Source of the DNA: a virus
Virus record (IMG/VR): IMGVR_UViG_3300025889_000083
Coordinates: 40,149-104,148 of that record
Reading direction: 5' to 3' (one strand)
Length of the DNA stretch: 64,000 nucleotides
This document shows, one piece after another, positions 1 through 64,000 of the stretch. Within the stretch, counting starts at the first letter, position 1, and every line of letters starts with the position of its first letter. The translations under genes and the position numbers were made by a program. The notes under the pieces were generated by a model. It was not told the DNA's origin. It saw only the letters and a program-made list of their open reading frames with translations, and did no database searches.

Positions 1-462
1 TGTACCAGTACTTCTTGATGTTGCTGTTCCTTGCGATGTATTATAAGCTGTTGTAGTACTTCTACTTGTAGCAGTTCCTCTTGATGTACCAGTTGATTGT
101 GTAGTATTAAATGTAGTTGTTGTTGACTGACTAGTGTTAAATGTAGTTGTAGTACTTTGTGAAGTTCCTGTTGCTCTACTTGTTGCAGTTGACTGAGTAG
201 TATTAAATGTAGTTATTGTATTAAAGACAGTGCTAGTATCAAAGACAGTAGTTGTATTAAAAGTAGTTACCTGAATACCTGATACATATGTTGTTTCAGT
301 ATTTGTAACTCGCAATGTATCATGCACTGCAACAAATGGTCCTTCTAACGAACCACCATCATTTACATAAACTTCATTGGCACGACGAAGCGTACCGCCA
401 TCGTTGACAGCTACAAAGCGTAACTGGCGTAAAGTGCCATTGTCGTTTACATAAATTGCCAT
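1..462 (-). CDS. Thr/Ser-rich repetitive protein, probably virion-associated (runs off window edge)
   Basis: Not in ORF track. ATG at 462, open to position 1: MAIYVNDNGTLRQLRFVAVNDGG...TTTTFNTSQSTTTTFNTTQSTGTSRGTATSRS; follows tail-fibre cluster. Confidence 0.75.
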   Translation of the reverse strand, partial: MAIYVNDNGTLRQLRFVAVNDGGTLRRANEVYVNDGGSLEGPFVAVHDTLRVTNTETTYVSGIQVTTFNTTTVFDTSTVFNTITTFNTTQSTATSRATGTSQSTTTTFNTSQSTTTTFNTTQSTGTSRGTATSRSTTTAYNTSQGTATSRSTGT

Positions 463-473
463 TTAATTATCTC

Positions 474-692
474 TTAATATACGTACCAGACGTGTCCACT
501 ACTTGTTGATCCTACGGAAACTGGAGCAGTTGTTGTTATTGTGTAAGGAAGTCGAGCAGAAGCAATAGTTCCACTATCGATTTTATCGGCAGAGATAGTT
601 ACACTTGCCATTCCTCTACTTGAATCAATACTTTCTGTTCCGTCTACGGATAGACCAGCGTCTTCGATATTAAAGTTTAGTTTTACACCCAT
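474..692 (-). CDS. small tail-fibre-associated protein
   Basis: ISADKIDSGTIASARLP repeat unit and C-terminal GHVWY motif typical of fibre-associated proteins; context. Confidence 0.55.
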   Translation of the reverse strand: MGVKLNFNIEDAGLSVDGTESIDSSRGMASVTISADKIDSGTIASARLPYTITTTAPVSVGSTSSGHVWYVY

Positions 693-693
693 T

Positions 694-3600
694 TTATACC
701 TCTATTGTTGTTCTAATAAATTTGTAAGTCATGCTATCTGTTGAAGCAGGAGTTACTAATAATCTTACATTACCACCGCTTATATCTGCATCAAATGTTG
801 CCTGAGCAAGATTGTCAAAGATAGATGCGAACTGTGTTAAGTATACATTTGTTCCGTCATGGAAAAGTAAAATTTCTAATGCTTGATAATCCCCATCAGT
901 TGTGTTATGAACCTGTACTATATATTTTGCAGTTCTAAATGTTGCTGAAGCGAAAGAATCAAGTGCAAATTGTGATGTTGAAGATGAACTTCCTGTACCT
1001 ACATCCATACCCGCCACTTCATCAATGTGAAGTTTTTGTGGTGGGCTTGTATCTTGAATACCTAATACACCTGCTGCATTTGTTATATCAGTAGTTCCAT
1101 TACCAAGTGTTGTTGTTCCTTGTGTATTTACATCACCTGAGAAAGTTACTGTGCCACTAAATGTTTGTCCACTTAATGCACCACTTGCTAACTCACTTGT
1201 TCCAATAGCATTTGCGGCAATCTTAGCTGAAGTTACTGAATTACTTGCTAAATGAATTGCATCTACAGATCCAGTTACTAACTCACTTGAATCTACTGAG
1301 TTTGCAGCAATTTCAGATGAACCTACTGCATTACCTGCTATTTCACTTGAGCCTACTGCATTTCCAGCAATCTTAGTTGCGGTTACTGCATTTGAAGCAA
1401 TGTGTATTTCATCAATAGATCCACTTACTAATTCGCTAGAATCTACTGAGTTTGCTGCTAAGTGTGATGCATCTATAGAATCAGTTGCAATTTTATTTGC
1501 GGTTACTGCATTATCTGCAATATGAATATCATCAATTGATCCACTTACTAATTCACTGCTATCTACTGAGTTAGCGGCGATTTCTGTTGCTGTAACTGCA
1601 TTTACTGCAATTTTCGCATTTGTTACTTGTAAGTCTCCAATATGAATAGTATCAATGCTACCACTTACTAACTCACTTGAATCTACTGAGTTAGCGGCGA
1701 TTTTTGTTGATGTTACAGCATTATCTGTTATTTGTAAAGTACCTACGCCATTAGTTTCAATTTCACTTGTTCCAACTGAGTTTGCTGCAATATGTCTTGC
1801 TACTATTGAATTACTTGCAATTTCGTCACTTGTTACAGCATTTGCGCTGAAGTGAATTGTATCAATAGACCCACTTGCTAATTCGCTGGAGTCTACTGAG
1901 TTTGCAGCTATTTTAGCAGCTGTTACAGCATTTGCTGCTATTTTTGCTTCGGTTACAGAATCAGTTGATAAGTGAACTGCATTAACAGCACCACTTATAA
2001 TTTCAGCAGAATCTACTGCATTTGCGGCGATCTCTGAAGATCCTACTGCTCCTGCACTAATATGTATTGCTAGAATAGAATCAGTTGCAATTTCACTTGA
2101 TCCAACTGAATTTTCTGCAATTTCTTCTGATCCAACTGCATTTGCAGCGATCTGTAAAGAGCCTACTGCGTTAGCAGCTACTGCACTTGCTGTTCCTGTT
2201 AAGTTTCCTTCGACATTTGCTACAAGAGTTCCTACTGTATAACCAGAAGCACCTGTGTCTACAGTTGAAGTAGGAGCTACTTGTGAATCAACAAATAGTT
2301 TCCATTTGTTGTCATTTGCATCTCTGAAAAGACCTGCATATAAATCTGTTCCTGCTGGATCGTATAATCCATAAAGTCCGATATCGATTGCATCTGTTGA
2401 ATCATTTGTAGATGCAACCTGTACAAGACCATCTTCAACTGTTAATGTTGTTGAAGAAACTATAGTCTCGCTTCCTGAAACAGTTAAGTTTCCAGAAACT
2501 ACTAAGTCATTCATTGTAAAGTTTGAAGTATTTGATAATTTCGCACCAGTAATAGCATTGTCTGCTAAATGAATAGTTAATACGCTACCAGTTACTAACT
2601 CACTTGAATCCACTGAGTTTGCGGCGATTGTTTCTGCAGTAACTGCATTTGAAGCAATTTTATTTGCTGTAACTGCGTTTGCGGCAATAGCATTTTCTAC
2701 AACTGCACTTGCTGATAAGTGAATTGAATCGATAGAGCCAGTTACAAGTTCGCTACTATCAACAGAGTTTTCTGCTATTTCTGCGGAACCTACTGCATTT
2801 GCGGCTATTTTAGCAGCTGTTACTGCATTGTCACCTAAGTTATGAGTTGTAACATTTCCTTCTACAATATGTCTTGTTAAAATACTATTTGTAGCAATTT
2901 TATCTGATGTAACTGCATTATCTTGAAGACAGTGTGTTTGAATTGAGTTACCAGCAATAATTCCATGAGTAACAGAGTTAGAAGCAATTTCAACTCCTGT
3001 TACAGCATTTGCTGCTATTTTAGCAGTTGTTACTGCTAATGAAGCAATCTGCGCTGATCCAACTGCATCACTTGCTATTTCACTTGTACCTACTGCATTT
3101 GCACTAATTTCAGCATTTGTTATAGAGTTATCTGCCATCGCATCATTAGTAACTGCATTTGTTCCAATATGAATTGTATCTACTGCTCCAGAAGCAAGAT
3201 GTACTCCTGTAACTGCATTACTTGCGATTTGAGTTGATTGTACTGAGTTTAATTTAATTTCTGCGGAGCCTACTGAATTAGAAGCTATTTTTGCAGTTGT
3301 AACTGCATTAGCTGCTATTTGTACTGTTCCTACTGAATCAGTTGCTAAATGTAAAGCTGTGATTGAATTTGTTGATATTTCACTTGATCCTACAACGTTC
3401 TCTGCTATCTTAGCGGCAGTAATTGCGTTGTCGGTAATATGTGTAGTTTGTACTGCATCGGTTGCAAGTTCTGAACTTGTAACCGCATTTTCAGCGATTT
3501 CACTTTGACCTACTGCATTAGCGGCTATCTGTGGAGCACCGACAGCATTTGAGGCGATCTCTGCAGTATCTACAGAGTTAGCGGCAATTTCATTTGAAGT

Positions 3601-3951
3601 GACAGCATTTGCAGCTAGTTTTGCAGTTGTAACTGCACCAGTTGAAATATGAATAGAATCAATAGACCCACTTACTAATTCGCTGGAGTCTACTGAGTTT
3701 GCAGCAATAGCTGCTGCATCAATTGAGTTATCGCTTACTGCTGTAACTGCTGTACTCGCTAATTCCCTAGATGTAATAGCGTTTGCTTGAATCTTAGCGG
3801 AAGTAATCGAGTTAGTTGATAGTTCTGAAGTTGTAATACAGTTTGCAGTAATTTCTGATGCAGTAATACTATTGCTTACAATTTCGGTTGTACCAACTGA
3901 GTTTGCTTCTAGCGATGCTACAAGTGCTAGTTGTTTACCTATAAGTGCCAT
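694..3951 (-). CDS. long repetitive tail fibre/spike protein (5/10-residue repeats)
   Basis: Dozens of AANAVTAAKI / AANSVDSSEL / VSGSIDTIHI units around a non-repetitive insert; C-terminal domain with FRTAKYIVQ...EILLFHDGT. Confidence 0.75.
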   Translation of the reverse strand: MALIGKQLALVASLEANSVGTTEIVSNSITASEITANCITTSELSTNSITSAKIQANAITSRELASTAVTAVSDNSIDAAAIAANSVDSSELVSGSIDSIHISTGAVTTAKLAANAVTSNEIAANSVDTAEIASNAVGAPQIAANAVGQSEIAENAVTSSELATDAVQTTHITDNAITAAKIAENVVGSSEISTNSITALHLATDSVGTVQIAANAVTTAKIASNSVGSAEIKLNSVQSTQIASNAVTGVHLASGAVDTIHIGTNAVTNDAMADNSITNAEISANAVGTSEIASDAVGSAQIASLAVTTAKIAANAVTGVEIASNSVTHGIIAGNSIQTHCLQDNAVTSDKIATNSILTRHIVEGNVTTHNLGDNAVTAAKIAANAVGSAEIAENSVDSSELVTGSIDSIHLSASAVVENAIAANAVTANKIASNAVTAETIAANSVDSSELVTGSVLTIHLADNAITGAKLSNTSNFTMNDLVVSGNLTVSGSETIVSSTTLTVEDGLVQVASTNDSTDAIDIGLYGLYDPAGTDLYAGLFRDANDNKWKLFVDSQVAPTSTVDTGASGYTVGTLVANVEGNLTGTASAVAANAVGSLQIAANAVGSEEIAENSVGSSEIATDSILAIHISAGAVGSSEIAANAVDSAEIISGAVNAVHLSTDSVTEAKIAANAVTAAKIAANSVDSSELASGSIDTIHFSANAVTSDEIASNSIVARHIAANSVGTSEIETNGVGTLQITDNAVTSTKIAANSVDSSELVSGSIDTIHIGDLQVTNAKIAVNAVTATEIAANSVDSSELVSGSIDDIHIADNAVTANKIATDSIDASHLAANSVDSSELVSGSIDEIHIASNAVTATKIAGNAVGSSEIAGNAVGSSEIAANSVDSSELVTGSVDAIHLASNSVTSAKIAANAIGTSELASGALSGQTFSGTVTFSGDVNTQGTTTLGNGTTDITNAAGVLGIQDTSPPQKLHIDEVAGMDVGTGSSSSTSQFALDSFASATFRTAKYIVQVHNTTDGDYQALEILLFHDGTNVYLTQFASIFDNLAQATFDADISGGNVRLLVTPASTDSMTYKFIRTTIEV

Positions 3952-4283
3952 TATGTTTGCTCCAAATATGACAGAACAACGTCTATGCTGTCTACGACGT
4001 TACTCTGAACCTTGATGGCGTCTCCTGCCTCTAAAACTACTTTTGCATCTCCTCCGACTAATACCAATGTTGATCCACTTGGAATCGGCGTGGCGGCTGT
4101 AAGAGAAACGTGAGTTGCTGAACTACTATCGTAAAACTCACAGTTTGCTTCAATTTGACCTCCACTCTGATTACAGAGATAAAGACCAATAATCGTAGAT
4201 GTCGTGCTCGATGGGCATGTATATACTGTCGTAAGTGAAGTATTTACATTTGCCTTGGAAGCAGTTTTAAATGCTGATGCCAT
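3951..4283 (-). CDS. virion structural protein (beta-sandwich)
   Basis: TVYTCPS...KVVLEAGDAIKV...DVVLSYLE pattern common in marine phage structural genes; stop/start coupling. Confidence 0.55.
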   Translation of the reverse strand: MASAFKTASKANVNTSLTTVYTCPSSTTSTIIGLYLCNQSGGQIEANCEFYDSSSATHVSLTAATPIPSGSTLVLVGGDAKVVLEAGDAIKVQSNVVDSIDVVLSYLEQT

Positions 4284-4287
4284 AATC

Positions 4288-4488
4288 TTATCCTAATGCT
4301 ATACTCAACGCTAGTGCTTCTGATTCAGAAATACCTGCAGATGCCATAACAACTATGTCACCACTAGCGTTTTTTGTATAAATCTTTTGGTCAGAAACAT
4401 TCATAGCTATTTCGTGTGTTTCTAAATCCCCTGTGCCTGGAACTGATCCAGGTGTTTCTGACCTTTTAATTTTGATTACATGGGACAT
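4288..4488 (-). CDS. small tail-fibre-associated protein
   Basis: VIKIKRS...P...L...EIAMN..D.KIY N-terminal module shared with adjacent gene; ends ALALSIALG. Confidence 0.55.
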   Translation of the reverse strand: MSHVIKIKRSETPGSVPGTGDLETHEIAMNVSDQKIYTKNASGDIVVMASAGISESEALALSIALG

Positions 4489-4489
4489 C

Positions 4490-6259
4490 TTAGAACGTTC
4501 CTCCGTCTAATGTATTTGTCCATGTTATTGTTCCGTTGTTACCAACTTGTAGCATTTGTCCTACTGAGTTGGTTGAGTCGTATGTGCCGATTGCTAAAGT
4601 AGTAAACTGATTGCCACCATTTGCTCCGAAGATTAAATCTCCTTCTGCAATCGCATCATCAAGACCTTTAATTTGTAAAGTATCTGCAACAATTTCAAGT
4701 GAGGTATCGTCTACATTTACTGAAAGTGTATTTCCAGATTTTGCTAAACCATCACCTGCTGTAACCTGTCCAGCTCCTGAGAATTGAGTAAATGTTAAAG
4801 CATCGCTACCAAGTGTTGCAGATCCTGTAATATTTGTTAATACAAAACCAGCATCGGCATTAGTTGATCCTTCTTCTACAAAAGTGAAAAGACCACCTGT
4901 TACTTCTGCACTTGAGTCTGCATCAGTTACACGAGTAAGTACAAATGGTGTACCTGCATCACCAACTGTTGTTACAGAGTAAATACCGTTTTGAGTTCCT
5001 GTTGATTGATCTTTAACAAGTACTCTATCACCAGATGAAAGTGTTACACCATCTACTGAAATTGCACCATTTGAGTCAGCTGTAAGAGTTGCACCTACAC
5101 CACCTGTTCCATTATCATAAGTTGCTGATAAGTTTGCTGTGGTTGCTACTCGTACTGAATCTTTGATATCGAGTGCTTGTTTAACGCTATCTACATATGC
5201 TTTTGTTGTTGCATCTGTTGCTTGAGTAGGAGTTCCAATATTGGTAAGTCTATTACCTCCAAAGTTAACTGTTTGTGAGGAAGCAACTGTAAATCCAGCA
5301 TCAAAGTCTGCTGATTGTGAGAAAGTTGCTGTACCTGTTACTGTTATTGTATCCCCTGCGGCGTCTCCAAGAGTTACAGCACCATTTGCTGTTAAAGCTC
5401 CTGTAATATCTACGCTTGATGAGAAAGTAGCGGCATTAGTTACTCCTAATGTTCCTGAAATACTTGTATTACCTTCTCCTGCTGAAACTGTAAATTTATC
5501 TGTATTAACAGTTAAGTTACCTACTGTATTTACTGTTCCGCTAAAATCTGTTGTGGTTGCGTTGACATCGAAAGTACCAGTTGTAATTTCTACTTCAGTA
5601 TCTGCATCAATGTCTAATTGACCATCTGCACTTGATCCAATAGTAAGTGCATCGTCTCTAAATTGAAGTTCACTTGCTCCATTTAATAATAGACCAGTAT
5701 CTGCTACGTGTGTTAATGTAACATCGCTGTCTACACCAAATGATAATACATGCGCATCATTACCAAATAAAACATTCTTACCAAAGTCAATGACTTCACT
5801 ACCATTAGTAGTAACAAATTTTAGATATGAGGTTCCGCCTTCGTTTATATCTAAAGCTGCTGCTTCATTATCTGGTATTGTAAGAGAGTTGGCTTGTGCG
5901 TCTAAGTCAATAGTGCCACCATGAGTAATAATTAAATTACCACTTGGTGCGATTGTTAGATCTGCACTTGATACTGTTGAAAGTGTATCTGTTGAGCCAG
6001 TAATAACAATATTACCAGTTTTTAACTGGTCAATTTTACTACTTGAATCTACTACAATAGCTGAACTTGCGGTAAGAGTACCTGCGGCGTGATCTAGCAT
6101 CTCTACATAGAGATCTCCACCTATAGTTGTTACTGTTCCAGAGCCAGGAGCACCAATAAAGAATTTCTTCGAGTTGGATGAGTATGCTATTTCCCCTGCA
6201 CTTAAAGAAACAGGCGAGGCGGTCGTGCTACTTCTTTTAATTTTAATTACTTGTGCCAT
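4490..6259 (-). CDS. tail fibre protein
   Basis: VIKIKRS anchor; DATTKAYVD; DIKDSVRVATTAN...GDRVLVKDQ...QNGIY fibre module; ends LDGGTF. Confidence 0.75.
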   Translation of the reverse strand: MAQVIKIKRSSTTASPVSLSAGEIAYSSNSKKFFIGAPGSGTVTTIGGDLYVEMLDHAAGTLTASSAIVVDSSSKIDQLKTGNIVITGSTDTLSTVSSADLTIAPSGNLIITHGGTIDLDAQANSLTIPDNEAAALDINEGGTSYLKFVTTNGSEVIDFGKNVLFGNDAHVLSFGVDSDVTLTHVADTGLLLNGASELQFRDDALTIGSSADGQLDIDADTEVEITTGTFDVNATTTDFSGTVNTVGNLTVNTDKFTVSAGEGNTSISGTLGVTNAATFSSSVDITGALTANGAVTLGDAAGDTITVTGTATFSQSADFDAGFTVASSQTVNFGGNRLTNIGTPTQATDATTKAYVDSVKQALDIKDSVRVATTANLSATYDNGTGGVGATLTADSNGAISVDGVTLSSGDRVLVKDQSTGTQNGIYSVTTVGDAGTPFVLTRVTDADSSAEVTGGLFTFVEEGSTNADAGFVLTNITGSATLGSDALTFTQFSGAGQVTAGDGLAKSGNTLSVNVDDTSLEIVADTLQIKGLDDAIAEGDLIFGANGGNQFTTLAIGTYDSTNSVGQMLQVGNNGTITWTNTLDGGTF

Positions 6260-6279
6260 ATTTATATCCTAGTCGAGCT

Positions 6280-6660
6280 TTAAAAAGCTCCTGCGTCTAT
6301 CGTGTCCGAATCCGCTGAATCGTTACCTATCATTATAGGAACAAAACTAAACGTTCCTTCAGTTGTTTCACGATAAATCTTTAACTGATTATCGTCAGTA
6401 TCGTAAAATAAATCTCCTTCCGCTAAATTAGTTGTATTTGCGGTAGGTGCTGTCGTTGCGACAAAAAATTGATTAGCAAGAAAATTGAGTGCGCCTTCTA
6501 CTGTTGTTTGTCCAGTAAGTGTTCCTACTGGAGAATTAAAAGTAATTGACCCTGCGTCACTAGCTGCATCGGCTACGGCAGATGATATTGTCAGAGTTGT
6601 GGTCTGTGCTGTGGCATTAAGCGTAGTATTGTTAGGAGTTAATGTTAAGGTTAATGCCAT
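6280..6660 (-). CDS. tail-fibre-associated protein
   Basis: TAP...EGDLFYDTDDNQLKIY motif; ends IDAGAF like neighbour. Confidence 0.55.
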   Translation of the reverse strand: MALTLTLTPNNTTLNATAQTTTLTISSAVADAASDAGSITFNSPVGTLTGQTTVEGALNFLANQFFVATTAPTANTTNLAEGDLFYDTDDNQLKIYRETTEGTFSFVPIMIGNDSADSDTIDAGAF

Positions 6661-6998
6661 TATCGTGTAACGTTTTGAGTGACTCTTGCTACTCCTTGAA
6701 TTAGTCTTGTCATAGTATTTGTACTACTATTATACAATTCTAAATCATAGTAATATTTACCTGACGCAATATTTGCAGTTGTTGCATATGGTAAAGTCAT
6801 TTTAAAGACACCATTAGCTGCATCTGTTATTGAACAAGTAAATGTTGCTGTAAGAGTATCGGAAGAAGGCGTAGGACGTAGCTGTGCACTTGCCGTATGA
6901 CTAGACAAATTGATTGCTGTTCCATCTTGTGCTATTGCGATTTGGAGCGAGAAATCTGCTCCTTGGTCGATAACAATATCATAGTTTCCTGCTGCCAT
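6660..6998 (-). CDS. BppU-like fibre attachment/adaptor protein
   Basis: IDQGADF...INLS...GKYYYDLEL...RLIQG...VTR pattern; AGGAG RBS. Confidence 0.65.
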   Translation of the reverse strand: MAAGNYDIVIDQGADFSLQIAIAQDGTAINLSSHTASAQLRPTPSSDTLTATFTCSITDAANGVFKMTLPYATTANIASGKYYYDLELYNSSTNTMTRLIQGVARVTQNVTR

Positions 6999-7024
6999 TC
7001 TTAACTTATACTCCTATATGCTAA

Positions 7025-7053
7025 ATTATAACAAAATATAAGTGAGAAGTCAA
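7025..7053 (-). promoter_or_regulatory. sigma70-type promoter for downstream fibre cluster
   Basis: TTGACT-N17-TATAAT preceded by AAAAATAGTTC. Confidence 0.8.
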
Positions 7054-7077
7054 GAACTATTTTTGAGAGGTGTAAGA

Positions 7078-7275
7078 TTATTCTGTTGGTTTAGGATATT
7101 TATCCTTGACCGCTTTTAACTCTGTATAAAAACTTGAAGTCTTTGCGGTCTCACCCAATAGACCAGTATCAATAGCATGAAACAACTTATCAAATTGTTC
7201 CTTTAATTCTGGGTACTCACTTGCGCGAGATTCTGCATAAGTGTAATTTTTGCTAAGTGATATTTCTAGTGCCAT
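7078..7275 (-). CDS. small tail fibre assembly/chaperone-like protein
   Basis: R..EYP.L.EQ.D.LFH...AVKDKYPKP motif seen in marine phage tail clusters. Confidence 0.6.
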   Translation of the reverse strand: MALEISLSKNYTYAESRASEYPELKEQFDKLFHAIDTGLLGETAKTSSFYTELKAVKDKYPKPTE

Positions 7276-7685
7276 TACTTTGTAACCTCCAGTGTAAATG
7301 TTTTTGACTTATAGTTATCTTTTGATAAGATTACTGTATATCTTGTTGCTACTTGTGTTCCTGTAAATGTTATTGTGCCATCTGCTGGAACTGTTCCTTT
7401 GTTTACATTATCTACAGTAACGGTTGTTCCTTCTGGTAGTCCACTAAAACTTAATGTTCCATTAAGTGTAATACTGGTTGTAGATAGGTCTGGATTAAAA
7501 TTTCCATACTGTACTAATGCACCATCTGCTATATAATAATCATCAATAGATGGTAGTGTATCTACTATTACTTGTAAATAAGAATAGCCATGTTCGGCTT
7601 GTGCACTAATAGCAGAGGCGTCACAAGCTGCGACTGTCGCCCATGCAATTTTTCCGTTATTGTCATAAAAAATATTGTATTCCAT
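7275..7685 (-). CDS. hypothetical tail protein with C-terminal Ig/PEGA-like segment
   Basis: GLPEGTTVTVD...YTVILSKDNY; AGGAG RBS. Confidence 0.5.
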   Translation of the reverse strand: MEYNIFYDNNGKIAWATVAACDASAISAQAEHGYSYLQVIVDTLPSIDDYYIADGALVQYGNFNPDLSTTSITLNGTLSFSGLPEGTTVTVDNVNKGTVPADGTITFTGTQVATRYTVILSKDNYKSKTFTLEVTK

Positions 7686-7693
7686 TTATTCTC

Positions 7694-8563
7694 CTATGCG
7701 AATGGACTTGTTCCGTTATAAATTAAGTATGAATAGTAAATAGTTTCTTCTCCTCCAAATGCAGTATTGCTATATGCCATCCCATTCCATAAATTTTGGT
7801 ATCCTTCTTTATAATCATTACTAATTGTTAAATGTGTTGTATTTGTTGAAAAACTAACTCCAGAGTATCCTACTGTAATGCCATCTCCCACTGCCAGTCC
7901 GCCAACTGTTTCATATTCTTTATAATATCCACTATTTGTTAAAAATCCATATTGAGTTGTTGCTGGTACAATATCAGAGTCATAAGCTGGGTATACTTGT
8001 GAAGCATGTAAATCTCCTGCTCCTCCACTCAATGTAATTGTAGGTACTGGGCTATTTCCGCCGTATTTTGGAACATTTGTAATTGTTATACTCGTTATAC
8101 TACCACCTGAAATAGTTGCATATCCTGTAGCCTGAACTGTTCCTCCAGCTCCTGTATAAGCAACTCCACCCGTAGCTGTAAATGGTATTGTTGAACCTAC
8201 ATATCCTGATCCAGCATTTGTAATACTTACGTTTGCACTTCCAAAAGTGTAGTAATCAGTAAAAAATGGTACATACATACTTGCCACACTTACAGTTGCA
8301 GTATTAGACGGACTAGACTCATTTATGTCATCTGGAAAACAATACGTAACGCTTGCATACGGTTTAAAACCTAATCCATGAGAAAAACTTCTTGTGCCTC
8401 CTGGACTTAGTATTCCTTGTCCTTTAGTAACAGTATTAAAACCTTTTACAGCATTTGAGTCAAATACCAAAGAAGAACTTGTACTCGCAACATTTTGTCC
8501 TTCTCTACTAATAAAGATTCCGTAGTCACTGCCTCTATTTCCTATTAAAACTCTATTTGCCAT
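7694..8563 (-). CDS. tail tip accessory protein (paralog 3)
   Basis: N-terminal RVLIG...GIFISR.G..V......LVFDS shared with the two upstream genes; ITNAGSGY repeats. Confidence 0.6.
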   Translation of the reverse strand: MANRVLIGNRGSDYGIFISREGQNVASTSSSLVFDSNAVKGFNTVTKGQGILSPGGTRSFSHGLGFKPYASVTYCFPDDINESSPSNTATVSVASMYVPFFTDYYTFGSANVSITNAGSGYVGSTIPFTATGGVAYTGAGGTVQATGYATISGGSITSITITNVPKYGGNSPVPTITLSGGAGDLHASQVYPAYDSDIVPATTQYGFLTNSGYYKEYETVGGLAVGDGITVGYSGVSFSTNTTHLTISNDYKEGYQNLWNGMAYSNTAFGGEETIYYSYLIYNGTSPFA

Positions 8564-8985
8564 TAAAATAAACTCGTATTTGGTATACCTTTTAGTATAA
8601 AGGTAAATGTATTTTGTGTTTGTACTGGATTTGTGTTTGTTCCTACGCTATTTGTTGCTGTAGTTATTTGAACATTTGTTCCAGAATTTAAAGTAATATT
8701 TGCGGTATCATTTGCTCCCACAGGTTTAAATACCATTGCACTTTCGCCAGATGCCAAAGTAGGTACTCCACTAGTAATAGTTCTTGTACTTGCAGGTGCC
8801 TGAGAAGCAGAAGGTATCTCTAATAAAACTAAAGCATGATCTACTTGGTCTTGGTCATCTGAAGAAAATAGTAATTGATCTGAAGTACAAGTTTGTACAT
8901 TATAACCTGGTCTACTTACCCATAGCCCAAAGTTACTTGTACCTCTTGTAGAGGATCCTTTACCTAATAAAACTCTATCTACCAT
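8563..8985 (-). CDS. tail tip accessory protein (paralog 2)
   Basis: RVLLGKGSSTRGTSNFGLWVSRPG. Confidence 0.6.
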   Translation of the reverse strand: MVDRVLLGKGSSTRGTSNFGLWVSRPGYNVQTCTSDQLLFSSDDQDQVDHALVLLEIPSASQAPASTRTITSGVPTLASGESAMVFKPVGANDTANITLNSGTNVQITTATNSVGTNTNPVQTQNTFTFILKGIPNTSLF

Positions 8986-9530
8986 AAATTTGCTGTATCT
9001 CCTAAAGTTGGATGGTTTCCTAGATTTTGTGTTGTACCACTTGAATCTACATAAGTATTACCCATAAATCCAAAAGCATTTGGTATTTTTAAAACGACAA
9101 AAGCACCCGCTGCACTTGTTCGTGAAGTATTGCCTGGAGAATATGATACATTCATACGGAGTGGAGTTACACTTGTATTTGAAATTTTATAAGTATCATA
9201 CTCTCTAATAAGATCTTCTGTAAAACTGTCAAAGCTTGGATTACTTACTATATTTTCATTATGTAAAATTGCTGTATTTGCCTCATTTACTAAAACCTCT
9301 GGAATATAAGTTAATGTTGCCTTACTTCCAGATGTCCAAGTTATAGCGGATGAAGTTGCTGTAAAATTTGCACCTGCATATATCAATCCTGTTCGTACTG
9401 TTGTAGAATCAAAAATTAGATTATTTGCAGTTGTTGTCTCAACATTTGCTGAAGGTTTTGATACCCATAGCCCAAAATTACTTGTGCCTCTTGTTGCTGT
9501 TCCTTTACCAAATAAAACTCTACTAGGCAT
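8979..9530 (-). CDS. tail tip accessory protein (paralog 1)
   Basis: RVLFGKGTATRGTSNFGLWVSKPS; directly after J-like gene. Confidence 0.6.
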   Translation of the reverse strand: MPSRVLFGKGTATRGTSNFGLWVSKPSANVETTTANNLIFDSTTVRTGLIYAGANFTATSSAITWTSGSKATLTYIPEVLVNEANTAILHNENIVSNPSFDSFTEDLIREYDTYKISNTSVTPLRMNVSYSPGNTSRTSAAGAFVVLKIPNAFGFMGNTYVDSSGTTQNLGNHPTLGDTANLW

Positions 9531-12500
9531 TATGTTCCATCCGATATAATTATTTGTTGATTTACGGAACTAAAAACAATATTTGCACTTGATAATGACG
9601 TTGAATTTAGTGTCCACCCACCAGCAGATCCGCCTGCTACTGTTAATGTTAAACTGTCTGTTGATGATATTTTAGCATTTGTAATCGCATTTGCTGCAAT
9701 CTGTAAACTATCTATACTTCCTGCAATTATTTCAGAAGTACCAATCTGGTTAGCTGCTATCTTTGCTGCTGTAATTGCATTAGCGGCAATTTGTAATGTT
9801 CCAATAGATCCACTAGATATTTCTGCTGTACCAACTTGATTAGCTGCTATTAAAGCCGAAGTAATAGCATTTCCAGCTATAAGTGCAGTTGTAATACTTC
9901 CACTAACTATTTCTGCAGTACCAATTTGATTAGCTGCTATTAAAGCCGAAGTAATACTGTTTGCTGCAATTTCACTTGTACCTACTTGATCTGCGGCTAT
10001 CTTTGCTGATGTAATTGAGTTTGCCTGAATCATTGCGCTTGTAATAGATACAGAAGTTATTTTTGCAAACTCAATTCCTGAAGCATTGATACTTGCATTT
10101 GTAACAGCTCCACTTTCTATCTTTGCATTTGTAATTGCATTTGCTGCAATCTCATTTGTATCTACAGCACCAGAAGATATCTTCGCATTTGTAATTGCAT
10201 TTGATGAAATCTGGTTAGTACCAACTGCATCACTCTGAATACTTACAGAAGTAATACTGTTTGCAGAAATATGAGAATTATCAATAGCATTTGTTACAAT
10301 CGCTGCGGCTGTTATTGAGTTTGCTGTTATATGGGAACTATCAATGGTGCCAGCTTGAATAATTGCAGCATTTACAGAGTTAATTGATAATTCATTATTT
10401 GTAATTGAGTTTGCTGCTATAATAGCTGCTGTTACAGAGTTTGCTGTTAGTTCATTATTTGTAATTGTATTTGCTGCTATCTGTGCGGAGCCAACTGAGT
10501 TTGCAGCTAATTCTGAACTGGTAATTGATCCTGCAATAATCTGTGCTGCTCCAATAGCATTTGCTGCCATCTTAGCATTTGTAACAGCTCCAGTGGCAAT
10601 TTGTATAGCTCCCACAGCTCCAGTTGCAATACTTACTGAGTCTATACTATTTGCAGCTATTGTTTCATTTGTAACTGAGTTACTTGCTAGTAGTGTTGAA
10701 GTGATCGCATTTGCTATAATTTGTGCTGTATTAATAGCATTAGTTGCGACTTTTCCACTTGTTACAGCATTTGCTGCTATTTTAGCTGCTGTAATTGCAC
10801 TTCCTGCTAATTGGTTTGTATCAACAGCACCATTGGCAATAATAATACCAGTTACAGATCCAGTGGCTAATTGAGTTGTTCCAACTCCACCACTAGCAAT
10901 AATTGTTCCAGATACAGAGCCAATGGTAAGTTCTGCACTTCCAATAGAGTTTGCAGCTATCTCAACTGAAGTAATTGAGTTTGCTGCCATTAGGGCATTT
11001 GTAATAGTACCAGAAGCAATTTCTACTGCGGTAATTTCATTTGCTCCCACAGTGAATGAATTTATAGCATCTGCAGTTAACTGAGCTGATGTAATACTAT
11101 TTGCTTGAATAGCAGCAGTTCCAATAGCATTTGCTGCTATTTTTGCTTCTGTAACTGAGCCCGCTGCAATTGAAGCAGTAGTAATAGAATTAGAAGCTAT
11201 TTTTGCATTTGTAATCGCATTTGCGGATACATGCACAGTATCAATAGATCCACTTATAATTTGGGCACTATCAATAGAGTTTGCGGCTATTTCTGATGTA
11301 CCAATAGCATTTGCAATAATCATTGTGCTATCTATTGAGTTTGCAGCAATATGAGAACTATCAATAGAATCAGCAATAATTGCTACTGATCCAATACTAT
11401 TTGCGGCAACTTCTGATGCTCCAATAGAGTTTGCTTGAATATGAATTGCTTGTATTGAGTTTGAAGCTAATTCTACACTTGTAATTGAGTTTGCTGATAC
11501 TGTAAACGCAGCTACAGCACTTGAAGTTAACATAAGAGAAGTAATACTATTTGCTTGAATAGCAGTACCTCCAACAGCGTTTTCTGCTATTGTTGTTTCA
11601 GTTACAGCACCATCACCAATTTCTCCAGTATTTATTTTGAATTTAGAAGTAAATTGCTGTAGTGAATATGTACCTGATGTATTTGCTACTACTGCTAAAA
11701 TTGCGTCTTTTGTTCTATCTATTTTGTAATTTTGGAAGAAAACATTTGCTCCGCTATACGCTCTTAATGCACCATCTGAAATCTGTATGCTAGTATTACT
11801 ATAGACATAAGTTACTTTTGCATATTGTCGAGTAGTACCTGCATCGCCTAAAACAATTAGGTCACCAGTTTGATAATCACTTAAGAAAGTAGTACTACTT
11901 CCTTCTAATATTGTCTCTCCTGCATCTACAGAGAATGTACCATTTGCTTGTCCAAAGTCTGTATTTGCATCATTAATTGTTCTTTTTGTAAAAATAGGAT
12001 AAAGTTTATTTCCTTGTGCATCTTCTGATGTAGTATCTGTTCTATATTCAATAGCTTGTAATGGGTCTGCTGTGTTGCTATAGTCATATAATAAATATGC
12101 TACGCTGTTTGCAGACATTGCACTAAAGTCTTGCTGTGTTTGTGCAGTATTTCCGCTTGATACAGTTATAAAAGTTCCAGCGTCTACTTGTGGAGGTAAG
12201 TAATTATATGAAGTATTTGAAAAACTTACTACTCCATTAGCAGCTATTGTTAATGTTGTATCTAAAAATCCACCTAATGGAATGTCTTTACCTGGTTGAC
12301 TTGATAATATATGGGCTCCGACGGCATCATCAACACCAATACGTCTGCTTCTCCATCGAGAAAAGTTTTCTCTAATATTTACTGTTCTTACTCTTACTCG
12401 ATATGTACCTGGCATTACATTTTCCCAAGTATATGAAGTATCTTCAGGGTCTACACTAAATCTTTCCCATTTTGCATTTCCATCGTATCTACCTTTACCA

Positions 12501-15500
12501 TCCCATGCTACCTGATATTCTTTTAAATGCTCGTACTCACTTGTAACTGAGTTTCCGTTTTTATCAAGTCTTGTTGATAAAGGAGCTTGCCAAGTAAGTA
12601 GTATTTTATATCCTAAATCTGGAGCTGCTGATCCTGATACATTTACGTCTCCTGATGAATTATCACCTGAGCCCATAGGTATTGCTTTAACTGCTAGATT
12701 TCTAGGTACTGGTACTTCTTCAATGTATTTTGGAGGTCTATTTACATCAGGTATTGCAGGTATTGCCCAACCTCTATCAATTAAATCATATTTTCCAGAA
12801 GTATGCTGTACTGCTGTAATTTCAAAGATTCTTCCATCATTTTCTTTTATGGCTTGAATCATAAACTCTTTTGAACTTCCAGCAAGTTTTTCACCATCTG
12901 CAGAAGTTGTTGTTATTGACCAAATAACATCTCTATTTGGAGCAGCACTAAATGCGCTTGCTACTGTTATAGAGCTTGATGTATAACTATCTATAACTTG
13001 AGATTCTATTCTTGAATCTTCAGACCAAAGTAATTGTACTAGACCATCAGAATCATCTTTACAGTTTGCTGCTTTTGCTGCAGTATCTATCGTATTTCCA
13101 CCTTCATCTGTAAGTACTAACTCTCCTTTTCGGTATGTAGTACCATTGATAGTTGCTGAATCTTGTCCGAGATAAGCACCACCAGATGGGTATATTAAGT
13201 GTAAAGTTGAGGTTGCTGTTCCTGAAAGTGTAACAGCTCTATCTATATTAATTGTTGTAGTTGTAGAAGATGAAGAAACGCGACCACTAAATTGAATATC
13301 ATCATAGTCTGCGTCTTGTATGTATATTGAATCGCCTGGTTGTAAGAAACCTGCGTTTAATCCAGTTTTAAATGATACTATTTCAGTATCAAGTTTCTCT
13401 GAGAATAAATGGAACTTACCATATCTATGTGCTTGTCCCTGTGAAGTACAACCAAATGCTACTGTTTCTTTTGGAATAATTTTACCTATTCTTGCAATCT
13501 CATCATAGTCTTCTACAATTTCTACTGCTTGTTTGTAGTGATTATCTGGGTCATTCCAAGTTACACGAATTTGATTTGATCTAAATCTTTGTGAAGATGA
13601 ACTGTATGTAAACATTCCATCAATAACATTACCTTTTGTAAAGGTATAAACAGGACTTTTTTCCTGCATGGCGGCTAAAGTTATTTGTCCATTTTTCCAG
13701 ACTAAGATTCCTCTAAATAAAGTTAGGAAATCTTTAACAACTTTTACAGCTTCTTGTAAATCTTTAATATAAACATTCGCAGTAAAACGAGGTTCTGATC
13801 CACCTTTTCCATCTGGTACTAATTCATCGCAATATTTGGCAATAGCAAATAGAGAATATTTGTCTATTAAATCAAAATTATTATCTGGGTCTAACCAACG
13901 TCCTAATCCATATCGAGGATTAGTCATAATGTCTAAAAATACCCACGCTGGGTTATTACAATAGACTGCATTATAGTTAGGGCTTGTTGCGTCAAATTCG
14001 TTTTTATCGCCTCTAAACTTTCCATCCCAGTCTTGGTAAGTTGATGCATCTACTCCAGTACTTACATTACGAGTATAACTTGCAGTTGTTCTTCTAATTC
14101 CTGTATTCGCAAAAGCTTCTTCTGCTGGAAAATAGTTTGTTGGAACTTTTATTTTTAGACCACGTACTTGATATGCTCTTGATGGCATTTCTCTAAAGTC
14201 TTTTGCATCAATAATAACTGCTCCAAATGCTGTATATGGATAGTTAAGTTTATCTTCTACTATACACTCAATAGATTTAATTACAGACTGATTCTCATGT
14301 ACCCAGTTACCATATTCAAAATTTGTTGCGGTTGGTCGCTGAATTGTAACTTGGAAGTCATCAAATGGTTGGAATTTTTCAGTATCAAATGAAAGAGTTG
14401 CAAGTGTAGGAGTTACTGTGTGTTTATGAATAACACTTGTTGCTGATTTTGGTAAAGTATTTGCATGTAAAGATCGACCTGATAAAGTTTTTGGTCCGTG
14501 TACAACGACTTCTTCTACCTCAGATCCATTTCTAAAGTATTTAAATAAAATTCTGTATTCTACAAAAGAAGGACCTGTTGCGTTATTTGAACTATTTTTC
14601 TTTCTAGATTCAAGTCTAGGCATTTCCACATTTACTTTAATATGATCAACAATGCCAGGATCTCCTGTTCCTATTAAAGTACTTGCTCCATAGGTGCGTC
14701 CTCCTGAGGTTGGCTCAGCTAATGGATCTCCATTTGCATCATCTAAAGTTAGTGTTGCATTACTTGGGTTTCCTGAAATTAAAGATTGTGGTAGCTCCTC
14801 GCCTATTTCATGTGCAAATGATGCACTACCAACACCTTTGGGTGATTGTAAAAATGGTTGCTCTCTTTCTCCTGTTCTGAAAGCATATCCAAAGTTTGTA
14901 AAATTAAAACGTGGAGATTCTGATTCAGGTATTCTTGGAGTACTTAGAATAATAATTGTGTTTGCTTGATCGACACCACCACCAGTTGCTAGTGTTGCTG
15001 TATTTACAGAGTAACTTGCTATTCTATCAACAAGGTCTATCTTACAGTCTGCATTTGATACAGTAGTTGCGGGAGCAAGTGCTACTTTTACTGCGGCAGT
15101 ATTAATAAATTCTGTGATTGTGGCTGCAAAATTACCTCCATCTACTCCTGCTCCTTCAATTCTTAATTGAGGTACTAATTCTGTAGATGCAGTTTGAACA
15201 TCATCGCTTGCGAATGACATTATGCTTGTATTTGTTGTAACTATTTTGGAACCAGCAGTGGTGCTGACAGCGGCTGTGCCTTTCTTTTTACCCCCAACCA
15301 CTAATACCTGTCTAACACCATCGCTAGTATCTAAACCATCAAAAACATTTGTAGAAAGATTATCGGTTAGTTTATTATTTGCTGAATCATATGCGATATC
15401 CGTACCTTTTCTTGTTGCAAAACTTTCGGCATACTGATATGAAACTGCTGGAGCTCCGTTAATAAGAACACTAGCGGCACCATCAATTAGACCTTCTATT

Positions 15501-15625
15501 GGTCCTTCTGAGACTAAGTCATACACTACAGCTGTTTGATGCTTTAGTGATGTTACATTTGTTGATAAATTGCCTGGTGCTGCTGATCCTATACCACCAT
15601 TTGCAGTTGGGTTATTAAGTGCCAT
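9530..15625 (-). CDS. central tail fibre / tip attachment protein, lambda gpJ (TipJ)-like, with repetitive C-terminus
   Basis: DLVSEGPIEGL; GLKIKVPTNY; NNPAWVFLDIMTNPRYGLG; YCDELVPDGKGGSEPRF; AFGCTSQGQAHR; FN3 segment; ~650 aa of decapeptide repeats. Confidence 0.92.
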   Translation of the reverse strand: MALNNPTANGGIGSAAPGNLSTNVTSLKHQTAVVYDLVSEGPIEGLIDGAASVLINGAPAVSYQYAESFATRKGTDIAYDSANNKLTDNLSTNVFDGLDTSDGVRQVLVVGGKKKGTAAVSTTAGSKIVTTNTSIMSFASDDVQTASTELVPQLRIEGAGVDGGNFAATITEFINTAAVKVALAPATTVSNADCKIDLVDRIASYSVNTATLATGGGVDQANTIIILSTPRIPESESPRFNFTNFGYAFRTGEREQPFLQSPKGVGSASFAHEIGEELPQSLISGNPSNATLTLDDANGDPLAEPTSGGRTYGASTLIGTGDPGIVDHIKVNVEMPRLESRKKNSSNNATGPSFVEYRILFKYFRNGSEVEEVVVHGPKTLSGRSLHANTLPKSATSVIHKHTVTPTLATLSFDTEKFQPFDDFQVTIQRPTATNFEYGNWVHENQSVIKSIECIVEDKLNYPYTAFGAVIIDAKDFREMPSRAYQVRGLKIKVPTNYFPAEEAFANTGIRRTTASYTRNVSTGVDASTYQDWDGKFRGDKNEFDATSPNYNAVYCNNPAWVFLDIMTNPRYGLGRWLDPDNNFDLIDKYSLFAIAKYCDELVPDGKGGSEPRFTANVYIKDLQEAVKVVKDFLTLFRGILVWKNGQITLAAMQEKSPVYTFTKGNVIDGMFTYSSSSQRFRSNQIRVTWNDPDNHYKQAVEIVEDYDEIARIGKIIPKETVAFGCTSQGQAHRYGKFHLFSEKLDTEIVSFKTGLNAGFLQPGDSIYIQDADYDDIQFSGRVSSSSTTTTINIDRAVTLSGTATSTLHLIYPSGGAYLGQDSATINGTTYRKGELVLTDEGGNTIDTAAKAANCKDDSDGLVQLLWSEDSRIESQVIDSYTSSSITVASAFSAAPNRDVIWSITTTSADGEKLAGSSKEFMIQAIKENDGRIFEITAVQHTSGKYDLIDRGWAIPAIPDVNRPPKYIEEVPVPRNLAVKAIPMGSGDNSSGDVNVSGSAAPDLGYKILLTWQAPLSTRLDKNGNSVTSEYEHLKEYQVAWDGKGRYDGNAKWERFSVDPEDTSYTWENVMPGTYRVRVRTVNIRENFSRWRSRRIGVDDAVGAHILSSQPGKDIPLGGFLDTTLTIAANGVVSFSNTSYNYLPPQVDAGTFITVSSGNTAQTQQDFSAMSANSVAYLLYDYSNTADPLQAIEYRTDTTSEDAQGNKLYPIFTKRTINDANTDFGQANGTFSVDAGETILEGSSTTFLSDYQTGDLIVLGDAGTTRQYAKVTYVYSNTSIQISDGALRAYSGANVFFQNYKIDRTKDAILAVVANTSGTYSLQQFTSKFKINTGEIGDGAVTETTIAENAVGGTAIQANSITSLMLTSSAVAAFTVSANSITSVELASNSIQAIHIQANSIGASEVAANSIGSVAIIADSIDSSHIAANSIDSTMIIANAIGTSEIAANSIDSAQIISGSIDTVHVSANAITNAKIASNSITTASIAAGSVTEAKIAANAIGTAAIQANSITSAQLTADAINSFTVGANEITAVEIASGTITNALMAANSITSVEIAANSIGSAELTIGSVSGTIIASGGVGTTQLATGSVTGIIIANGAVDTNQLAGSAITAAKIAANAVTSGKVATNAINTAQIIANAITSTLLASNSVTNETIAANSIDSVSIATGAVGAIQIATGAVTNAKMAANAIGAAQIIAGSITSSELAANSVGSAQIAANTITNNELTANSVTAAIIAANSITNNELSINSVNAAIIQAGTIDSSHITANSITAAAIVTNAIDNSHISANSITSVSIQSDAVGTNQISSNAITNAKISSGAVDTNEIAANAITNAKIESGAVTNASINASGIEFAKITSVSITSAMIQANSITSAKIAADQVGTSEIAANSITSALIAANQIGTAEIVSGSITTALIAGNAITSALIAANQVGTAEISSGSIGTLQIAANAITAAKIAANQIGTSEIIAGSIDSLQIAANAITNAKISSTDSLTLTVAGGSAGGWTLNSTSLSSANIVFSSVNQQIIISDGT

Positions 15626-16414
15626 CTATTTTCCTATTTGCTCCAAGTCTTCAATAATTTCTTCAGTAATATTATTATACTGATCTGCTAATAAATTCCA
15701 GTCTATGTTTGAAGTTCCACCTGTGTATATTGCACCACTTGAACCCATACCTTGATTAGAATATCCTCCACCGACACCGCTAACCCAGTAGTCTTCTCCA
15801 CCTTGCCAATCTTCATCAGAATTTGTATTCGTAGATCCTGTAAAAGTAAATCCTGCGGATTGTGTTACTCTTGTGTTTGTAAAGCCAAAGTTTATTGGTG
15901 CTCCTCCTATTTCTAGTTTTCCATAACAGAGAGGAACTGGAATACCTTGTTTTACATTATTAACTGGTCCATTAAATAAGTAGGCTTCATTTGTATCAGA
16001 TGGTGAATCTTTCATTAGTTTATCAAGTGTGCCTTCTATAACTAACATACTACCAAGTGCAAATGTCGCTGCTGCTATTGCTCGTCCTGTAGTTCCAGTT
16101 GGGTCTATAAAGAAAGATGCAATCATTAAAATATAACCAATTGTTTGTTTTGCATTTGAACCTTCTACTGCTGGAGAAATTACTAAATCTTGTCCGCCAA
16201 GACTAAGTAATGCATCAGTATCACCATCAATTAATTCTTCACCTTTCTGGATTGTATAGTGTATACCTTTACCTGCTTGTTCAGTAATATAATTTAAAAA
16301 ACCTTCACGTTGCACAGAAATTCCTCGTATAGCTTCTACGATGTTTCGTGCTTCGAGTTTCCAATGAGATCCAAATTTCTCGCCAAGATCTCCTGTTAAA
16401 TAAATATTTGTCAT
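15626..16414 (-). CDS. tail assembly protein, lambda gpI-like
   Basis: IYLTGDLGEKFG; YLFNGPVNNVKQGIPVPLCYG. Confidence 0.88.
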   Translation of the reverse strand: MTNIYLTGDLGEKFGSHWKLEARNIVEAIRGISVQREGFLNYITEQAGKGIHYTIQKGEELIDGDTDALLSLGGQDLVISPAVEGSNAKQTIGYILMIASFFIDPTGTTGRAIAAATFALGSMLVIEGTLDKLMKDSPSDTNEAYLFNGPVNNVKQGIPVPLCYGKLEIGGAPINFGFTNTRVTQSAGFTFTGSTNTNSDEDWQGGEDYWVSGVGGGYSNQGMGSSGAIYTGGTSNIDWNLLADQYNNITEEIIEDLEQIGK

Positions 16415-16740
16415 GCTGGTTCTAAAATAAATACCTCTTTTTGTGGATACGATACAATCATATATGGTATCCTTTGTGCGTTACAACAATCAATATCATG
16501 TTGACTTGGTTTACAATCGCTCATGTAGTGACTATGGACTATGTATTTTATCAAAGAATTTAGTTGATATTTAACTACAATCTTTGAGTCGATTTTAAAG
16601 CTATTCTTTTTATCGTCTGCTAAATTTTCACATTCAATGAAATCGCCATTCCGTAAAAGAAGTCCACACATTTCATAAGGTGCCGCTTTCTCTGCTGCTA
16701 AGAAGATCTTATCCAAAATCTTTAGCGGCGGGGAAACCAC
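16411..16740 (-). CDS. JAB/MPN (Mov34) domain tail assembly protein, gpK N-terminal-like
   Basis: PYEMCGLL...IVHSH....PSQHD JAMM motif; no NlpC/P60 half. Confidence 0.85.
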   Translation of the reverse strand: MVSPPLKILDKIFLAAEKAAPYEMCGLLLRNGDFIECENLADDKKNSFKIDSKIVVKYQLNSLIKYIVHSHYMSDCKPSQHDIDCCNAQRIPYMIVSYPQKEVFILEPA

Positions 16741-17953
16741 CGAATGGAATTACTACATTAGTACTAAATTCAGTTTTACCTGTAGTAGATGTATTACCAG
16801 TATTAATTGGCGTAAATCCAAATCTCATTCCACAAGAAGTGAGAGATTTGCCACAGATATCACCTCTTTCCCAGTAAGTACTGTAAGTAGGTGCAACATT
16901 AATACTTGCTTTCTTTGCTTTCCACATAAGTGTTTTGTTATAAGTTGCAGAACTTGCTACATTATCTGTAAAAGTTACATAGTCATTCTTTTTATCATCT
17001 GAGTAAATAAAATACTCTGTTCCATGACTATAAGTTGCATAAGTTCTTACTCTTTTAAAATTCTCATTTGTATCTGTTGGAGTTCCAAGTGCAGTTTTTG
17101 TACCTTGTGTTGCTACTTGCCAATAATTATTTACTGTCTGACTACTTACTGTTCCATTTGCTGCAGCTCTGCTTGCAGTTGTTTGTGTGTACCAATAAGT
17201 ATCAAGTGATAAAGTATTTGCTCCTGATTCACTTGTCCAATTTCCAAAAGTAAGACTACTAGGTACAATATACTCATCATCTTGATTTACATATACTTTA
17301 TATGTTGTTGCACCATTTTCTGTATATAAATGTCTAGCTTCATAAGTGCTGTCGATTCTCCAAGTACATCCGCTTTTTGCTTTTTGATACTCTGATAAGT
17401 GATCACTTGCACCTTGATATTCCCAAGGACATCTATTTACTACTACTTGTCTGTATGGAATTTTAATTCCTTCTAATTCAAAAGGAACTCGTAAACTAAA
17501 TTCTACAGATATTTTTGTTCTTGTTTTAATTCTGTCAATATAAAAAACTTGTCGTGGATACTCAGTTGGAGGATTTGTTGCTGAAGCTTCTCCATATAAG
17601 TATTTCTTTAAAGTAGTTCTACGAATAACTCGATTACCAACTAAAGAATCATAGTCGGTTGTTCCTACTGCTCCACTAAAAACACTTGTTGCATTTGCTA
17701 TTGTAAAACTTGGATTTGGATAAGTTCCTGATGCTTGATGCTCAAAACCTTTTGCTTGTACAGGTGCAGCAACATAAGTATTTATCTGAGAATTATTTGA
17801 ATAATCTCTCATTTGTATTGTAGATAAATCAGCTTCAAGACCTACAGCAAAGTATGCCCAAGTATTTTTGGCATACTCAAATTCATAAAGATCAACAACG
17901 GCTGAGCCTGGATCTTGCTTTTGTAAGTCTTTTACTAAAATTTTCTCTGTCAT
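16709..17953 (-). CDS. minor tail protein, lambda gpL-like
   Basis: VIRRTTLKKYL; FYIDR; CPWEY; DICGKSLTSC..RF; PFGGFP. Confidence 0.88.
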   Translation of the reverse strand: MTEKILVKDLQKQDPGSAVVDLYEFEYAKNTWAYFAVGLEADLSTIQMRDYSNNSQINTYVAAPVQAKGFEHQASGTYPNPSFTIANATSVFSGAVGTTDYDSLVGNRVIRRTTLKKYLYGEASATNPPTEYPRQVFYIDRIKTRTKISVEFSLRVPFELEGIKIPYRQVVVNRCPWEYQGASDHLSEYQKAKSGCTWRIDSTYEARHLYTENGATTYKVYVNQDDEYIVPSSLTFGNWTSESGANTLSLDTYWYTQTTASRAAANGTVSSQTVNNYWQVATQGTKTALGTPTDTNENFKRVRTYATYSHGTEYFIYSDDKKNDYVTFTDNVASSATYNKTLMWKAKKASINVAPTYSTYWERGDICGKSLTSCGMRFGFTPINTGNTSTTGKTEFSTNVVIPFGGFPAAKDFG

Positions 17954-18330
17954 TATGCTTCGTAAACTCTTCTAAATTGTGCATTAAGAGTGTAGTAATC
18001 ATCATACACCCATGTTTGATCCCAAGTATCACAGACCACTTTTATTGTTTCTTCACTTCCACCAGCATTTGAATCTGATAATGTAAAGTTAAAGTTTGTG
18101 ACTCCGCCTTTTGATTCAAAGAACGCTACGATATCATCTATATCTGCTTTTGGTCGAGTTGTAAAAGCTACATCTATAGTTTGTTCTAAACTATTTATAC
18201 CGTTTGCAATTCTTTGCTCATATCCATCGCCAAAGTTAGCAACAAATACTCTTGGTTTGTTATTTCTTTTTTGTCCTCTATCTGGAACTACTACTCCGAG
18301 TGTTCCGCCTACATCAAATCCTATTGCCAT
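17953..18330 (-). CDS. distal tail protein, lambda gpM-like
   Basis: ANFGDGYEQR...GIN; AFFESKGGVTNF; position after tape measure. Confidence 0.88.
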   Translation of the reverse strand: MAIGFDVGGTLGVVVPDRGQKRNNKPRVFVANFGDGYEQRIANGINSLEQTIDVAFTTRPKADIDDIVAFFESKGGVTNFNFTLSDSNAGGSEETIKVVCDTWDQTWVYDDYYTLNAQFRRVYEA

Positions 18331-21300
18331 TATGTACCACTCAATAATCCACCTGCGCGTTGTTCATCAGCTATTACTTCTTTAACAGCCGCTGCTATTA
18401 TAAGTCCCATTTCTCCTCCACGATCTGAGGTCATGGTTGTCTCTCCGTTTGCCATATTTACATTAACAGAGATATTGTTTGTTCCACCAGATTTTCCTTG
18501 CATTTCTACTGGAATACTTCTTCCATTTGGTAGAGGAACTACAGCTTCAGTGCCATGTAATTCTGCAAGATAGCCAGAGCTTGGTCCTGTTGATACTGCT
18601 CCATCACTATACGATCTATAACCAGGTGCGTTTGCTATACCGCCTTGTCTAACTCCAAATAATGCTTTTAGACCACCCATAAGACCACCACCATTAGCCA
18701 TACCACCAAAGAAGCTGTTTGCACTTTGATAAATCATTGCTGCCATTTGAATTTTTGCGGCGATTTCCATAAGTTTTGCTGCTTCTTCACTTTTTCCTGC
18801 AGCACCAAGTAACATTGAGGCTCCTCCTAAAAATTTAGTAGAAACTCCTGTGAAAGTATCGACGCCTTCCTTAAATTTATCAGCAGTAGTTTGTGTGCCT
18901 GCAAGAGTAACAGAGTTAGGATCTATTCTTTTAATTCCATTTCCTGTTGTAGTTCCTGTTGTAGTACCTGAACCTGTACTTACACCTGGAAGTGATTGTA
19001 AAGCTGTATTTAAGCTTTGTATGTTAAGTTCTAATTGATCGTATTCGAGATTTAAAGCCTCGATTTTTTCATTTGCACCTGTTGCTAATCCGATATTTTT
19101 TTCTTGAGTTTTTCGGTAGTTTTCATTTGCACTTTCTAATTTAGCTATTTCGTCTTTAATTGCCTGCAAAGTCATTGGTTGGGTATAAGGTCCATAAGGA
19201 CCGTCAGTTAGAACGTTACCCGTTACCTTAGAAAAATCAGCACCTATACTCTCATAACCACCTGATTTTGCTATGACTTCACTAATTTGATCCAGTCCAT
19301 CTTCTAAAAATAGTAGTCTTCTATTATTCGCTGCTTCTGCGGCTTTAGCATTATTATAAGCACTTCTAGCAGTTGTTAGTTCGTTGATGTCTCCTTTTAT
19401 TCCACTTTTCTTTAATTCAGTGGCGGCAATTTCACCTTGTGTTTTAAGTCTAAAAGCAATTAGAATTGCAGCTTTATGATAGTCTGCTCCTGATTTAATT
19501 GCTTGTTCTATTTTGGAAGATGCGGTTTGCATGCCTTTTTGAAGTGCACCGCCTTCATCTACGTAAATATCTTTTGTAATCTTATTAGGATCAAACATTG
19601 TGCCCCCTAATAAGTCTTCCATCATTCTTTCACTGATTGCTTTTCCAACAGAGTCAGTTAAAGTTTTTGTTAATTCTTCTCCGATATTTTTAAATGCATT
19701 TGCTTCACCTCGTAAAGCTGCTCCAATAGAAGAGCCGAGTTTACTAGTAATATCATCTAGCATGCTAGTATAGAAATTAAATAGCTCACTTTGTTGTGCT
19801 TTTGCTATTCTATAGTTTTGTTTTAGAACTTCAATATTACCTTTTGCTTGTTGTACTCTAAGCTGTGCAGATTCGTCTCCTTGTTTCTTAGATAGTTCAT
19901 ATGTTGCAGCTTCTAGTTCATTTCGTGCTTTTGCTAGATTAAGTACTGCTGTCATTGTTTTTTCGTATGCTTTTGCCTCTCTTTGTCTTTTTGTACCAAA
20001 GCTATTTTCAGCAACTTCTAAAGATACTCCTAACTGTGCCATTGCAATAAGATGAGCCTCTTTATTTAAAGCATTAATATACTCTAATTCTCCTCTAACT
20101 AATAGAAGTTGAGCAGCATATTTTCTATGTTCACCAGCAAGCTGTTCCATTGCCTGTGCTTGAGTTTTTAATTGATCTGTAATATCTTGATATTTTAATT
20201 TTGGGAGAGCTTGTATTAAGCTATTGGTTAATTTTACAAGAGCTGACTGCGCTTGATTATAAGATTTTATAGCTAACATATTTGTAATATGTTTATCGGC
20301 AAGTTTTGATACTTCTTTTATTTGTTCACTTGTTAATTGTTTTCCTTCTCTTAATACATCTGCATAAACTTTCATTTCAGGATCAAGTCTAGACATTGTA
20401 TCTAATTGTTCTAATAATTTATTGTTAAATTTTTCAAATTCTTTAGGTGCAAGATTGCTTCCATTTGCAAAAACTTGATACTCTTGTAGTCTATTAACTA
20501 AATCTGCACTTTGAAATGCTTGTCCTAATTGTGAAATCTGCTCATCAATACCTTTTAATAATCCTCTCTCGCGAACTTGTGCCATTTTATCAAGTTCTTG
20601 ATTTAAACTATCCATACTTCTAGTACTTTCTGAAATTCCTTCGGCAAATTTATTTATCGTTTTTCCATTAAATTTATCTACTAAATCTCTTAGTACAGTA
20701 AAAGCTGTGATTGCTAAACCAATATAACCTAACCATCTCAATAGTCCTGTTATAGCTGTCATAAGTCCTGTTCCTAATGCTTTGATAGTTCCTATAAATT
20801 TACCATATTCTATTTGCATTTGGTATAAACTAGATTTCCACTCTAACATTATTCTTTTAAATCCAGTGGATTGATCTATAACTAATTGATTCTGTAAGAT
20901 TTTTAAATCTAGAAGAAGTTTTTTCTCTGCACCTTTTACAAAGTTATGGTGATTGAGTAGACTAGATTTTTTTGCTTCTAATGCTTTTCTATACTGTTCT
21001 AGATCTGCTTGTGTATACTCTCCTTCTTGAAATCTTGCTAGTCTTCCCTGTGCGGCTTTTGATCCCGGCTTAGTTTCTAAAACATTGAATAGTTTACCTT
21101 GCGCGCCCCCTGTAATTCTACCAATATCTGCTTTTTGCATAGCAGGTAATAAAGATCCTACTATACTTGCAGTAAAACCTACAATAGCAAATGTTGCTGC
21201 TTCAGTGCTCTCAGTTATTCCTTTTGCAATAAACTCAGATATAGTTGCAATAACAGGACGAGCTTTATTTAAAAGTTCATCAAATGCGATTCCAACTTTA

Positions 21301-22067
21301 TTTATGGCATTACTGGTTGGATCCATAATTTCATTAATAGCTCCAAATTTTTCTTCTACCTGTCCTAAAACTTCTGTTGTTACTGCCTGTGACTTTTGGA
21401 AGATTGTTAATTGATTTTTATTTAGACCAAGAGCAGCGGCGTATTTTATAGACGCTTCTTCGAGTCTTAACACAATACCCAGTTCATCCAAAAGTTCTGG
21501 TTCCGCTTTTGTCACACCACGAACTAATCTATTAAATGAATCTGTTACATCTCTACCAAGTGCGATTGAAACTGTTTTTGCGGCAGCACCTAATTCTCTT
21601 AATTGAGTGGGAGATAAACCTGCAGCTAATCCGATAGCTGCTGCTTGTGATGCCTCTTTAAAACTAATTTGAGCATCTGTTGCAATTTGTAAATCTTTTG
21701 CTAAAGATTTAATTGCCATGCCTGTTGTCGCGGCAAATGCAGCCTGTCCTTCTCCTAATACTCTGAAGTCAGCTGCATCTTTTAAAAAACGGAATAACGC
21801 ATCAATTGCAAATAATTGAGCCGCTAAAGTAGCGTAAGCAGGTACAAGAACTCCTCCGATTCCTTGTGCCATTTTTGAAAAGTTTTTAGTTGCATTTGAA
21901 GATTGTTTTGAGACACCTTTCATTGCACGGTCAGCTGACTGTGCATTTAATCCAACTGTATTAAAAGCTGCGCCTGTTTTTTTGGCTTGTTGCTCTACAA
22001 TCTTGTATGAGCCATCATCCGACATGCGGATGACAATGGTACCAGCTTCAATTTTTTTCTTTGCCAT
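18330..22067 (-). CDS. tape measure protein
   Basis: 1245 aa helical protein; RLVRGVTKAEPELLDELGI; C-terminal AELHGTEAVVPL. Confidence 0.92.
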   Translation of the reverse strand: MAKKKIEAGTIVIRMSDDGSYKIVEQQAKKTGAAFNTVGLNAQSADRAMKGVSKQSSNATKNFSKMAQGIGGVLVPAYATLAAQLFAIDALFRFLKDAADFRVLGEGQAAFAATTGMAIKSLAKDLQIATDAQISFKEASQAAAIGLAAGLSPTQLRELGAAAKTVSIALGRDVTDSFNRLVRGVTKAEPELLDELGIVLRLEEASIKYAAALGLNKNQLTIFQKSQAVTTEVLGQVEEKFGAINEIMDPTSNAINKVGIAFDELLNKARPVIATISEFIAKGITESTEAATFAIVGFTASIVGSLLPAMQKADIGRITGGAQGKLFNVLETKPGSKAAQGRLARFQEGEYTQADLEQYRKALEAKKSSLLNHHNFVKGAEKKLLLDLKILQNQLVIDQSTGFKRIMLEWKSSLYQMQIEYGKFIGTIKALGTGLMTAITGLLRWLGYIGLAITAFTVLRDLVDKFNGKTINKFAEGISESTRSMDSLNQELDKMAQVRERGLLKGIDEQISQLGQAFQSADLVNRLQEYQVFANGSNLAPKEFEKFNNKLLEQLDTMSRLDPEMKVYADVLREGKQLTSEQIKEVSKLADKHITNMLAIKSYNQAQSALVKLTNSLIQALPKLKYQDITDQLKTQAQAMEQLAGEHRKYAAQLLLVRGELEYINALNKEAHLIAMAQLGVSLEVAENSFGTKRQREAKAYEKTMTAVLNLAKARNELEAATYELSKKQGDESAQLRVQQAKGNIEVLKQNYRIAKAQQSELFNFYTSMLDDITSKLGSSIGAALRGEANAFKNIGEELTKTLTDSVGKAISERMMEDLLGGTMFDPNKITKDIYVDEGGALQKGMQTASSKIEQAIKSGADYHKAAILIAFRLKTQGEIAATELKKSGIKGDINELTTARSAYNNAKAAEAANNRRLLFLEDGLDQISEVIAKSGGYESIGADFSKVTGNVLTDGPYGPYTQPMTLQAIKDEIAKLESANENYRKTQEKNIGLATGANEKIEALNLEYDQLELNIQSLNTALQSLPGVSTGSGTTTGTTTGNGIKRIDPNSVTLAGTQTTADKFKEGVDTFTGVSTKFLGGASMLLGAAGKSEEAAKLMEIAAKIQMAAMIYQSANSFFGGMANGGGLMGGLKALFGVRQGGIANAPGYRSYSDGAVSTGPSSGYLAELHGTEAVVPLPNGRSIPVEMQGKSGGTNNISVNVNMANGETTMTSDRGGEMGLIIAAAVKEVIADEQRAGGLLSGT

Positions 22068-22355
22068 TTACTTTTTTCTTACACTACTTTGTGCCTTGGC
22101 TTTTCGACTCTCAGCGTCTTGCCTTTCTTTCACTTTTCTATTAATTGCTTCTGAACTATAGTGTTCCACCCATTTTAAAAAGAACCAGACTGTCTTTCTA
22201 TCCTCTACATTATATACATTAAATAGAGTTTCTATGGGAGTATAATCTTTACCCATGTAGTATCCAGACATTCCATCCCAATTATCGTTTAAATTGCTAT
22301 GCAATAAAAAAGCCACCTGAACTTCGTAAGGTAATACACTTACATCAGGCGGCAT
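22068..22355 (-). CDS. tail assembly chaperone, frameshift (GT-type) segment
   Basis: Frame stays open upstream to the slippery site at 22478-22484; WDGMSGYYMGKDY motif. Confidence 0.75.
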   Translation of the reverse strand: MPPDVSVLPYEVQVAFLLHSNLNDNWDGMSGYYMGKDYTPIETLFNVYNVEDRKTVWFFLKWVEHYSSEAINRKVKERQDAESRKAKAQSSVRKK

Positions 22356-22462
22356 TCTATCGGGATCAGGTTCTTGACCTAATTGTTCGCATATAGCTAA
22401 ATACTTATCTAGGTCAATGGCTGTATCTTGGTATTTTCGTTTTATTAACGCAAGTATATCTT

Positions 22463-22894
22463 CTACTTGCGCTGAGTAAAATTTTCCAGATCACTGGTTG
22501 TTTCACTCACCCATGTATCAAAATCTGATGAATTTTTCATTAATAACTCTGCGTTATCATGATCGAACTCAAGACAATCATCTGGGTTTAAACTACTAAC
22601 ATCAACCAATAGAAGCTCTTCTAAGTATTTGAATTTTAAGCCGCTCCACCCCTGAATTATTGCTTTTACGTATTCTTTTAAAAATTTATCATTATCAAGA
22701 GTTTCTTCAAACTGTCTAGTCTTTTTATTAAAAGTCTGTTTTACACTTTTGTTGCGTAATTTTAACAGCTCTTCTCTTGCTAAATAAGTCAATTTGACTT
22801 TAAATCCATCAAAACCTGGAAAGTCAATTTCAACTGTTTTGCTTGGAGTTAATAAACTCTTTAATGATACTGGTTTTTTATTTTCTTCTGTCAT
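22463..22894 (-). CDS. tail assembly chaperone (G-type)
   Basis: Between tail tube and tape measure genes; IIQGWSGLK...LLMKNSSDFDTWV. Confidence 0.8.
   Translation of the reverse strand: MTEENKKPVSLKSLLTPSKTVEIDFPGFDGFKVKLTYLAREELLKLRNKSVKQTFNKKTRQFEETLDNDKFLKEYVKAIIQGWSGLKFKYLEELLLVDVSSLNPDDCLEFDHDNAELLMKNSSDFDTWVSETTSDLENFTQRK
22478..22484 (-). other. -1 programmed ribosomal frameshift site
   Basis: A-AAT-TTT (X XXY YYZ) in frame; -1 frame reads YSAQVEDILAL...PDRMPPDV into the next ORF without a stop. Confidence 0.8.
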
Positions 22895-22911
22895 TCTCTT
22901 TCCTGTAAGGA

Positions 22912-22935
22912 TATGCGGGACCGAAGTCCCGCATA
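22912..22935 (-). terminator. stem-loop after major tail gene
   Basis: TATGCGGGAC-TTCG-GTCCCGCATA; weak U tract. Confidence 0.6.
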
Positions 22936-22945
22936 ATTGTTAAAA

Positions 22946-24166
22946 TTAGCTAGCAACGTAAGTAAGTTTGACTTCGTTAGTAGCGTTTGCTGCTGTTCCT
23001 GATGATAAGTCGCTGGGTAAACCGTGGAAGTTTACATCAACGCTTATGACGTCATCAAGAGAGTGAGATGGTAATTCTAAGTGTGCTTTTGCAACTTGTA
23101 CATTACACCTTGGAGTATTACCAGATCCACCGATTCCGAAAGTTAAATCAAATGCGTTAGTAATAACACCTCTTGATTCTTGTAATCTTTCGAATAGATC
23201 AAGTGAGCCATTTGCAGTATCATTTAAGTAACATGTGAAGTTACCTGATACTGATCTTGTTCCCATAACATGACCAAGTGGTAGATTAACTTGTCCTAAT
23301 GTCTCAGGAGTTAGGTAAGTAAGATTATTTTCGATTGTAATATTACCACCAGTTAGTGTAATGTTATAAGAAACATCACTTCCGTCAACATTTAAAGCTC
23401 CTAATGTACCTGTTGATTCTGATACATCAAAGCTAATAGTTAAATCTGTTAGTTTTTGTCTTATGAAGTTAGATGTGGTATCTATACCTTCTCTGATTAA
23501 ACCTTTTGCTGTTAAACCTGAAGCTGCTGTGTTAATAGAAGCTACTTCTTCAACTGTTTGACCGTTTCCAGCCCAAGCAATCTGTGCAATTCCTTCAATA
23601 TCAAAATCAACTGAAGCAGAACCGACTGAACAGTTTGCAAGTTTGTAAACTGTTACACCTTCTGTACCTGTAGCATAAACTTCTGTATCAGTGTCTTTTG
23701 CAGCACCGAGTACGAAGTATAGATCAAATACACCGAGAGTAACTTGGTTTGAGTTTGCGAAATCAAAGACAGATGCATTAGCTTGGAAGTCTCCACCATT
23801 TACAGCTCTGTCATAAGTGTTGGCACTCATAGCAGCCCAAAGTGGTCCTTCTACGGCAAATGTTACGGCATTACCTGTGTGGTCGCCGTTTGTCCATGCA
23901 TTGTTCGCTCCTGAAACTGTTGGTCTCATATAAGTACTGAAACTCCACTCTGCTGGTGCAAAAGAGTCAGTAAACATAGCTCTACCTCTTTTACTATAGC
24001 CTGTGGAATTTGCTGCCTCACTCAAAGTTACTTCTGAGGTATTGGTAGCCTGACTAAATGAGAAACCGTCTAGTACAGGTATTTCATATAAAGCGGTGTT
24101 TGCGGTTGTGCCATCTTCTGACCAAGTCATAAACACCTTGGTATCTCTACTAAAGAAAAATGCCAT
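22946..24166 (-). CDS. major tail tube protein, T5 pb6-like
   Basis: EIPVLDGFSFSQ; FTDSFAPAEWSFSTYMRP; ITIENNLTYLTPETLG; GTRSVSGNFTCYL. Confidence 0.88.
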   Translation of the reverse strand: MAFFFSRDTKVFMTWSEDGTTANTALYEIPVLDGFSFSQATNTSEVTLSEAANSTGYSKRGRAMFTDSFAPAEWSFSTYMRPTVSGANNAWTNGDHTGNAVTFAVEGPLWAAMSANTYDRAVNGGDFQANASVFDFANSNQVTLGVFDLYFVLGAAKDTDTEVYATGTEGVTVYKLANCSVGSASVDFDIEGIAQIAWAGNGQTVEEVASINTAASGLTAKGLIREGIDTTSNFIRQKLTDLTISFDVSESTGTLGALNVDGSDVSYNITLTGGNITIENNLTYLTPETLGQVNLPLGHVMGTRSVSGNFTCYLNDTANGSLDLFERLQESRGVITNAFDLTFGIGGSGNTPRCNVQVAKAHLELPSHSLDDVISVDVNFHGLPSDLSSGTAANATNEVKLTYVAS

Positions 24167-24230
24167 TTTTAGTTTCTCCTAATTTCTCTGAAAAGAGCCT
24201 TGCCAAATATTTATTTAGCGTAGCTGATTT

Positions 24231-24695
24231 CTAATATCGGATCTCTACGACGACTTCACCGACGCCGAGAGGTTCCAAAACTCCTTCATCTGTATCAACT
24301 GTCAAAACTGTTGTTTGAGCAGTTGTTTGAGATGCTCCTGTTGAATCGTAGTAAGTTAGAGGATCTTCATTCTCTAAAACTGTCTCTACATCTTCTAACA
24401 TTTCTTCTAGTGCTAGTATCACGTCTGTATCATCTGATACAAAGCACCTAATTGTAATTTGTAGTAGCCTAAATCTGAAACCTGCTGTTTCATATTCTCG
24501 TACCTCACTTCCTGCTCCGATATGGATAGTAGGAAACTCTTGTACTTCGTCCCAGAACTTAAGTCTTTCTTCGACTTGTGCTACTGATGTTCTGTATGGG
24601 GCTTGTCCGTTTAAATTAAATCTTAGTTTTTCGGCTATGGCTTTAACAATGGCTCGCCTACGAGTACTGTATCTTCTTGCTTGTGCATTTGCCAT
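24231..24695 (-). CDS. tail terminator, T5 p142-like
   Basis: FWDEVQEFP; VDTDEGVLEPLGVGE; synteny. Confidence 0.8.
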   Translation of the reverse strand: MANAQARRYSTRRRAIVKAIAEKLRFNLNGQAPYRTSVAQVEERLKFWDEVQEFPTIHIGAGSEVREYETAGFRFRLLQITIRCFVSDDTDVILALEEMLEDVETVLENEDPLTYYDSTGASQTTAQTTVLTVDTDEGVLEPLGVGEVVVEIRY

Positions 24696-26182
24696 TATGT
24701 TCTCCTAACTTGCCCGAATTTAATCCCCATTTGTTCTAGTGCTATATTTCTAATAGCAGTACTAATTATGCTTCGTGGGTCTCTAAAAGTACTTCCCATA
24801 TTGAAGCCTGGTTCAAAGGTTTGATATGGATTCTTCATATAGGTATAGTCTGCACTATAACCACCTCTTGAACCTTGATAAATATTTTCAACTCTTGCTG
24901 AATTTGCGAATCTTCCTGTTCTATACACCAATCTTGGTGATACCATCATTGACTTGAGAGTCTGTGGTAAAAATTTATTTATAATGTTTTTTAAAGCTAT
25001 AGGACTATTTCGTGTTGATTGTTTTGTACCTTTATTAATTCTTCTATTTTTTAGTCCAGTTGCCTTTCTTTCATTTGTAGCAGGATTTTTTCCTCTAACT
25101 TTTGATTTTCCTTTACTGTTTTTCTTACTCTGTGAAGATTTTTTAATTTTTGTATTAAAATACTTTTTACCTTTTAATTCTTTTATTATCTGATCTGCCG
25201 CTAATCCTAAGTAAGCATCTTCTAATTTTGGAGAAGCTGCAAAAAATCCTGCGGCATCAGTTACACTATTTTGTTTGATATAATTTAATACATCTTTTAT
25301 AAACTGATTAGAAGCTAAATACTCTGCATATTGCTTTGCTAACGCAGTATCTAATAGATTAGTATTTTGAGCTGTCATCCATGGGCGAGTACGTCCATCA
25401 TCCCATGTAAAGTTTGCATATAGTGTATAAGTATCTGCAATTTCTTTTACAGTTCTATACTGTCTTACTTCATCTGAAAAGTCCATATTTGCTTTCCAGA
25501 TGTTTGCAAAAAAGTTAGAAACTGAATCCATAAGAGTGCTATTATTTGCTTTCAGCACATCATCAATTGCTTTTTCTAATTCTAACAAAGTCTTTGCTTG
25601 TCGAGCTGTACCTGTTAATCTTTGATCAACTTTTGCTAGATCAGTGTTTCTAAAATTTTGATCAAGTATAGTACCATGTCTTTCTTTAGAATGTTCAAAG
25701 GTTGATCTACCTCCAGCCATTTGATTCAGTTGTTGTTCTCCAAATGACCTTTTAACTGCTTTCCAAAAACCTTGAATATGTCGTCTTACTCTATTTTGAA
25801 CTGTTTGTTCTAAATTAGCAGTATTACTAATTCTTCCGCTTTGATTTTTAGTAACCCAGTTTATAACTAAAAGAGTTTCACTACCATTACTTGCTATCTC
25901 ATTTTGTACTATATCGTATCTTTGAACAGGCTGTCTCATTTTAGATTGGACATATTCTGCCATATCTCTAAAAGTTGGAGCTCCGTTAGTCGGTCCTTGA
26001 CTAAACAAATCTCTTGCAGTAGGTAATTGCTGCATAGTAAGAATTAAGTTTTGGAATAAGTTTCCAAAATTTTTCTCATTTAAAACAATAAACCCATATC
26101 CTATGCCTGGGGCACCAGTTCTGTTACCTCTCTCATAGTTTGCCAAATCTGATATACTTCTATATCTAATTTGTTGAGCCAT
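24695..26182 (-). CDS. tail completion/neck protein, T5 p143-like C-terminus with long N-terminal extension
   Basis: LVYRTGRFANS...YMKNPYQTFEPG...RDPRSII..AIRNIA; synteny. Confidence 0.7.
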   Translation of the reverse strand: MAQQIRYRSISDLANYERGNRTGAPGIGYGFIVLNEKNFGNLFQNLILTMQQLPTARDLFSQGPTNGAPTFRDMAEYVQSKMRQPVQRYDIVQNEIASNGSETLLVINWVTKNQSGRISNTANLEQTVQNRVRRHIQGFWKAVKRSFGEQQLNQMAGGRSTFEHSKERHGTILDQNFRNTDLAKVDQRLTGTARQAKTLLELEKAIDDVLKANNSTLMDSVSNFFANIWKANMDFSDEVRQYRTVKEIADTYTLYANFTWDDGRTRPWMTAQNTNLLDTALAKQYAEYLASNQFIKDVLNYIKQNSVTDAAGFFAASPKLEDAYLGLAADQIIKELKGKKYFNTKIKKSSQSKKNSKGKSKVRGKNPATNERKATGLKNRRINKGTKQSTRNSPIALKNIINKFLPQTLKSMMVSPRLVYRTGRFANSARVENIYQGSRGGYSADYTYMKNPYQTFEPGFNMGSTFRDPRSIISTAIRNIALEQMGIKFGQVRRT

Positions 26183-26778
26183 TAAATAATAACTCTATAT
26201 AAGTCCAATACTCTCTTGATATGATCTGGAAAGTCAGTACTTAATCTTAGAGAGGAAGTTCCATCCTGTCTTATTTGAGCTCCGCCCAATGTTCTGTTCT
26301 CTTTATGCTCATCTTTCATATAGTAATTTACTAAGTCATAACAAGCAAGTAGTAAATCATCTGGTGTAGATGCATATCCTGCGGTATATGTTACTTGAAC
26401 TGCTCCAACACCTTTTGCCCAGTAAGCAAGTTCTCCATTTTTTGTTGTTCTCATAACGGAGTCTGAATCTGTATCTACAAAATACTCATAGTTACCTGTA
26501 GTTAAAGTTTGATAACTTTCTGAGTAAGCTGTTCTTTCTCTTACGCTGGAAACTGCTATTACAGGAGTTTCACTCAGAATTATTGTACTGGTAAAATTAT
26601 CGTAAATTGTAATGGTTTCTGTTTTTGCACTACTATAATAGTCAATAAAACTAGTTCCGCAATACGTCTTTACAAGTTTTGATACCTGTGGTACGATTAC
26701 AGCTAAACGATCGTCGTCCTTCTCACCTCGAAGACCTTCCGCATCCTTGTATTCGTTAACTGTAAATAAATCTGCCAT
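26182..26778 (-). CDS. head-tail connector / head completion protein, T5 p144-like
   Basis: VTYTAGY..TPDDL.LA; FPDHIKRVLDLYR. Confidence 0.82.
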   Translation of the reverse strand: MADLFTVNEYKDAEGLRGEKDDDRLAVIVPQVSKLVKTYCGTSFIDYYSSAKTETITIYDNFTSTIILSETPVIAVSSVRERTAYSESYQTLTTGNYEYFVDTDSDSVMRTTKNGELAYWAKGVGAVQVTYTAGYASTPDDLLLACYDLVNYYMKDEHKENRTLGGAQIRQDGTSSLRLSTDFPDHIKRVLDLYRVII

Positions 26779-26788
26779 AATTAAAAGT

Positions 26789-26811
26789 GTGGGGCATTAA
26801 GGTCGCCCCAC
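26789..26811 (-). terminator. terminator after capsid gene
   Basis: GTGGGGC...GCCCCAC stem followed by ACTTTT on minus strand. Confidence 0.6.
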
Positions 26812-26829
26812 GAAACCTGTGTGCTTATA

Positions 26830-28887
26830 TTAAGCAGAAGCTTTGTACATTTGTGCCCACTTTGAAGTAGCTCCATCGATAAGATCGAGGAATCCAATTC
26901 TTTGTGAAGCGACAAGCACTCTTCTTTGGTTAGCAACTTCGTAGTCAGACTCGATGGTTACACCTCTAAGTCTTGGAACTACATAGTTTCTTGGGTAAAC
27001 AGCAATTGCGTTAAATTTAGCAGCTGCTTTAGTAGCGAACTCGTCACAGAGTAATACTCTTGATCCGAAGACCTGTCCGATTTCACCAGATAGCTTAGTA
27101 GCCATGTCGCCAACTAGGTTAGCATCTTGGAACTCAGCATCTTCTAGAAGGTTGTAGTACACGTCTTGTGAAACGATGTATACGACTTCTGATGGGTTAA
27201 CACCATATTTACCCATGTTCTTTCTTAGAGCAAGAAGGTCAGCTGCAGTTACAACGTCAGAAGCTGCGAAAGTTCCTGATGGTTGTGTGTAGTCTGAATC
27301 ATTTCTTGCTAAGTGACATAGACCTTCGAAAGAAGCACCGCCAGTTCCGAAAGCACCGTCAGCGTCGTCACCGACGAGGATTGCGTTCTCGATTGCTCTA
27401 GCATGTGATCTAACCATAGACTCTCTAATTAAAGGAAGAATTGGTAGAATTGCATCTTCTTCAGTCTCGTTACCTAAGTATGATTGTGAAATAAGTTTTT
27501 TGGTTGAAAGAGTTCTTTCAGTTAAATCAACACCACCGTAAGCGGATCCATATGTATCACCTCTTTGTGCCAAGTTACCATGTGGTGAAGAACCACTAGC
27601 AGTTTGGTTAGATGTGAACTCAGCGTATCCTGAATCTGGTAATATTGGGATAATCATATTAGCAGAAGTCATTGGGATTTCTCTAAATAGAGGAGCCAAG
27701 ACTAGCTCATTTTGAATATCTCTTTCAATGTTGGTTGAAACAACTTGCTCGAAGTCAGCTGAAGATACACCCACACCTGAATGTGCGTTTACTTTCTGCA
27801 TAACGTCTTTAGCATATTTGTTTTCCCAACCTTTTCCAGTAGCTAGACCAGCGAATTTAGCATCGATGATATCTTTCTCAAATGCTTTTTTCCAATCGCC
27901 TTCTCCTTTTCTGTCTGAGAAAATTCTTTTAGACTCACGAATATTCATGATTTCTTCAGATTTTTCAGCAAGTTGTTTTTCAAGAGACTTAACGACTTGC
28001 TCTAAATTAGAGTAGTCTGATTTAACTCTTTTCTCAACATCTTGCATTAACTTCTCAGCACCTGAGAGTCCAGCTTGGACTATAGTTTTTTGCTCTTCCT
28101 GCTTTGCTTCCTGAGCAGCCTTTTCAGTAGCTTCAACTTCAGCTTGTTTTGCAACAGCTTCACTTTCAGCTTGCTTTTCAGCTGCTTTCTGTTCGGCTTG
28201 TTTCATAGCAATTTTAGCAGCAGTTTCTTCTGCTACTTGTTTTGCAAATGAAGCTAAGTCGAACTCTGGAGCTACAGGAGTTTTATTTTCTTCTGACATT
28301 TTCGTCTCCATTTTTTTGGCTTTCGCCTTACTTGGCTGCTCAACTTTAACAGCGTCTGCTGGTCCAGAAGAGTTAGCCTTAATAAACTCGGATTTAAACT
28401 TGTTATATTCATCCATACTATCAAATGATTTTGCGATGGAGAATGTAGCGCCTTGGTTGCAAGGAACCGAAACAACGCTCACTTCAAAAAGTTCTGCATC
28501 CTTGATTCTATATCCGTCGGTTTCAGTCATATAATCTGCGTCCTTGACTCTGAAGCCGACAGAAAATGCTCCAAGGACACCGTCTTTAATTAAATCTTTA
28601 ATGTGACCAGATGCTTTTGAAATTCTTGCAGATAGTTCTAGACCATCTTTATTAACTTCTACACCTGTTGCTCTACCAATAGGTTGGTTATAATCATGGT
28701 TAAAAAGAATAACTGGATTATTTTTAAAATTATCTAATCCACCTTTTGTCCATGCTTCTGCTTCAATAATATCACCAGCTCTATCGAGACCGTTGGTACT
28801 AGCTGATCCTTTAATATCTAGTCCACCGTCATCAGTTTCACCAAGTGATTTAAATGAACTTGTCCAATGAAAAATTTTATTTGACAT
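26830..28887 (-). CDS. fused HK97-type prohead protease + scaffold domain + major capsid protein
   Basis: N-term NPVILFNHD...AFSVGF...LFEVSVVSVPCN (protease); coiled coil; T5-like capsid C-term; internal GGAG-N6-ATG at 28299. Confidence 0.92.
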   Translation of the reverse strand: MSNKIFHWTSSFKSLGETDDGGLDIKGSASTNGLDRAGDIIEAEAWTKGGLDNFKNNPVILFNHDYNQPIGRATGVEVNKDGLELSARISKASGHIKDLIKDGVLGAFSVGFRVKDADYMTETDGYRIKDAELFEVSVVSVPCNQGATFSIAKSFDSMDEYNKFKSEFIKANSSGPADAVKVEQPSKAKAKKMETKMSEENKTPVAPEFDLASFAKQVAEETAAKIAMKQAEQKAAEKQAESEAVAKQAEVEATEKAAQEAKQEEQKTIVQAGLSGAEKLMQDVEKRVKSDYSNLEQVVKSLEKQLAEKSEEIMNIRESKRIFSDRKGEGDWKKAFEKDIIDAKFAGLATGKGWENKYAKDVMQKVNAHSGVGVSSADFEQVVSTNIERDIQNELVLAPLFREIPMTSANMIIPILPDSGYAEFTSNQTASGSSPHGNLAQRGDTYGSAYGGVDLTERTLSTKKLISQSYLGNETEEDAILPILPLIRESMVRSHARAIENAILVGDDADGAFGTGGASFEGLCHLARNDSDYTQPSGTFAASDVVTAADLLALRKNMGKYGVNPSEVVYIVSQDVYYNLLEDAEFQDANLVGDMATKLSGEIGQVFGSRVLLCDEFATKAAAKFNAIAVYPRNYVVPRLRGVTIESDYEVANQRRVLVASQRIGFLDLIDGATSKWAQMYKASA

Positions 28888-29176
28888 CTTTCTTCTCCGC
28901 TTTTGCTTTAGGTGCAGCTTTAGGTGCAGCTTTAGGAGCTTCTACCTTTACTTCAACTTTAGGAGCAACAACTGGAGTGTTTAGTGCTTCAAAATCTATT
29001 GGATATCTTTTCATAACAGTAGACAATACTCTTGACCAAGAACCAAAAGCTCTACGAGCCATATAGTCTTTGACAGGAACATCGTTTCCGCATGCTTTGT
29101 ATTCGGCTAAATCCAAAAGTTTTTTATGTTTTACGAAAAACTCTGAAAGTGCCTTTGCCATCATATCTTTTGTCAT
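28877..29176 (-). CDS. hypothetical head-module protein with PKAA-repeat tail
   Basis: RRAFGSWS helix motif; APKAAPKAAPKAK; coupled to neighbours. Confidence 0.6.
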   Translation of the reverse strand: MTKDMMAKALSEFFVKHKKLLDLAEYKACGNDVPVKDYMARRAFGSWSRVLSTVMKRYPIDFEALNTPVVAPKVEVKVEAPKAAPKAAPKAKAEKKDVK

Positions 29177-29178
29177 AT

Positions 29179-30402
29179 TTAGTTTCCTTCACTGGGAGGA
29201 GTCTCTTCTGGTCGTCCTCCGATTGCTGGGTTTGATGCTGATCCTGCAATGTTCGCAGGAACTCTTGGTGTATCAAATCCGTCGATCTTCTCAAGCTGCA
29301 TAGCCTCCCGTGCTTCATTCGGTGTCATAATCCCATTGTTAACAAGAGTTGCATAGTATGCTGCCTCGTCTCGAAGTTCGGGCTGTAAGGCAGGAATACC
29401 TGCTACGTTTTCCTCTAACTTGAAACCGAAGAATCTCTCGAAAGCACACTGCATTTTATTAATAATCGGCAGTATGGTTTCTAAGTAATAAAGTCGATGA
29501 TTAGGTCGAATATTAGCGTTGTTTCCGCCATCTAACAAAATGGGTGGGATACCCATAGCTTCTAGAATTATTTTCTCATTAATCTTAATAGCTTCCTGAA
29601 AATCTAGTTCTTTGAAACTTACGTTTGTTAAGTTCTCGACTTCTAAACCACCATCCAAAAAGAGTGGTCGTCTACCGCCAGACTGTGGATTGTATCGTGC
29701 AACCCATGCCTGTAACATTCTTTCTTTAATTTTCTCAGAAAGAGTGTTCGGAGATTTAAGTACCAACCCTGGTACTGCTCCATTCTTAAAGAAGTTATCT
29801 TGGAATCTTCTCATAGAAGAAAGTAACTGCATAGTTCTATATGCAGGCTTTAATCTAGGGACTCCTCTATAAATGGAGTTAAAACTGTTTTCTTTTATGT
29901 GAATAATTTCATTTGGAGAATAATCTATGCTATGATCATATGTGTATTTTTCTACATATGTCTTATCGTCAGTATAGATTGTAACATTCTCTGCTGGAAG
30001 ATGATAAAGGTGGGCACCATCAAAATAAATAAAAATATTACCATCAATCAAAAGATCAATAATAAGATTTCGTTTAAACGCAGATACATCTTGAAAAGGA
30101 TTTGGTTCTCTATTTAAAAGCAAATCAACTTTTGATCTACGAATATTTTTGATAATGTTATTGGTACCAACTAATTGCTCACCAACCTTAAAAGGTATTT
30201 CCGAAACATCATCCACTATCATGTTGACTGCTCGGTTTACTACCTCTAACTGTTCGTAAGCATTTCGGTAATTTGTTACGTTTTCACGTGAATCTAGTGT
30301 AAGTCCTTCTTCAGAAGAAATTACATATTGGCTGGGATTCAACTTCTCATATTCGGAGTTGAAGTCCTTTCTACTGCCTGTTAAAAAATCATACCATGCC
30401 AT
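29179..30402 (-). CDS. portal protein (HK97 family, T5-like)
   Basis: EPNPFQ; FFKNGAVPG; LDGGL; GIPPILL; GIMTPNEARE. Confidence 0.95.
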   Translation of the reverse strand: MAWYDFLTGSRKDFNSEYEKLNPSQYVISSEEGLTLDSRENVTNYRNAYEQLEVVNRAVNMIVDDVSEIPFKVGEQLVGTNNIIKNIRRSKVDLLLNREPNPFQDVSAFKRNLIIDLLIDGNIFIYFDGAHLYHLPAENVTIYTDDKTYVEKYTYDHSIDYSPNEIIHIKENSFNSIYRGVPRLKPAYRTMQLLSSMRRFQDNFFKNGAVPGLVLKSPNTLSEKIKERMLQAWVARYNPQSGGRRPLFLDGGLEVENLTNVSFKELDFQEAIKINEKIILEAMGIPPILLDGGNNANIRPNHRLYYLETILPIINKMQCAFERFFGFKLEENVAGIPALQPELRDEAAYYATLVNNGIMTPNEAREAMQLEKIDGFDTPRVPANIAGSASNPAIGGRPEETPPSEGN

Positions 30403-30760
30403 ACTTACGTCTCTGTATCTCCACCCAATTTTGTTGCTTTTCTGCTGTTACTAGCTTTGGGCGTTTTCCATAAATACTATGCAACTTTAAATGGTGCATG
30501 TGACAGAGCGTAACAGCGTGCTCATAAACTTGTTCGTAATTCTCTTTTATGAATTGTTCTCGTAGAGCTAGTATGTCCTTCTCTGAGTTAATGATGACTT
30601 GCTTTTCTTTCAACCACCATTCAAGTAACTCAGTCAATCCGTAAAAGTGATGGAAGTCCAGTTCTTCTGTGACTCCACAAATGTAGCATTCCGTCGCTTT
30701 CTTATACTGCGACTTTGCTTTATCTCGGACATACTTTACTAAATCTCTTCTTAATGTCAT
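30389..30760 (-). CDS. HNH endonuclease (T5-type nicking/packaging-associated)
   Basis: CYICG...LDFHH...TLCHMHHLKLHSIYG; start moved to ATG 30760 downstream of a promoter. Confidence 0.82.
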   Translation of the reverse strand: MTLRRDLVKYVRDKAKSQYKKATECYICGVTEELDFHHFYGLTELLEWWLKEKQVIINSEKDILALREQFIKENYEQVYEHAVTLCHMHHLKLHSIYGKRPKLVTAEKQQNWVEIQRRKYGMV

Positions 30761-30781
30761 AAACTTACTTCTATACAATAG

Positions 30782-30810
30782 ATTATATATTAAAATCGGT
30801 TGAAAGTCAA
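30782..30810 (-). promoter_or_regulatory. sigma70-type late promoter for head/tail operon
   Basis: TTGACT-N17-TATAAT preceded by AAAAAATAGTTC. Confidence 0.8.
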
Positions 30811-30833
30811 GAACTATTTTTTGGAGGTGTAAA

Positions 30834-32132
30834 TTAGAAGGATGTAACGCTTGTCTCAAACGAATAGAGCGCATAGCGAAGCGCATCAGCCATGTGAGAG
30901 GCATGAGTGTGCTTAGGTTTTTCTTTGAGAAGATTTGGATTTGGATCCCACTGATATTGATCTAAACAGATTAGAGTTTCTTTGCATCTTTGATCTACTA
31001 TTAGTTTATCATTGTCTACAATTCCTGAAACATGTCCAATTCCATCAAGTACTGATTTTTTCGCATTAATAGTAGAAATGTCATAATTTTGAGCAAAATC
31101 AAATCGAGTTTGTTGAGCTGCAGAATCTATATAAATATAGTCAATATCCCACTTTTCAATCATCTTTCGTATCTCTGCAGCATGTTGCTCAGTAGTACGC
31201 TCACTATCTAAGTATTCATCTAAGAGATAGTATTTATCCTTATCCCAATCATATCCAATTACACAAAATGCAGTAGGATCTTTGTAACCTACGTCCATTC
31301 CTGCAAAGATATCCATTTTACTGGTATCAAGTTCAGCTAGATCTTGTTGACATTCAGCAAAGTTAAACTTCCAAACCTGTCCTTCATAGACATTGAAGTC
31401 AGCCATATACTCTTGTGAAAATTCTGCTTCAGACATAGTTTTTCTTGCCTCTGCTATATCATCTTCAGAGAGTCTTGGATTTTCGTGATAAGTAGCTTTT
31501 ACACTACACCACTCTGGAAATTCATTTGAGAAACCTCTATACCAAAATTCAGCAAACCAGTTATTTCTACCACGAGGTGTAGATATAAAAAGTGCTTTAG
31601 AATTGTCTTTATCGAGTGTAGGACGAAGTGCTACATTAAAAGCATCTCTGCCGTCTACAAGTGCTGCTTCGTCAAATATAATTAGATCGTAAGACCGACC
31701 CACGACAGAATCCACTTGGTTGACAGATCCCATCCTGATTGTGGAATGATTTGAGAGTTCGATAACTTTGTCTTTGGCATTGTCTCTGAGCACTTCGAGA
31801 TCAAAGTGTTTGATAAGATTACGTTGGAGATCAAAAGAGATTTGAGAGAGTGCATAGTTTGGTGACATGAGTAATACATTGCAGTTTGGTACCAGTGTGA
31901 CTAATTGCCCTATAATGTTGGCAATATATGTTTTTCCTTGACGACGTGAGACAGCAGCAACTACAAATCTATACTTAGGATTGTTAATTGCATTGATAAT
32001 TGCATGTTGAGAAGAATTTGGTTGAATACCAAGTAACTCCATATAGGAGTCTATCGGAAGTTTTATGAAACGATTCTCTTTAAATTCCATTAAGGAATCA
32101 GAGAGAATGTCTTTTCTTGAAATTTCTAACAT
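30834..32132 (-). CDS. terL: terminase large subunit (T5-like)
   Basis: Walker A SRRQGKT; Walker B IIFDEAA; FISTPRG; nuclease GMDVGY...HMADALRYA. Confidence 0.95.
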   Translation of the reverse strand: MLEISRKDILSDSLMEFKENRFIKLPIDSYMELLGIQPNSSQHAIINAINNPKYRFVVAAVSRRQGKTYIANIIGQLVTLVPNCNVLLMSPNYALSQISFDLQRNLIKHFDLEVLRDNAKDKVIELSNHSTIRMGSVNQVDSVVGRSYDLIIFDEAALVDGRDAFNVALRPTLDKDNSKALFISTPRGRNNWFAEFWYRGFSNEFPEWCSVKATYHENPRLSEDDIAEARKTMSEAEFSQEYMADFNVYEGQVWKFNFAECQQDLAELDTSKMDIFAGMDVGYKDPTAFCVIGYDWDKDKYYLLDEYLDSERTTEQHAAEIRKMIEKWDIDYIYIDSAAQQTRFDFAQNYDISTINAKKSVLDGIGHVSGIVDNDKLIVDQRCKETLICLDQYQWDPNPNLLKEKPKHTHASHMADALRYALYSFETSVTSF

Positions 32133-32354
32133 CTAGTGCAGTGTCTCAGAGTGTTCGTCATCTAATTCAAATATGTCCTTATCTATTGTGAAATTATGTA
32201 AGTAAAGAAACGCAGCAGATACTTTTAAAAAGAGTTCTTCAACTTCAGTAAGCTTTCTTACTTTTGTTATTTTCTCTAATTTAGTAGCAAGATCTGCGGC
32301 ATGCAGAAATTGCTCATCTAACCATAATTTTCTTGTATCTGCTACTGTTTGCAT
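32133..32354 (-). CDS. hypothetical protein
   Basis: Coupled to neighbours on both sides. Confidence 0.55.
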   Translation of the reverse strand: MQTVADTRKLWLDEQFLHAADLATKLEKITKVRKLTEVEELFLKVSAAFLYLHNFTIDKDIFELDDEHSETLH

Positions 32355-32698
32355 TAGCGTTTCCTACGTTTAATTCCTCGAACATATTTTTGGGATTTAG
32401 GTGGTGCTTTCTTTTTACCACCTTTACCCGCCCATAAAAATTTATTAGCCCAGTATGCGGGGGAAGCTTTTCCTCTAGCAATATTCTTACGATGTCTTGC
32501 TTTAAAAGACTTTCTAGCTTCTGGGCTATAGTTGTGACCCATCCCCTGTGCCCCAAATCTTATGACTTTTAATTTACCGTTTACCTTTGTGGCTACGACG
32601 GCTTTTTTTGTCTTGTGACTTGGAGTCATTTTTGGCTTGTTTAAGCCTTTCAGACCTGCTCTTCTCAGTCTTGCTTTTTCGCTTATTGTTAGTGCCAT
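32354..32698 (-). CDS. small highly basic protein
   Basis: K/R-rich; KVIRFGAQGM...RKSFKARH...SPAYWA motif recurrent in aquatic viruses. Confidence 0.7.
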   Translation of the reverse strand: MALTISEKARLRRAGLKGLNKPKMTPSHKTKKAVVATKVNGKLKVIRFGAQGMGHNYSPEARKSFKARHRKNIARGKASPAYWANKFLWAGKGGKKKAPPKSQKYVRGIKRRKR

Positions 32699-32770
32699 TT
32701 AAAATACTATTTACGACTTTATTAAGTCGTCCTGATTTCATTAATTCATGAAAATCTTTATGTATAATGT

Positions 32771-33061
32771 TTATCTACGTCTCCTGTTAGGTCTTTTTAC
32801 AAGCACTTTGGAGTGAGCAGTTCTTCCACCTGTAAAAGACGGAGTTCTGGGAGATAAAGTTTTCCCATATCTTGGTCCGATCGCGCTGGGTCTTGCGCTA
32901 TATCGAGCCGCTTCAACACCATATGGATTTTTGGTGTTAACTAGAGTTCCAGCTGCTGCATTCATCTCTCTTGTGATTCCGATTTTAAGCACATGCTTAC
33001 GAATCTTCTGAGTGTTATGTACACCAGTTGGTCCTGATAAAAATGATCCTGTTCTTGCCAT
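32771..33061 (-). CDS. small basic protein
   Basis: AGGAG RBS; R/K/G/P-rich. Confidence 0.6.
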   Translation of the reverse strand: MARTGSFLSGPTGVHNTQKIRKHVLKIGITREMNAAAGTLVNTKNPYGVEAARYSARPSAIGPRYGKTLSPRTPSFTGGRTAHSKVLVKRPNRRRR

Positions 33062-33063
33062 TT

Positions 33064-33249
33064 TTAGCTCCTTGTCAGCCTATTCAGCTGTCTTGACCTC
33101 TCTGGGTCAGTTAATTGTGTGATTTCTTTAACTTGTTTCATCTTTTCTAATCTTGCTCTTTGAGACATGATTAGTAATCCCACAGCTCTTTCGATGCCGT
33201 GTAATCGTGGTGGTATAGTTAGTTTTTCCGCTAGTGTAAGTCCTTTCAT
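33064..33249 (-). CDS. hypothetical protein
   Basis: Strong AAGGAGGAG RBS. Confidence 0.6.
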   Translation of the reverse strand: MKGLTLAEKLTIPPRLHGIERAVGLLIMSQRARLEKMKQVKEITQLTDPERSRQLNRLTRS

Positions 33250-33263
33250 GACTCCTCCTTGTT

Positions 33264-33542
33264 TTAGCGTTTCTTTCTTCCTCTTCTTGCCTTTGTGCGG
33301 ACATATGTAGGTCTGCCACCGATGCCTTGAGGTTTGGCTCGTTTTCTTCTAACGGCGGAACGCTTCTCTGCAGCACTCATTTTTGATGCTACTCTTACTG
33401 GGACGCATTTGGGATACCCCGCACGCTTTGTCCTTGCTTTTGGTCTACCACATGGTTGATATTTGCCTTTCTTTTTAGGTCGGCTTATATCCACCCATTT
33501 TTCTTTAAACCATTTAGTAAGTCCGCCTTGAGGTTTAGCCAT
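33264..33542 (-). CDS. small highly basic protein
   Basis: GGLTKWFKEKWVDI...CGR...YPKCVP motif. Confidence 0.7.
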   Translation of the reverse strand: MAKPQGGLTKWFKEKWVDISRPKKKGKYQPCGRPKARTKRAGYPKCVPVRVASKMSAAEKRSAVRRKRAKPQGIGGRPTYVRTKARRGRKKR

Positions 33543-33774
33543 CTCCTTCTAGTCCATTCGACAAGTAATTTGCCGCTGAGACTACTTCGTACTCTGAGAT
33601 TGCTAATTTATTTGTCCACCATGTTGGTAAGGACTGTTCTGGATCTACGTTGTCAAGAATCATTTGACAGTGTGACATAATTGTTTTACATGCATTAATT
33701 GCTGATGCTCCATCAGTATGTCCATCTTTCTCGACTACTCTAAACTTGCCATCTTTTGTTAGAACTGCTTTCAT
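33535..33774 (-). CDS. hypothetical protein
   Basis: DGHTDG...LPTWWTNKLA; overlapping stop/start. Confidence 0.6.
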   Translation of the reverse strand: MKAVLTKDGKFRVVEKDGHTDGASAINACKTIMSHCQMILDNVDPEQSLPTWWTNKLAISEYEVVSAANYLSNGLEGDG

Positions 33775-33956
33775 TTTCGCTTCCTTGTTCCCATGCGGTA
33801 TCTACCGCCTCTAGCTTTGTATGTTTTAACTAACCATCCGTTTGCATATGCACTCGGATATACCTTAAACTTTCTTTTTGCTTCCGCTTTTACCCTAGCA
33901 TAAAGTGCTGGGTTTGTTGGCACTGGTCTTTTCTTTGCTACTCTTTTACGCGCCAT
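33771..33956 (-). CDS. small highly basic protein
   Basis: Start refined to ATG 33956: MARKRVAKK...NPALYARVKAEAKRKF...PSAYANGWLVKTYKARGG. Confidence 0.7.
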   Translation of the reverse strand: MARKRVAKKRPVPTNPALYARVKAEAKRKFKVYPSAYANGWLVKTYKARGGRYRMGTRKRK

Positions 33957-33957
33957 T

Positions 33958-34713
33958 TTAGTTATTATTAAGCAGTACAATATCAAATGTTGATGATATA
34001 TTTGTACCTGTTGAAGCAATTGCTCTAACTTCAATATCTGTTTTTTCAGGTAAGTTAAATGGTACTTGATATATTCTTTGATGAAGTCCGCCTGGAACAT
34101 CCATAACGTCTCTTGTTCTAAAAATTAAACCATTGCCTATTTCTCTTGTATATAAGCTAGCGGTTATGGCGTCATTATAAGCACCTACTCCTATATTCCA
34201 ATTTGTTAAATAACCTGTTTTTCCAGCAGGTATTGTATAGAATGACAAATTTGTTTGTCCTTGACCATATACTGTACCTGTACCAATTGTTGCAATTGTT
34301 GCCAATACTGTACCAGCACCACTTGCACCTGTTGATATTACCACAGTGCCTTTATTAGTTTGTAATGAACCTGCTGAAGCAACAAAGGCTCTATAAACTC
34401 TTAAAAATGATTTAGTTGAAACTGCACCATCTACTGTAAGTGTTTCTTGAATTTCATTATAGTTGGCATCTAATCCTTGGACTGTAACGGTACGAGCACC
34501 TGTTCCAGATGCACTATCTTGTGCATCAGCTCCAGACACATAAACTGTTGAGGCAACTGTCAAGTAAGTATAAATGCCACCTTGTTCCCATATTGTTTCT
34601 GGAGCACCACCTACATTTGGATTTCTACCAAACTTATGTATAGACGAAGCTTTATTTATATTGCCTCTTGCAATATTAAAATAAGACTCATTTAAAAAAC
34701 TATTTCTTGCCAC
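33958..34713 (-). CDS. putative virion structural protein
   Basis: IHKFGRN; GARTVTVQGLDANY; FLRVYRA; YTIPAGKTGY; EKTDIE. Confidence 0.6.
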   Translation of the reverse strand: MARNSFLNESYFNIARGNINKASSIHKFGRNPNVGGAPETIWEQGGIYTYLTVASTVYVSGADAQDSASGTGARTVTVQGLDANYNEIQETLTVDGAVSTKSFLRVYRAFVASAGSLQTNKGTVVISTGASGAGTVLATIATIGTGTVYGQGQTNLSFYTIPAGKTGYLTNWNIGVGAYNDAITASLYTREIGNGLIFRTRDVMDVPGGLHQRIYQVPFNLPEKTDIEVRAIASTGTNISSTFDIVLLNNN

Positions 34714-34879
34714 GTTTCTTTCCTTTTGGTTTCTTGGTATTTAACTCATACCCACCTTCTACCGCATATAAAAGCCGTACCATTGCTTTAGCACGGCTTT
34801 TACTTTTAGCAGTCGCCTTCTTAGTTAGTTTCTTCCCATTTTTCTTGTAAACAGTGTTTCCTCTAACTACGTATGGCAT
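34700..34879 (-). CDS. small highly basic protein (59 aa)
   Basis: Below ORF-track cutoff: MPYVVRGNTVYKKNGKK...KKPKGKKRGKK. Confidence 0.6.
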   Translation of the reverse strand: MPYVVRGNTVYKKNGKKLTKKATAKSKSRAKAMVRLLYAVEGGYELNTKKPKGKKRGKK

Positions 34880-35056
34880 TTACTTATCCTTAGCTTTCCA
34901 CACATTAAGTGCGCACCAGTCCATAAGCATGTATACTTTTTTCATAAGTCCATCATCAACTGGTGTTGGTGTTACAGCTGCGATAAATGAACAGACAGTT
35001 ACTATTGTCGGGACTACAGCAATAAATGCTCCAATCCATTCGAATAATGCTAACAT
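34880..35056 (-). CDS. small membrane protein (58 aa), possibly holin-like
   Basis: MLALFEWIGAFIAVVPTIVTVCSFIAAVTPTPVDD...ALNVWKAKDK; GGGGAG RBS. Confidence 0.6.
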   Translation of the reverse strand: MLALFEWIGAFIAVVPTIVTVCSFIAAVTPTPVDDGLMKKVYMLMDWCALNVWKAKDK

Positions 35057-35097
35057 ATCATTCTCCCCTAATTGCCACCTTAACGGCGACTCCTTTG

Positions 35098-35562
35098 TTA
35101 CGATGTATAATCGTAAGCATGAACTCCATCTTCCAAAGGTTCGTGTGAATAAATTGCATATTTATACATATTAGTCAACATTGGAAAAGGAGGTTTATAT
35201 AGTCTAGTTAATCTAACTACACTATTATTATCTCTTGTTAAAGAGTAAACTTTTTTGGTTTCAAGATCTACACAAATAAGTGCAGCAAATTTACCATTTG
35301 TATTTTCAAACTGCTCACACTGAGCGTAGTTTGTACAGAAAACTACATAAACATCTTTATAATCAAATGAATATGAGTCTACTGTCCATGTTTCAGTAGC
35401 AAAATCTACTGTTAGTGTTCCTATTTTAGCAAAACAATTTATTGCTTTTTTTCTATCGGCAGGTAATGCTGGAGCAGTATTTCTCCATCTGCGTTTTGTA
35501 TGAGTTCCATCAACATGTATTTTTTGATGGACTTCTTTTGCTATTGAATTAATTGTTCTCAT
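35098..35562 (-). CDS. hypothetical protein
   Basis: 154 aa ORF co-oriented with operon. Confidence 0.55.
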   Translation of the reverse strand: MRTINSIAKEVHQKIHVDGTHTKRRWRNTAPALPADRKKAINCFAKIGTLTVDFATETWTVDSYSFDYKDVYVVFCTNYAQCEQFENTNGKFAALICVDLETKKVYSLTRDNNSVVRLTRLYKPPFPMLTNMYKYAIYSHEPLEDGVHAYDYTS

Positions 35563-35658
35563 TTAGGTCCGTATCTTTTAGTAGTACCTTTTCGTACTTC
35601 TTTCTTCTTGAACAAATTTTTAATCCATTGTATCAGTTTCATATTTCTCCTAAAAGGC

Positions 35659-35738
35659 GGGGGCGGAACGACCCGAATTATATTCCGTGTTATGAATTCA
35701 ATCATACTCTTTTGCTTAGTGTAAGGTCAGTCGCCCCC
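35659..35738 (-). ncRNA. candidate structured RNA element
   Basis: GGGGGCG/CGCCCCC and GACC/GGTC closing stems enclosing two small hairpins; intergenic. Confidence 0.35.
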
Positions 35739-36268
35739 TAAAAATTGGTCACCTCCTCGTAATCCCAGTCAATCATTAGATGAACTCGGTCAGTTGTACC
35801 ATTATTCTGAGTTCCATGTAGCATGCCATGATTACATATTTCCCACATTTCTCCAACTTTCATATTTTGAGTTTCTTTTCCAACTCTAAAAATACAATCA
35901 TCATTTGTTATAATTGGAATATGTATTCTACTTGAATTACTAAAGAAGTCTAATTTATCTACATGCAGATCAATTTGTTTGCCTGCTGGTAATTTAGTCA
36001 ATACACAGGTAAATATTTTTCCTGCTCCCAGTTTCTCGTTAAGAATTGCTGAAAGCTTTTCTAACTCTGGTTTGAATAAATTATAACTAGGATGTTCTTT
36101 TCTTTCTTCTAGTTTTATATCCCAAATTAATGGAATTGTGTATGTATCTTGCATACCGAAACGTTTTTCTTGTCTCTCAGTATACTGGTGCCAGTCTAAA
36201 TAGCTTACCGCTCTTAGAAAGAAACTTATATCAAAGTCTCCCCAATATTTAAACGGTGCGCTAATCAT
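35738..36268 (-). CDS. aspartyl/asparaginyl beta-hydroxylase family 2OG-Fe(II) oxygenase
   Basis: LPAG..I..HVD; RIHIPI.TN; H...N.G..DRVHLMID. Confidence 0.85.
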   Translation of the reverse strand: MISAPFKYWGDFDISFFLRAVSYLDWHQYTERQEKRFGMQDTYTIPLIWDIKLEERKEHPSYNLFKPELEKLSAILNEKLGAGKIFTCVLTKLPAGKQIDLHVDKLDFFSNSSRIHIPIITNDDCIFRVGKETQNMKVGEMWEICNHGMLHGTQNNGTTDRVHLMIDWDYEEVTNF

Positions 36269-36271
36269 TAC

Positions 36272-36331
36272 TTAATAAGAACGTTTTTTCTTGCCTTTCT
36301 TTTTCTTACCCATTGATGAGTGTTTTGGCAT
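36272..36331 (-). CDS. 19-aa basic peptide
   Basis: AGGAGG RBS; MPKHSSMGKKKKGKKKRSY. Confidence 0.5.
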   Translation of the reverse strand: MPKHSSMGKKKKGKKKRSY

Positions 36332-36346
36332 ATTCGTTTCCTCCTA

Positions 36347-36508
36347 CTAAGTCCAACGAGGCGGCTCGTCTGGACACTCTGCCCATCTTACTTTTGTTTT
36401 TAGGGGCATAAAGCAATTGCATATTTTGCAAGTCTTCCAGAACTTTCTGTAGTGTGGGCACTTTTGACAAATCGCTAGGCGTTTATCATGCGGTAATTTC
36501 TTCTTCAA
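36347..36508 (-). CDS. small Cys-rich (metal-binding) protein
   Basis: TTG start with GAGG RBS; RLAICQKC...CKICNCFM..K......CP....W. Confidence 0.65.
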   Translation of the reverse strand: MKKKLPHDKRLAICQKCPHYRKFWKTCKICNCFMPLKTKVRWAECPDEPPRWT

Positions 36509-36998
36509 ATTTTACCTCTAGTATTTTGTTTCCTTTCAACTGGTATAGTATATCTAACCACCATCTTCTATCTCTTTGAAGTGTGTGAAAGTTTGTGCCA
36601 TCTTTAAAATGTTTACGAGCAGGTTTAGTATCTATTCGAAAGAAAACTCCTTTTCTAGCATAACTAAAAATCTCTCGTATTGTTTGTATTGCAGTTGATG
36701 GATGAAGATGCTCCAATACATCTACTGCGATTACAATGTCAAATTTTCCTTTCGGTTTGACATTGTACTTATCGTACCCAGGATCATATAAATATACTTT
36801 TGTTCCCCAGTACTCGTGACATTGATGGTCCCTGTATTGCCATCCTTTGCCACATCCGTAATCTAGTAAAGTCTCCGCTGAAAGTAAGTCTACTAAGTGC
36901 TTAATCTCATCTTTGACTTTGAGTGTAGCGTTTCCGCCCATGCAACCTCTCTCGCTATGGGCGACTCTGTACGCTTCCAGAAGTTCTTCTGGTGTCAT
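36486..36998 (-). CDS. class I SAM-dependent methyltransferase
   Basis: LLDYGCGKG; YDPG; FDIVIAVDVLEHL. Confidence 0.88.
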   Translation of the reverse strand: MTPEELLEAYRVAHSERGCMGGNATLKVKDEIKHLVDLLSAETLLDYGCGKGWQYRDHQCHEYWGTKVYLYDPGYDKYNVKPKGKFDIVIAVDVLEHLHPSTAIQTIREIFSYARKGVFFRIDTKPARKHFKDGTNFHTLQRDRRWWLDILYQLKGNKILEVKFEEEITA

Positions 36999-37177
36999 CT
37001 TAAACTACTAGGTAGTTTAGATCTATGTTTTCTTTGAAGGTTTTTCTTACGAGCAAGTAATAATTTCTCTCTTGGAGAAATTTCTTTGCTTTCTTCGTGT
37101 CCTTCACCTTCGACAACTTCGCCGACTTGAACTTTGCTTGCGGCAGCTTTTAAAGCTTCTTCTATCTTATTTGCCAC
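36995..37177 (-). CDS. hypothetical protein
   Basis: GTG start overlapping upstream stop; basic C-terminus. Confidence 0.5.
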   Translation of the reverse strand: MANKIEEALKAAASKVQVGEVVEGEGHEESKEISPREKLLLARKKNLQRKHRSKLPSSLR

Positions 37178-37352
37178 TAAATTCTTTCGCCTCTTTTTCA
37201 GTTGTAAATATCTCATGACCACCATTCCATTTGACGTGCCAGAGACCTCTTTTTAAGTATAGTTCGTAACCATCTTTGATTACCCATACTGGTTTTACTG
37301 CTTTAGTTTTTGGGCTTGCAGTAATTTCTTTTTTCTCGTACTCTAATTCCAT
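37167..37352 (-). CDS. hypothetical protein
   Basis: Coupled ORF. Confidence 0.5.
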   Translation of the reverse strand: MELEYEKKEITASPKTKAVKPVWVIKDGYELYLKRGLWHVKWNGGHEIFTTEKEAKEFSGK

Positions 37353-37354
37353 AA

Positions 37355-37549
37355 TTACCCTATTGTTATAATTGTCCAGACAGCAAGAGCGCCTGCACTA
37401 ATGATACCACCAGCTGCAGCAATAAGAATATTTTGAATCTTATTTATTTCTGCATCTATATCGTCAAAACGATTAAAAGCCGTGTGCCATCTTTCGGCAC
37501 AGACTGCTTCATGCTTCTCTAAATCTGATGCTACTTTTTCAACGCTCAT
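37355..37549 (-). CDS. small coiled-coil protein with C-terminal TM helix
   Basis: HEAVCAERW motif and hydrophobic C-terminus; start refined to ATG 37549. Confidence 0.6.
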   Translation of the reverse strand: MSVEKVASDLEKHEAVCAERWHTAFNRFDDIDAEINKIQNILIAAAGGIISAGALAVWTIITIG

Positions 37550-37585
37550 TTCTGTTTCCCTGAACTTTTGTATAAATACTATCAA

Positions 37586-37614
37586 ATTATATCAAAAATG
37601 AACTTCAAAGTCAA
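37586..37614 (-). promoter_or_regulatory. sigma70-type promoter for the operon ending in terL
   Basis: TTGACT-N17-TATAAT. Confidence 0.75.
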
Positions 37615-37617
37615 GTA

Positions 37618-39396
37618 TTATTTTCGGATGGTATAGATTTTGATGGGTTCTGTTTTGCCTTTAACAATAACCTCGTCTAAATATTCGTAATCGTAACCAT
37701 CCACTAAACTATACTCAGAGATAATGACTCCGACATCATATTCTTTGCATAAACTTTCTAGACGAGCAGCCAAATTAACGGCGTCCCCAAGGACAGAATA
37801 ATCAAAGCGAGAGGAAGAACCGAAGTTGCCCACCACGCAAGTCCCTGTGTTGATTCCTCCACCTGTGTTAATTTGATCAAGTCCTTCTTGCTCAAGTTGT
37901 TCATTTAACTCCTTTAGAGATTGTTTCATCTCAATAACTGCTTTTGTTGCGTTTTCTACTTGGTTATCATCATCGAGAGGTGCACCCCAAAACGCCATGA
38001 TGCAGTCTCCCATGTATTTGTCTATTGTTCCGCCATGCTTCATAATGATCTTAGTCTGATTGTCTAAAAATCGATTTATGAGAGTAGTAAGTCCTTGCGG
38101 ATTCTTCTGGTATTTTTCAGAGATCGGTGTAAATCCCCTGATATCGCTGAAAAGAAAAGTTAGTTGTTTCGTGACGCCACCCAATTGCAGTAATGATGGG
38201 TCTTCCTGTAATTTTTTCACCAACTCGGGACTCACATACGTCCCAAACTGTCGTTTAATCTGTTGTTTCTGTAAATATGTAGTAAAGAAACTACGGAAAC
38301 TTTCAATCGCCCAGAATAAAAACCAGATCAAAATAAGACCACTTGTGGACAATAAATAAGATGATTCTAAGGCATAAAACATTCCATAGATGGAACCTGC
38401 AATAAGTGTTACTAGGACAGGAATACTAAAATAAATACTACTAACAGCAAACCCCAAAATAAGTAGTCCAATAATTCCTGCCACGATTGTTGCACCGCCA
38501 CTCCAAGTAGGCGTAGAAAGTGCTGTGCCTTGTATAAGATTGTGTAAAGTGTTTGCTTGTATTTCATGTGGATATTTAGGTCCTGCGGGAGTTGGTACTG
38601 GATTATTAACTCCTTCTGCGGTTACTCCAAAGATAACGAATGGTGCAGCTATTGGATTTGCCAAAAACTCTGCTGCAGACTGGCGATAGAACTTAGTGTT
38701 CCAATCCAAAAAGATGCGACCATTCGCATCTGTAATCATATTTGGATAGTTGGGTACTCTAACCCAAGATATGCCTTCTTGTGTTGTTTTTAACTGGTAC
38801 GAAGGATCTCCTACGGCGACTCTTAAGAGTTCCAGAGCGAAACTCGGATACAGTTTTGACTGCACGTTTACTACGAGAGGCATACGCCGTGTTACTCCGT
38901 CTATCTCTGGTGATGCTGTTACTAGCCCGAGACCTGCCGCGTTTGCCGCTAGATTTGACTCGGTACGTAAAATTCCTGGGAATTGATATAGCCATGGTGT
39001 TGGGTCTTCTCCTAATTGAGCTGTTCCCACATGTAGAGAAAGCTCCTCTGACTGTGTAGAAGCTGCTGAGGCTATAACCGTTGGGGTCTGCATCATATTA
39101 GTTGCAAGTACATAGTCATTTCTGAAATCTCGAATATCGGGATCTGGCATAAGAACGCTGATCCCAGCAACATTTGATCTAGCAACTAGATCTGCATAAA
39201 GTGTTCTTGGAAGTGGGTAACCACCATAAGCTTCTACTATTTCTTCATCTAAGTCTACGATCAGTATATTTTCGTTTTGGACAGGATCTCTTGACATTAC
39301 AAGATAGTCCCAAGTTTTGAGTTCTAATAATTTGAATGGAAGTGGATTCCATATAAAGAGTGCTCCAAGAGCAAGTGCGATTCCGAATCTTACCAT
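37618..39396 (-). CDS. CHASE2-domain class III adenylate cyclase
   Basis: ILIVDLDE...YPLPR, DGVTRRMPL (CHASE2); three TM helices; FSDIRGFT, DKYMGDCIM, GDAVNLAARLE. Confidence 0.93.
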   Translation of the reverse strand: MVRFGIALALGALFIWNPLPFKLLELKTWDYLVMSRDPVQNENILIVDLDEEIVEAYGGYPLPRTLYADLVARSNVAGISVLMPDPDIRDFRNDYVLATNMMQTPTVIASAASTQSEELSLHVGTAQLGEDPTPWLYQFPGILRTESNLAANAAGLGLVTASPEIDGVTRRMPLVVNVQSKLYPSFALELLRVAVGDPSYQLKTTQEGISWVRVPNYPNMITDANGRIFLDWNTKFYRQSAAEFLANPIAAPFVIFGVTAEGVNNPVPTPAGPKYPHEIQANTLHNLIQGTALSTPTWSGGATIVAGIIGLLILGFAVSSIYFSIPVLVTLIAGSIYGMFYALESSYLLSTSGLILIWFLFWAIESFRSFFTTYLQKQQIKRQFGTYVSPELVKKLQEDPSLLQLGGVTKQLTFLFSDIRGFTPISEKYQKNPQGLTTLINRFLDNQTKIIMKHGGTIDKYMGDCIMAFWGAPLDDDNQVENATKAVIEMKQSLKELNEQLEQEGLDQINTGGGINTGTCVVGNFGSSSRFDYSVLGDAVNLAARLESLCKEYDVGVIISEYSLVDGYDYEYLDEVIVKGKTEPIKIYTIRK

Positions 39397-39755
39397 GATA
39401 TATTAAAATGTACTCCCATGCTTTCGTGATTTATTACCACGCCCCACTGAACTATATTTGCTGCAATCAGTCCGTATTTTCGATTGTCTCTACTATCATT
39501 AAATTTGTAGAGTACATATGATCCTAATATTTTTTGTGCGAGTATTCGGTCTGGATGTGGACGATTTGAAAATAATGGATTACTTTCCATATATTTTCCA
39601 TTTTTGAAAGCATCTTTTGATTGTTCGTAGTCTATCCAGCTTCCTATATTGTAAGCATAGTATAAGTTTCGTTCTGTTTGTGTCCAATCATTCAGACTGC
39701 CGTAAGATAATAGAGGAACCGCCGCTATTAACCACAATATTAATGTCTTTGCCAT
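39390..39755 (-). CDS. exported protein, possibly outer-membrane associated
   Basis: Signal peptide MAKTLILWLIAAVPLLSYG; ESNPL motif; ends VHFNISW. Confidence 0.55.
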   Translation of the reverse strand: MAKTLILWLIAAVPLLSYGSLNDWTQTERNLYYAYNIGSWIDYEQSKDAFKNGKYMESNPLFSNRPHPDRILAQKILGSYVLYKFNDSRDNRKYGLIAANIVQWGVVINHESMGVHFNISW

Positions 39756-40776
39756 CTTGTGATAATATGATATTATATCCTTGAGAGGCATCTAAGTTTA
39801 CATAAATTGTATCACTTATACTTCTCGTCATTTTTAGTCTTCCAGAGTCTACTAAAGTAATTATTTGAGTCTCTGCATCTTGTCCTATTTCTGTTCCTGT
39901 AATTTGTAATGAGCCATCAGAGTCAAGTTCTTTTCCTCCTTCTTTTAGCTCGTCTACTGCTTCAATGATATCTAGTAAGTCTTCGAGAAAGTTTACATCT
40001 AATAAATCTACATCTATCTCACTAAACTCTAAGTCTTCTTCAAAGAAGTCTTCTGCAAGTAGATCTACCTCTAAATCATTAAAGTCTAAAAAATCTGCTC
40101 GGGCTGTCTTTTCTTCTTCAACAAGTTCTTCCTCTTTTGGAGGACTTACAATTAACATATTGTCAATCGCATCTAAAGTTAAGTCTAATATTACATTGCT
40201 ACTGGGAGCTTTCTCCCACATGCTTGCGACTGTGCTTTCAAATGGTTTATTGAGTACAGTAGTTCCTGCCGCCGTTGCTACCGTGATTTCACCGCTAGAT
40301 ATACCATTGACATCAGGAAGAAGAATAACCAGACTACGCCCCAACTCATCAACAGTAACAGTGAAGTCAGTTCCACGAATACCGATTTGAGCAGTTGGAG
40401 TGGATATACTAATATTCTCCTTATTAATCGCACCTATTTTCCCTGTGATAAATCGTGCAGTTCCTGAAGCAAATTGTAAGCCAATTTTTGACTTGCTTGG
40501 ATTTGGGTCAAAGACCACTTCATCAAGTATAAGCTTACTATGCTCAGTGAGACGCACAACACTATCGTCACTAAAAGTAATACCGAGGCGAGTATTAGCA
40601 GTTCGAACGTCATCATAACTATTTACTCCTATATTAACAGAAACGGGCAATTGCTCGCCCGTTCTATTTATTTCTGCATGATTACCGTTTAATTCAGTTA
40701 CGCTACCAATACCATCAGCATGAAGTGACAGTACCAGCATCATTTTGATAAATACAAATATTCGCATTTGATCCAC
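39688..40776 (-). CDS. FecR-domain exported protein
   Basis: D.VRT...ITFSDDSVVRL.EHS.L; ISTPTAQIGIRGTDF.V; acidic C-terminal half. Confidence 0.88.
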   Translation of the reverse strand: MDQMRIFVFIKMMLVLSLHADGIGSVTELNGNHAEINRTGEQLPVSVNIGVNSYDDVRTANTRLGITFSDDSVVRLTEHSKLILDEVVFDPNPSKSKIGLQFASGTARFITGKIGAINKENISISTPTAQIGIRGTDFTVTVDELGRSLVILLPDVNGISSGEITVATAAGTTVLNKPFESTVASMWEKAPSSNVILDLTLDAIDNMLIVSPPKEEELVEEEKTARADFLDFNDLEVDLLAEDFFEEDLEFSEIDVDLLDVNFLEDLLDIIEAVDELKEGGKELDSDGSLQITGTEIGQDAETQIITLVDSGRLKMTRSISDTIYVNLDASQGYNIILSQDGKDINIVVNSGGSSIILRQSE

Positions 40777-41452
40777 TTGTTCCGCTAGTCGTTGAATTAA
40801 TATTCAAGTAATCCTTTGCCAGTGTAGATTGCTGGTCTATAATAAAGTTTGTATAATCACCTGTATGATCTAGATAAAACTCATGTCCTGCATAGTTATC
40901 TGCATCGTAGTCCAGAGTATTATAATCTCCAGTTATGTCAATATCAAAGATTGCATTATCTACATCTATATTTGAAGTGATTGTATTATAATCACCGCTT
41001 ATAACAGCATCGTAGTCAACACCAGTTGCTGCTGCAGCTGTTGCTATTCTTACTGTCATGTCATTTCCACTTCCAGTAATATCTACATCTATGTTAAGAT
41101 TATCGCCGCCATAAGTTCCAGTTGCATCTACATCAATATCAAAGATATTGCTATCTCCTGTAAATGTAAAGTTTCCTGCAACTGTATCAGCTACGATATC
41201 TCCTATAAAATCGTTGCCATCTCCAATCTGATTTATATCAATCGTTTGACTGTTTCCTGTCAAATTAAATGTGCTAATTGGATCATTTCCACTTGCTGTT
41301 TCGTTTCCTTTTACTTGGTTTCCACTTCCAATCTGGTCTATCTCTATTTGAGCATTACTCCCAGATTGTGTTATGTAGATTTCATTATCCGCTGCATATG
41401 CACTTATAGTAAAAAGTACTATTAAACTAAGATTTACCCCCACTAGTTTCAT
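40715..41452 (-). CDS. curlin-like (CsgA/CsgB-like) repeat protein
   Basis: Signal peptide; NEIYITQSG, IDQIGSGN, INQIGDGN, TGDSN, TGSGN, SGDYN, TGDYN repeats; directly after csgG. Confidence 0.7.
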   Translation of the reverse strand: MKLVGVNLSLIVLFTISAYAADNEIYITQSGSNAQIEIDQIGSGNQVKGNETASGNDPISTFNLTGNSQTIDINQIGDGNDFIGDIVADTVAGNFTFTGDSNIFDIDVDATGTYGGDNLNIDVDITGSGNDMTVRIATAAAATGVDYDAVISGDYNTITSNIDVDNAIFDIDITGDYNTLDYDADNYAGHEFYLDHTGDYTNFIIDQQSTLAKDYLNINSTTSGTSGSNANICIYQNDAGTVTSC

Positions 41453-42293
41453 TTTGCTCTCCCAAGCTGGCTACTGACCAGTAGCCTCTTCTATTTCCTT
41501 CTAAAATAGTTTCATATACTCCTGTCTCAATTGCTTTCTGAAGTGCAATAGTAACGCTTTCGTTCTTTGTCACTCCATTCTCAACTTCGACAAGTTCTGT
41601 TCCCATCTCAATAAATCGAAAAACATCTTGATTTACTGCGACACTGAGAATCGTTTTTGTTATAAGCACTTCCATGAGAATCTCTCCAGTGCTTACACTT
41701 ACTGTTCTTAATGATACCGTCACGGTATCTTCTCGATATTGCTTACTTGCTCCAATACCTAAATATCTTGCTCCTGTTCCTCCTGACTTTAAATTGGTAT
41801 CATAACCAATTACGCCACCTTCCATAATAAGTCCTGCGAAAAGCAGGGGAAGCATGTCTTCGGATTCTCGTAGCGAATCTCGTGTGGAGCGAATGAGCTG
41901 TCTCTCTTTTGTAAGATGATCGAGTCCAACTCGTTCAACAACTCGAAAGAAACTTCCTTGCCCTGCATGCTTGAGTGCTCGTACGAGTAAAGCGTCAGGT
42001 GACATGGTGACTGCAGTGCTGAACAACGCGAACTGGCTATTACTTTTTCGTTGTCCTGTGAGGTCACTAAAGCTATATACAGCAACAGTTGGGATATTAT
42101 TAGAAGTCCGAGTAATATTCCACAGATTTTCATTTGTAATCTGTCGGACTTCAGCAATCTCCATTTTACTAAAATAACCTGTGTTATTTTCGAGAAGACT
42201 CTTAACATCATATCCCCCAAAACAACTACTAAGGCATAAAGTCGCCAAAGGAACCAATCGGAATTGTAATCTCTGTAACTTGTCCATCTGCAT
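41427..42293 (-). CDS. csgG: curli secretion channel lipoprotein CsgG
   Basis: Lipobox LSSC; VAVYSFSDLTGQ; FSTAVT; FRVVERVGL..L.KERQLIR; GGTGARYLGIG..QYRED.VTV.LR. Confidence 0.93.
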   Translation of the reverse strand: MQMDKLQRLQFRLVPLATLCLSSCFGGYDVKSLLENNTGYFSKMEIAEVRQITNENLWNITRTSNNIPTVAVYSFSDLTGQRKSNSQFALFSTAVTMSPDALLVRALKHAGQGSFFRVVERVGLDHLTKERQLIRSTRDSLRESEDMLPLLFAGLIMEGGVIGYDTNLKSGGTGARYLGIGASKQYREDTVTVSLRTVSVSTGEILMEVLITKTILSVAVNQDVFRFIEMGTELVEVENGVTKNESVTIALQKAIETGVYETILEGNRRGYWSVASLGEQNETSGGKS

Positions 42294-42732
42294 CTGTAAT
42301 TCTTAGAGTAATTGTTGTACCATCACTGGAATACTCAATTGTGTTTCCTTCAATAACAACTGTACCGTAGGCTTCAAGTCCTTGTCCGTTAGATCCAAAG
42401 AGTTGATCGACGAGATCTCGTGATAACTGAGAATAAACTCTACTCTCGAAGTTCTTGAGAAATCGTGCGAGAGTTGATGACTCTGCGTCTCGTTTTGCTT
42501 GTTCAATTGCTGCTTCTAAATCGTCTTTAATTTTATTTTTTCGAGTGTTTTCTTGATTTTCGATTGTCAAGTAATGTGCCGATGTTCCGATCCCAGAGAA
42601 ACTGGGATTGTTGAACTTGTGCACCATTTCGTCGGTATAACCTTTCACCGCAAAAAATATTGCTCCACCAATACATACTAAACCAATCGTAATACTAAGG
42701 AATCTTTTTCGTAGCGGAGTCTTTCTTCTCAT
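42229..42732 (-). CDS. csgF: curli assembly protein CsgF
   Basis: MVHKFNNPSFSG; F...ESRVYSQLS; ITDADGQVTEITIP. Confidence 0.85.
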   Translation of the reverse strand: MRRKTPLRKRFLSITIGLVCIGGAIFFAVKGYTDEMVHKFNNPSFSGIGTSAHYLTIENQENTRKNKIKDDLEAAIEQAKRDAESSTLARFLKNFESRVYSQLSRDLVDQLFGSNGQGLEAYGTVVIEGNTIEYSSDGTTITLRITDADGQVTEITIPIGSFGDFMP

Positions 42733-42961
42733 TTTCTTTCATCTGTAGAATTGTATCTACCTTTTGCTGTAGTCTTATTAGATCATTGTCGAGCATACGA
42801 ACTTGGTCGATTAACTTAATAAGTGCAAAGTGCATTTCTTCAACAGCAGGTTCCACCACATCATTAAGGTTTGTCCACATATAGTAAACAAAATAACCAA
42901 GTCCAACCATCGCAATGATTGGAAAACCAAAGTCTTGTATCAGTTGTCCTATGTCTTCCAT
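42695..42961 (-). CDS. single-pass membrane coiled-coil protein
   Basis: LIQDFGFPI..VGLGYFVYY; LDNDLIRL; paralogous to 43335-43631. Confidence 0.7.
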   Translation of the reverse strand: MEDIGQLIQDFGFPIIAMVGLGYFVYYMWTNLNDVVEPAVEEMHFALIKLIDQVRMLDNDLIRLQQKVDTILQMKENEKKDSATKKIP

Positions 42962-43335
42962 GAAGCTAGTGCCTTTTTGATACTTTCTTCTGCTAAGACT
43001 GAGCAGTGTAATTTTATACTTGGAAGTTCAAGAGCAGCAGCTATATCTCTATCTTTTATCTTAAGAGCCTCTTCTACTGTCTTTCCAACAAGCATGTCTA
43101 CAAAAAGACTGCTTGAAGCGATTGCACTTCCACAACCATATGTTTTAAACTTTACATCTTGTATTATGTTATCTTCAATCTTAAGTTGAAGTTTCATTAC
43201 GTCTCCACAAGCTGGAGCTCCTACCATTCCAGTAGCAACTCTCGGATCGCTGGGATCAAATCTACCAACGGAAAATTTTTCGGGATTACTAAGTACTCCT
43301 TCAAATCTTTCTACTACTTGTCTGCTATATGCCAT
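42949..43335 (-). CDS. iscU: Fe-S cluster scaffold IscU
   Basis: GMVGAPACGDVMKLQ; FKTYGCGSAIASSS; LELPSIKLHCSVLAE. Confidence 0.95.
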   Translation of the reverse strand: MAYSRQVVERFEGVLSNPEKFSVGRFDPSDPRVATGMVGAPACGDVMKLQLKIEDNIIQDVKFKTYGCGSAIASSSLFVDMLVGKTVEEALKIKDRDIAAALELPSIKLHCSVLAEESIKKALASWKT

Positions 43336-43631
43336 TAATCTCTTCTCACGTCTAAAGTGCCAGCTTCAATAAAATTCTCTGCTCTGGCAATTCTATTTAG
43401 ATCTGGCACAAGTCCAAGAGCAGCACTTACAGTTGTGTCTAATCTTATCATGTCATTATTGATTGTTTTGACACGAGTAGTAAGTGAAGTACAAAACATT
43501 TTAAGAGTTCCAATACTAGAAGCAACTCCTTCCATCTTCTGTTTCATAACAAGAAAGATGAAGTATCCCATAACAAGTGCGCCTGCTATCGGTGCTCCAA
43601 CTTCTGCTATAAGATTAAGTACTTCTTCCAT
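43335..43631 (-). CDS. single-pass membrane coiled-coil protein
   Basis: LIAEVGAPIA..VMGYFIF; INNDMIRLD. Confidence 0.7.
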   Translation of the reverse strand: MEEVLNLIAEVGAPIAGALVMGYFIFLVMKQKMEGVASSIGTLKMFCTSLTTRVKTINNDMIRLDTTVSAALGLVPDLNRIARAENFIEAGTLDVRRD

Positions 43632-43926
43632 TTATAAATGACTCTCCACAGCCACAGCGGGTGTAAGGCAAGTCAAAAGTAAGTTTTTCATTTAAGTCAC
43701 TTTCAAGTCCGATCTCAACTGGCTCTAACATCTCCCAGTCTGAAAAAGGAATATGGATTGAGAAAAATCCAAAGTCCACCATATATGTTCCCCCAACTTC
43801 TGAGGTTTCTATAAATTCGATACTATTACCGCTGCAACCACGACGAGCAGACCTAAGTAGTATTCTCGCTGGTTTCTTTGCAATGCGCTCCGTAATAAAT
43901 TGTATGGCTTCATTAGATATCTTCAC
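43615..43926 (-). CDS. iscA: A-type Fe-S carrier (IscA/HesB family), divergent
   Basis: RGCSG and C-terminal CGCGESF. Confidence 0.82.
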   Translation of the reverse strand: MKISNEAIQFITERIAKKPARILLRSARRGCSGNSIEFIETSEVGGTYMVDFGFFSIHIPFSDWEMLEPVEIGLESDLNEKLTFDLPYTRCGCGESFINGRST

Positions 43927-44050
43927 CGTCCATGTATTTGCCCCAGAGGTATTTAGCCCCTACGTATGCACCTCCTAAAATGCTTGCCCAGATAACTAGG
44001 CTAAATAAATATTTAAATAATGTGTATGGTAATAAAATAAATTCTATCAT
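43913..44050 (-). CDS. small membrane protein (45 aa)
   Basis: MIEFILLPYTLFKYLFSLVIWASILGG...; ATGA overlap with terS stop. Confidence 0.6.
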   Translation of the reverse strand: MIEFILLPYTLFKYLFSLVIWASILGGAYVGAKYLWGKYMDGEDI

Positions 44051-44511
44051 GTTTTGTCCTGTAATAATCGTTCCATTAACTTGCCGTAATTTCCCTGACC
44101 GAATGGTAATTCTCCATTTATCTGCACATTCGTCTGGTTTTTAATATTAGAGGCTTTGGCTTTCTCAAGTTCTGCCATTGCCTTGATCTCATCCATGCGC
44201 ATCTTGTGCGCTAGGCTTAGTAGATCTACGACATCCTTATTAGTGTAAACTTGACTTTCTTCTGCTTCTTCTAGTTTCTGTTCTATTATATCGTCAAGTT
44301 TATTTGCAATTTTAAATCTATTGCGATATCCTGTGTCCAGATAGACTTGATCGATATACTGGCGAACTTCTCTTTTATTGAGTAGATCTTGTACAGTATT
44401 TTCATCAAGTTTAAGTCGTAAACAAACTGACTGAACATTTCCCAGTTCTAAATAACAGTTCGCTACTTCTAAGCCTTCTGGAGACATTCTTGTTGCGATT
44501 TCATTTTTCAT
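44047..44511 (-). CDS. terS: terminase small subunit (T5-like)
   Basis: MSPEGLEVANCYL; REVRQYID.VYLDTGYRNR; KLEEAEES; NQTNVQIN...NYGKLM. Confidence 0.85.
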   Translation of the reverse strand: MKNEIATRMSPEGLEVANCYLELGNVQSVCLRLKLDENTVQDLLNKREVRQYIDQVYLDTGYRNRFKIANKLDDIIEQKLEEAEESQVYTNKDVVDLLSLAHKMRMDEIKAMAELEKAKASNIKNQTNVQINGELPFGQGNYGKLMERLLQDKT

Positions 44512-44517
44512 ATTGGG

Positions 44518-44546
44518 AGTATACCATAGGTCGATCTAAAAGTCAA
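44518..44546 (-). promoter_or_regulatory. promoter for terS-isc-curli-cyclase operon (leaderless start)
   Basis: TTGACT-N17-TATACT-N6-ATG. Confidence 0.8.
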
Positions 44547-44646
44547 GAAATTTTTTCGTATGCATCGTCACGATGCTATCTTCTGCGTCTTTTTATAAGT
44601 ACCAAAAATACCAAAAGTTGTACGTGTGGGGGAGCGGAGCTCCGCG

Positions 44647-44662
44647 CTGACAACGTTGTCAG
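44647..44662. repeat. palindrome TGACAACGTTGTCA, copy 1
   Basis: Identical 14-bp core also at 45910-45923 and 48083-48096. Confidence 0.9.
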
Positions 44663-44690
44663 AAAACCGCCCCCCATTGCTGGGGGGTGG
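44662..44690 (-). terminator. terminator of leftward small-gene operon
   Basis: CCACCCCCCA-GCAA-TGGGGGGCGG-TTTTC. Confidence 0.65.
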
Positions 44691-44702
44691 CGGGGGGATA
44701 TG

Positions 44703-44846
44703 CTAGAAATTAAATTCTAGCTGCTTTGGTTTATTGCGATTAACAAATAAATGTCTTCTCACAATCTCACCTTTAATCCTAGCAATCATCTCACTATGAG
44801 ATTTTGCTACTATTCTTTTTTTGCCTACTCTTGTAATTACTTTCAT
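44703..44846 (-). CDS. small basic protein ending QLEFNF (47 aa)
   Basis: Below cutoff; ATGA overlap with upstream ORF; AAGGA RBS. Confidence 0.55.
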   Translation of the reverse strand: MKVITRVGKKRIVAKSHSEMIARIKGEIVRRHLFVNRNKPKQLEFNF

Positions 44847-45031
44847 TTTTCTTTCCTTAGCCAATAACGATTGGCATTAATTCCTATAGACACATTATGC
44901 GTCATTTCTTCCCACATATCAAGACATCTTCTTAATTTATTTTTAAGCAGATATTTCTTGATTGCTTTCTCATCACCAACCATAACGATAAGATAATCTT
45001 TATATAATTGATATTTCATAATTCGCCCCAC
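44843..45031 (-). CDS. hypothetical protein
   Basis: Coupled small ORF. Confidence 0.5.
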   Translation of the reverse strand: MGRIMKYQLYKDYLIVMVGDEKAIKKYLLKNKLRRCLDMWEEMTHNVSIGINANRYWLRKEK

Positions 45032-45243
45032 TCATTATGCATGACTGCTAATAAATCGTAGAACATACCATTTAATTCATCTCTTAGATATTTATCTTTC
45101 TTGACCATTGTCATTGGACAATATCTAATATAATCATTCCACCGCCGAACAATTTGCCTTGCTGATTGCTTGGGCAATTTGGTTTCTTTAATCGCCATGT
45201 GGTATGGTGTTCTCATGTTTACCATTTGCTCACTACCTGCCAT
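45016..45243 (-). CDS. hypothetical protein
   Basis: Coupled small ORF. Confidence 0.5.
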   Translation of the reverse strand: MAGSEQMVNMRTPYHMAIKETKLPKQSARQIVRRWNDYIRYCPMTMVKKDKYLRDELNGMFYDLLAVMHNEWGEL

Positions 45244-45336
45244 TTGGTAATACCCCCCACATAACTAAAAGATTAATGCATGTTATCGCAATTCCTAGCG
45301 ATAGGAAAAACATTCCAAACAGAATTAAATTCTCTC

Positions 45337-45507
45337 TCATAATCCTAACCCCATTAATAATAAAGCTAAAAACATGCAACCTATAACTGCTATATTAATC
45401 ATCAACTCAACCCCATAAGGAAGACTATCTGTCCATCTCATAATATAGGCAACCGATAAACACGCCATTAAAAAGACGATACCGCACAAAAATAAAAAAG
45501 CATTCAT
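45337..45507 (-). CDS. small two-TM membrane protein (56 aa)
   Basis: MNAFLFLCGIVFLMACLSVAYIM...; followed by a 35-aa TM ORF at 45233-45340. Confidence 0.5.
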   Translation of the reverse strand: MNAFLFLCGIVFLMACLSVAYIMRWTDSLPYGVELMINIAVIGCMFLALLLMGLGL

Positions 45508-45743
45508 TATTTAATCCCCCACTCTTTTTTTGTATTACTAATAGATTGACTAGCTATATCGAAACCTCTATCAATCCCATTTTCAAACGCCATATCTAGG
45601 TTATCTAAAATGGCATTTCTTAGATGATGCTGTAAAACATCATCTTGTATTTTAGAAACTAAATCCCATAATGCGATTTTCATTTCCATATCTTTTTTTT
45701 CTTTATCTAGCATTTTTAACTCCTTATTAGATAAATTTTCCAT
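45507..45743 (-). CDS. hypothetical protein
   Basis: First gene after a TTGCAT promoter. Confidence 0.55.
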   Translation of the reverse strand: MENLSNKELKMLDKEKKDMEMKIALWDLVSKIQDDVLQHHLRNAILDNLDMAFENGIDRGFDIASQSISNTKKEWGIK

Positions 45744-45812
45744 ACACTAATTATTACAAAAAACAACAAGCAATGCAAGAATTTTTTTACTTTTTTTGCC
45801 TTGCTGTTTTGA

Positions 45813-45880
45813 TTGACTCACCCTAAAATTCATAAATGAATTTTAGGGTGTGTTTCGCTTTTTGTCAATAGATTTTTTAA
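45813..45880 (-). repeat. ~65-bp direct repeat: promoter with -10 inside a 32-bp palindrome, copy 1
   Basis: CACCCTAAAATTCAT-AA-ATGAATTTTAGGGTG; minus-strand TTGACA-N17-TAAAAT; second copy at 48134-48200, variant palindrome near 45940-45967. Confidence 0.9.
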
Positions 45881-45908
45881 AAAAAATTACTATATATTTA
45901 TACAGCAA

Positions 45909-45924
45909 ATGACAACGTTGTCAT
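45909..45924. repeat. palindrome TGACAACGTTGTCA, copy 2
   Basis: ATGACAACGTTGTCAT. Confidence 0.9.
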
Positions 45925-45999
45925 GGCTAAAAGAAACATACCCTAAAATTATAAATAATTTTAGGGTGGCTCTGATTTGGTGGGTTGCTTTAAATGGGG

Positions 46000-46078
46000 C
46001 GGTCTAAAATTTGTCCGCTTCGCTTTATCAAACTTTGTTTGATAAACAAATTTTAGACCGAGATTCAGAAAATGTCAA
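46000..46078 (-). promoter_or_regulatory. promoter with -10 inside a branched inverted repeat, copy 1
   Basis: TTGACA-N17-TAAAAT; CGGTCTAAAATTTG/CAAATTTTAGACCG arms. Confidence 0.75.
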
Positions 46079-46211
46079 GATTTGTGACAACTTTTTTACT
46101 GCTCATTTTTTGACCACTTGGCGAAAATTTATACAGGGCTATTTTTTCAAATACACTTGCTCTCTTTATACTTTTCGATATACTAGAAGGATATTCATAA
46201 GAGAGGAAAAA

Positions 46212-46358
46212 ATGGAAAAAGAAAAGAAACAAGAAGAAACTAAGGCAACACTAGCCAAGATGATCGCTAAGAAAAAAGGTTTATCAACTTCCGAGCAAAC
46301 ATCACTAGAAAGAACTTCTAAAGATATGCTTGTTAAAATCTTGGCATGGGTTTCCTAG
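46212..46358 (+). CDS. mini protein resembling C-terminal half of A2-like proteins (48 aa)
   Basis: Start refined to ATG 46212 (GAGG RBS); TKATLAKMIA...TSLERTSKDMLVKIL. Confidence 0.6.
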   Translation: MEKEKKQEETKATLAKMIAKKKGLSTSEQTSLERTSKDMLVKILAWVS

Positions 46359-46576
46359 ATCTTCTTTATTGGTTTGGGGCTATCTGTTTAATGATTGCCC
46401 CAATAACCAAAAACACCACCACTCCGATAATGGCGGTTATTGGTTTATCCTTGCTAACACTTCAAGCAATAGAAAATCAATTAATCAATTTAATAATCTT
46501 AAATGTATCCTCAATTATTGCATGGGGCTACAACTATAAAAGGATAACTAATGAAAACAAAAATCGAATTAACTAA
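46346..46576 (+). CDS. small membrane protein
   Basis: Three hydrophobic segments. Confidence 0.5.
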   Translation: MGFLDLLYWFGAICLMIAPITKNTTTPIMAVIGLSLLTLQAIENQLINLIILNVSSIIAWGYNYKRITNENKNRIN

Positions 46577-47033
46577 ACAAATAGGCAAGGCAAAAATACC
46601 GCTTAAACTTTTTAAATATAGCTATCTATATTTGCTTTCCCTAGAATTGCTAAATGATGAAGGCACACCATACCAGCAATATTTTAAATTTGGAAAAACA
46701 CAAGATCCCGAAAAGCGATTTAAACAATTCCAAAAAGACTATATGAATTTTAAGATAGGTTATTTTTGGCTCTCTTACGATATGCCAAATTGTTGGCGGT
46801 GGTTAGATATGGAAACTCAAATTATAGAGAGCAAAATTAAAAAAACACTTGATAGCAATTTTGAGAAATGGGACAAAGAAAAAGGCAGAATTTATGGGTG
46901 GACAGAAATATATAAACTCAATAATACGCTAGAATTAAAAGGCATTAAGACTTTTGTAACCACAGAAATAAAAATGCTCATGGGACAAAATAACATCAGC
47001 AACTTAGAGGATTTAAAATTATGCACAAAATAA
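46551..47033 (+). CDS. GIY-YIG superfamily (T5orf172/MUG113-like) nuclease-domain protein
   Basis: YLYLL...FKFGKT.DPEKRF..Q; E..I; GWTE. Confidence 0.7.
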   Translation: MKTKIELTKQIGKAKIPLKLFKYSYLYLLSLELLNDEGTPYQQYFKFGKTQDPEKRFKQFQKDYMNFKIGYFWLSYDMPNCWRWLDMETQIIESKIKKTLDSNFEKWDKEKGRIYGWTEIYKLNNTLELKGIKTFVTTEIKMLMGQNNISNLEDLKLCTK

Positions 47034-47510
47034 ATATTAATAATCAAGAATATATTATGAGAGTCATTGTAGATGACAAAGGAAATGTAGATCATAAAGC
47101 ACAGCTAGAGGTAGAAGAAAAATGGAAAGGAATGACAATAGAGAAGCCAACACTTACGCTAATAACGAACAAGCAATATATAAAATCGTTAAAAGACTAA
47201 ATGAAAAAAGAAAAAATGAACTTTATAGATTGCTTATCAGATATCGCAGACTTAATGGAGAACATAGAACAAGACATGGAAAAAGCTCTCCGCTATTTAC
47301 TGCAAAAATTAGGGTTATCCGAAAAGAACTAGAAGGAAAATTTTTTATTACTGATTTAGATTGATTACAGGGCAAAGCTATCTTTCATTAATTCCTTCTC
47401 ATATCTTAGCTTTGCCCTATTCCGATTTGGGCTCTGTTGATCTCATTTAATTTTTATTAAATAAGGACGGAAACTCTCTTTGTTAATTTCTACGAGAGCA
47501 GAGCCCAAAG

Positions 47511-47550
47511 TTATCCACAAAAAAACGACTTACTAACAAGGTTATCCACA
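47511..47550 (+). promoter_or_regulatory. two DnaA boxes
   Basis: TTATCCACA at 47511-47519 and 47542-47550. Confidence 0.8.
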
Positions 47551-47573
47551 GGCAAATTTTTTTGTCACAAAAC

Positions 47574-47647
47574 TTGACTTTTTTCGAAACGCGGTCTAAA
47601 ATTTGCTTATTGCAAAGCAATAACCGAAGGTCGCAAATTTTAGACCG
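47574..47647 (+). promoter_or_regulatory. promoter with -10 inside a branched inverted repeat, copy 2
   Basis: TTGACT-N17-TAAAAT; CGGTCTAAAATTTGC/GCAAATTTTAGACCG arms. Confidence 0.75.
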
Positions 47648-47727
47648 AGCCCAAATTAACCAAAAAAATAATTTAAAAATATTTAAAAAAACGCTTGACG
47701 GCAGGGTTAAAATTTGAGAATATATAC

Positions 47728-48076
47728 ATATCAGGACAGGGCAGAAAGCAACGGACTGAAAAGGAAAGCAGACGCCTTCCACCCAATGAGCAAAGACTCT
47801 TAGAGAAACTCAAAGGCTAGGAAACGCGGAGAAGCTACCGAGTAAATACCGACTTTCTACCCCTACTGATACGGAGATTATATCACAGATATAATTATGA
47901 TAAAAATCAAATAACAAAAGTGATTTTGATCTAGGGGAAAGAATTGTTAATCCTCAACCCTAAATCGAAACGCTAGAAAGAAACGGAAACATTAACGGAA
48001 ACTTAATCTAGCAAACTCCTCTCCTTAAAGAGAGAAAAAAGGCAGAACAAGAAATTGAACTGCCTTTTTTTTTTTT
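47728..48076 (+). ncRNA. candidate GGA-rich sRNA (CsrB/RsmZ-like)
   Basis: TTGACG at 47695 with weak -10; no ORF; 9 GGA motifs incl. 4 ACGGA; terminator at 3' end. Confidence 0.5.
48035..48076 (+). terminator. intrinsic terminator (possibly bidirectional)
   Basis: AAAAAAGGCAG...CTGCC followed by 12 T. Confidence 0.8.
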
Positions 48077-48079
48077 GAT

Positions 48080-48099
48080 AAATGACAACGTTGTCATTT
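48080..48099. repeat. palindrome TGACAACGTTGTCA, copy 3
   Basis: AAATGACAACGTTGTCATTT. Confidence 0.9.
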
Positions 48100-48133
48100 T
48101 TAATCCTAAAAAAATCCGCTTTGGCTTTTTAAC

Positions 48134-48200
48134 TTGACTCACCCTAAAATTCATAAATGAATTTTAGGGTGTGTTTCGGTTTTTGTCAATACCTTTTTAA
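48134..48200 (-). repeat. ~65-bp direct repeat: promoter with -10 inside a 32-bp palindrome, copy 2
   Basis: Near-identical to 45813-45880. Confidence 0.9.
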
Positions 48201-48218
48201 AAAATATTTTTAAATGCG

Positions 48219-48237
48219 AATGAGAATCATTCTCATT
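48219..48237. promoter_or_regulatory. Fur-box-like palindrome
   Basis: AATGAGAATCATTCTCATT, a 9-1-9 inverted repeat matching the proteobacterial Fur pattern. Confidence 0.7.
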
Positions 48238-48274
48238 TGGAAAAATCAACTTTTGTCCACAGGGGCGCGCCTTC

Positions 48275-48353
48275 GGCGCCAAAGTGCAAAAGTGAAGTGC
48301 CAAAGTGATGGCGCTTGCGCCAAAGTGCGAAAGTGAAGTGCGAAAGTGAAGTC
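48275..48353 (+). repeat. AAGTG(C/A) short tandem repeat tract
   Basis: About eight AAGTG units in 80 bp; related tract at 48985-49042. Confidence 0.75.
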
Positions 48354-48413
48354 TTTCTGTGAGCTGGCGCGCGTGCCTGGCGGGGTCGCATAGTCTTTTT
48401 TTTTTATTGGCAC

Positions 48414-48445
48414 TTATCCACAGGTTATCCACAGACTTATCCACA
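48414..48445 (+). promoter_or_regulatory. three tandem DnaA boxes
   Basis: TTATCCACA at 48414, 48425, 48437. Confidence 0.85.
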
Positions 48446-48536
48446 GGCAAAAATATGCGGGTGCTTCCCGCCCACTACCACCCTGATATGATAGCACACA
48501 ATTTTCTTTTTGTCAATAGCTTTTTTTAAAAATAAA

Positions 48537-48558
48537 AAAGCCGACATAAGTCGGCTTT
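48537..48558 (-). terminator. intrinsic terminator
   Basis: AAAGCCGAC-TTAT-GTCGGCTTT followed by T tract on minus strand. Confidence 0.75.
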
Positions 48559-48572
48559 AATTCACGCCAAAT

Positions 48573-48716
48573 TTACTTGGCGTTTAGAATGGCGACGATT
48601 GTCGCTTTGTTGGCTCGCTCTAAGCTAGAGAGAGCTAATCTTGGTAAACGGAACTTTTGTTCCACTTGGCGAACCAAAGCATCTTTGGTTATTTCAACTT
48701 TTGTTTCTTTTGTCAT
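48573..48716 (-). CDS. mini protein resembling C-terminal half of A2-like proteins (47 aa)
   Basis: Not in ORF track; own promoter, AAGGAG RBS and terminator; MTKETKVEITKDALVRQVE...SSLERANKATIVAILNAK. Confidence 0.7.
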   Translation of the reverse strand: MTKETKVEITKDALVRQVEQKFRLPRLALSSLERANKATIVAILNAK

Positions 48717-48947
48717 AATTATCTCCTTACTGAATACATACTATTATACTGAAACTTTTGTCCCATTCAAGAGATATTTTAAATTTTTTTAACTTTTTTC
48801 AGCCCGCCACCAGCTTGACTTTGCGAGGCGACAATTTTGCCCGAATTCAGCGAAGAATGGGGAAATATAGCGAGAACCGCATAGCGGCGGGGTTTTTCGC
48901 GGGGTTGGGCTGGCAGGTGAAAAGCAAGCACAGCCTGCGTTAGCGTG

Positions 48948-48965
48948 ATAGTAAGCACTTACTAT
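48948..48965. promoter_or_regulatory. SlmA-binding-site-like palindrome
   Basis: ATA-GTAAGCACTTAC-TAT; core resembles SBS consensus GTGAGTACTCAC. Confidence 0.5.
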
Positions 48966-49247
48966 TCGCACACGCTCTGCACCGAAGAAAGTGCAAATTC
49001 GAAGTGCAAAAGTGATGCGCGCGCGAGCGCGCTAGTGCAAAAACGATTTAAGTAGTCTTTCTAGCAAACCTCATTATATCACGGCTTTTGCGGGGTTGTC
49101 AAGAAATTTTTTGCGTTTTTTGGAGATTTGCGAAGCACCCGCTCAGGTTTCGTACGCCCGCCCCCGAAATAAAAGTGCGTTCCACCTCCAATTAAAAAAG
49201 TTAAAGTAATTGTTGACTTGGCGGATCACTTTTTATATAATATTCTC

Positions 49248-49412
49248 ATGAAAAAAAGAATGAATATATCAAAATACTTGGCGAATGTGGCACAAAGTTC
49301 ACGGCACAAGTCAAATATGTTCGAACACACATGGTGGCAAGACAACAAATATTGGATCGTGCATCCGTTTTGGGGGATTGTTGCCGCAATAATCTGGGCG
49401 TATAGTGCGTAG
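49248..49412 (+). CDS. small protein with C-terminal TM helix
   Basis: ATG 6 nt after TTGACT-N17-TATAAT. Confidence 0.55.
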   Translation: MKKRMNISKYLANVAQSSRHKSNMFEHTWWQDNKYWIVHPFWGIVAAIIWAYSA

Positions 49413-49593
49413 ACATCTGAGAACGATTGCGATTAACGAAGCCGCTCACGATTATATAGAGCGTATGGAAGTTTATTACTCCCATAATGCAGGTGGAATA
49501 GAGGCAGGCGTGCAAGCACTTGTAAATGAGTGCAACCTTGACGAAAACGAGGCACGCCGACTTGCCGAACTCTTTGAAAAAAATTCAAAGTAG
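49405..49593 (+). CDS. hypothetical protein
   Basis: Coupled ORF. Confidence 0.5.
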   Translation: MRRHLRTIAINEAAHDYIERMEVYYSHNAGGIEAGVQALVNECNLDENEARRLAELFEKNSK

Positions 49594-49634
49594 TTCTTGA
49601 CAAGCCACCAAAAAACCTCTATAATATACTTATT

Positions 49635-49997
49635 ATGAAATGGTTAATAAATAAAATTTTTGGGAGAAATAAAACAATCATGGCAACAACTAATTACACA
49701 GACGAAATGGTATCATCAATGGTTTCAGCTTACGAGGCTAACCCATCAAGAGATACAGTAGATTCTCTAGCTTCACAATTTGGCAAGACTACTAGAAGTA
49801 TCATTGCTAAACTCAGCAGAGAAGGCGTATACCAAGCTCAACCAAGACTAACAAAGTCAGGCGAGCCAGTGGTTAGCAAAACAGAGTTAGTTTCTCAGAT
49901 CACCACTTTAACAGGTATCGAGTTCACTAACCTAGCTAAAGCAGGTAAGTCAGACTTACAAGCTCTAGTAGACTTCTTTACTGCCGAACAGCAGTAA
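49635..49997 (+). CDS. T5 A2/D3-like DNA-binding protein
   Basis: NYTDEM...LA..FGKT.RSIIAKLSREGVY...K.ELV..I...L.KA.K..L; own consensus promoter; start may be 49680. Confidence 0.7.
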   Translation: MKWLINKIFGRNKTIMATTNYTDEMVSSMVSAYEANPSRDTVDSLASQFGKTTRSIIAKLSREGVYQAQPRLTKSGEPVVSKTELVSQITTLTGIEFTNLAKAGKSDLQALVDFFTAEQQ

Positions 49998-50070
49998 GCA
50001 TAAGACCTCCTTATGAATAGTGTGGTGGGCACTTTAACCCACCAAGTCAGAAAATACTTCAAAGTTTTTC

Positions 50071-50099
50071 TTGACAAAAGGTTAAATTTCATTTATAAT
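50071..50099 (+). promoter_or_regulatory. consensus sigma70 promoter (tandem copy A)
   Basis: TTGACA-N17-TATAAT followed by ATACTTATATTTGAGA. Confidence 0.85.
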
Positions 50100-50231
50100 A
50101 TACTTATATTTGAGATTGAGAAAGATCAAAATTTCTCAAACGCAGGGTTGCTCAGTTCAAGGAAGAGCATTAAAGGATAATTCCTCAACAACGCCCAAAG
50201 CTACCTCCAAGAAAATACATCAAAATTTTTC

Positions 50232-50260
50232 TTGACAAGAGGTTAGACTTCGGATATAAT
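50232..50260 (+). promoter_or_regulatory. consensus sigma70 promoter (tandem copy B)
   Basis: TTGACA-N17-TATAAT followed by the same ATACTTATATTTGAGA. Confidence 0.85.
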
Positions 50261-50265
50261 ATACT

Positions 50266-51426
50266 TATATTTGAGAAGAAACAAGTTCTCGAATGACTTT
50301 TCGGAAAATGAGTTAATCTCTCTGTGAGTCGGACTTGTTTGCCTACCACTCAGGCGAAAGAAGTGGCGTAGTGTGAAATTCCGACAAAAGTTCACCCCAA
50401 TGGCTAACGGGTTAATACGCTCCTCATGATCGGGCAATAGAGGTTAATATTGCGACCCGTGATGTTCAGTAATCGTTATAGGACTGTTCCCCCTGCTCAT
50501 TAGGTGGTTATCAGAATGAGTACTTCGTGTGCGAGTATTGAAGGACACACCGAGTATATACGCTCGTCGATAGTATATCAGAACACCTGCTCTGAGATGC
50601 AGGTCAGATGCTCGGCATTTTATGCAGCGTTTTTCCAGAGAACTGTAGACTGTAGGAAAAACAGCACTCTTAAAAGAGTTTGCCCTAGTGGGTAATAGGA
50701 AAAAATAAATGTATCAGCTTCGGCGGTAAAATAATCCTTCCACAAATGCAGGCTCTTTTAAGAGTAAAACTCTTAGGCACTAACAGTTTCGGCTGTGAAT
50801 ACCTAGCCCACATTGCCTTAACGCAAGTAGTAGGACGAAGTAAGTGCCGCCCACATGTTGGCGTTATCTAAGTGCAAGTTTGACATTGTAAGCACTTGAC
50901 CTAAGTATGCAAATACAGGAACGAGCCAATGTCCTTGTGGTAAAAAACACGCTACTGGCAATGCCAACCGATACCTGAGAAGATCTATGGGTTGGCTCTC
51001 ACAAGGTGGAAACGCTGATGATGAGTAGCTATCTTCTCTTAGTAGCAACATGCAACGAAAGTGCCTATACGAGCAATGGGTGGACGAAGTAGTTCAGAGG
51101 ACGAGGCGAGATTCAGCTTTAGCTGTCAACCCCATCAAGTAATGTGAGTCCAGCGAAAAAACACCCTAATGACGGCACAGTTTATGGAACATGGGTGCTT
51201 GCAACCCCACGACCAAAAGTCGACTATAATATGAGTGAAATACTGTAGCAAATGCGAAACACGACTCTGACAGTGATAAAACAACGGGCATATTTTTTTA
51301 GACATTCAGTTTTACATAGCCTAAATAAAAACTAATCAAAATCAAAAAACGCGGTTTGAACCCTATGATGGAAAAGAAGTGTGAGTTGACGGACAACATC
51401 ACTCCCCTGCCTCATAGGGTTTTTTG
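50266..51426 (+). ncRNA. candidate large structured non-coding RNA (~1.15 kb)
   Basis: Consensus promoter, no credible ORF, more than 10 nested helices with plus-strand G-U pairs, UUCG loops, terminal CCCTATGA/TCATAGGG stem + U tract. Confidence 0.7.
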
Positions 51427-51478
51427 TTTTCCCTAAGATATTCACATCAAAATTTTCACCCCACATCTAAAAAATTTC

Positions 51479-51507
51479 TTGACAAAATTCCTTAACTCCT
51501 GTATAAT
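51479..51507 (+). promoter_or_regulatory. consensus early promoter
   Basis: TTGACA-N17-TATAAT upstream of AAGGAG RBS. Confidence 0.85.
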
Positions 51508-51531
51508 ATTACTTATATTAAGGAGAAAAAT

Positions 51532-51732
51532 ATGAACTTAAATATTATGCGAAAAGATACCATAGAGCTATTAGCACATCAGTATGATGTCGGTGCTTAT
51601 GGGCGTGCCTGCAGAAAAGAACTTCGTAGGCGAAAAAATATAGGTTTCTGGCTAGGTCCGATTGTATCACCTGTCAAAATGAAAGAAGAACGCGAGTCCA
51701 CAGTAGGAACTGTTAGGGTGGTGCGTAAGTGA
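51532..51732 (+). CDS. hypothetical protein
   Basis: AAGGAG RBS. Confidence 0.6.
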   Translation: MNLNIMRKDTIELLAHQYDVGAYGRACRKELRRRKNIGFWLGPIVSPVKMKEERESTVGTVRVVRK

Positions 51733-52067
51733 TTACAGGCGAAGAAATCAAAAACGGCAAAGTAGATGTTCAACACCAACATGTGTTTATATCATTTAGC
51801 GTAGAAGATATACGCTATGAGTTGGACTATTGTGCGAGTTTTGACAAAGACTATGGTGGTGAAGATTATATAGGCGACCACGATGTATTAGTATCAGATC
51901 TATGGATACAAGATGCAATCTTAGAAGTATGCGATACATTTGATTATGATTATCACTCATGGTGCAATATGCGTGATCAGATCGTAGAGATTATCGAAGA
52001 CAAAGTACAATCAGAGTATAAAACTGATGTTAATGCAATAACAGGCGTTTTAACAAACAGGAGGTAA
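51729..52067 (+). CDS. hypothetical acidic protein
   Basis: GTGA overlap. Confidence 0.55.
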   Translation: MITGEEIKNGKVDVQHQHVFISFSVEDIRYELDYCASFDKDYGGEDYIGDHDVLVSDLWIQDAILEVCDTFDYDYHSWCNMRDQIVEIIEDKVQSEYKTDVNAITGVLTNRR

Positions 52068-52069
52068 AG

Positions 52070-52294
52070 ATGCCAGCTAAATACAGAGAAAGTGAAAGGA
52101 CTAACTTCAGAAAAAGAGGCGGTCCGAACATAAAAGCTAAACAGTATAAACACTTTTATTTAAAGTGTGCGACTAAAGAAGCACTCTTTGAGGAGATCAA
52201 CAGATATGGTGTAAAACCGAAGATCAAACAAAAGTGCGTAAACGAATTAATTCGTAGGGGAGTAAAGATAGTATGGACTACACCACAACAGTAA
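52070..52294 (+). CDS. hypothetical basic protein
   Basis: AGGAGG RBS; K.KQKC.NEL.RRG. Confidence 0.6.
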   Translation: MPAKYRESERTNFRKRGGPNIKAKQYKHFYLKCATKEALFEEINRYGVKPKIKQKCVNELIRRGVKIVWTTPQQ

Positions 52295-52343
52295 TAGTGG
52301 CAATGTTCTTAATTTACTTATATTTTAACAATACACCGAGAAC

Positions 52344-52574
52344 TTGATGGCAGATATAATTAATTTTCCAACAAAGACAGAAGCAGTGCAACTTCGAGAG
52401 GACATGCGTAAACTCGAAGAAGAAATCAAAGTACAGTTAGATTTATTACAAGATATCAACGATAGAGTGGTAGATCTAACAGTTGATTACGAAGATATGT
52501 TAGCCAGACTCTGTAAAATCACAGGAGTGCATCTGCCACCAGAACTCGATTTTGAACCAGATTTTGATATATGA
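52344..52574 (+). CDS. hypothetical coiled-coil protein
   Basis: ADIINFP start; heptad pattern. Confidence 0.55.
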   Translation: MMADIINFPTKTEAVQLREDMRKLEEEIKVQLDLLQDINDRVVDLTVDYEDMLARLCKITGVHLPPELDFEPDFDI

Positions 52575-52762
52575 TATGTAATGAGTGCGGGGACGACTAT
52601 CCAATAGAAAGAGCTAAGCTTGGCTACATCACTTGCCTAGATTGTGGTGAGAAAGTAGCAAGTCGACTAGCTGAGAAACGAAAGAAACAAGTAGGTATTG
52701 CATACAACAAAGGTGCATACCAGTACATAACCGAAGGAGATTTAAAGTGGTTAGGCAGATAA
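52571..52762 (+). CDS. DksA/TraR-type C4 zinc finger protein
   Basis: CNECGD..P.ER..LG...CLDC. Confidence 0.7.
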   Translation: MICNECGDDYPIERAKLGYITCLDCGEKVASRLAEKRKKQVGIAYNKGAYQYITEGDLKWLGR

Positions 52763-52968
52763 ATGTAGAAACTATACGAACAGCTCTAAGCAGTATAAAT
52801 TATATGCAAGAGTTGAATAATGAGCGTGGTGAAAACAATTTTCGTATGGAAACAATCCACGCTGCAACAAGAAAGATTTTAGGTGAGATCATGGATTGCT
52901 ATGATCTTGGAGATTTTAACAAATTATACCCGAAAGGATTAGCTTTCGAAGGAGAACAAAGTGATTAA
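52747..52968 (+). CDS. hypothetical protein
   Basis: Coupled ORF. Confidence 0.5.
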   Translation: MVRQINVETIRTALSSINYMQELNNERGENNFRMETIHAATRKILGEIMDCYDLGDFNKLYPKGLAFEGEQSD

Positions 52969-53392
52969 TGATTATGCAAAATTTGTGGATATGACTACTT
53001 CTCCACAAAGTAAAGACCATTTAGCTTTTGAAAAGCAATGGAATTGGATGATGCGCAGTGGTAGTCAACAAGGAGTAGGTACTCCTATTGAGTGGACAAT
53101 CAATATGCCTAGACTACTAACAAGTGTAGTAGGAATGATGGCTGAGAGTGGTGAATTTGCCGAAGTAGTAAAAAAGAAATTATTTCAAAGTGAGAAACAG
53201 TTTGATGATGACGAGATTTTTCACTTAAAAAGAGAATTAGGCGATGTCTTATGGTATTGGGTGCAAGGTTGTATAGCCTTAGGTTTCAAGCCAGAAGATG
53301 TCATACAAGAAAATATTAAAAAGCTAGAAAAGAGATACCCAAACGGCTTTGAAACAATTAGAAGCGAGGTAAGACAAGATGGAGATATCTAG
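52961..53392 (+). CDS. mazG: MazG-like nucleotide pyrophosphohydrolase
   Basis: GMMAESGEFAEVVKK; ELGDVLWY; NIKKLEKRYP. Confidence 0.88.
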   Translation: MINDYAKFVDMTTSPQSKDHLAFEKQWNWMMRSGSQQGVGTPIEWTINMPRLLTSVVGMMAESGEFAEVVKKKLFQSEKQFDDDEIFHLKRELGDVLWYWVQGCIALGFKPEDVIQENIKKLEKRYPNGFETIRSEVRQDGDI

Positions 53393-53454
53393 TATATTTT
53401 TATGGGTTGTGGTTGCTGTTGTGCTAGGTTTTGTAATACAAAAGGTGGTGGATA

Positions 53455-54102
53455 ATGGCTAATCATGTATATTTTAATGTAGATTTTGTTGGAGTTAGTG
53501 AAGAACTTTGGAACAAAACATTAATCAGTGAGCCTGTAACTAAAAAAGGTTGGGACGATAGTAATTATACTATTAATGAACTTAAAGAGTTGCATAAGTT
53601 GCCATTCTTTGATCATATTGAAAAAGAGTATGAAGATGGTGATTGGCTAAAAGACAGCTATGACTTCTATGTGAACAACATAGGTGCAAAGTGGTGTAAT
53701 ATTGATAGTTGGGAAGAAACCTCTCTAACAGGATATAGTGCATGGTCACCTCCTATAGAGCTAGTGCGAAATATGGTTAAATACTTTCAAGAACATAGTG
53801 TAGAAGCGATTAGTGCTAGAATAACTTACGAAGATGAGTTTAGAAACTTTATAGGTATAAATGAGTTCTATACTGAATTTGATGGAGAAGTTATTGTGCA
53901 TGATGATGAAAACTATATTGACTGTGAAGAACTTCAGGACATGCTTAATTTCAGACTATCTGAACTTACAGGACAAGATATAGATGTATCTGAAAGAGAA
54001 ATGGATGACGAGATACCTACACTTAGTGGTGGAGTTGTTGTTCCTCAAGAGTTTGCAGACGATATGGTTTATAACTTTTGGGAAACAGGAGATCTAACAT
54101 GA
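53455..54102 (+). CDS. acidic protein, YubB/DUF1281 ferredoxin-like fold
   Basis: MANHV; NNIGAKW; SAWSPP; YEDE. Confidence 0.6.
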   Translation: MANHVYFNVDFVGVSEELWNKTLISEPVTKKGWDDSNYTINELKELHKLPFFDHIEKEYEDGDWLKDSYDFYVNNIGAKWCNIDSWEETSLTGYSAWSPPIELVRNMVKYFQEHSVEAISARITYEDEFRNFIGINEFYTEFDGEVIVHDDENYIDCEELQDMLNFRLSELTGQDIDVSEREMDDEIPTLSGGVVVPQEFADDMVYNFWETGDLT

Positions 54103-54162
54103 GTGATGCACCATTACTCATCATAGGTTATATGGCATTAGCAAGTTATATAGGATTATTAT

Positions 54163-54396
54163 ATGGGACAGTATAAGGAATTAGTAGAAAAACAAAAACT
54201 ACTACTAGAAGCAGAGAAGTGGGCAAAAGGTGTTAAGTATATTCTAGGTGATCAAGACACATTTAAAGTAGAATATAATGATGGCAGTGCTGAAATAACA
54301 ACCTCTGCAGGAACAGTGTATAGAGATGCGGAACTCAGTTTAGAGGATTGCATAATAAGAATGAAGGAGTTAAAAGCAGATGCCCAGCAAAGATGA
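54163..54396 (+). CDS. hypothetical protein
   Basis: AGGA RBS. Confidence 0.5.
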   Translation: MGQYKELVEKQKLLLEAEKWAKGVKYILGDQDTFKVEYNDGSAEITTSAGTVYRDAELSLEDCIIRMKELKADAQQR

Positions 54397-54521
54397 ACTC
54401 GAAATGGAACTAGAGTGGATTGAAATGAAACAGAAGTATGGCAGAGAAGAAGCAATCTATGTCTGTGCTGATCTGTGGAGTAAATCCACTTTTGAAGTAG
54501 AACAATTAATAAGGAAATGGA

Positions 54522-54896
54522 ATGGCAAGTAACTATACAGAGGCTCAGGTAACAGAAATGGTTGCTAGATATACCGAGAAACCTGATAGAGAAACAGTAG
54601 AAAATCTAGCAAAAGAACTCAATAAGAGTATAAAATCGGTGATAGGTAAACTTTCAAGAGAAGGAGTCTATCAAAAGACTGAGTATCTTACCAAATCAGG
54701 TGAGAAACCAGTAACAAAACTAGAATTAGTAAGTGCGTTAGGTGATGTATTAGATATACCCGATCAATGGCTAGAAGGCTTAGAGAAAGCACCAAAACCA
54801 GTACTCAAGAGAATAGTTGACATGCTTGAAGAAGCTCAGGCAAATTATGAAAACAATGAAGAAGGACTACAATTATACTACAAGGAAAACATATGA
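54522..54896 (+). CDS. T5 A2/D3-like DNA-binding protein, second copy
   Basis: NYTEAQ...KSVIGKLSREGVYQ...TKSGEKPVTKLELV; clear paralog of 49635-49997. Confidence 0.7.
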   Translation: MASNYTEAQVTEMVARYTEKPDRETVENLAKELNKSIKSVIGKLSREGVYQKTEYLTKSGEKPVTKLELVSALGDVLDIPDQWLEGLEKAPKPVLKRIVDMLEEAQANYENNEEGLQLYYKENI

Positions 54897-55174
54897 TTAT
54901 AAAAACAATAGGCGGTTTTAAGACTAGAGCAAGAAAATTCAATTATCATGTTGGAATGAAGTTACCAGATGCTAGAGAAATCACTTCTATAGAACACGCT
55001 CTAATAACAAGAACAGTTACTAGAGAAAGTGAGAAGTATCGAGTTGGTGATAAATTTCTAAAAATTACCTACAGAAATAGTAGGCTAATGATGGTTGAAT
55101 TGAATGACGGAACACTATTAACAAGTGAAGAACTAAGGAAATTAATAAATGACACGCGTAGCAAAACTAACTGA
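54893..55174 (+). CDS. hypothetical protein
   Basis: ATGA overlap. Confidence 0.5.
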   Translation: MIIKTIGGFKTRARKFNYHVGMKLPDAREITSIEHALITRTVTRESEKYRVGDKFLKITYRNSRLMMVELNDGTLLTSEELRKLINDTRSKTN

Positions 55175-55334
55175 TAATCCTTCTAACGACAAGCTAATAA
55201 AAGATCATGGAAGATTAGCTGTTGTACTCAGCATAGAGGAGTCTGCAACTGGAATGCAGGCAAGATTAAAGTTTCCAGATGGATTTCGAACTAGACACTC
55301 TGTTAAGTTCATCCGAATATTACAAGATACCTAG
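55149..55334 (+). CDS. hypothetical protein
   Basis: Coupled ORF. Confidence 0.5.
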   Translation: MTRVAKLTDNPSNDKLIKDHGRLAVVLSIEESATGMQARLKFPDGFRTRHSVKFIRILQDT

Positions 55335-55335
55335 T

Positions 55336-55675
55336 CCCAGCGGGGTCTAAGCAGACCCCAACGGGTATTCTAAAAACCTGAACGCCATAGTACAAATTAA
55401 AAGAAATTGGGGATAAACCCGTTTAATCGCTTTAAAAAATTTGCGATTGGCGCATGTGTAGTAATTGTTAGTGTTTAGGGAATTTACTCAGTTGAAAATA
55501 AACCCGTTGCAGGTTTTAGTTGAGTTTATATTGACTTATATAGTTAACACAATATCGTCTTTACTTTGTGTCAAACCAGCTACGACATGACTTCGTCATT
55601 TAATTCCTCAGTCAGTCGACTAGCAATGGACACTAGTTAGACGATAAGTGGTTTGTGTTGAGTTTTTATATAACT
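55336..55675 (-). ncRNA. candidate structured RNA
   Basis: Minus-strand promoter at 55681-55709 points into an ORF-less gap; interrupted long stem and GGGGTCT/AGACCCC hairpin. Confidence 0.4.
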
Positions 55676-55777
55676 TGTATATAATACCACACTTTTCACC
55701 AAAATGCAAGAACTGTTTTTCGTAGGTGATTGAAATAACTCGTTGGAATGGGTAGTGGTGAACATAAAATATTTTAT

Positions 55778-56011
55778 TTATGGCTTGATATGTTGAAAAT
55801 TTAGGCGATGAAACTCAGTAAGATAATTATGCACTTCTCGATTGTACGAAATTCGCTTGGATATTTCTTCGGTGCAATCCATTAAACCAAAGAGTTTAAT
55901 GTAGAGAATTGCAAAGTCTCTTGGATCATCAACGATATCCTGTGCGCTTATATAGTCTGCCACGAACTCTATTTGAGAAAGCAGTGAGTGCATTGCTCTC
56001 GTAGGACTCAT
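55778..56011 (-). CDS. hypothetical protein
   Basis: ATGA overlap with rpsU. Confidence 0.5.
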   Translation of the reverse strand: MSPTRAMHSLLSQIEFVADYISAQDIVDDPRDFAILYIKLFGLMDCTEEISKRISYNREVHNYLTEFHRLNFQHIKP

Positions 56012-56241
56012 GATCTCTTTCGATTTCGTTGACGCAATATCATTTCCTGTCTGTAAGGTAGACGTGCCTCTACTGCCTTTTTATTAGTGCGTTTGTGATA
56101 TTGTTTCTTTGTGTTTTTTACGCTTGAAGGTTTTTCAAAATATTCTCTAGCTTTCAGATCTTTCAAAACACCACTCTTCTCCACTTTCTTGCGAAAGATT
56201 CGAAGTGCTTTGTCGAAGCTGTTTGTTACGATCACTTTCAT
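56008..56241 (-). CDS. rpsU: 30S ribosomal protein bS21
   Basis: FDKALRIFRKKVEKSGVLKDLKAREYFEKPS. Confidence 0.9.
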   Translation of the reverse strand: MKVIVTNSFDKALRIFRKKVEKSGVLKDLKAREYFEKPSSVKNTKKQYHKRTNKKAVEARLPYRQEMILRQRNRKRS

Positions 56242-56734
56242 ATTGTTTCCTGTTTCTCATCCATAGTACAAAGGAGTATCTTTGACCACTTTCGAGTGGT
56301 GTAACTCCGTGCATGATATTCGAATCATAGAGTATCAGATCTCCTTGTCCTAAATTAACTGGTGCGTTCTTAATGTAGAACTCACCTCCTTTGTATGTGG
56401 GTGGACTTAGATTGATGCTCGCTGACACTGTTGCAATGTTTGGCTCTGCATGTATCTTCAGTCCGTTTCCTTTTTCTAAATAGTGCATGAGATGAAAGTG
56501 CTCGTGTGGAAAGAGTTCAAGACCCCATTTCTTTTCTGCAAACTCTTTTACTTTTCGTACAAGAGGTATTTTAGGCAGAGAGTAGTATTTTCGATCTACT
56601 CTCTCATTCAGATTAAACTTCGGAGTATTTAAATGAACTCTCATACTGCGATCTTCAGGAAAAACCCGAGTCATTGCAATAAGATCTTCACACTCTTGTA
56701 TTGAAAGAAACTGTTTTATCACGAGTATTTTCAA
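56147..56734 (-). CDS. 2OG-Fe(II) oxygenase (prolyl hydroxylase-like)
   Basis: FLS.QEC..LI; H.E; YKGGEF; HGVTPL.SG.RYS. Confidence 0.82.
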   Translation of the reverse strand: MKILVIKQFLSIQECEDLIAMTRVFPEDRSMRVHLNTPKFNLNERVDRKYYSLPKIPLVRKVKEFAEKKWGLELFPHEHFHLMHYLEKGNGLKIHAEPNIATVSASINLSPPTYKGGEFYIKNAPVNLGQGDLILYDSNIMHGVTPLESGQRYSFVLWMRNRKQYESDRNKQLRQSTSNLSQESGEEWCFERSES

Positions 56735-56876
56735 ATGTCCATCCTCTTTTTCTTAGATAAGCTACTTGGCTATAGATTGCGGATTTCTTTCTTTTCAGTT
56801 GGATTTCTAGCTGTTCCATGCTTAGAACATTATAGTTATCCTTTAGAAATTGTCTTTCTTCCATAGTCCATCTCAT
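56688..56876 (-). CDS. small HTH/Myb-like DNA-binding protein
   Basis: RWT.EE..FLKDNY...L.R...AI; leaderless start after consensus promoter. Confidence 0.65.
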   Translation of the reverse strand: MRWTMEERQFLKDNYNVLSMEQLEIQLKRKKSAIYSQVAYLRKRGWTFENTRDKTVSFNTRV

Positions 56877-56882
56877 GCTGTT

Positions 56883-56957
56883 ATTATATCAAAATTTTGA
56901 CCTGCTGTCAAGAACTAAAATTCTGTTCTTGACTTATGGTGAGAGGCGTAGTATAAT
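56883..56957. promoter_or_regulatory. divergent consensus promoters
   Basis: Minus TTGACA-N17-TATAAT and plus TTGACT...TATAAT back to back. Confidence 0.75.
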
Positions 56958-56979
56958 ATTATCTTAATGGAGAAATTTA

Positions 56980-57117
56980 TATGGCAGATGCAAGCTATTG
57001 GGTAATACTTTTATGGTCATGTGGTCTTACATACTTTTGTGCAAAGTATTACTGGATTAGATCTACTATCGACTTCCTTGAAGAACAGGGTTTGCTCGAG
57101 TTAGATGATGAAAAATA
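56980..57117 (+). CDS. small membrane protein (45 aa)
   Basis: GGAG RBS; MADASYWVILLWSCGLTYFCAKYYW... Confidence 0.5.
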
Positions 57118-57230
57118 GTTCTTGACATTCTGCTCGAAAAAGTTTATAATATACCTGTAGTGTATAACTACATGGCGTCGTTATCGAAAGAAACGGCATA
57201 ATTTAATCGAAAGATGAATTTGGAGAAAAT

Positions 57231-57614
57231 ATGACAACATTAGATTTAACAAAATTTTGGCTTGGTATGAACTCACATGACTGGATTCACAGCAGTGACA
57301 CATCATATCCAAGATATAACATAGTCGAAAGCAAGACTGGGTATCGTATAGAAATAGCAGTACCGAGTTGGAAAAAAGAAGAACTAGAGGTTATTCACGA
57401 GAATAATGAGCTAGTGATTAAAGGTAAAAAAGAACGAAAACTTGATGAAGATGAAAGATATGTTCATCAAGGACTGAGCCTAAAATCCTTTGAGAGAAAG
57501 TTCATGTTGAACATTGATCTCACTGTAGACTCTGTCGAATTAACAGATGGGATGTTAACAATACAGTTGGAACGCACTCCGAACTCAACAAGGAAATTGT
57601 TGGAAATAAAATGA
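57231..57614 (+). CDS. small heat shock protein Hsp20 (IbpA-like)
   Basis: YPRYNIV; YRIEIAV; YVHQGLS.KSFERKF; DGMLTI.L. Confidence 0.92.
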   Translation: MTTLDLTKFWLGMNSHDWIHSSDTSYPRYNIVESKTGYRIEIAVPSWKKEELEVIHENNELVIKGKKERKLDEDERYVHQGLSLKSFERKFMLNIDLTVDSVELTDGMLTIQLERTPNSTRKLLEIK

Positions 57615-57842
57615 AAAATATAGTGCGTCAGACTAGAGAGGCAACTGAAGTATGTTTTTTAGGCGTTATCTTTATGGGTAGCGTCTTTGCAAGCGTAGGG
57701 CAGTTTGTTTGATAGTCTATTGCAAAATACCGAAGTCGAAGCGCACTCGCAAGAGTGTGCTTCGCATGAAGAAAGTTCGCCAAGAACAAGATATGCTTCT
57801 TAAAAGCAAAGCAGACGAAATGTCTGAGGATATAAAAAGACG

Positions 57843-58277
57843 ATGCAAATTAGTAATAAAGGACTTGATCTTATAAAGTTTTATGAAGGCTTAGAACTCG
57901 AAGCCTATAAGTGTGCTGCTGGAGTGTTAACTATTGGTTATGGTTGGACACATGATGTTAAGGAAGGAGATACCATAACAGAAGAACGAGCAGAGGAGCT
58001 CCTCAGAGAAGGCATAGTACAGTACGAAAATGCCGTACATGATCTCGTTGATGTTCCACTCGAGCAGCACCAATTTGACGCTCTTGTCAGTTGGGTGTAT
58101 AATTTAGGAAAGGCAAATTTAGCCGCTTCTACACTACTCAAAAAAGTAAATGCACAAGAGTTTGATGAAGTGCCAGATCAAATCCGAAGATGGAACAAAG
58201 CTGGCGGTAAAGTTTTAGAAGGACTTACCAAAAGAAGAGAAAGTGAAGCAAAGCTTTGGTCAACTGGTGAGTTCTAA
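57843..58277 (+). CDS. endolysin, GH24 lysozyme
   Basis: LIKFYEGL.L.AY.C.AGV.TIGYG; QFDALVS..YNLG; GLTKRRESE. Confidence 0.95.
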   Translation: MQISNKGLDLIKFYEGLELEAYKCAAGVLTIGYGWTHDVKEGDTITEERAEELLREGIVQYENAVHDLVDVPLEQHQFDALVSWVYNLGKANLAASTLLKKVNAQEFDEVPDQIRRWNKAGGKVLEGLTKRRESEAKLWSTGEF

Positions 58278-58687
58278 TGTGGAAGATATTTGCAGGAACA
58301 ACAGTAATGTTTGCATTAAGTACTTTTTATTTATGGCAAACTAATCAAGTTCTAGTAGAAAACAATGTAAAACTAGAAAGTGCGATTGCTACACAAGAAG
58401 CAGCAATACAGAGTCTACAAAACGACTTCACACTACAAACAGGACAACTAAACGAATTACAAAAGAAAAGTCAAGAAGCACAGTTAGAAATGAATCGCTA
58501 TCTTGATATTTTCAGAAGGCATAACCTCAGCAAATTAGCTGCAGCAAAGCCTGGGCTAATAGAGCCAAAAGTGAATAAAGCAACAAAAGAGGTATTTGAT
58601 GGTATTGAACAAGATAGCCGTGACATTGATGACGCTGACGATGGTCTCACAATGCAGCCTACTCCTACCGAAGAAGTTAGAGGTTAG
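58277..58687 (+). CDS. inner-membrane spanin (Rz-like)
   Basis: N-terminal TM + coiled coil; KPGLIE; after endolysin. Confidence 0.7.
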   Translation: MWKIFAGTTVMFALSTFYLWQTNQVLVENNVKLESAIATQEAAIQSLQNDFTLQTGQLNELQKKSQEAQLEMNRYLDIFRRHNLSKLAAAKPGLIEPKVNKATKEVFDGIEQDSRDIDDADDGLTMQPTPTEEVRG

Positions 58688-58970
58688 TGCAAAACCCATA
58701 GAGAGGCAGATCGCACAACCAGTTCTACCTCGAGAAATAGATTTAAAAGAGCCATATTGGTATGTGGTAAGTGCAGAAAACTTAGATGAGTTTCTAGCAA
58801 GAGTTGAAAAAGAGAGTGGACAAGTAGTATTTTTTGCTATGTCAGTCCCTGATTACGAACTCATGGCATACAATATGCAAGAGTTAAAACGATATATTCG
58901 TGAACTCAAAGAAGTAGTAATATACTACAGAAAGGTTACGACAAATGAAACCAGTATCAATACGAAATAG
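58596..58970 (+). CDS. outer-membrane spanin (Rz1-like lipoprotein)
   Basis: Overlaps Rz 3' end in another frame; signal peptide with VSQC lipobox; Pro-rich. Confidence 0.7.
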   Translation: MMVLNKIAVTLMTLTMVSQCSLLLPKKLEVSAKPIERQIAQPVLPREIDLKEPYWYVVSAENLDEFLARVEKESGQVVFFAMSVPDYELMAYNMQELKRYIRELKEVVIYYRKVTTNETSINTK

Positions 58971-59565
58971 AAGGCTACTAGATAAACTAGACCTACTGGC
59001 AGAAGAAGTATTAAAGTGTCCACATAGCTGGAAAGTTAAGAGTTGGAGTCCAACACTTGCAAATCTAAAAACAAAAATGGATGATAGCGAGTATGATGGA
59101 TATCCAGATAGCACTTTAATTATTGATTATGCTTACAGAAACATAACGCCAGAGCTTAGAAATGCAAGAAAGTTTCTATTGGCAGGTTTTAAAAATGCAA
59201 TATCTGGAAAAGCACCTCATTGGAGTTATGATGGTATTTACTTTATGCCTCCAAGATATGGTCACATAGACTGGCACAACGATAAGAATAATCCTAGAAA
59301 GAGTATTCAATTTATATGGTCTGGTGCTAAAGGCTATACAATAGATTGTGCTGATGGTAAACTAACAAAAATACCAGACAGAGGTGGAAATATCAATCAA
59401 GGTAAATGGAGCTGTATACAAACAGAGTTCAAAAGAGATGGAAAGACTTGGATGGCTCATGTAAATAATGGTTTTAAACCAAGAATTGTTATTGATATTA
59501 GTATACCAAATAAGTATACATATGAATACCAAGAGGCATTGAGTTTTATAAGAAGAAGTGTTTAA
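58945..59565 (+). CDS. cupin/2OG-oxygenase-like protein
   Basis: PP.YG.I.WHND and distal H...N....PR. Confidence 0.5.
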   Translation: MKPVSIRNRRLLDKLDLLAEEVLKCPHSWKVKSWSPTLANLKTKMDDSEYDGYPDSTLIIDYAYRNITPELRNARKFLLAGFKNAISGKAPHWSYDGIYFMPPRYGHIDWHNDKNNPRKSIQFIWSGAKGYTIDCADGKLTKIPDRGGNINQGKWSCIQTEFKRDGKTWMAHVNNGFKPRIVIDISIPNKYTYEYQEALSFIRRSV

Positions 59566-59848
59566 TATATTTAATATGCTAAAATGGCGACAAGAAATGG
59601 TTAAAGGATCTCAGGCACTGGAGGATAATCCAGTTATACAGTCACGCTTTGAAGAAAATGAAGATTGGCTAGAAGAACTTGAAGATCGCATTATAGAACT
59701 AGAAGAAGTTGCTCACCCACCAATAGAGGCGGGTGGTGCAACTGAATTAAAAGCTGCGATAGAGGCAGTTTCAGAAAGAGTAAGACAAATAGAGGTGAAG
59801 CTAGGACTTGTTAAGTCCGATTATGAATACGATACTGACAGCGACTAA
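59558..59848 (+). CDS. hypothetical coiled-coil protein
   Basis: LEDRIIELEEVAHP. Confidence 0.55.
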   Translation: MFNIFNMLKWRQEMVKGSQALEDNPVIQSRFEENEDWLEELEDRIIELEEVAHPPIEAGGATELKAAIEAVSERVRQIEVKLGLVKSDYEYDTDSD

Positions 59849-60269
59849 AAGAGAAGTTACGGCATATCTTTTAGGAGGAGAACTTAACGCAGCTACTTAT
59901 GCAACAATCGCAGTAGACTTAGACTACATTGCCTGCCCTGTAAAAGAGCGAGAACTTATCAATGGATATGACTTTTTAAGAAAGTCTATCGTCACCAATG
60001 GAATGACTGATCCAGTTATTCTCCTACCCAACAGTCAGTCAATGTATGATATGGCAATCCGACAAGTAAAGAAAGAATTTATAAATGACTTTGATCCAAG
60101 TGCAAAACTTCTTGCATATACTGGTAACCAAAGAATAAGTATAGCAAAAGAATTAGGATATATAGCAATAGAAGCCGTAATTGTAGAGGATGTTCATTGG
60201 GCACATGCTGTACAATTAATGCTACAAGATGGAGTTATAAAACATGAAATTAGAACTATCAACTCATAA
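59808..60269 (+). CDS. ParB/Srx N-terminal-like domain protein
   Basis: L.KSI..NGM.DPVI...GNQR..IAKELG...I.A.I. Confidence 0.7.
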   Translation: MLSPIMNTILTATKREVTAYLLGGELNAATYATIAVDLDYIACPVKERELINGYDFLRKSIVTNGMTDPVILLPNSQSMYDMAIRQVKKEFINDFDPSAKLLAYTGNQRISIAKELGYIAIEAVIVEDVHWAHAVQLMLQDGVIKHEIRTINS

Positions 60270-60903
60270 CGAGTACGATATCGTAGGACATGTTCCAGAC
60301 TTTTTAAATGATCCCGAGATAGATGCTATATGGAAAGCAAATAACCATAGAAACTGGGAAAGAGGAGTAACTAGATATAGTGGTTATAACTCAAAAATAC
60401 GAGATTGTCTAAAGATACCTCAGATAGAGTTTCAGTTTTGGGACAGACTTTACGCAGCAGTACAGGAGTACAATAAGCATAGCTATCAGTTAGAATTAAA
60501 TCCTGATAGAGAATGGTCTGAGATAAACCTTGTAAGATATAACAAGCCAGGTATGTTCTTTCGACCTCATAGAGATTATAGACCAGTTTTAAAAGACTGG
60601 AAACTAAGAAAACATATAAGAAAAATAAGCTGTAGTATACAGTTAAGTTATGGATATAAATATAAAGGATCAGACTTAGAAATAGTGGAAAGTTACACTG
60701 TTCCAGATGCTTTTATGGACAGTAATCATCCACCCGAATTTATACAACAACGAGAAAAATTTAGACACAAATTTAGAACAATAAAAAAGAAAGGTAGTTT
60801 AACTATGTTTACATCAATACACGAACACGAAAGTACACCACTAATAAGTGGACAGCGTGATATTATTGTAGCATTTATTAGTGGAAAGTCAGTAGGAATA
60901 TGA
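60244..60903 (+). CDS. 2OG-Fe(II) oxygenase
   Basis: RY...G.FF.PHRD; RKIS.SIQLS; HE.TP..SG.R. Confidence 0.85.
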   Translation: MKLELSTHNEYDIVGHVPDFLNDPEIDAIWKANNHRNWERGVTRYSGYNSKIRDCLKIPQIEFQFWDRLYAAVQEYNKHSYQLELNPDREWSEINLVRYNKPGMFFRPHRDYRPVLKDWKLRKHIRKISCSIQLSYGYKYKGSDLEIVESYTVPDAFMDSNHPPEFIQQREKFRHKFRTIKKKGSLTMFTSIHEHESTPLISGQRDIIVAFISGKSVGI

Positions 60904-61385
60904 TAGACTTATTTAGAGAAGTTGCTAAAGAGTATATAACTTACTCTACAGGACAGAACTTTTGGAGATTTCCAAGAGCAGATGTATGGCAACTCTATAA
61001 ATTAGAGAGACAAAAATATGTCAATCCTTTCCCACCTTTTGTCAACAATAAAGATGCTCTATTTGATTTTTGTAAAGAAAAACTAGGTAAAGAGAAGAAT
61101 ATAATTAATTTTTACCTAGTAAAACATACAAATAGATCTTTTCAAGTACCAGTTCAAAGGAAACAGCATGGGTATATTCCATTAAATCCTTTGAATATTG
61201 TAGTTAGTAACAAAACAAATTTAGAAAAATGGCAACACATCCACGATTTGGATCTGTTTCCTTTTAAAGATCTAGGACTAAAATATCTTAGAAAGTATAG
61301 TGAGCCTGTATTCTTTGATCCTGACTGGCAGACATTAGTCTACCCACAAGAAGGCACAAGTTATTTTTATGTGGAGTTTGAATGA
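60900..61385 (+). CDS. hypothetical protein
   Basis: ATGA overlaps both sides. Confidence 0.55.
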   Translation: MIDLFREVAKEYITYSTGQNFWRFPRADVWQLYKLERQKYVNPFPPFVNNKDALFDFCKEKLGKEKNIINFYLVKHTNRSFQVPVQRKQHGYIPLNPLNIVVSNKTNLEKWQHIHDLDLFPFKDLGLKYLRKYSEPVFFDPDWQTLVYPQEGTSYFYVEFE

Positions 61386-62161
61386 TATTAAAACCATTAA
61401 ATATATTTGTAGGAACAAGCGATACTGAAGATACTTTCATAGAACGGATTTTAGTCTATACTCTAAGTAAAAATACTAAGTATCCATTGAATATTAGATT
61501 TTTAAGACCGAGAGATTTTCCTAATTGGAATAGAGATACTTGGGGTACACCATTTACTTGTTTTCGTTACGCTATCCCACATATTATGGGCTATAAAGGC
61601 AGAGCACTATATTTTGATGTTGACCAAACAAATTTTAGAGATATATCCGATCTATACTTTACAGATTTAGAAGGATGTGCTTTTGGAATGGTATGGGATG
61701 CATTGCAAGATAATGGACAACTAGGTAAAAAGCAAGGACGACCAAGAGGTTGGTTTTGTGATAGTGTAATGCTCATGGATTGTGCAAAAGCAAAACAGTA
61801 TATAGAACATCCAGACAAAATTGCAAAATGGAAAGGATCTTACAAGTGGCATTTTCCAGAGCAAATAGGATGTCCTATTAAAGAGAAAGCAAAAGGTATA
61901 GTATACGAATTAGATCAAAGATGGAACTCTTTTGATGGTAGAGCTACTGCGGAAGAAGTAAAGACAAATAGATCGGAAGATCAGTCAGATCTACCTTTGC
62001 ATGAGATTTGGCATTTACACTGGACTACAATATCAAGCCAGCCATGGCACCCAAAGTACCATGCAAGTGGAAAGATGCAACATCACAGACAAGATTTATG
62101 TTATCAATTATGGAAGTATGCAAAAATAGTGCATCAGATAGGAAATGTAAATGACTATTGA
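61382..62161 (+). CDS. GT-A fold glycosyltransferase (GT8-like)
   Basis: IFVG; TPFT.FRY.IP; GRALYFDVD (DxD); SVMLMDC; WN..D; LHWT....QPW. Confidence 0.82.
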   Translation: MILKPLNIFVGTSDTEDTFIERILVYTLSKNTKYPLNIRFLRPRDFPNWNRDTWGTPFTCFRYAIPHIMGYKGRALYFDVDQTNFRDISDLYFTDLEGCAFGMVWDALQDNGQLGKKQGRPRGWFCDSVMLMDCAKAKQYIEHPDKIAKWKGSYKWHFPEQIGCPIKEKAKGIVYELDQRWNSFDGRATAEEVKTNRSEDQSDLPLHEIWHLHWTTISSQPWHPKYHASGKMQHHRQDLCYQLWKYAKIVHQIGNVNDY

Positions 62162-62885
62162 AGAATTATTACAACCAATAGGAAAAGAAAGATTCTTTGA
62201 CGAGTTTAAAGGCAAGAAAATCTTAGTTATAAAGTCAAAGAAAAATATTTTTAAAGATCACTTCAGCTGGGTAGAATTTGATAGATATCTACAAGGTATT
62301 CATATGGGTGGACATGATAGAGTTCCACAATTACAAGTAGTTCTTCCACAAGGTGGTAAGTGGTGTAAGAAAAAAGACAAGAAGCAATACACAAAAGCTG
62401 AGATCTACGACATGTGGAAAAGTGGGTGTAGTTTTATATTAACATTATCAGAGTTCCTAAACAAAACAATGTGGGAACAATGTAGAGAATTTGAGAAATA
62501 TTATGGAATTGGTCAAGCAAACATTTACTGTTCTAATCAGGCAAACGCAAAAACGTTTCCTATCCATGCAGATAGCACTGACAATTTTCTTTTCCATGTT
62601 AGTGGAAAAATACGGTGGCACATTTACAAAGAATGGGCGCCAGCTAGTAAGCAGGATAAAATCGCTGCTAGAACAGATAACTTAACAATAGATAAAGAGT
62701 TTGAATTAGATGATGGGGATATGCTTTATATTCCTAAACATTTATATCACAGGGTAACAACCCTAAGCCCAAGAATAAGTATAAGTTTCCATTTTAACGA
62801 ACAAGGCGAAAGCCACCAGCGTTATAATAGAGATCCTTGGCTTAATTGGATTCCACAGGGGATATATGGAAGCCACACAAAATGA
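62151..62885 (+). CDS. JmjC/cupin-4 oxygenase (RoxA/YcfD-like)
   Basis: LLQPI..ERFF.E; ANIY.S; F..H.D..D.F...V.G...W; L..GD.LYIP....H. Confidence 0.85.
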   Translation: MTIEELLQPIGKERFFDEFKGKKILVIKSKKNIFKDHFSWVEFDRYLQGIHMGGHDRVPQLQVVLPQGGKWCKKKDKKQYTKAEIYDMWKSGCSFILTLSEFLNKTMWEQCREFEKYYGIGQANIYCSNQANAKTFPIHADSTDNFLFHVSGKIRWHIYKEWAPASKQDKIAARTDNLTIDKEFELDDGDMLYIPKHLYHRVTTLSPRISISFHFNEQGESHQRYNRDPWLNWIPQGIYGSHTK

Positions 62886-63237
62886 TAGAAATGAAGTAAA
62901 CATTGATCTGGACAAGTATATGGCATTGCTCGATAAACTCGACAAAGCCGAAGATACTATCAGTGATATGAAGGCAGAAGCGGAAGCAGCTAGAAAACAA
63001 CTTGCTCCTCCCAAGAGAAAGTTTATTGATTTGTTTTTAGATGACAATGATATAAATGAAAAGTCTATTATTGGATTCGTTTCATTTGCTTTTATGTGTG
63101 CCTTTGCAGTATGCGATTTAATCACAGCATTTTGGGGAATGGAATTAGTAATATCAGACACAGTTTATACTTCGCTAGTGGTGGTAACACTCGGTGCATT
63201 TGGTATAAGCGAGGCAGGAAAAGCATTTGGAAAATAG
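62866..63237 (+). CDS. coiled-coil + two-TM membrane protein (holin candidate)
   Basis: NDINEKSIIGFVSF...VTLGAFGI. Confidence 0.55.
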   Translation: MEATQNDRNEVNIDLDKYMALLDKLDKAEDTISDMKAEAEAARKQLAPPKRKFIDLFLDDNDINEKSIIGFVSFAFMCAFAVCDLITAFWGMELVISDTVYTSLVVVTLGAFGISEAGKAFGK

Positions 63238-63240
63238 TTC

Positions 63241-63269
63241 TTGACAAGAAGTAATAAATTTAGTATAAT
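63241..63269 (+). promoter_or_regulatory. consensus promoter
   Basis: AAAATAGTTC-TTGACA-N17-TATAAT. Confidence 0.85.
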
Positions 63270-63277
63270 ATACACTT

Positions 63278-63877
63278 ATGAATTTATTTTATCTTGATGA
63301 AGATTTTGACAAGTGTGCTGAGTACCATGTAGACAAGCACATAGTAAAAATGCCGCTCGAAGCAGCACAGCTTTTGTGTACTGCTATTTGGGTAGATCAT
63401 GTGCTAGGCTTTGTACCTCGTGCTTTGAACAAAGAAGAAACCAAAGCACTCAATGAGGAAAAAGCTAAGATCAAAGATTTACCTATGGAGGAACGACCTT
63501 TGACTCCATACTTGCCAATGATGTACAACCATCCTTGCACAATATGGACTAGGTCGTCTCTCGATAACTTTGAGTGGACTCACTGCTATGCCAATGCGTT
63601 GAATGACGAGTATCATTATCGCTATGGCAAACAACACAAATCGGTAGTAGAAGTAATCAATAAACTGCCCGAGCCAAAGAATATGCCTCGATTGGGGCAA
63701 ACACCTTTTGGTATGGCAATGCCAGACGAGTTGAAAGACGAGAATGATGTTGTGGGCAGTTACCGATTGTATTACCATACTGATAAGGCAACATTTGCCG
63801 CATGGTCACATCGTGACAAGCCATACTGGTGGGATGAAGGTCTCGCATGGTATGACAAGAGAATAACAGCTAAATGA
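63278..63877 (+). CDS. pyrimidine dimer DNA glycosylase / endonuclease V-like protein
   Basis: MNLFYLD....CA..H.DKH.VKM.LE.AQLL.TA; NHPC..W; EY..RYGK.H; AMPD. Confidence 0.8.
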   Translation: MNLFYLDEDFDKCAEYHVDKHIVKMPLEAAQLLCTAIWVDHVLGFVPRALNKEETKALNEEKAKIKDLPMEERPLTPYLPMMYNHPCTIWTRSSLDNFEWTHCYANALNDEYHYRYGKQHKSVVEVINKLPEPKNMPRLGQTPFGMAMPDELKDENDVVGSYRLYYHTDKATFAAWSHRDKPYWWDEGLAWYDKRITAK

Positions 63878-64000
63878 AAACATACGAAATAAATGGTAAA
63901 AGAGTTACCTTTCCAGAAAGTTGGACAGAAGAACAATGCCAAGCATGGATTAAAAAGGCAACTGGAGATCTAGTGCTTCGCAGAAATTTAAGAATGATTA
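63874..64000 (+). CDS. hypothetical protein (truncated by window end)
   Basis: ATGA overlap; open to end. Confidence 0.45.
   Translation, partial: MKTYEINGKRVTFPESWTEEQCQAWIKKATGDLVLRRNLRMI

Follow-up and report, generated by a model that had tools for sequence, protein, structure and literature searches.

The window analysed here (64,000 nt of the virus record IMGVR_UViG_3300025889_000083) contains about 1.16 kb that lies between a promoter and a terminator and holds no evident gene, and the question it raises is whether this region encodes an RNA, of what class, and for what use. An earlier note, made from the letters alone, had proposed a large, highly structured RNA that may be a new class.

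The perfect TTGACA-N17-TATAAT promoter placed by that note at 50232-50260 was confirmed; perfect sigma-70 sites numbered seven in the window vs. 0.06 expected by chance. This promoter is part of a duplicated 67-nt cassette, whose two copies are 88% identical and lie 161 nt apart (P1, 50049-50115, + strand, with the -35 at 50071-76 and the -10 at 50094-99; P2, 50210-50276, + strand, with the -35 at 50232-37 and the -10 at 50255-60), so that the RNA has tandem promoters. The arrangement of promoter and unit at P2 was also seen in relatives, and the start of the RNA is inferred at about 50267, downstream of P2. At the other end, CCCTATGA (51361-68) and TCATAGGG (51412-19) form a stem with T6GT4 downstream of it, as had been read before; the intrinsic terminator (51360-51430, + strand) consists of the stem 51360-67/51413-20 and U6GU4, with a shorter alternative stem at 51405-19, and a hairpin followed by a T-run forms the 3' end in every family member. 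The lack of an open reading frame also held, since no + strand ORF longer than 63 aa was present in 50000-51530 and none of the short ORFs was conserved. G+C content was 42% in the non-coding RNA; elsewhere in the window, most 1-kb bins had about 36-37%. The next perfect promoter (51479-51507, + strand) drives the downstream early genes (66-aa ORF from 51532); as these genes have a perfect promoter of their own, the RNA is a separate unit. Here and in all relatives the unit has its own promoter and terminator on the same strand, each member showing a single promoter pair and a single terminator, and the directions of promoter and terminator indicated the + strand. The unit is single-copy in this genome. 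It has no internal repeat array, which excluded CRISPR-like and ToxI-like readings. We conclude from promoter, terminator, ORF and covariation evidence that 50267 to about 51425 (+ strand) is a stand-alone gene for a non-coding RNA of about 1.16 kb. There are no transcript data, so the start, end, abundance and timing of the RNA are all inferred, and the only grounds for the proposal of very early synthesis are the consensus promoters of host type and the position in the early arm.

Substitutions of the codon type, which according to the earlier note would have refuted a structured RNA, were absent. Between the member in the window (WIN) and L020, substitutions were distributed 76/76/65 by position modulo 3 and the 16 indels (1-70 nt; e.g., 1, 2, 4, 8, 26, and 70 nt) were mostly not multiples of three, and variable columns in cluster 1 were distributed 205/196/192; neither comparison gave any trace of ORF remnants or codon periodicity. 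In the alignment of WIN-type sequences (A1), 43 of the 297 predicted pairs were compensatory vs. 9.7 ± 3.2 (maximum 14) in 22 column shuffles, and the folding energy was -226.8 vs. -149.1 ± 8.3 in the same shuffles; the independent cluster 1 displayed 43 compensatory pairs vs. 14 ± 2.6 in shuffles. Compensatory changes well above shuffled controls indicated that the helices are under selection for RNA structure, and whole hairpins and domains were gained and lost among family members. Most helix measures compared in A1 were somewhat better on the + strand than on the - strand (energy -226.8 vs. -220.1, compensatory pairs 43 vs. 29), and the strand-specific loops UUCG and GNRA appeared on the + strand. 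The asymmetry of G-U pairs pointed out earlier was found in the consensus (227 G-U vs. 14 A-C cells), but this test is biased because the structure was folded on the + strand. On neither strand did the single sequence fold with a better energy than its dinucleotide shuffles (z = -0.97 for + and -1.77 for -), which the earlier note would have counted against the RNA; we did not take it as a refutation because the covariation was strong.

Compensatory support was confined to local domains spanning 100 nt or less, all on the + strand; the helices read by eye in the earlier note were mostly recovered with small shifts, given below in brackets. The 5' hairpin domain (50280-50339) comprises 50280-88/50331-39 (two compensatory pairs; previously 50279-88/50331-40), 50295-305/50321-30 and 50310-12/50318-20 (one compensatory pair), and the leader is partly conserved in nine clusters. 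It is followed by an 11-bp hairpin (50365-50404) with three compensatory pairs (GUGAA/UUCAC, GUAGA/UCUAC, and GUAGG/CCUAC), a 9-bp hairpin (50431-50459) with two and a 7-bp hairpin (50527-50550) with three. Helix 50585-90/50599-604 was confirmed as an inserted hairpin, which WIN and L153 alone possess, and helix 50550-57/50608-15, read as enclosing it, was absent from the covariation-supported consensus. The branched domain (50776-50848) is formed by 50776-81/50843-48, the UUCG hairpin 50783-87/50792-96 (previously 50783-96), 50802-05/50831-34 and 50810-16/50823-28 (four compensatory pairs); this last, local pairing takes the place of a nested domain once drawn from 50811-17/50957-63 and further inner pairs, for which no support was obtained. 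The domain closed by 50851-55/50936-40 (50851-50940) contains 50869-79/50888-98 (four compensatory pairs) and 50900-08/50913-19, whose loop is GCAA, GAAA or AUAA. A dispensable domain (50951-51046; helices 50951-57/51040-46, 50963-73/50986-96, previously 50963-69/50990-96, and 50998-51008/51013-25 with a GAAA loop) is cleanly missing in L087 and L117. Toward the 3' end there are a hairpin at 51233-51267 (inner helix 51244-47/51253-56, two compensatory pairs) and an A/U-stem hairpin at 51342-51359, whose loop (51347-54) shows the palindrome CGCG (AAACGCGG or AAAGCGCG), conserved in the WIN type and found only there. Four long-range helices were predicted (50270-79/51293-302, 50462-67/51187-92, 50508-24/51174-86, and 50609-26/51051-75), none of them with a compensatory pair, and a compact global fold is therefore not demonstrated. 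Thus, the description of the RNA as highly structured stands for a chain of local stem-loop domains and not for the long-range helices.

Outside the modules the sequence mostly diverges too fast for alignment between clusters, and when clusters were compared, conservation did not extend beyond the leader, module 2, and the core. Between clusters only three modules, all short, are conserved: an apical element of 22 nt that is invariant, a module built on an A-rich internal loop, and another hairpin. They occur independently of one another among clusters, the order from module 2 to the core being constant. The core hairpin domain (51078-51166, + strand) contains 51078-82/51162-66 (three compensatory pairs), 51089-102/51139-54, 51103-08/51131-36 and 51114-17/51122-25, and includes the invariant element (51108-51129, + strand), an internal-loop hairpin reading G(A/C)GAUU-CAGC-UUUA-GCUG-UCAA. 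The two closing pairs of the core were formed in 41/41 sequences with three to four pair types, and the core stem was compensated in L003, L021, and L022.

The second module, module 2 (50666-50765, + strand), is enclosed by a 16-bp helix (50666-81/50750-65; 18 bp, 50666-83/50748-65, in the earlier reading) with seven compensatory pairs. Its inner helices are P1 (50688-92/50739-43), P2 (50697-99/50736-38), P3 (50712-15/50725-28) and P4 (50717-18/50723-24), with an A-rich internal loop at 50700-11 (AAAAAAUAAAUG) opposite 50729-35 (AAAUAAU), a bulged A at 50716 and a UUCG loop at 50719-22. In the covariation analysis of this module 225/225 cells were paired and 6/9 pairs were compensatory, and 0/500 shuffles were as good. 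Across the family, module 2 presents an asymmetric A-rich internal loop between covarying helices and either a UUCG or a K-turn-like cap. The K-turn-like hairpin occurs in many members, with inserts that read AGC-NNU-GA ... (G/U/C)A-GC and a canonical GA on both strands in about half of them; WIN has the short UUCG form, without a K-turn. That the A-rich loops might be (A-R-N)n sites for Hfq is a sub-hypothesis only, with no binding data behind it. Module 3 (50618-50665, + strand) has the form CUUUAUGCAGCGUUUU-hairpin-AAAACAGC, with helix 50627-35/50656-65 (one compensatory pair; previously 50629-36/50655-62), and is common to WIN, clusters 3, 8, and 11, and L023. Three likenesses to known motifs were discarded as probably fortuitous, since their conservation does not extend across clusters: the word CGCUCUUAAC upstream of the core in cluster 3, which we take to be boxA-like, the sarcin-ricin word AGAGGAC, and an 11-nt tetraloop receptor.

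Exact copies of the 18-mer at 51111-51128 are present in 36 contigs of IMG/VR, and at least 119 stretches from marine metagenomes contain it too. Among the matches listed, 127 were non-redundant members with the 22-nt context, forming 17 sequence clusters, and the RNA measured about 0.75-1.5 kb across members (median about 1.07 kb). In related phages the RNAs occupy the same promoter-to-terminator slot of T5-like genomes; most related loci kept the layout of a promoter, about 1 kb without a + strand ORF, a terminator and the next promoter, and most had the same 120-aa gene as upstream neighbour. In the more distant relatives L026-L030 proteins replace the RNA slot. The flanking phage proteins were far more diverged (40-75% identity) than the 22-nt motif, which is invariant.

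No Rfam 15 covariance model, those of GOLLD, ROOL, OLE, HEARO, and raiA included, matched in the window at the gathering score, and a search of 49900-51600 gave chance-level matches only (E > 2); in 14 diverse member loci Rfam returned only tRNAs, none of them inside the units. That the earlier note did not recognise the RNA as tmRNA, RNase P RNA or an intron was borne out: for tmRNA and tRNA-like RNAs ARAGORN found no gene in the window and Rfam nothing, and there was no match to catalytic-core models of RNase P RNA, group I/II introns or small ribozymes in Rfam. When 50,697 records of cultured phages were searched by blastn with the complete unit, with the core and with module 2, nothing meaningful was obtained, and the flanking 120-aa protein had no match there by tblastn. 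The 22-mer had 0 matches in 185,579 prokaryote species, each represented by a single genome, so that the RNA was not copied from any host or prophage RNA contained in that collection. The family is undescribed, in keeping with the new class considered at the outset, and more than 100 uncultured marine T5-like phage contigs carry a member.

The large terminase had its best matches in My1, phiR2-01, Slocum, and similar phages (48-50% identity), My1 being classified in Demerecviridae. The genome is that of an uncultured marine T5-like siphophage, and the RNA gene lies in its rightward early arm. A pre-early (first-step-transfer) location of the T5 type was considered and did not hold: no exact terminal repeat was found in the contig, the gene orientation differs from that in My1, where the terminal-repeat genes are on the strand of the terminase genes, the two being here on opposite strands, and neither A1 nor dmp was found near the unit. 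In the terminal repeat of My1 there is a 1-kb gap without ORFs, and a 180-nt piece of it is conserved among 481 T5-like records; the gap is composed of repeated promoter-like and DnaA-box-like units without module 2, and was judged unrelated rather than an equivalent RNA of cultured T5-like phages.

As to what the RNA does, we see an even chance that it is a trans-acting early scaffold or decoy, a function that is inferred. Host RNA polymerase would transcribe it strongly in early infection. Acting in trans, it would be a modular scaffold or decoy whose invariant modules are docking sites for one or more conserved partners, none of which has been identified, and whose fast-evolving helices are spacers. 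The partner, which could be sequestered or re-directed during host takeover, would be a slowly evolving host factor sooner than a phage protein, because the motif has stayed invariant while the flanking phage proteins have drifted. The search for a partner was uninformative for the neighbouring small proteins compared with Pfam and PHROGs and for the proteins that replace the slot in L026-L030; the syntenic basic protein p74 gave no informative family in an Atlas look-up, and its AlphaFold model (pLDDT 70.8) no informative fold with Foldseek against the PDB.

An assembly made of RNA only, a homo-oligomer (cage or dimer) like ROOL, GOLLD, and OLE in which the invariant modules are inter-subunit or tertiary contacts, seems unlikely to us but keeps some standing. 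A-rich loops suit A-minor contacts, the RNA is large, ornate and phage-borne with no obligate protein neighbour, and the palindrome in the 3' hairpin loop of the WIN type would fit, but it is limited to that type, and no long-range or tertiary pair has covariation support. GOLLD is likewise phage-encoded with a conserved and a variable part (PMC12286853), but its core and that of ROOL are well conserved whereas the present sequences are mostly unalignable between clusters. Clusters of tRNA genes occur about 4 kb downstream of the unit in some relatives (L020, L060, and L105), but the window has no tRNA gene.

The confinement of all compensatory support to local domains, together with modules that are shuffled, lost and gained independently among clusters, could also suit a polycistronic carrier of 1.16 kb cut by host RNases into several small stable RNAs. 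We regard such a precursor as quite doubtful, given the constant order of module 2 and core, the single promoter pair and single terminator in every unit, and the failure to find tRNA-like or RNase P-type processing signals.

For a cis-acting RNA, either a put/nut-like antitermination element or a persistent RNA-DNA hybrid that primes replication as ColE1 RNA II does, the strong terminator and the separate perfect promoter of the next genes are obstacles, and a kilobase of varied hairpins far exceeds the needs of known put/nut sites. The unit does follow strong early promoters directly and precede the early gene cluster, with small arginine-rich proteins encoded just downstream and DnaA boxes 2-3 kb upstream; it has, however, no AT-rich unwinding element or origin signature, and the boxA-like word, a lead only, is not conserved outside cluster 3. 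This reading appears very improbable. That there is no functional RNA at all, only a DNA-level element (for protein binding or recombination) or, between the promoters, genes in decay, can hardly be maintained, for although the invariant block of 20-22 nt could be a DNA site and the single-sequence z-score is unremarkable, compensatory changes in dozens of helices of two independent clusters are far above shuffles, indels remove or add hairpins as wholes, the loops are strand-specific, every member has a terminator, and coding remnants are lacking.

Large structured RNAs of bacteria and phages are few to our knowledge (OLE, GOLLD, ROOL, HEARO, and raiA), most of them without a known function, and each earlier new class opened structural and functional work. 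The present family is larger than any of these five and is common in ocean metagenomes. Its evolutionary pattern is unusual, with invariant short modules on a fast-changing modular scaffold, and points to specific partners that could be fished out; the 22-nt element is a ready probe to find a culturable phage with the RNA. The early location, driven by host polymerase, suggests that abundant long non-coding RNAs may be a means by which lytic phages take over their hosts, in analogy with herpesviruses in eukaryotes. We consider it probable that this is the first kilobase-size ornate non-coding RNA class, larger than GOLLD, that is specific to a widespread group of uncultured marine T5-like phages and, as infection begins, is transcribed from host promoters of the strongest type, as a host-takeover device capturing a conserved host machine through the 22-nt hairpin and the A-rich loop, or as a self-assembling RNA particle.

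Among known systems, GOLLD is a large, elaborate non-coding RNA of unknown function encoded by phages and prophages and present in marine metagenomes, in which, as here, a conserved part is joined to a less conserved one (PMC12286853). It differs in size (just over 800 nt vs. the median given above and up to about 1.5 kb), its Rfam model gave no match even at E ≤ 10, only three short modules are conserved here, no tRNA island adjoins the unit in the window, and the present RNA belongs to an early sigma-70-driven unit of T5-like lytic phages. ROOL (Rumen-Originating, Ornate, Large) is similarly a large structured phage-borne RNA with no known protein partner or function, and reaches high expression in at least one host (PMC12286853). 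In contrast with the present RNA, which turns over quickly in sequence and has no pseudoknot or long-range pair with covariation support, ROOL is about 600-660 nt long, rich in pseudoknots and well conserved, and forms an octameric cage.

The phi29 pRNA and the bacterial 6S RNA are stand-alone RNAs, abundant or early, that bind one conserved protein machine via a conserved structure. They measure only about 120-190 nt, and the present RNA has no match to them in Rfam, no open-promoter-like bubble and, apart from the CGCG lead, no covarying intermolecular loops. OLE (ornate large extremophilic RNA) differs in being a chromosomal RNA of Bacillota, of about 600 nt and highly conserved in sequence, whereas the family described here has no Rfam match and no known partner proteins. 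One protein-binding motif of OLE is a K-turn, comparable to the K-turn-like hairpin in module 2 of many members. OLE works as a large RNA scaffold on which proteins bind to conserved motifs (PMC12054373; PMC12286853), and this protein-binding scaffold mechanism is the one proposed for the RNA of these marine phages.

The ~1.16-kb RNA unit represents a real and well-supported new family of large structured RNAs. Its anatomy as a transcription unit and its non-coding status could be demonstrated, as could its domain structure, the conservation of its modules and its synteny, whereas its function remains open. The promoter proposed in the earlier note at 50232-50260 proved to be real, being the second of two 67-nt cassettes that are 88% identical and 161 nt apart. 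The claimed lack of a coding frame also held, the longest plus-strand ORF within 50000-51530 having 63 aa, and the unit was closed, as predicted, by a hairpin (51360-51367/51413-51420) followed by a U tract; the next perfect promoter, at 51479, serves the genes downstream. The RNA was single-copy in this genome and its G+C content was higher (42%) than that of most of the window's other 1-kb bins (~36-37%).

The window comprises the final 64 kb of a 104,148-bp IMG/VR virus record. Its left 44.5 kb carried virion genes on the minus strand (major tail protein, major head protein/protease, portal and large terminase), the small terminase gene (44047-44511) being the last of this block. The top cultured-phage matches of the large terminase were T5-like phages, including My1, phiR2-01 and Slocum (48-50% identity); My1 is classified in Demerecviridae. 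A divergent, repeat-rich control region (44.5-49.2 kb) separated the small terminase gene from the early genes, and to its right small plus-strand genes were each preceded by a consensus promoter. Seven perfect TTGACA-N17-TATAAT sites occurred in the window vs. 0.06 expected, and further perfect plus-strand promoters appeared at genome positions 104, 3528, 5320, 14192, and 26667. The control region contained clustered perfect DnaA boxes (TTATCCACA; 47511-47550 and 48411-48445), three nearby copies of TGACAACGTTGTCA (~44649, 45911, and 48083) and two of the 32-bp palindrome CACCCTAAAATTCATAAATGAATTTTAGGGTG (45821-45852 and 48140-48171). Another ORF-poor plus-strand unit at 47695-48076 ended in a hairpin followed by 12 T (48042-48075), and more than one non-coding RNA may be encoded in the early arm. 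The contig ends (genome 1-857 and 103286-104148, the latter at window 63138-64000) were 78% identical across ~860 bp; judged from sequence alone, they are diverged paralogous copies and not an exact terminal repeat.

The unit is non-coding. The 217 substitutions between the window's copy and its relative L020 were spread evenly over the three codon positions (76/76/65), the 16 indels had sizes of 1, 2, 4, 6, 8, 26, and 70 nt, and indels in alignable relatives disrupted the window's short ORFs. Variable columns in the independent sequence cluster 1 were also similar by position (205/196/192).

Selection on RNA structure, as inferred in the earlier note, was upheld by covariation. RNAalifold, applied to nine alignable sequences (79-92% identity to the window's copy, 1277 columns), gave 297 pairs, 43 of them changed on both sides, as compared to 9.7 ± 3.2 (maximum 14) in 22 column shuffles preserving the pattern of each column; alignment energy was -226.8 vs. 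-149.1 ± 8.3 in shuffles. Cluster 1 (14 sequences) displayed 43 compensatory pairs vs. 14 ± 2.6. The folding z-score check failed to single out the unit, single-sequence energy being unremarkable (z = -0.97 and -1.77 for the plus and minus strands, respectively). Entire hairpins were gained or lost among the alignable sequences, with a 27-nt insert in the window's copy and L153, a 70-nt perfect hairpin in L020 and L083 types, and a 107-nt domain cleanly absent from L087 and L117. Compensatory support was confined to local domains spanning at most 100 nt, and the four long-range helices predicted in this consensus had no compensatory pairs. This indicated a chain of folded domains rather than a compact globule.

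Related viral loci (28) were collected through the 120-aa gene located just upstream, and most kept the same layout (gene, tandem promoters, ~1 kb without plus-strand ORF, hairpin plus T-run, next promoter). Only one aligned to the unit at full length by blastn. A 20-nt block was identical between units not otherwise alignable; the 18-mer ATTCAGCTTTAGCTGTCA appeared in 36 IMG/VR contigs and at least 119 metagenome stretches, with Tara Oceans origin evident from some contig names. After exclusion of 13 chance 18-mer matches without flanking context, at least 127 non-redundant family sequences remained. Full units (83, including five without the exact 18-mer) fell into 17 sequence clusters, with an estimated RNA length of 752-1505 nt (median 1065). 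The RNA was found neither among 50,697 cultured phage records nor in 185,579 prokaryote species (one genome each).

The only parts conserved in sequence across clusters were the leader, the module 2 segment at 50687-50745 and the core at 51094-51157. Module 2 begins with an outer helix, which is followed by a bulge of 4-5 nt and a helix of 3 bp (AGG/CCU, UCG/CGA, UUG/CAA, GGG/CCC, among others). Next come an internal loop with AAAAAAUAAAUG facing AAAUAAU, a 4-bp helix for which nine complementary versions occurred, a bulged A, and GC/GC. The cap is either a tetraloop (UUCG in 34 of the 46 members capped in this way) or an inserted hairpin of 15-56 nt, which is K-turn-like with NNU-GA at its start and (G/U/C)A at its end. 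In 25 seeds, all 225 cells were paired and six of nine pairs were compensatory, a result equalled by none of 500 shuffles; slid controls paired just 22-54%. This result calls for some caution, since the seeds had been chosen for at least 3/4 pairs in one helix. The core, G(A/C)GAUU-CAGC-UUUA-GCUG-UCAA, did not vary in 41 distinct contexts, in which its two closing pairs always formed, with 3-4 pair types; the inner stem was CAGU/ACUG in L003 and CAUGG/CCUG in L021 and L022. The module 2 covariance model found exactly one copy in the window and none in several core-bearing clusters. L023 (2828-3690) and L025 (1729-2711) carried ORF-free, promoter-to-terminator units in the same syntenic slot, lacking core and module 2 and having other 36-65-nt modules in common with family members. 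Modules thus occur independently, making the family a mosaic with constant module order, within a superfamily wider than the 18-mer-defined set. A weak module 2 match in L105 (1774-1887; 32.6 bits), ~1.3 kb downstream of its core hairpin, may mark a tandem second unit.

Host polymerase would be expected to drive early, high-level synthesis of an RNA that presumably acts in trans. Neighboring phage proteins were just 40-75% identical, in contrast with the invariant 22-nt element, and this suggests, from sequence comparison only, that the partner is highly conserved, a host machine being the simplest candidate. The same contrast favors a modular scaffold or decoy, to which we give roughly even chances. 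An oligomer made of RNA only is unlikely; its lead is a hairpin at 51342-51359 (A/U stem) with the palindrome CGCG in a loop that may be self-kissing, present only in the window's type; the loop has the sequence AAACGCGG in six relatives and AAAGCGCG in three. It is improbable that the transcript is a precursor of several small RNAs, very improbable that it acts in cis in antitermination or priming, and scarcely credible that it has no RNA function. The basic 74-aa protein encoded downstream of the RNA at 52070-52294 (MP.KFK..., KPK.RQKC.NEL.RRG) is a candidate partner by position only; its gene and the upstream 120-aa gene were kept in 15/17 clusters, and family and fold searches with the protein matched nothing. 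Pre-early (first-step-transfer) timing was unsupported: the contig lacked an exact terminal repeat, orientation was opposite to My1, and no A1 or dmp gene was found near the unit.

Consistent with the earlier failure to recognize a known class, Rfam 15 gave no match in the window at gathering score and only chance matches within the unit (E > 2); in 14 diverse member loci it detected only tRNAs, all outside the RNA units. ARAGORN found no gene in the window, which had no tRNA gene, and clusters of 1-4 tRNA genes lay ~4 kb downstream of the unit in L020 (10389-10705), L060 (4542-4874) and L105 (5814-5885). The terminal repeat of the cultured T5-like phage My1 of Pectobacterium includes a 1,028-bp gap (6991-8018) with neither ORF nor annotation, of which a ~180-nt piece is 70-80% conserved across 481 T5-like phage records, mostly unannotated; it was rejected as an equivalent RNA, being unrelated and resembling repeated promoter-like and DnaA-box-like units. 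Literature searches yielded no account of this RNA, and motifs reported in the accessible portion of a 2023 IMG/VR screen measured just 29-151 nt (PMC10690425). The closest known systems, GOLLD, ROOL, and OLE, are ornate RNAs of large size that form RNA-only multimers and whose functions are unknown; phages carry two of the three (PMC12286853).
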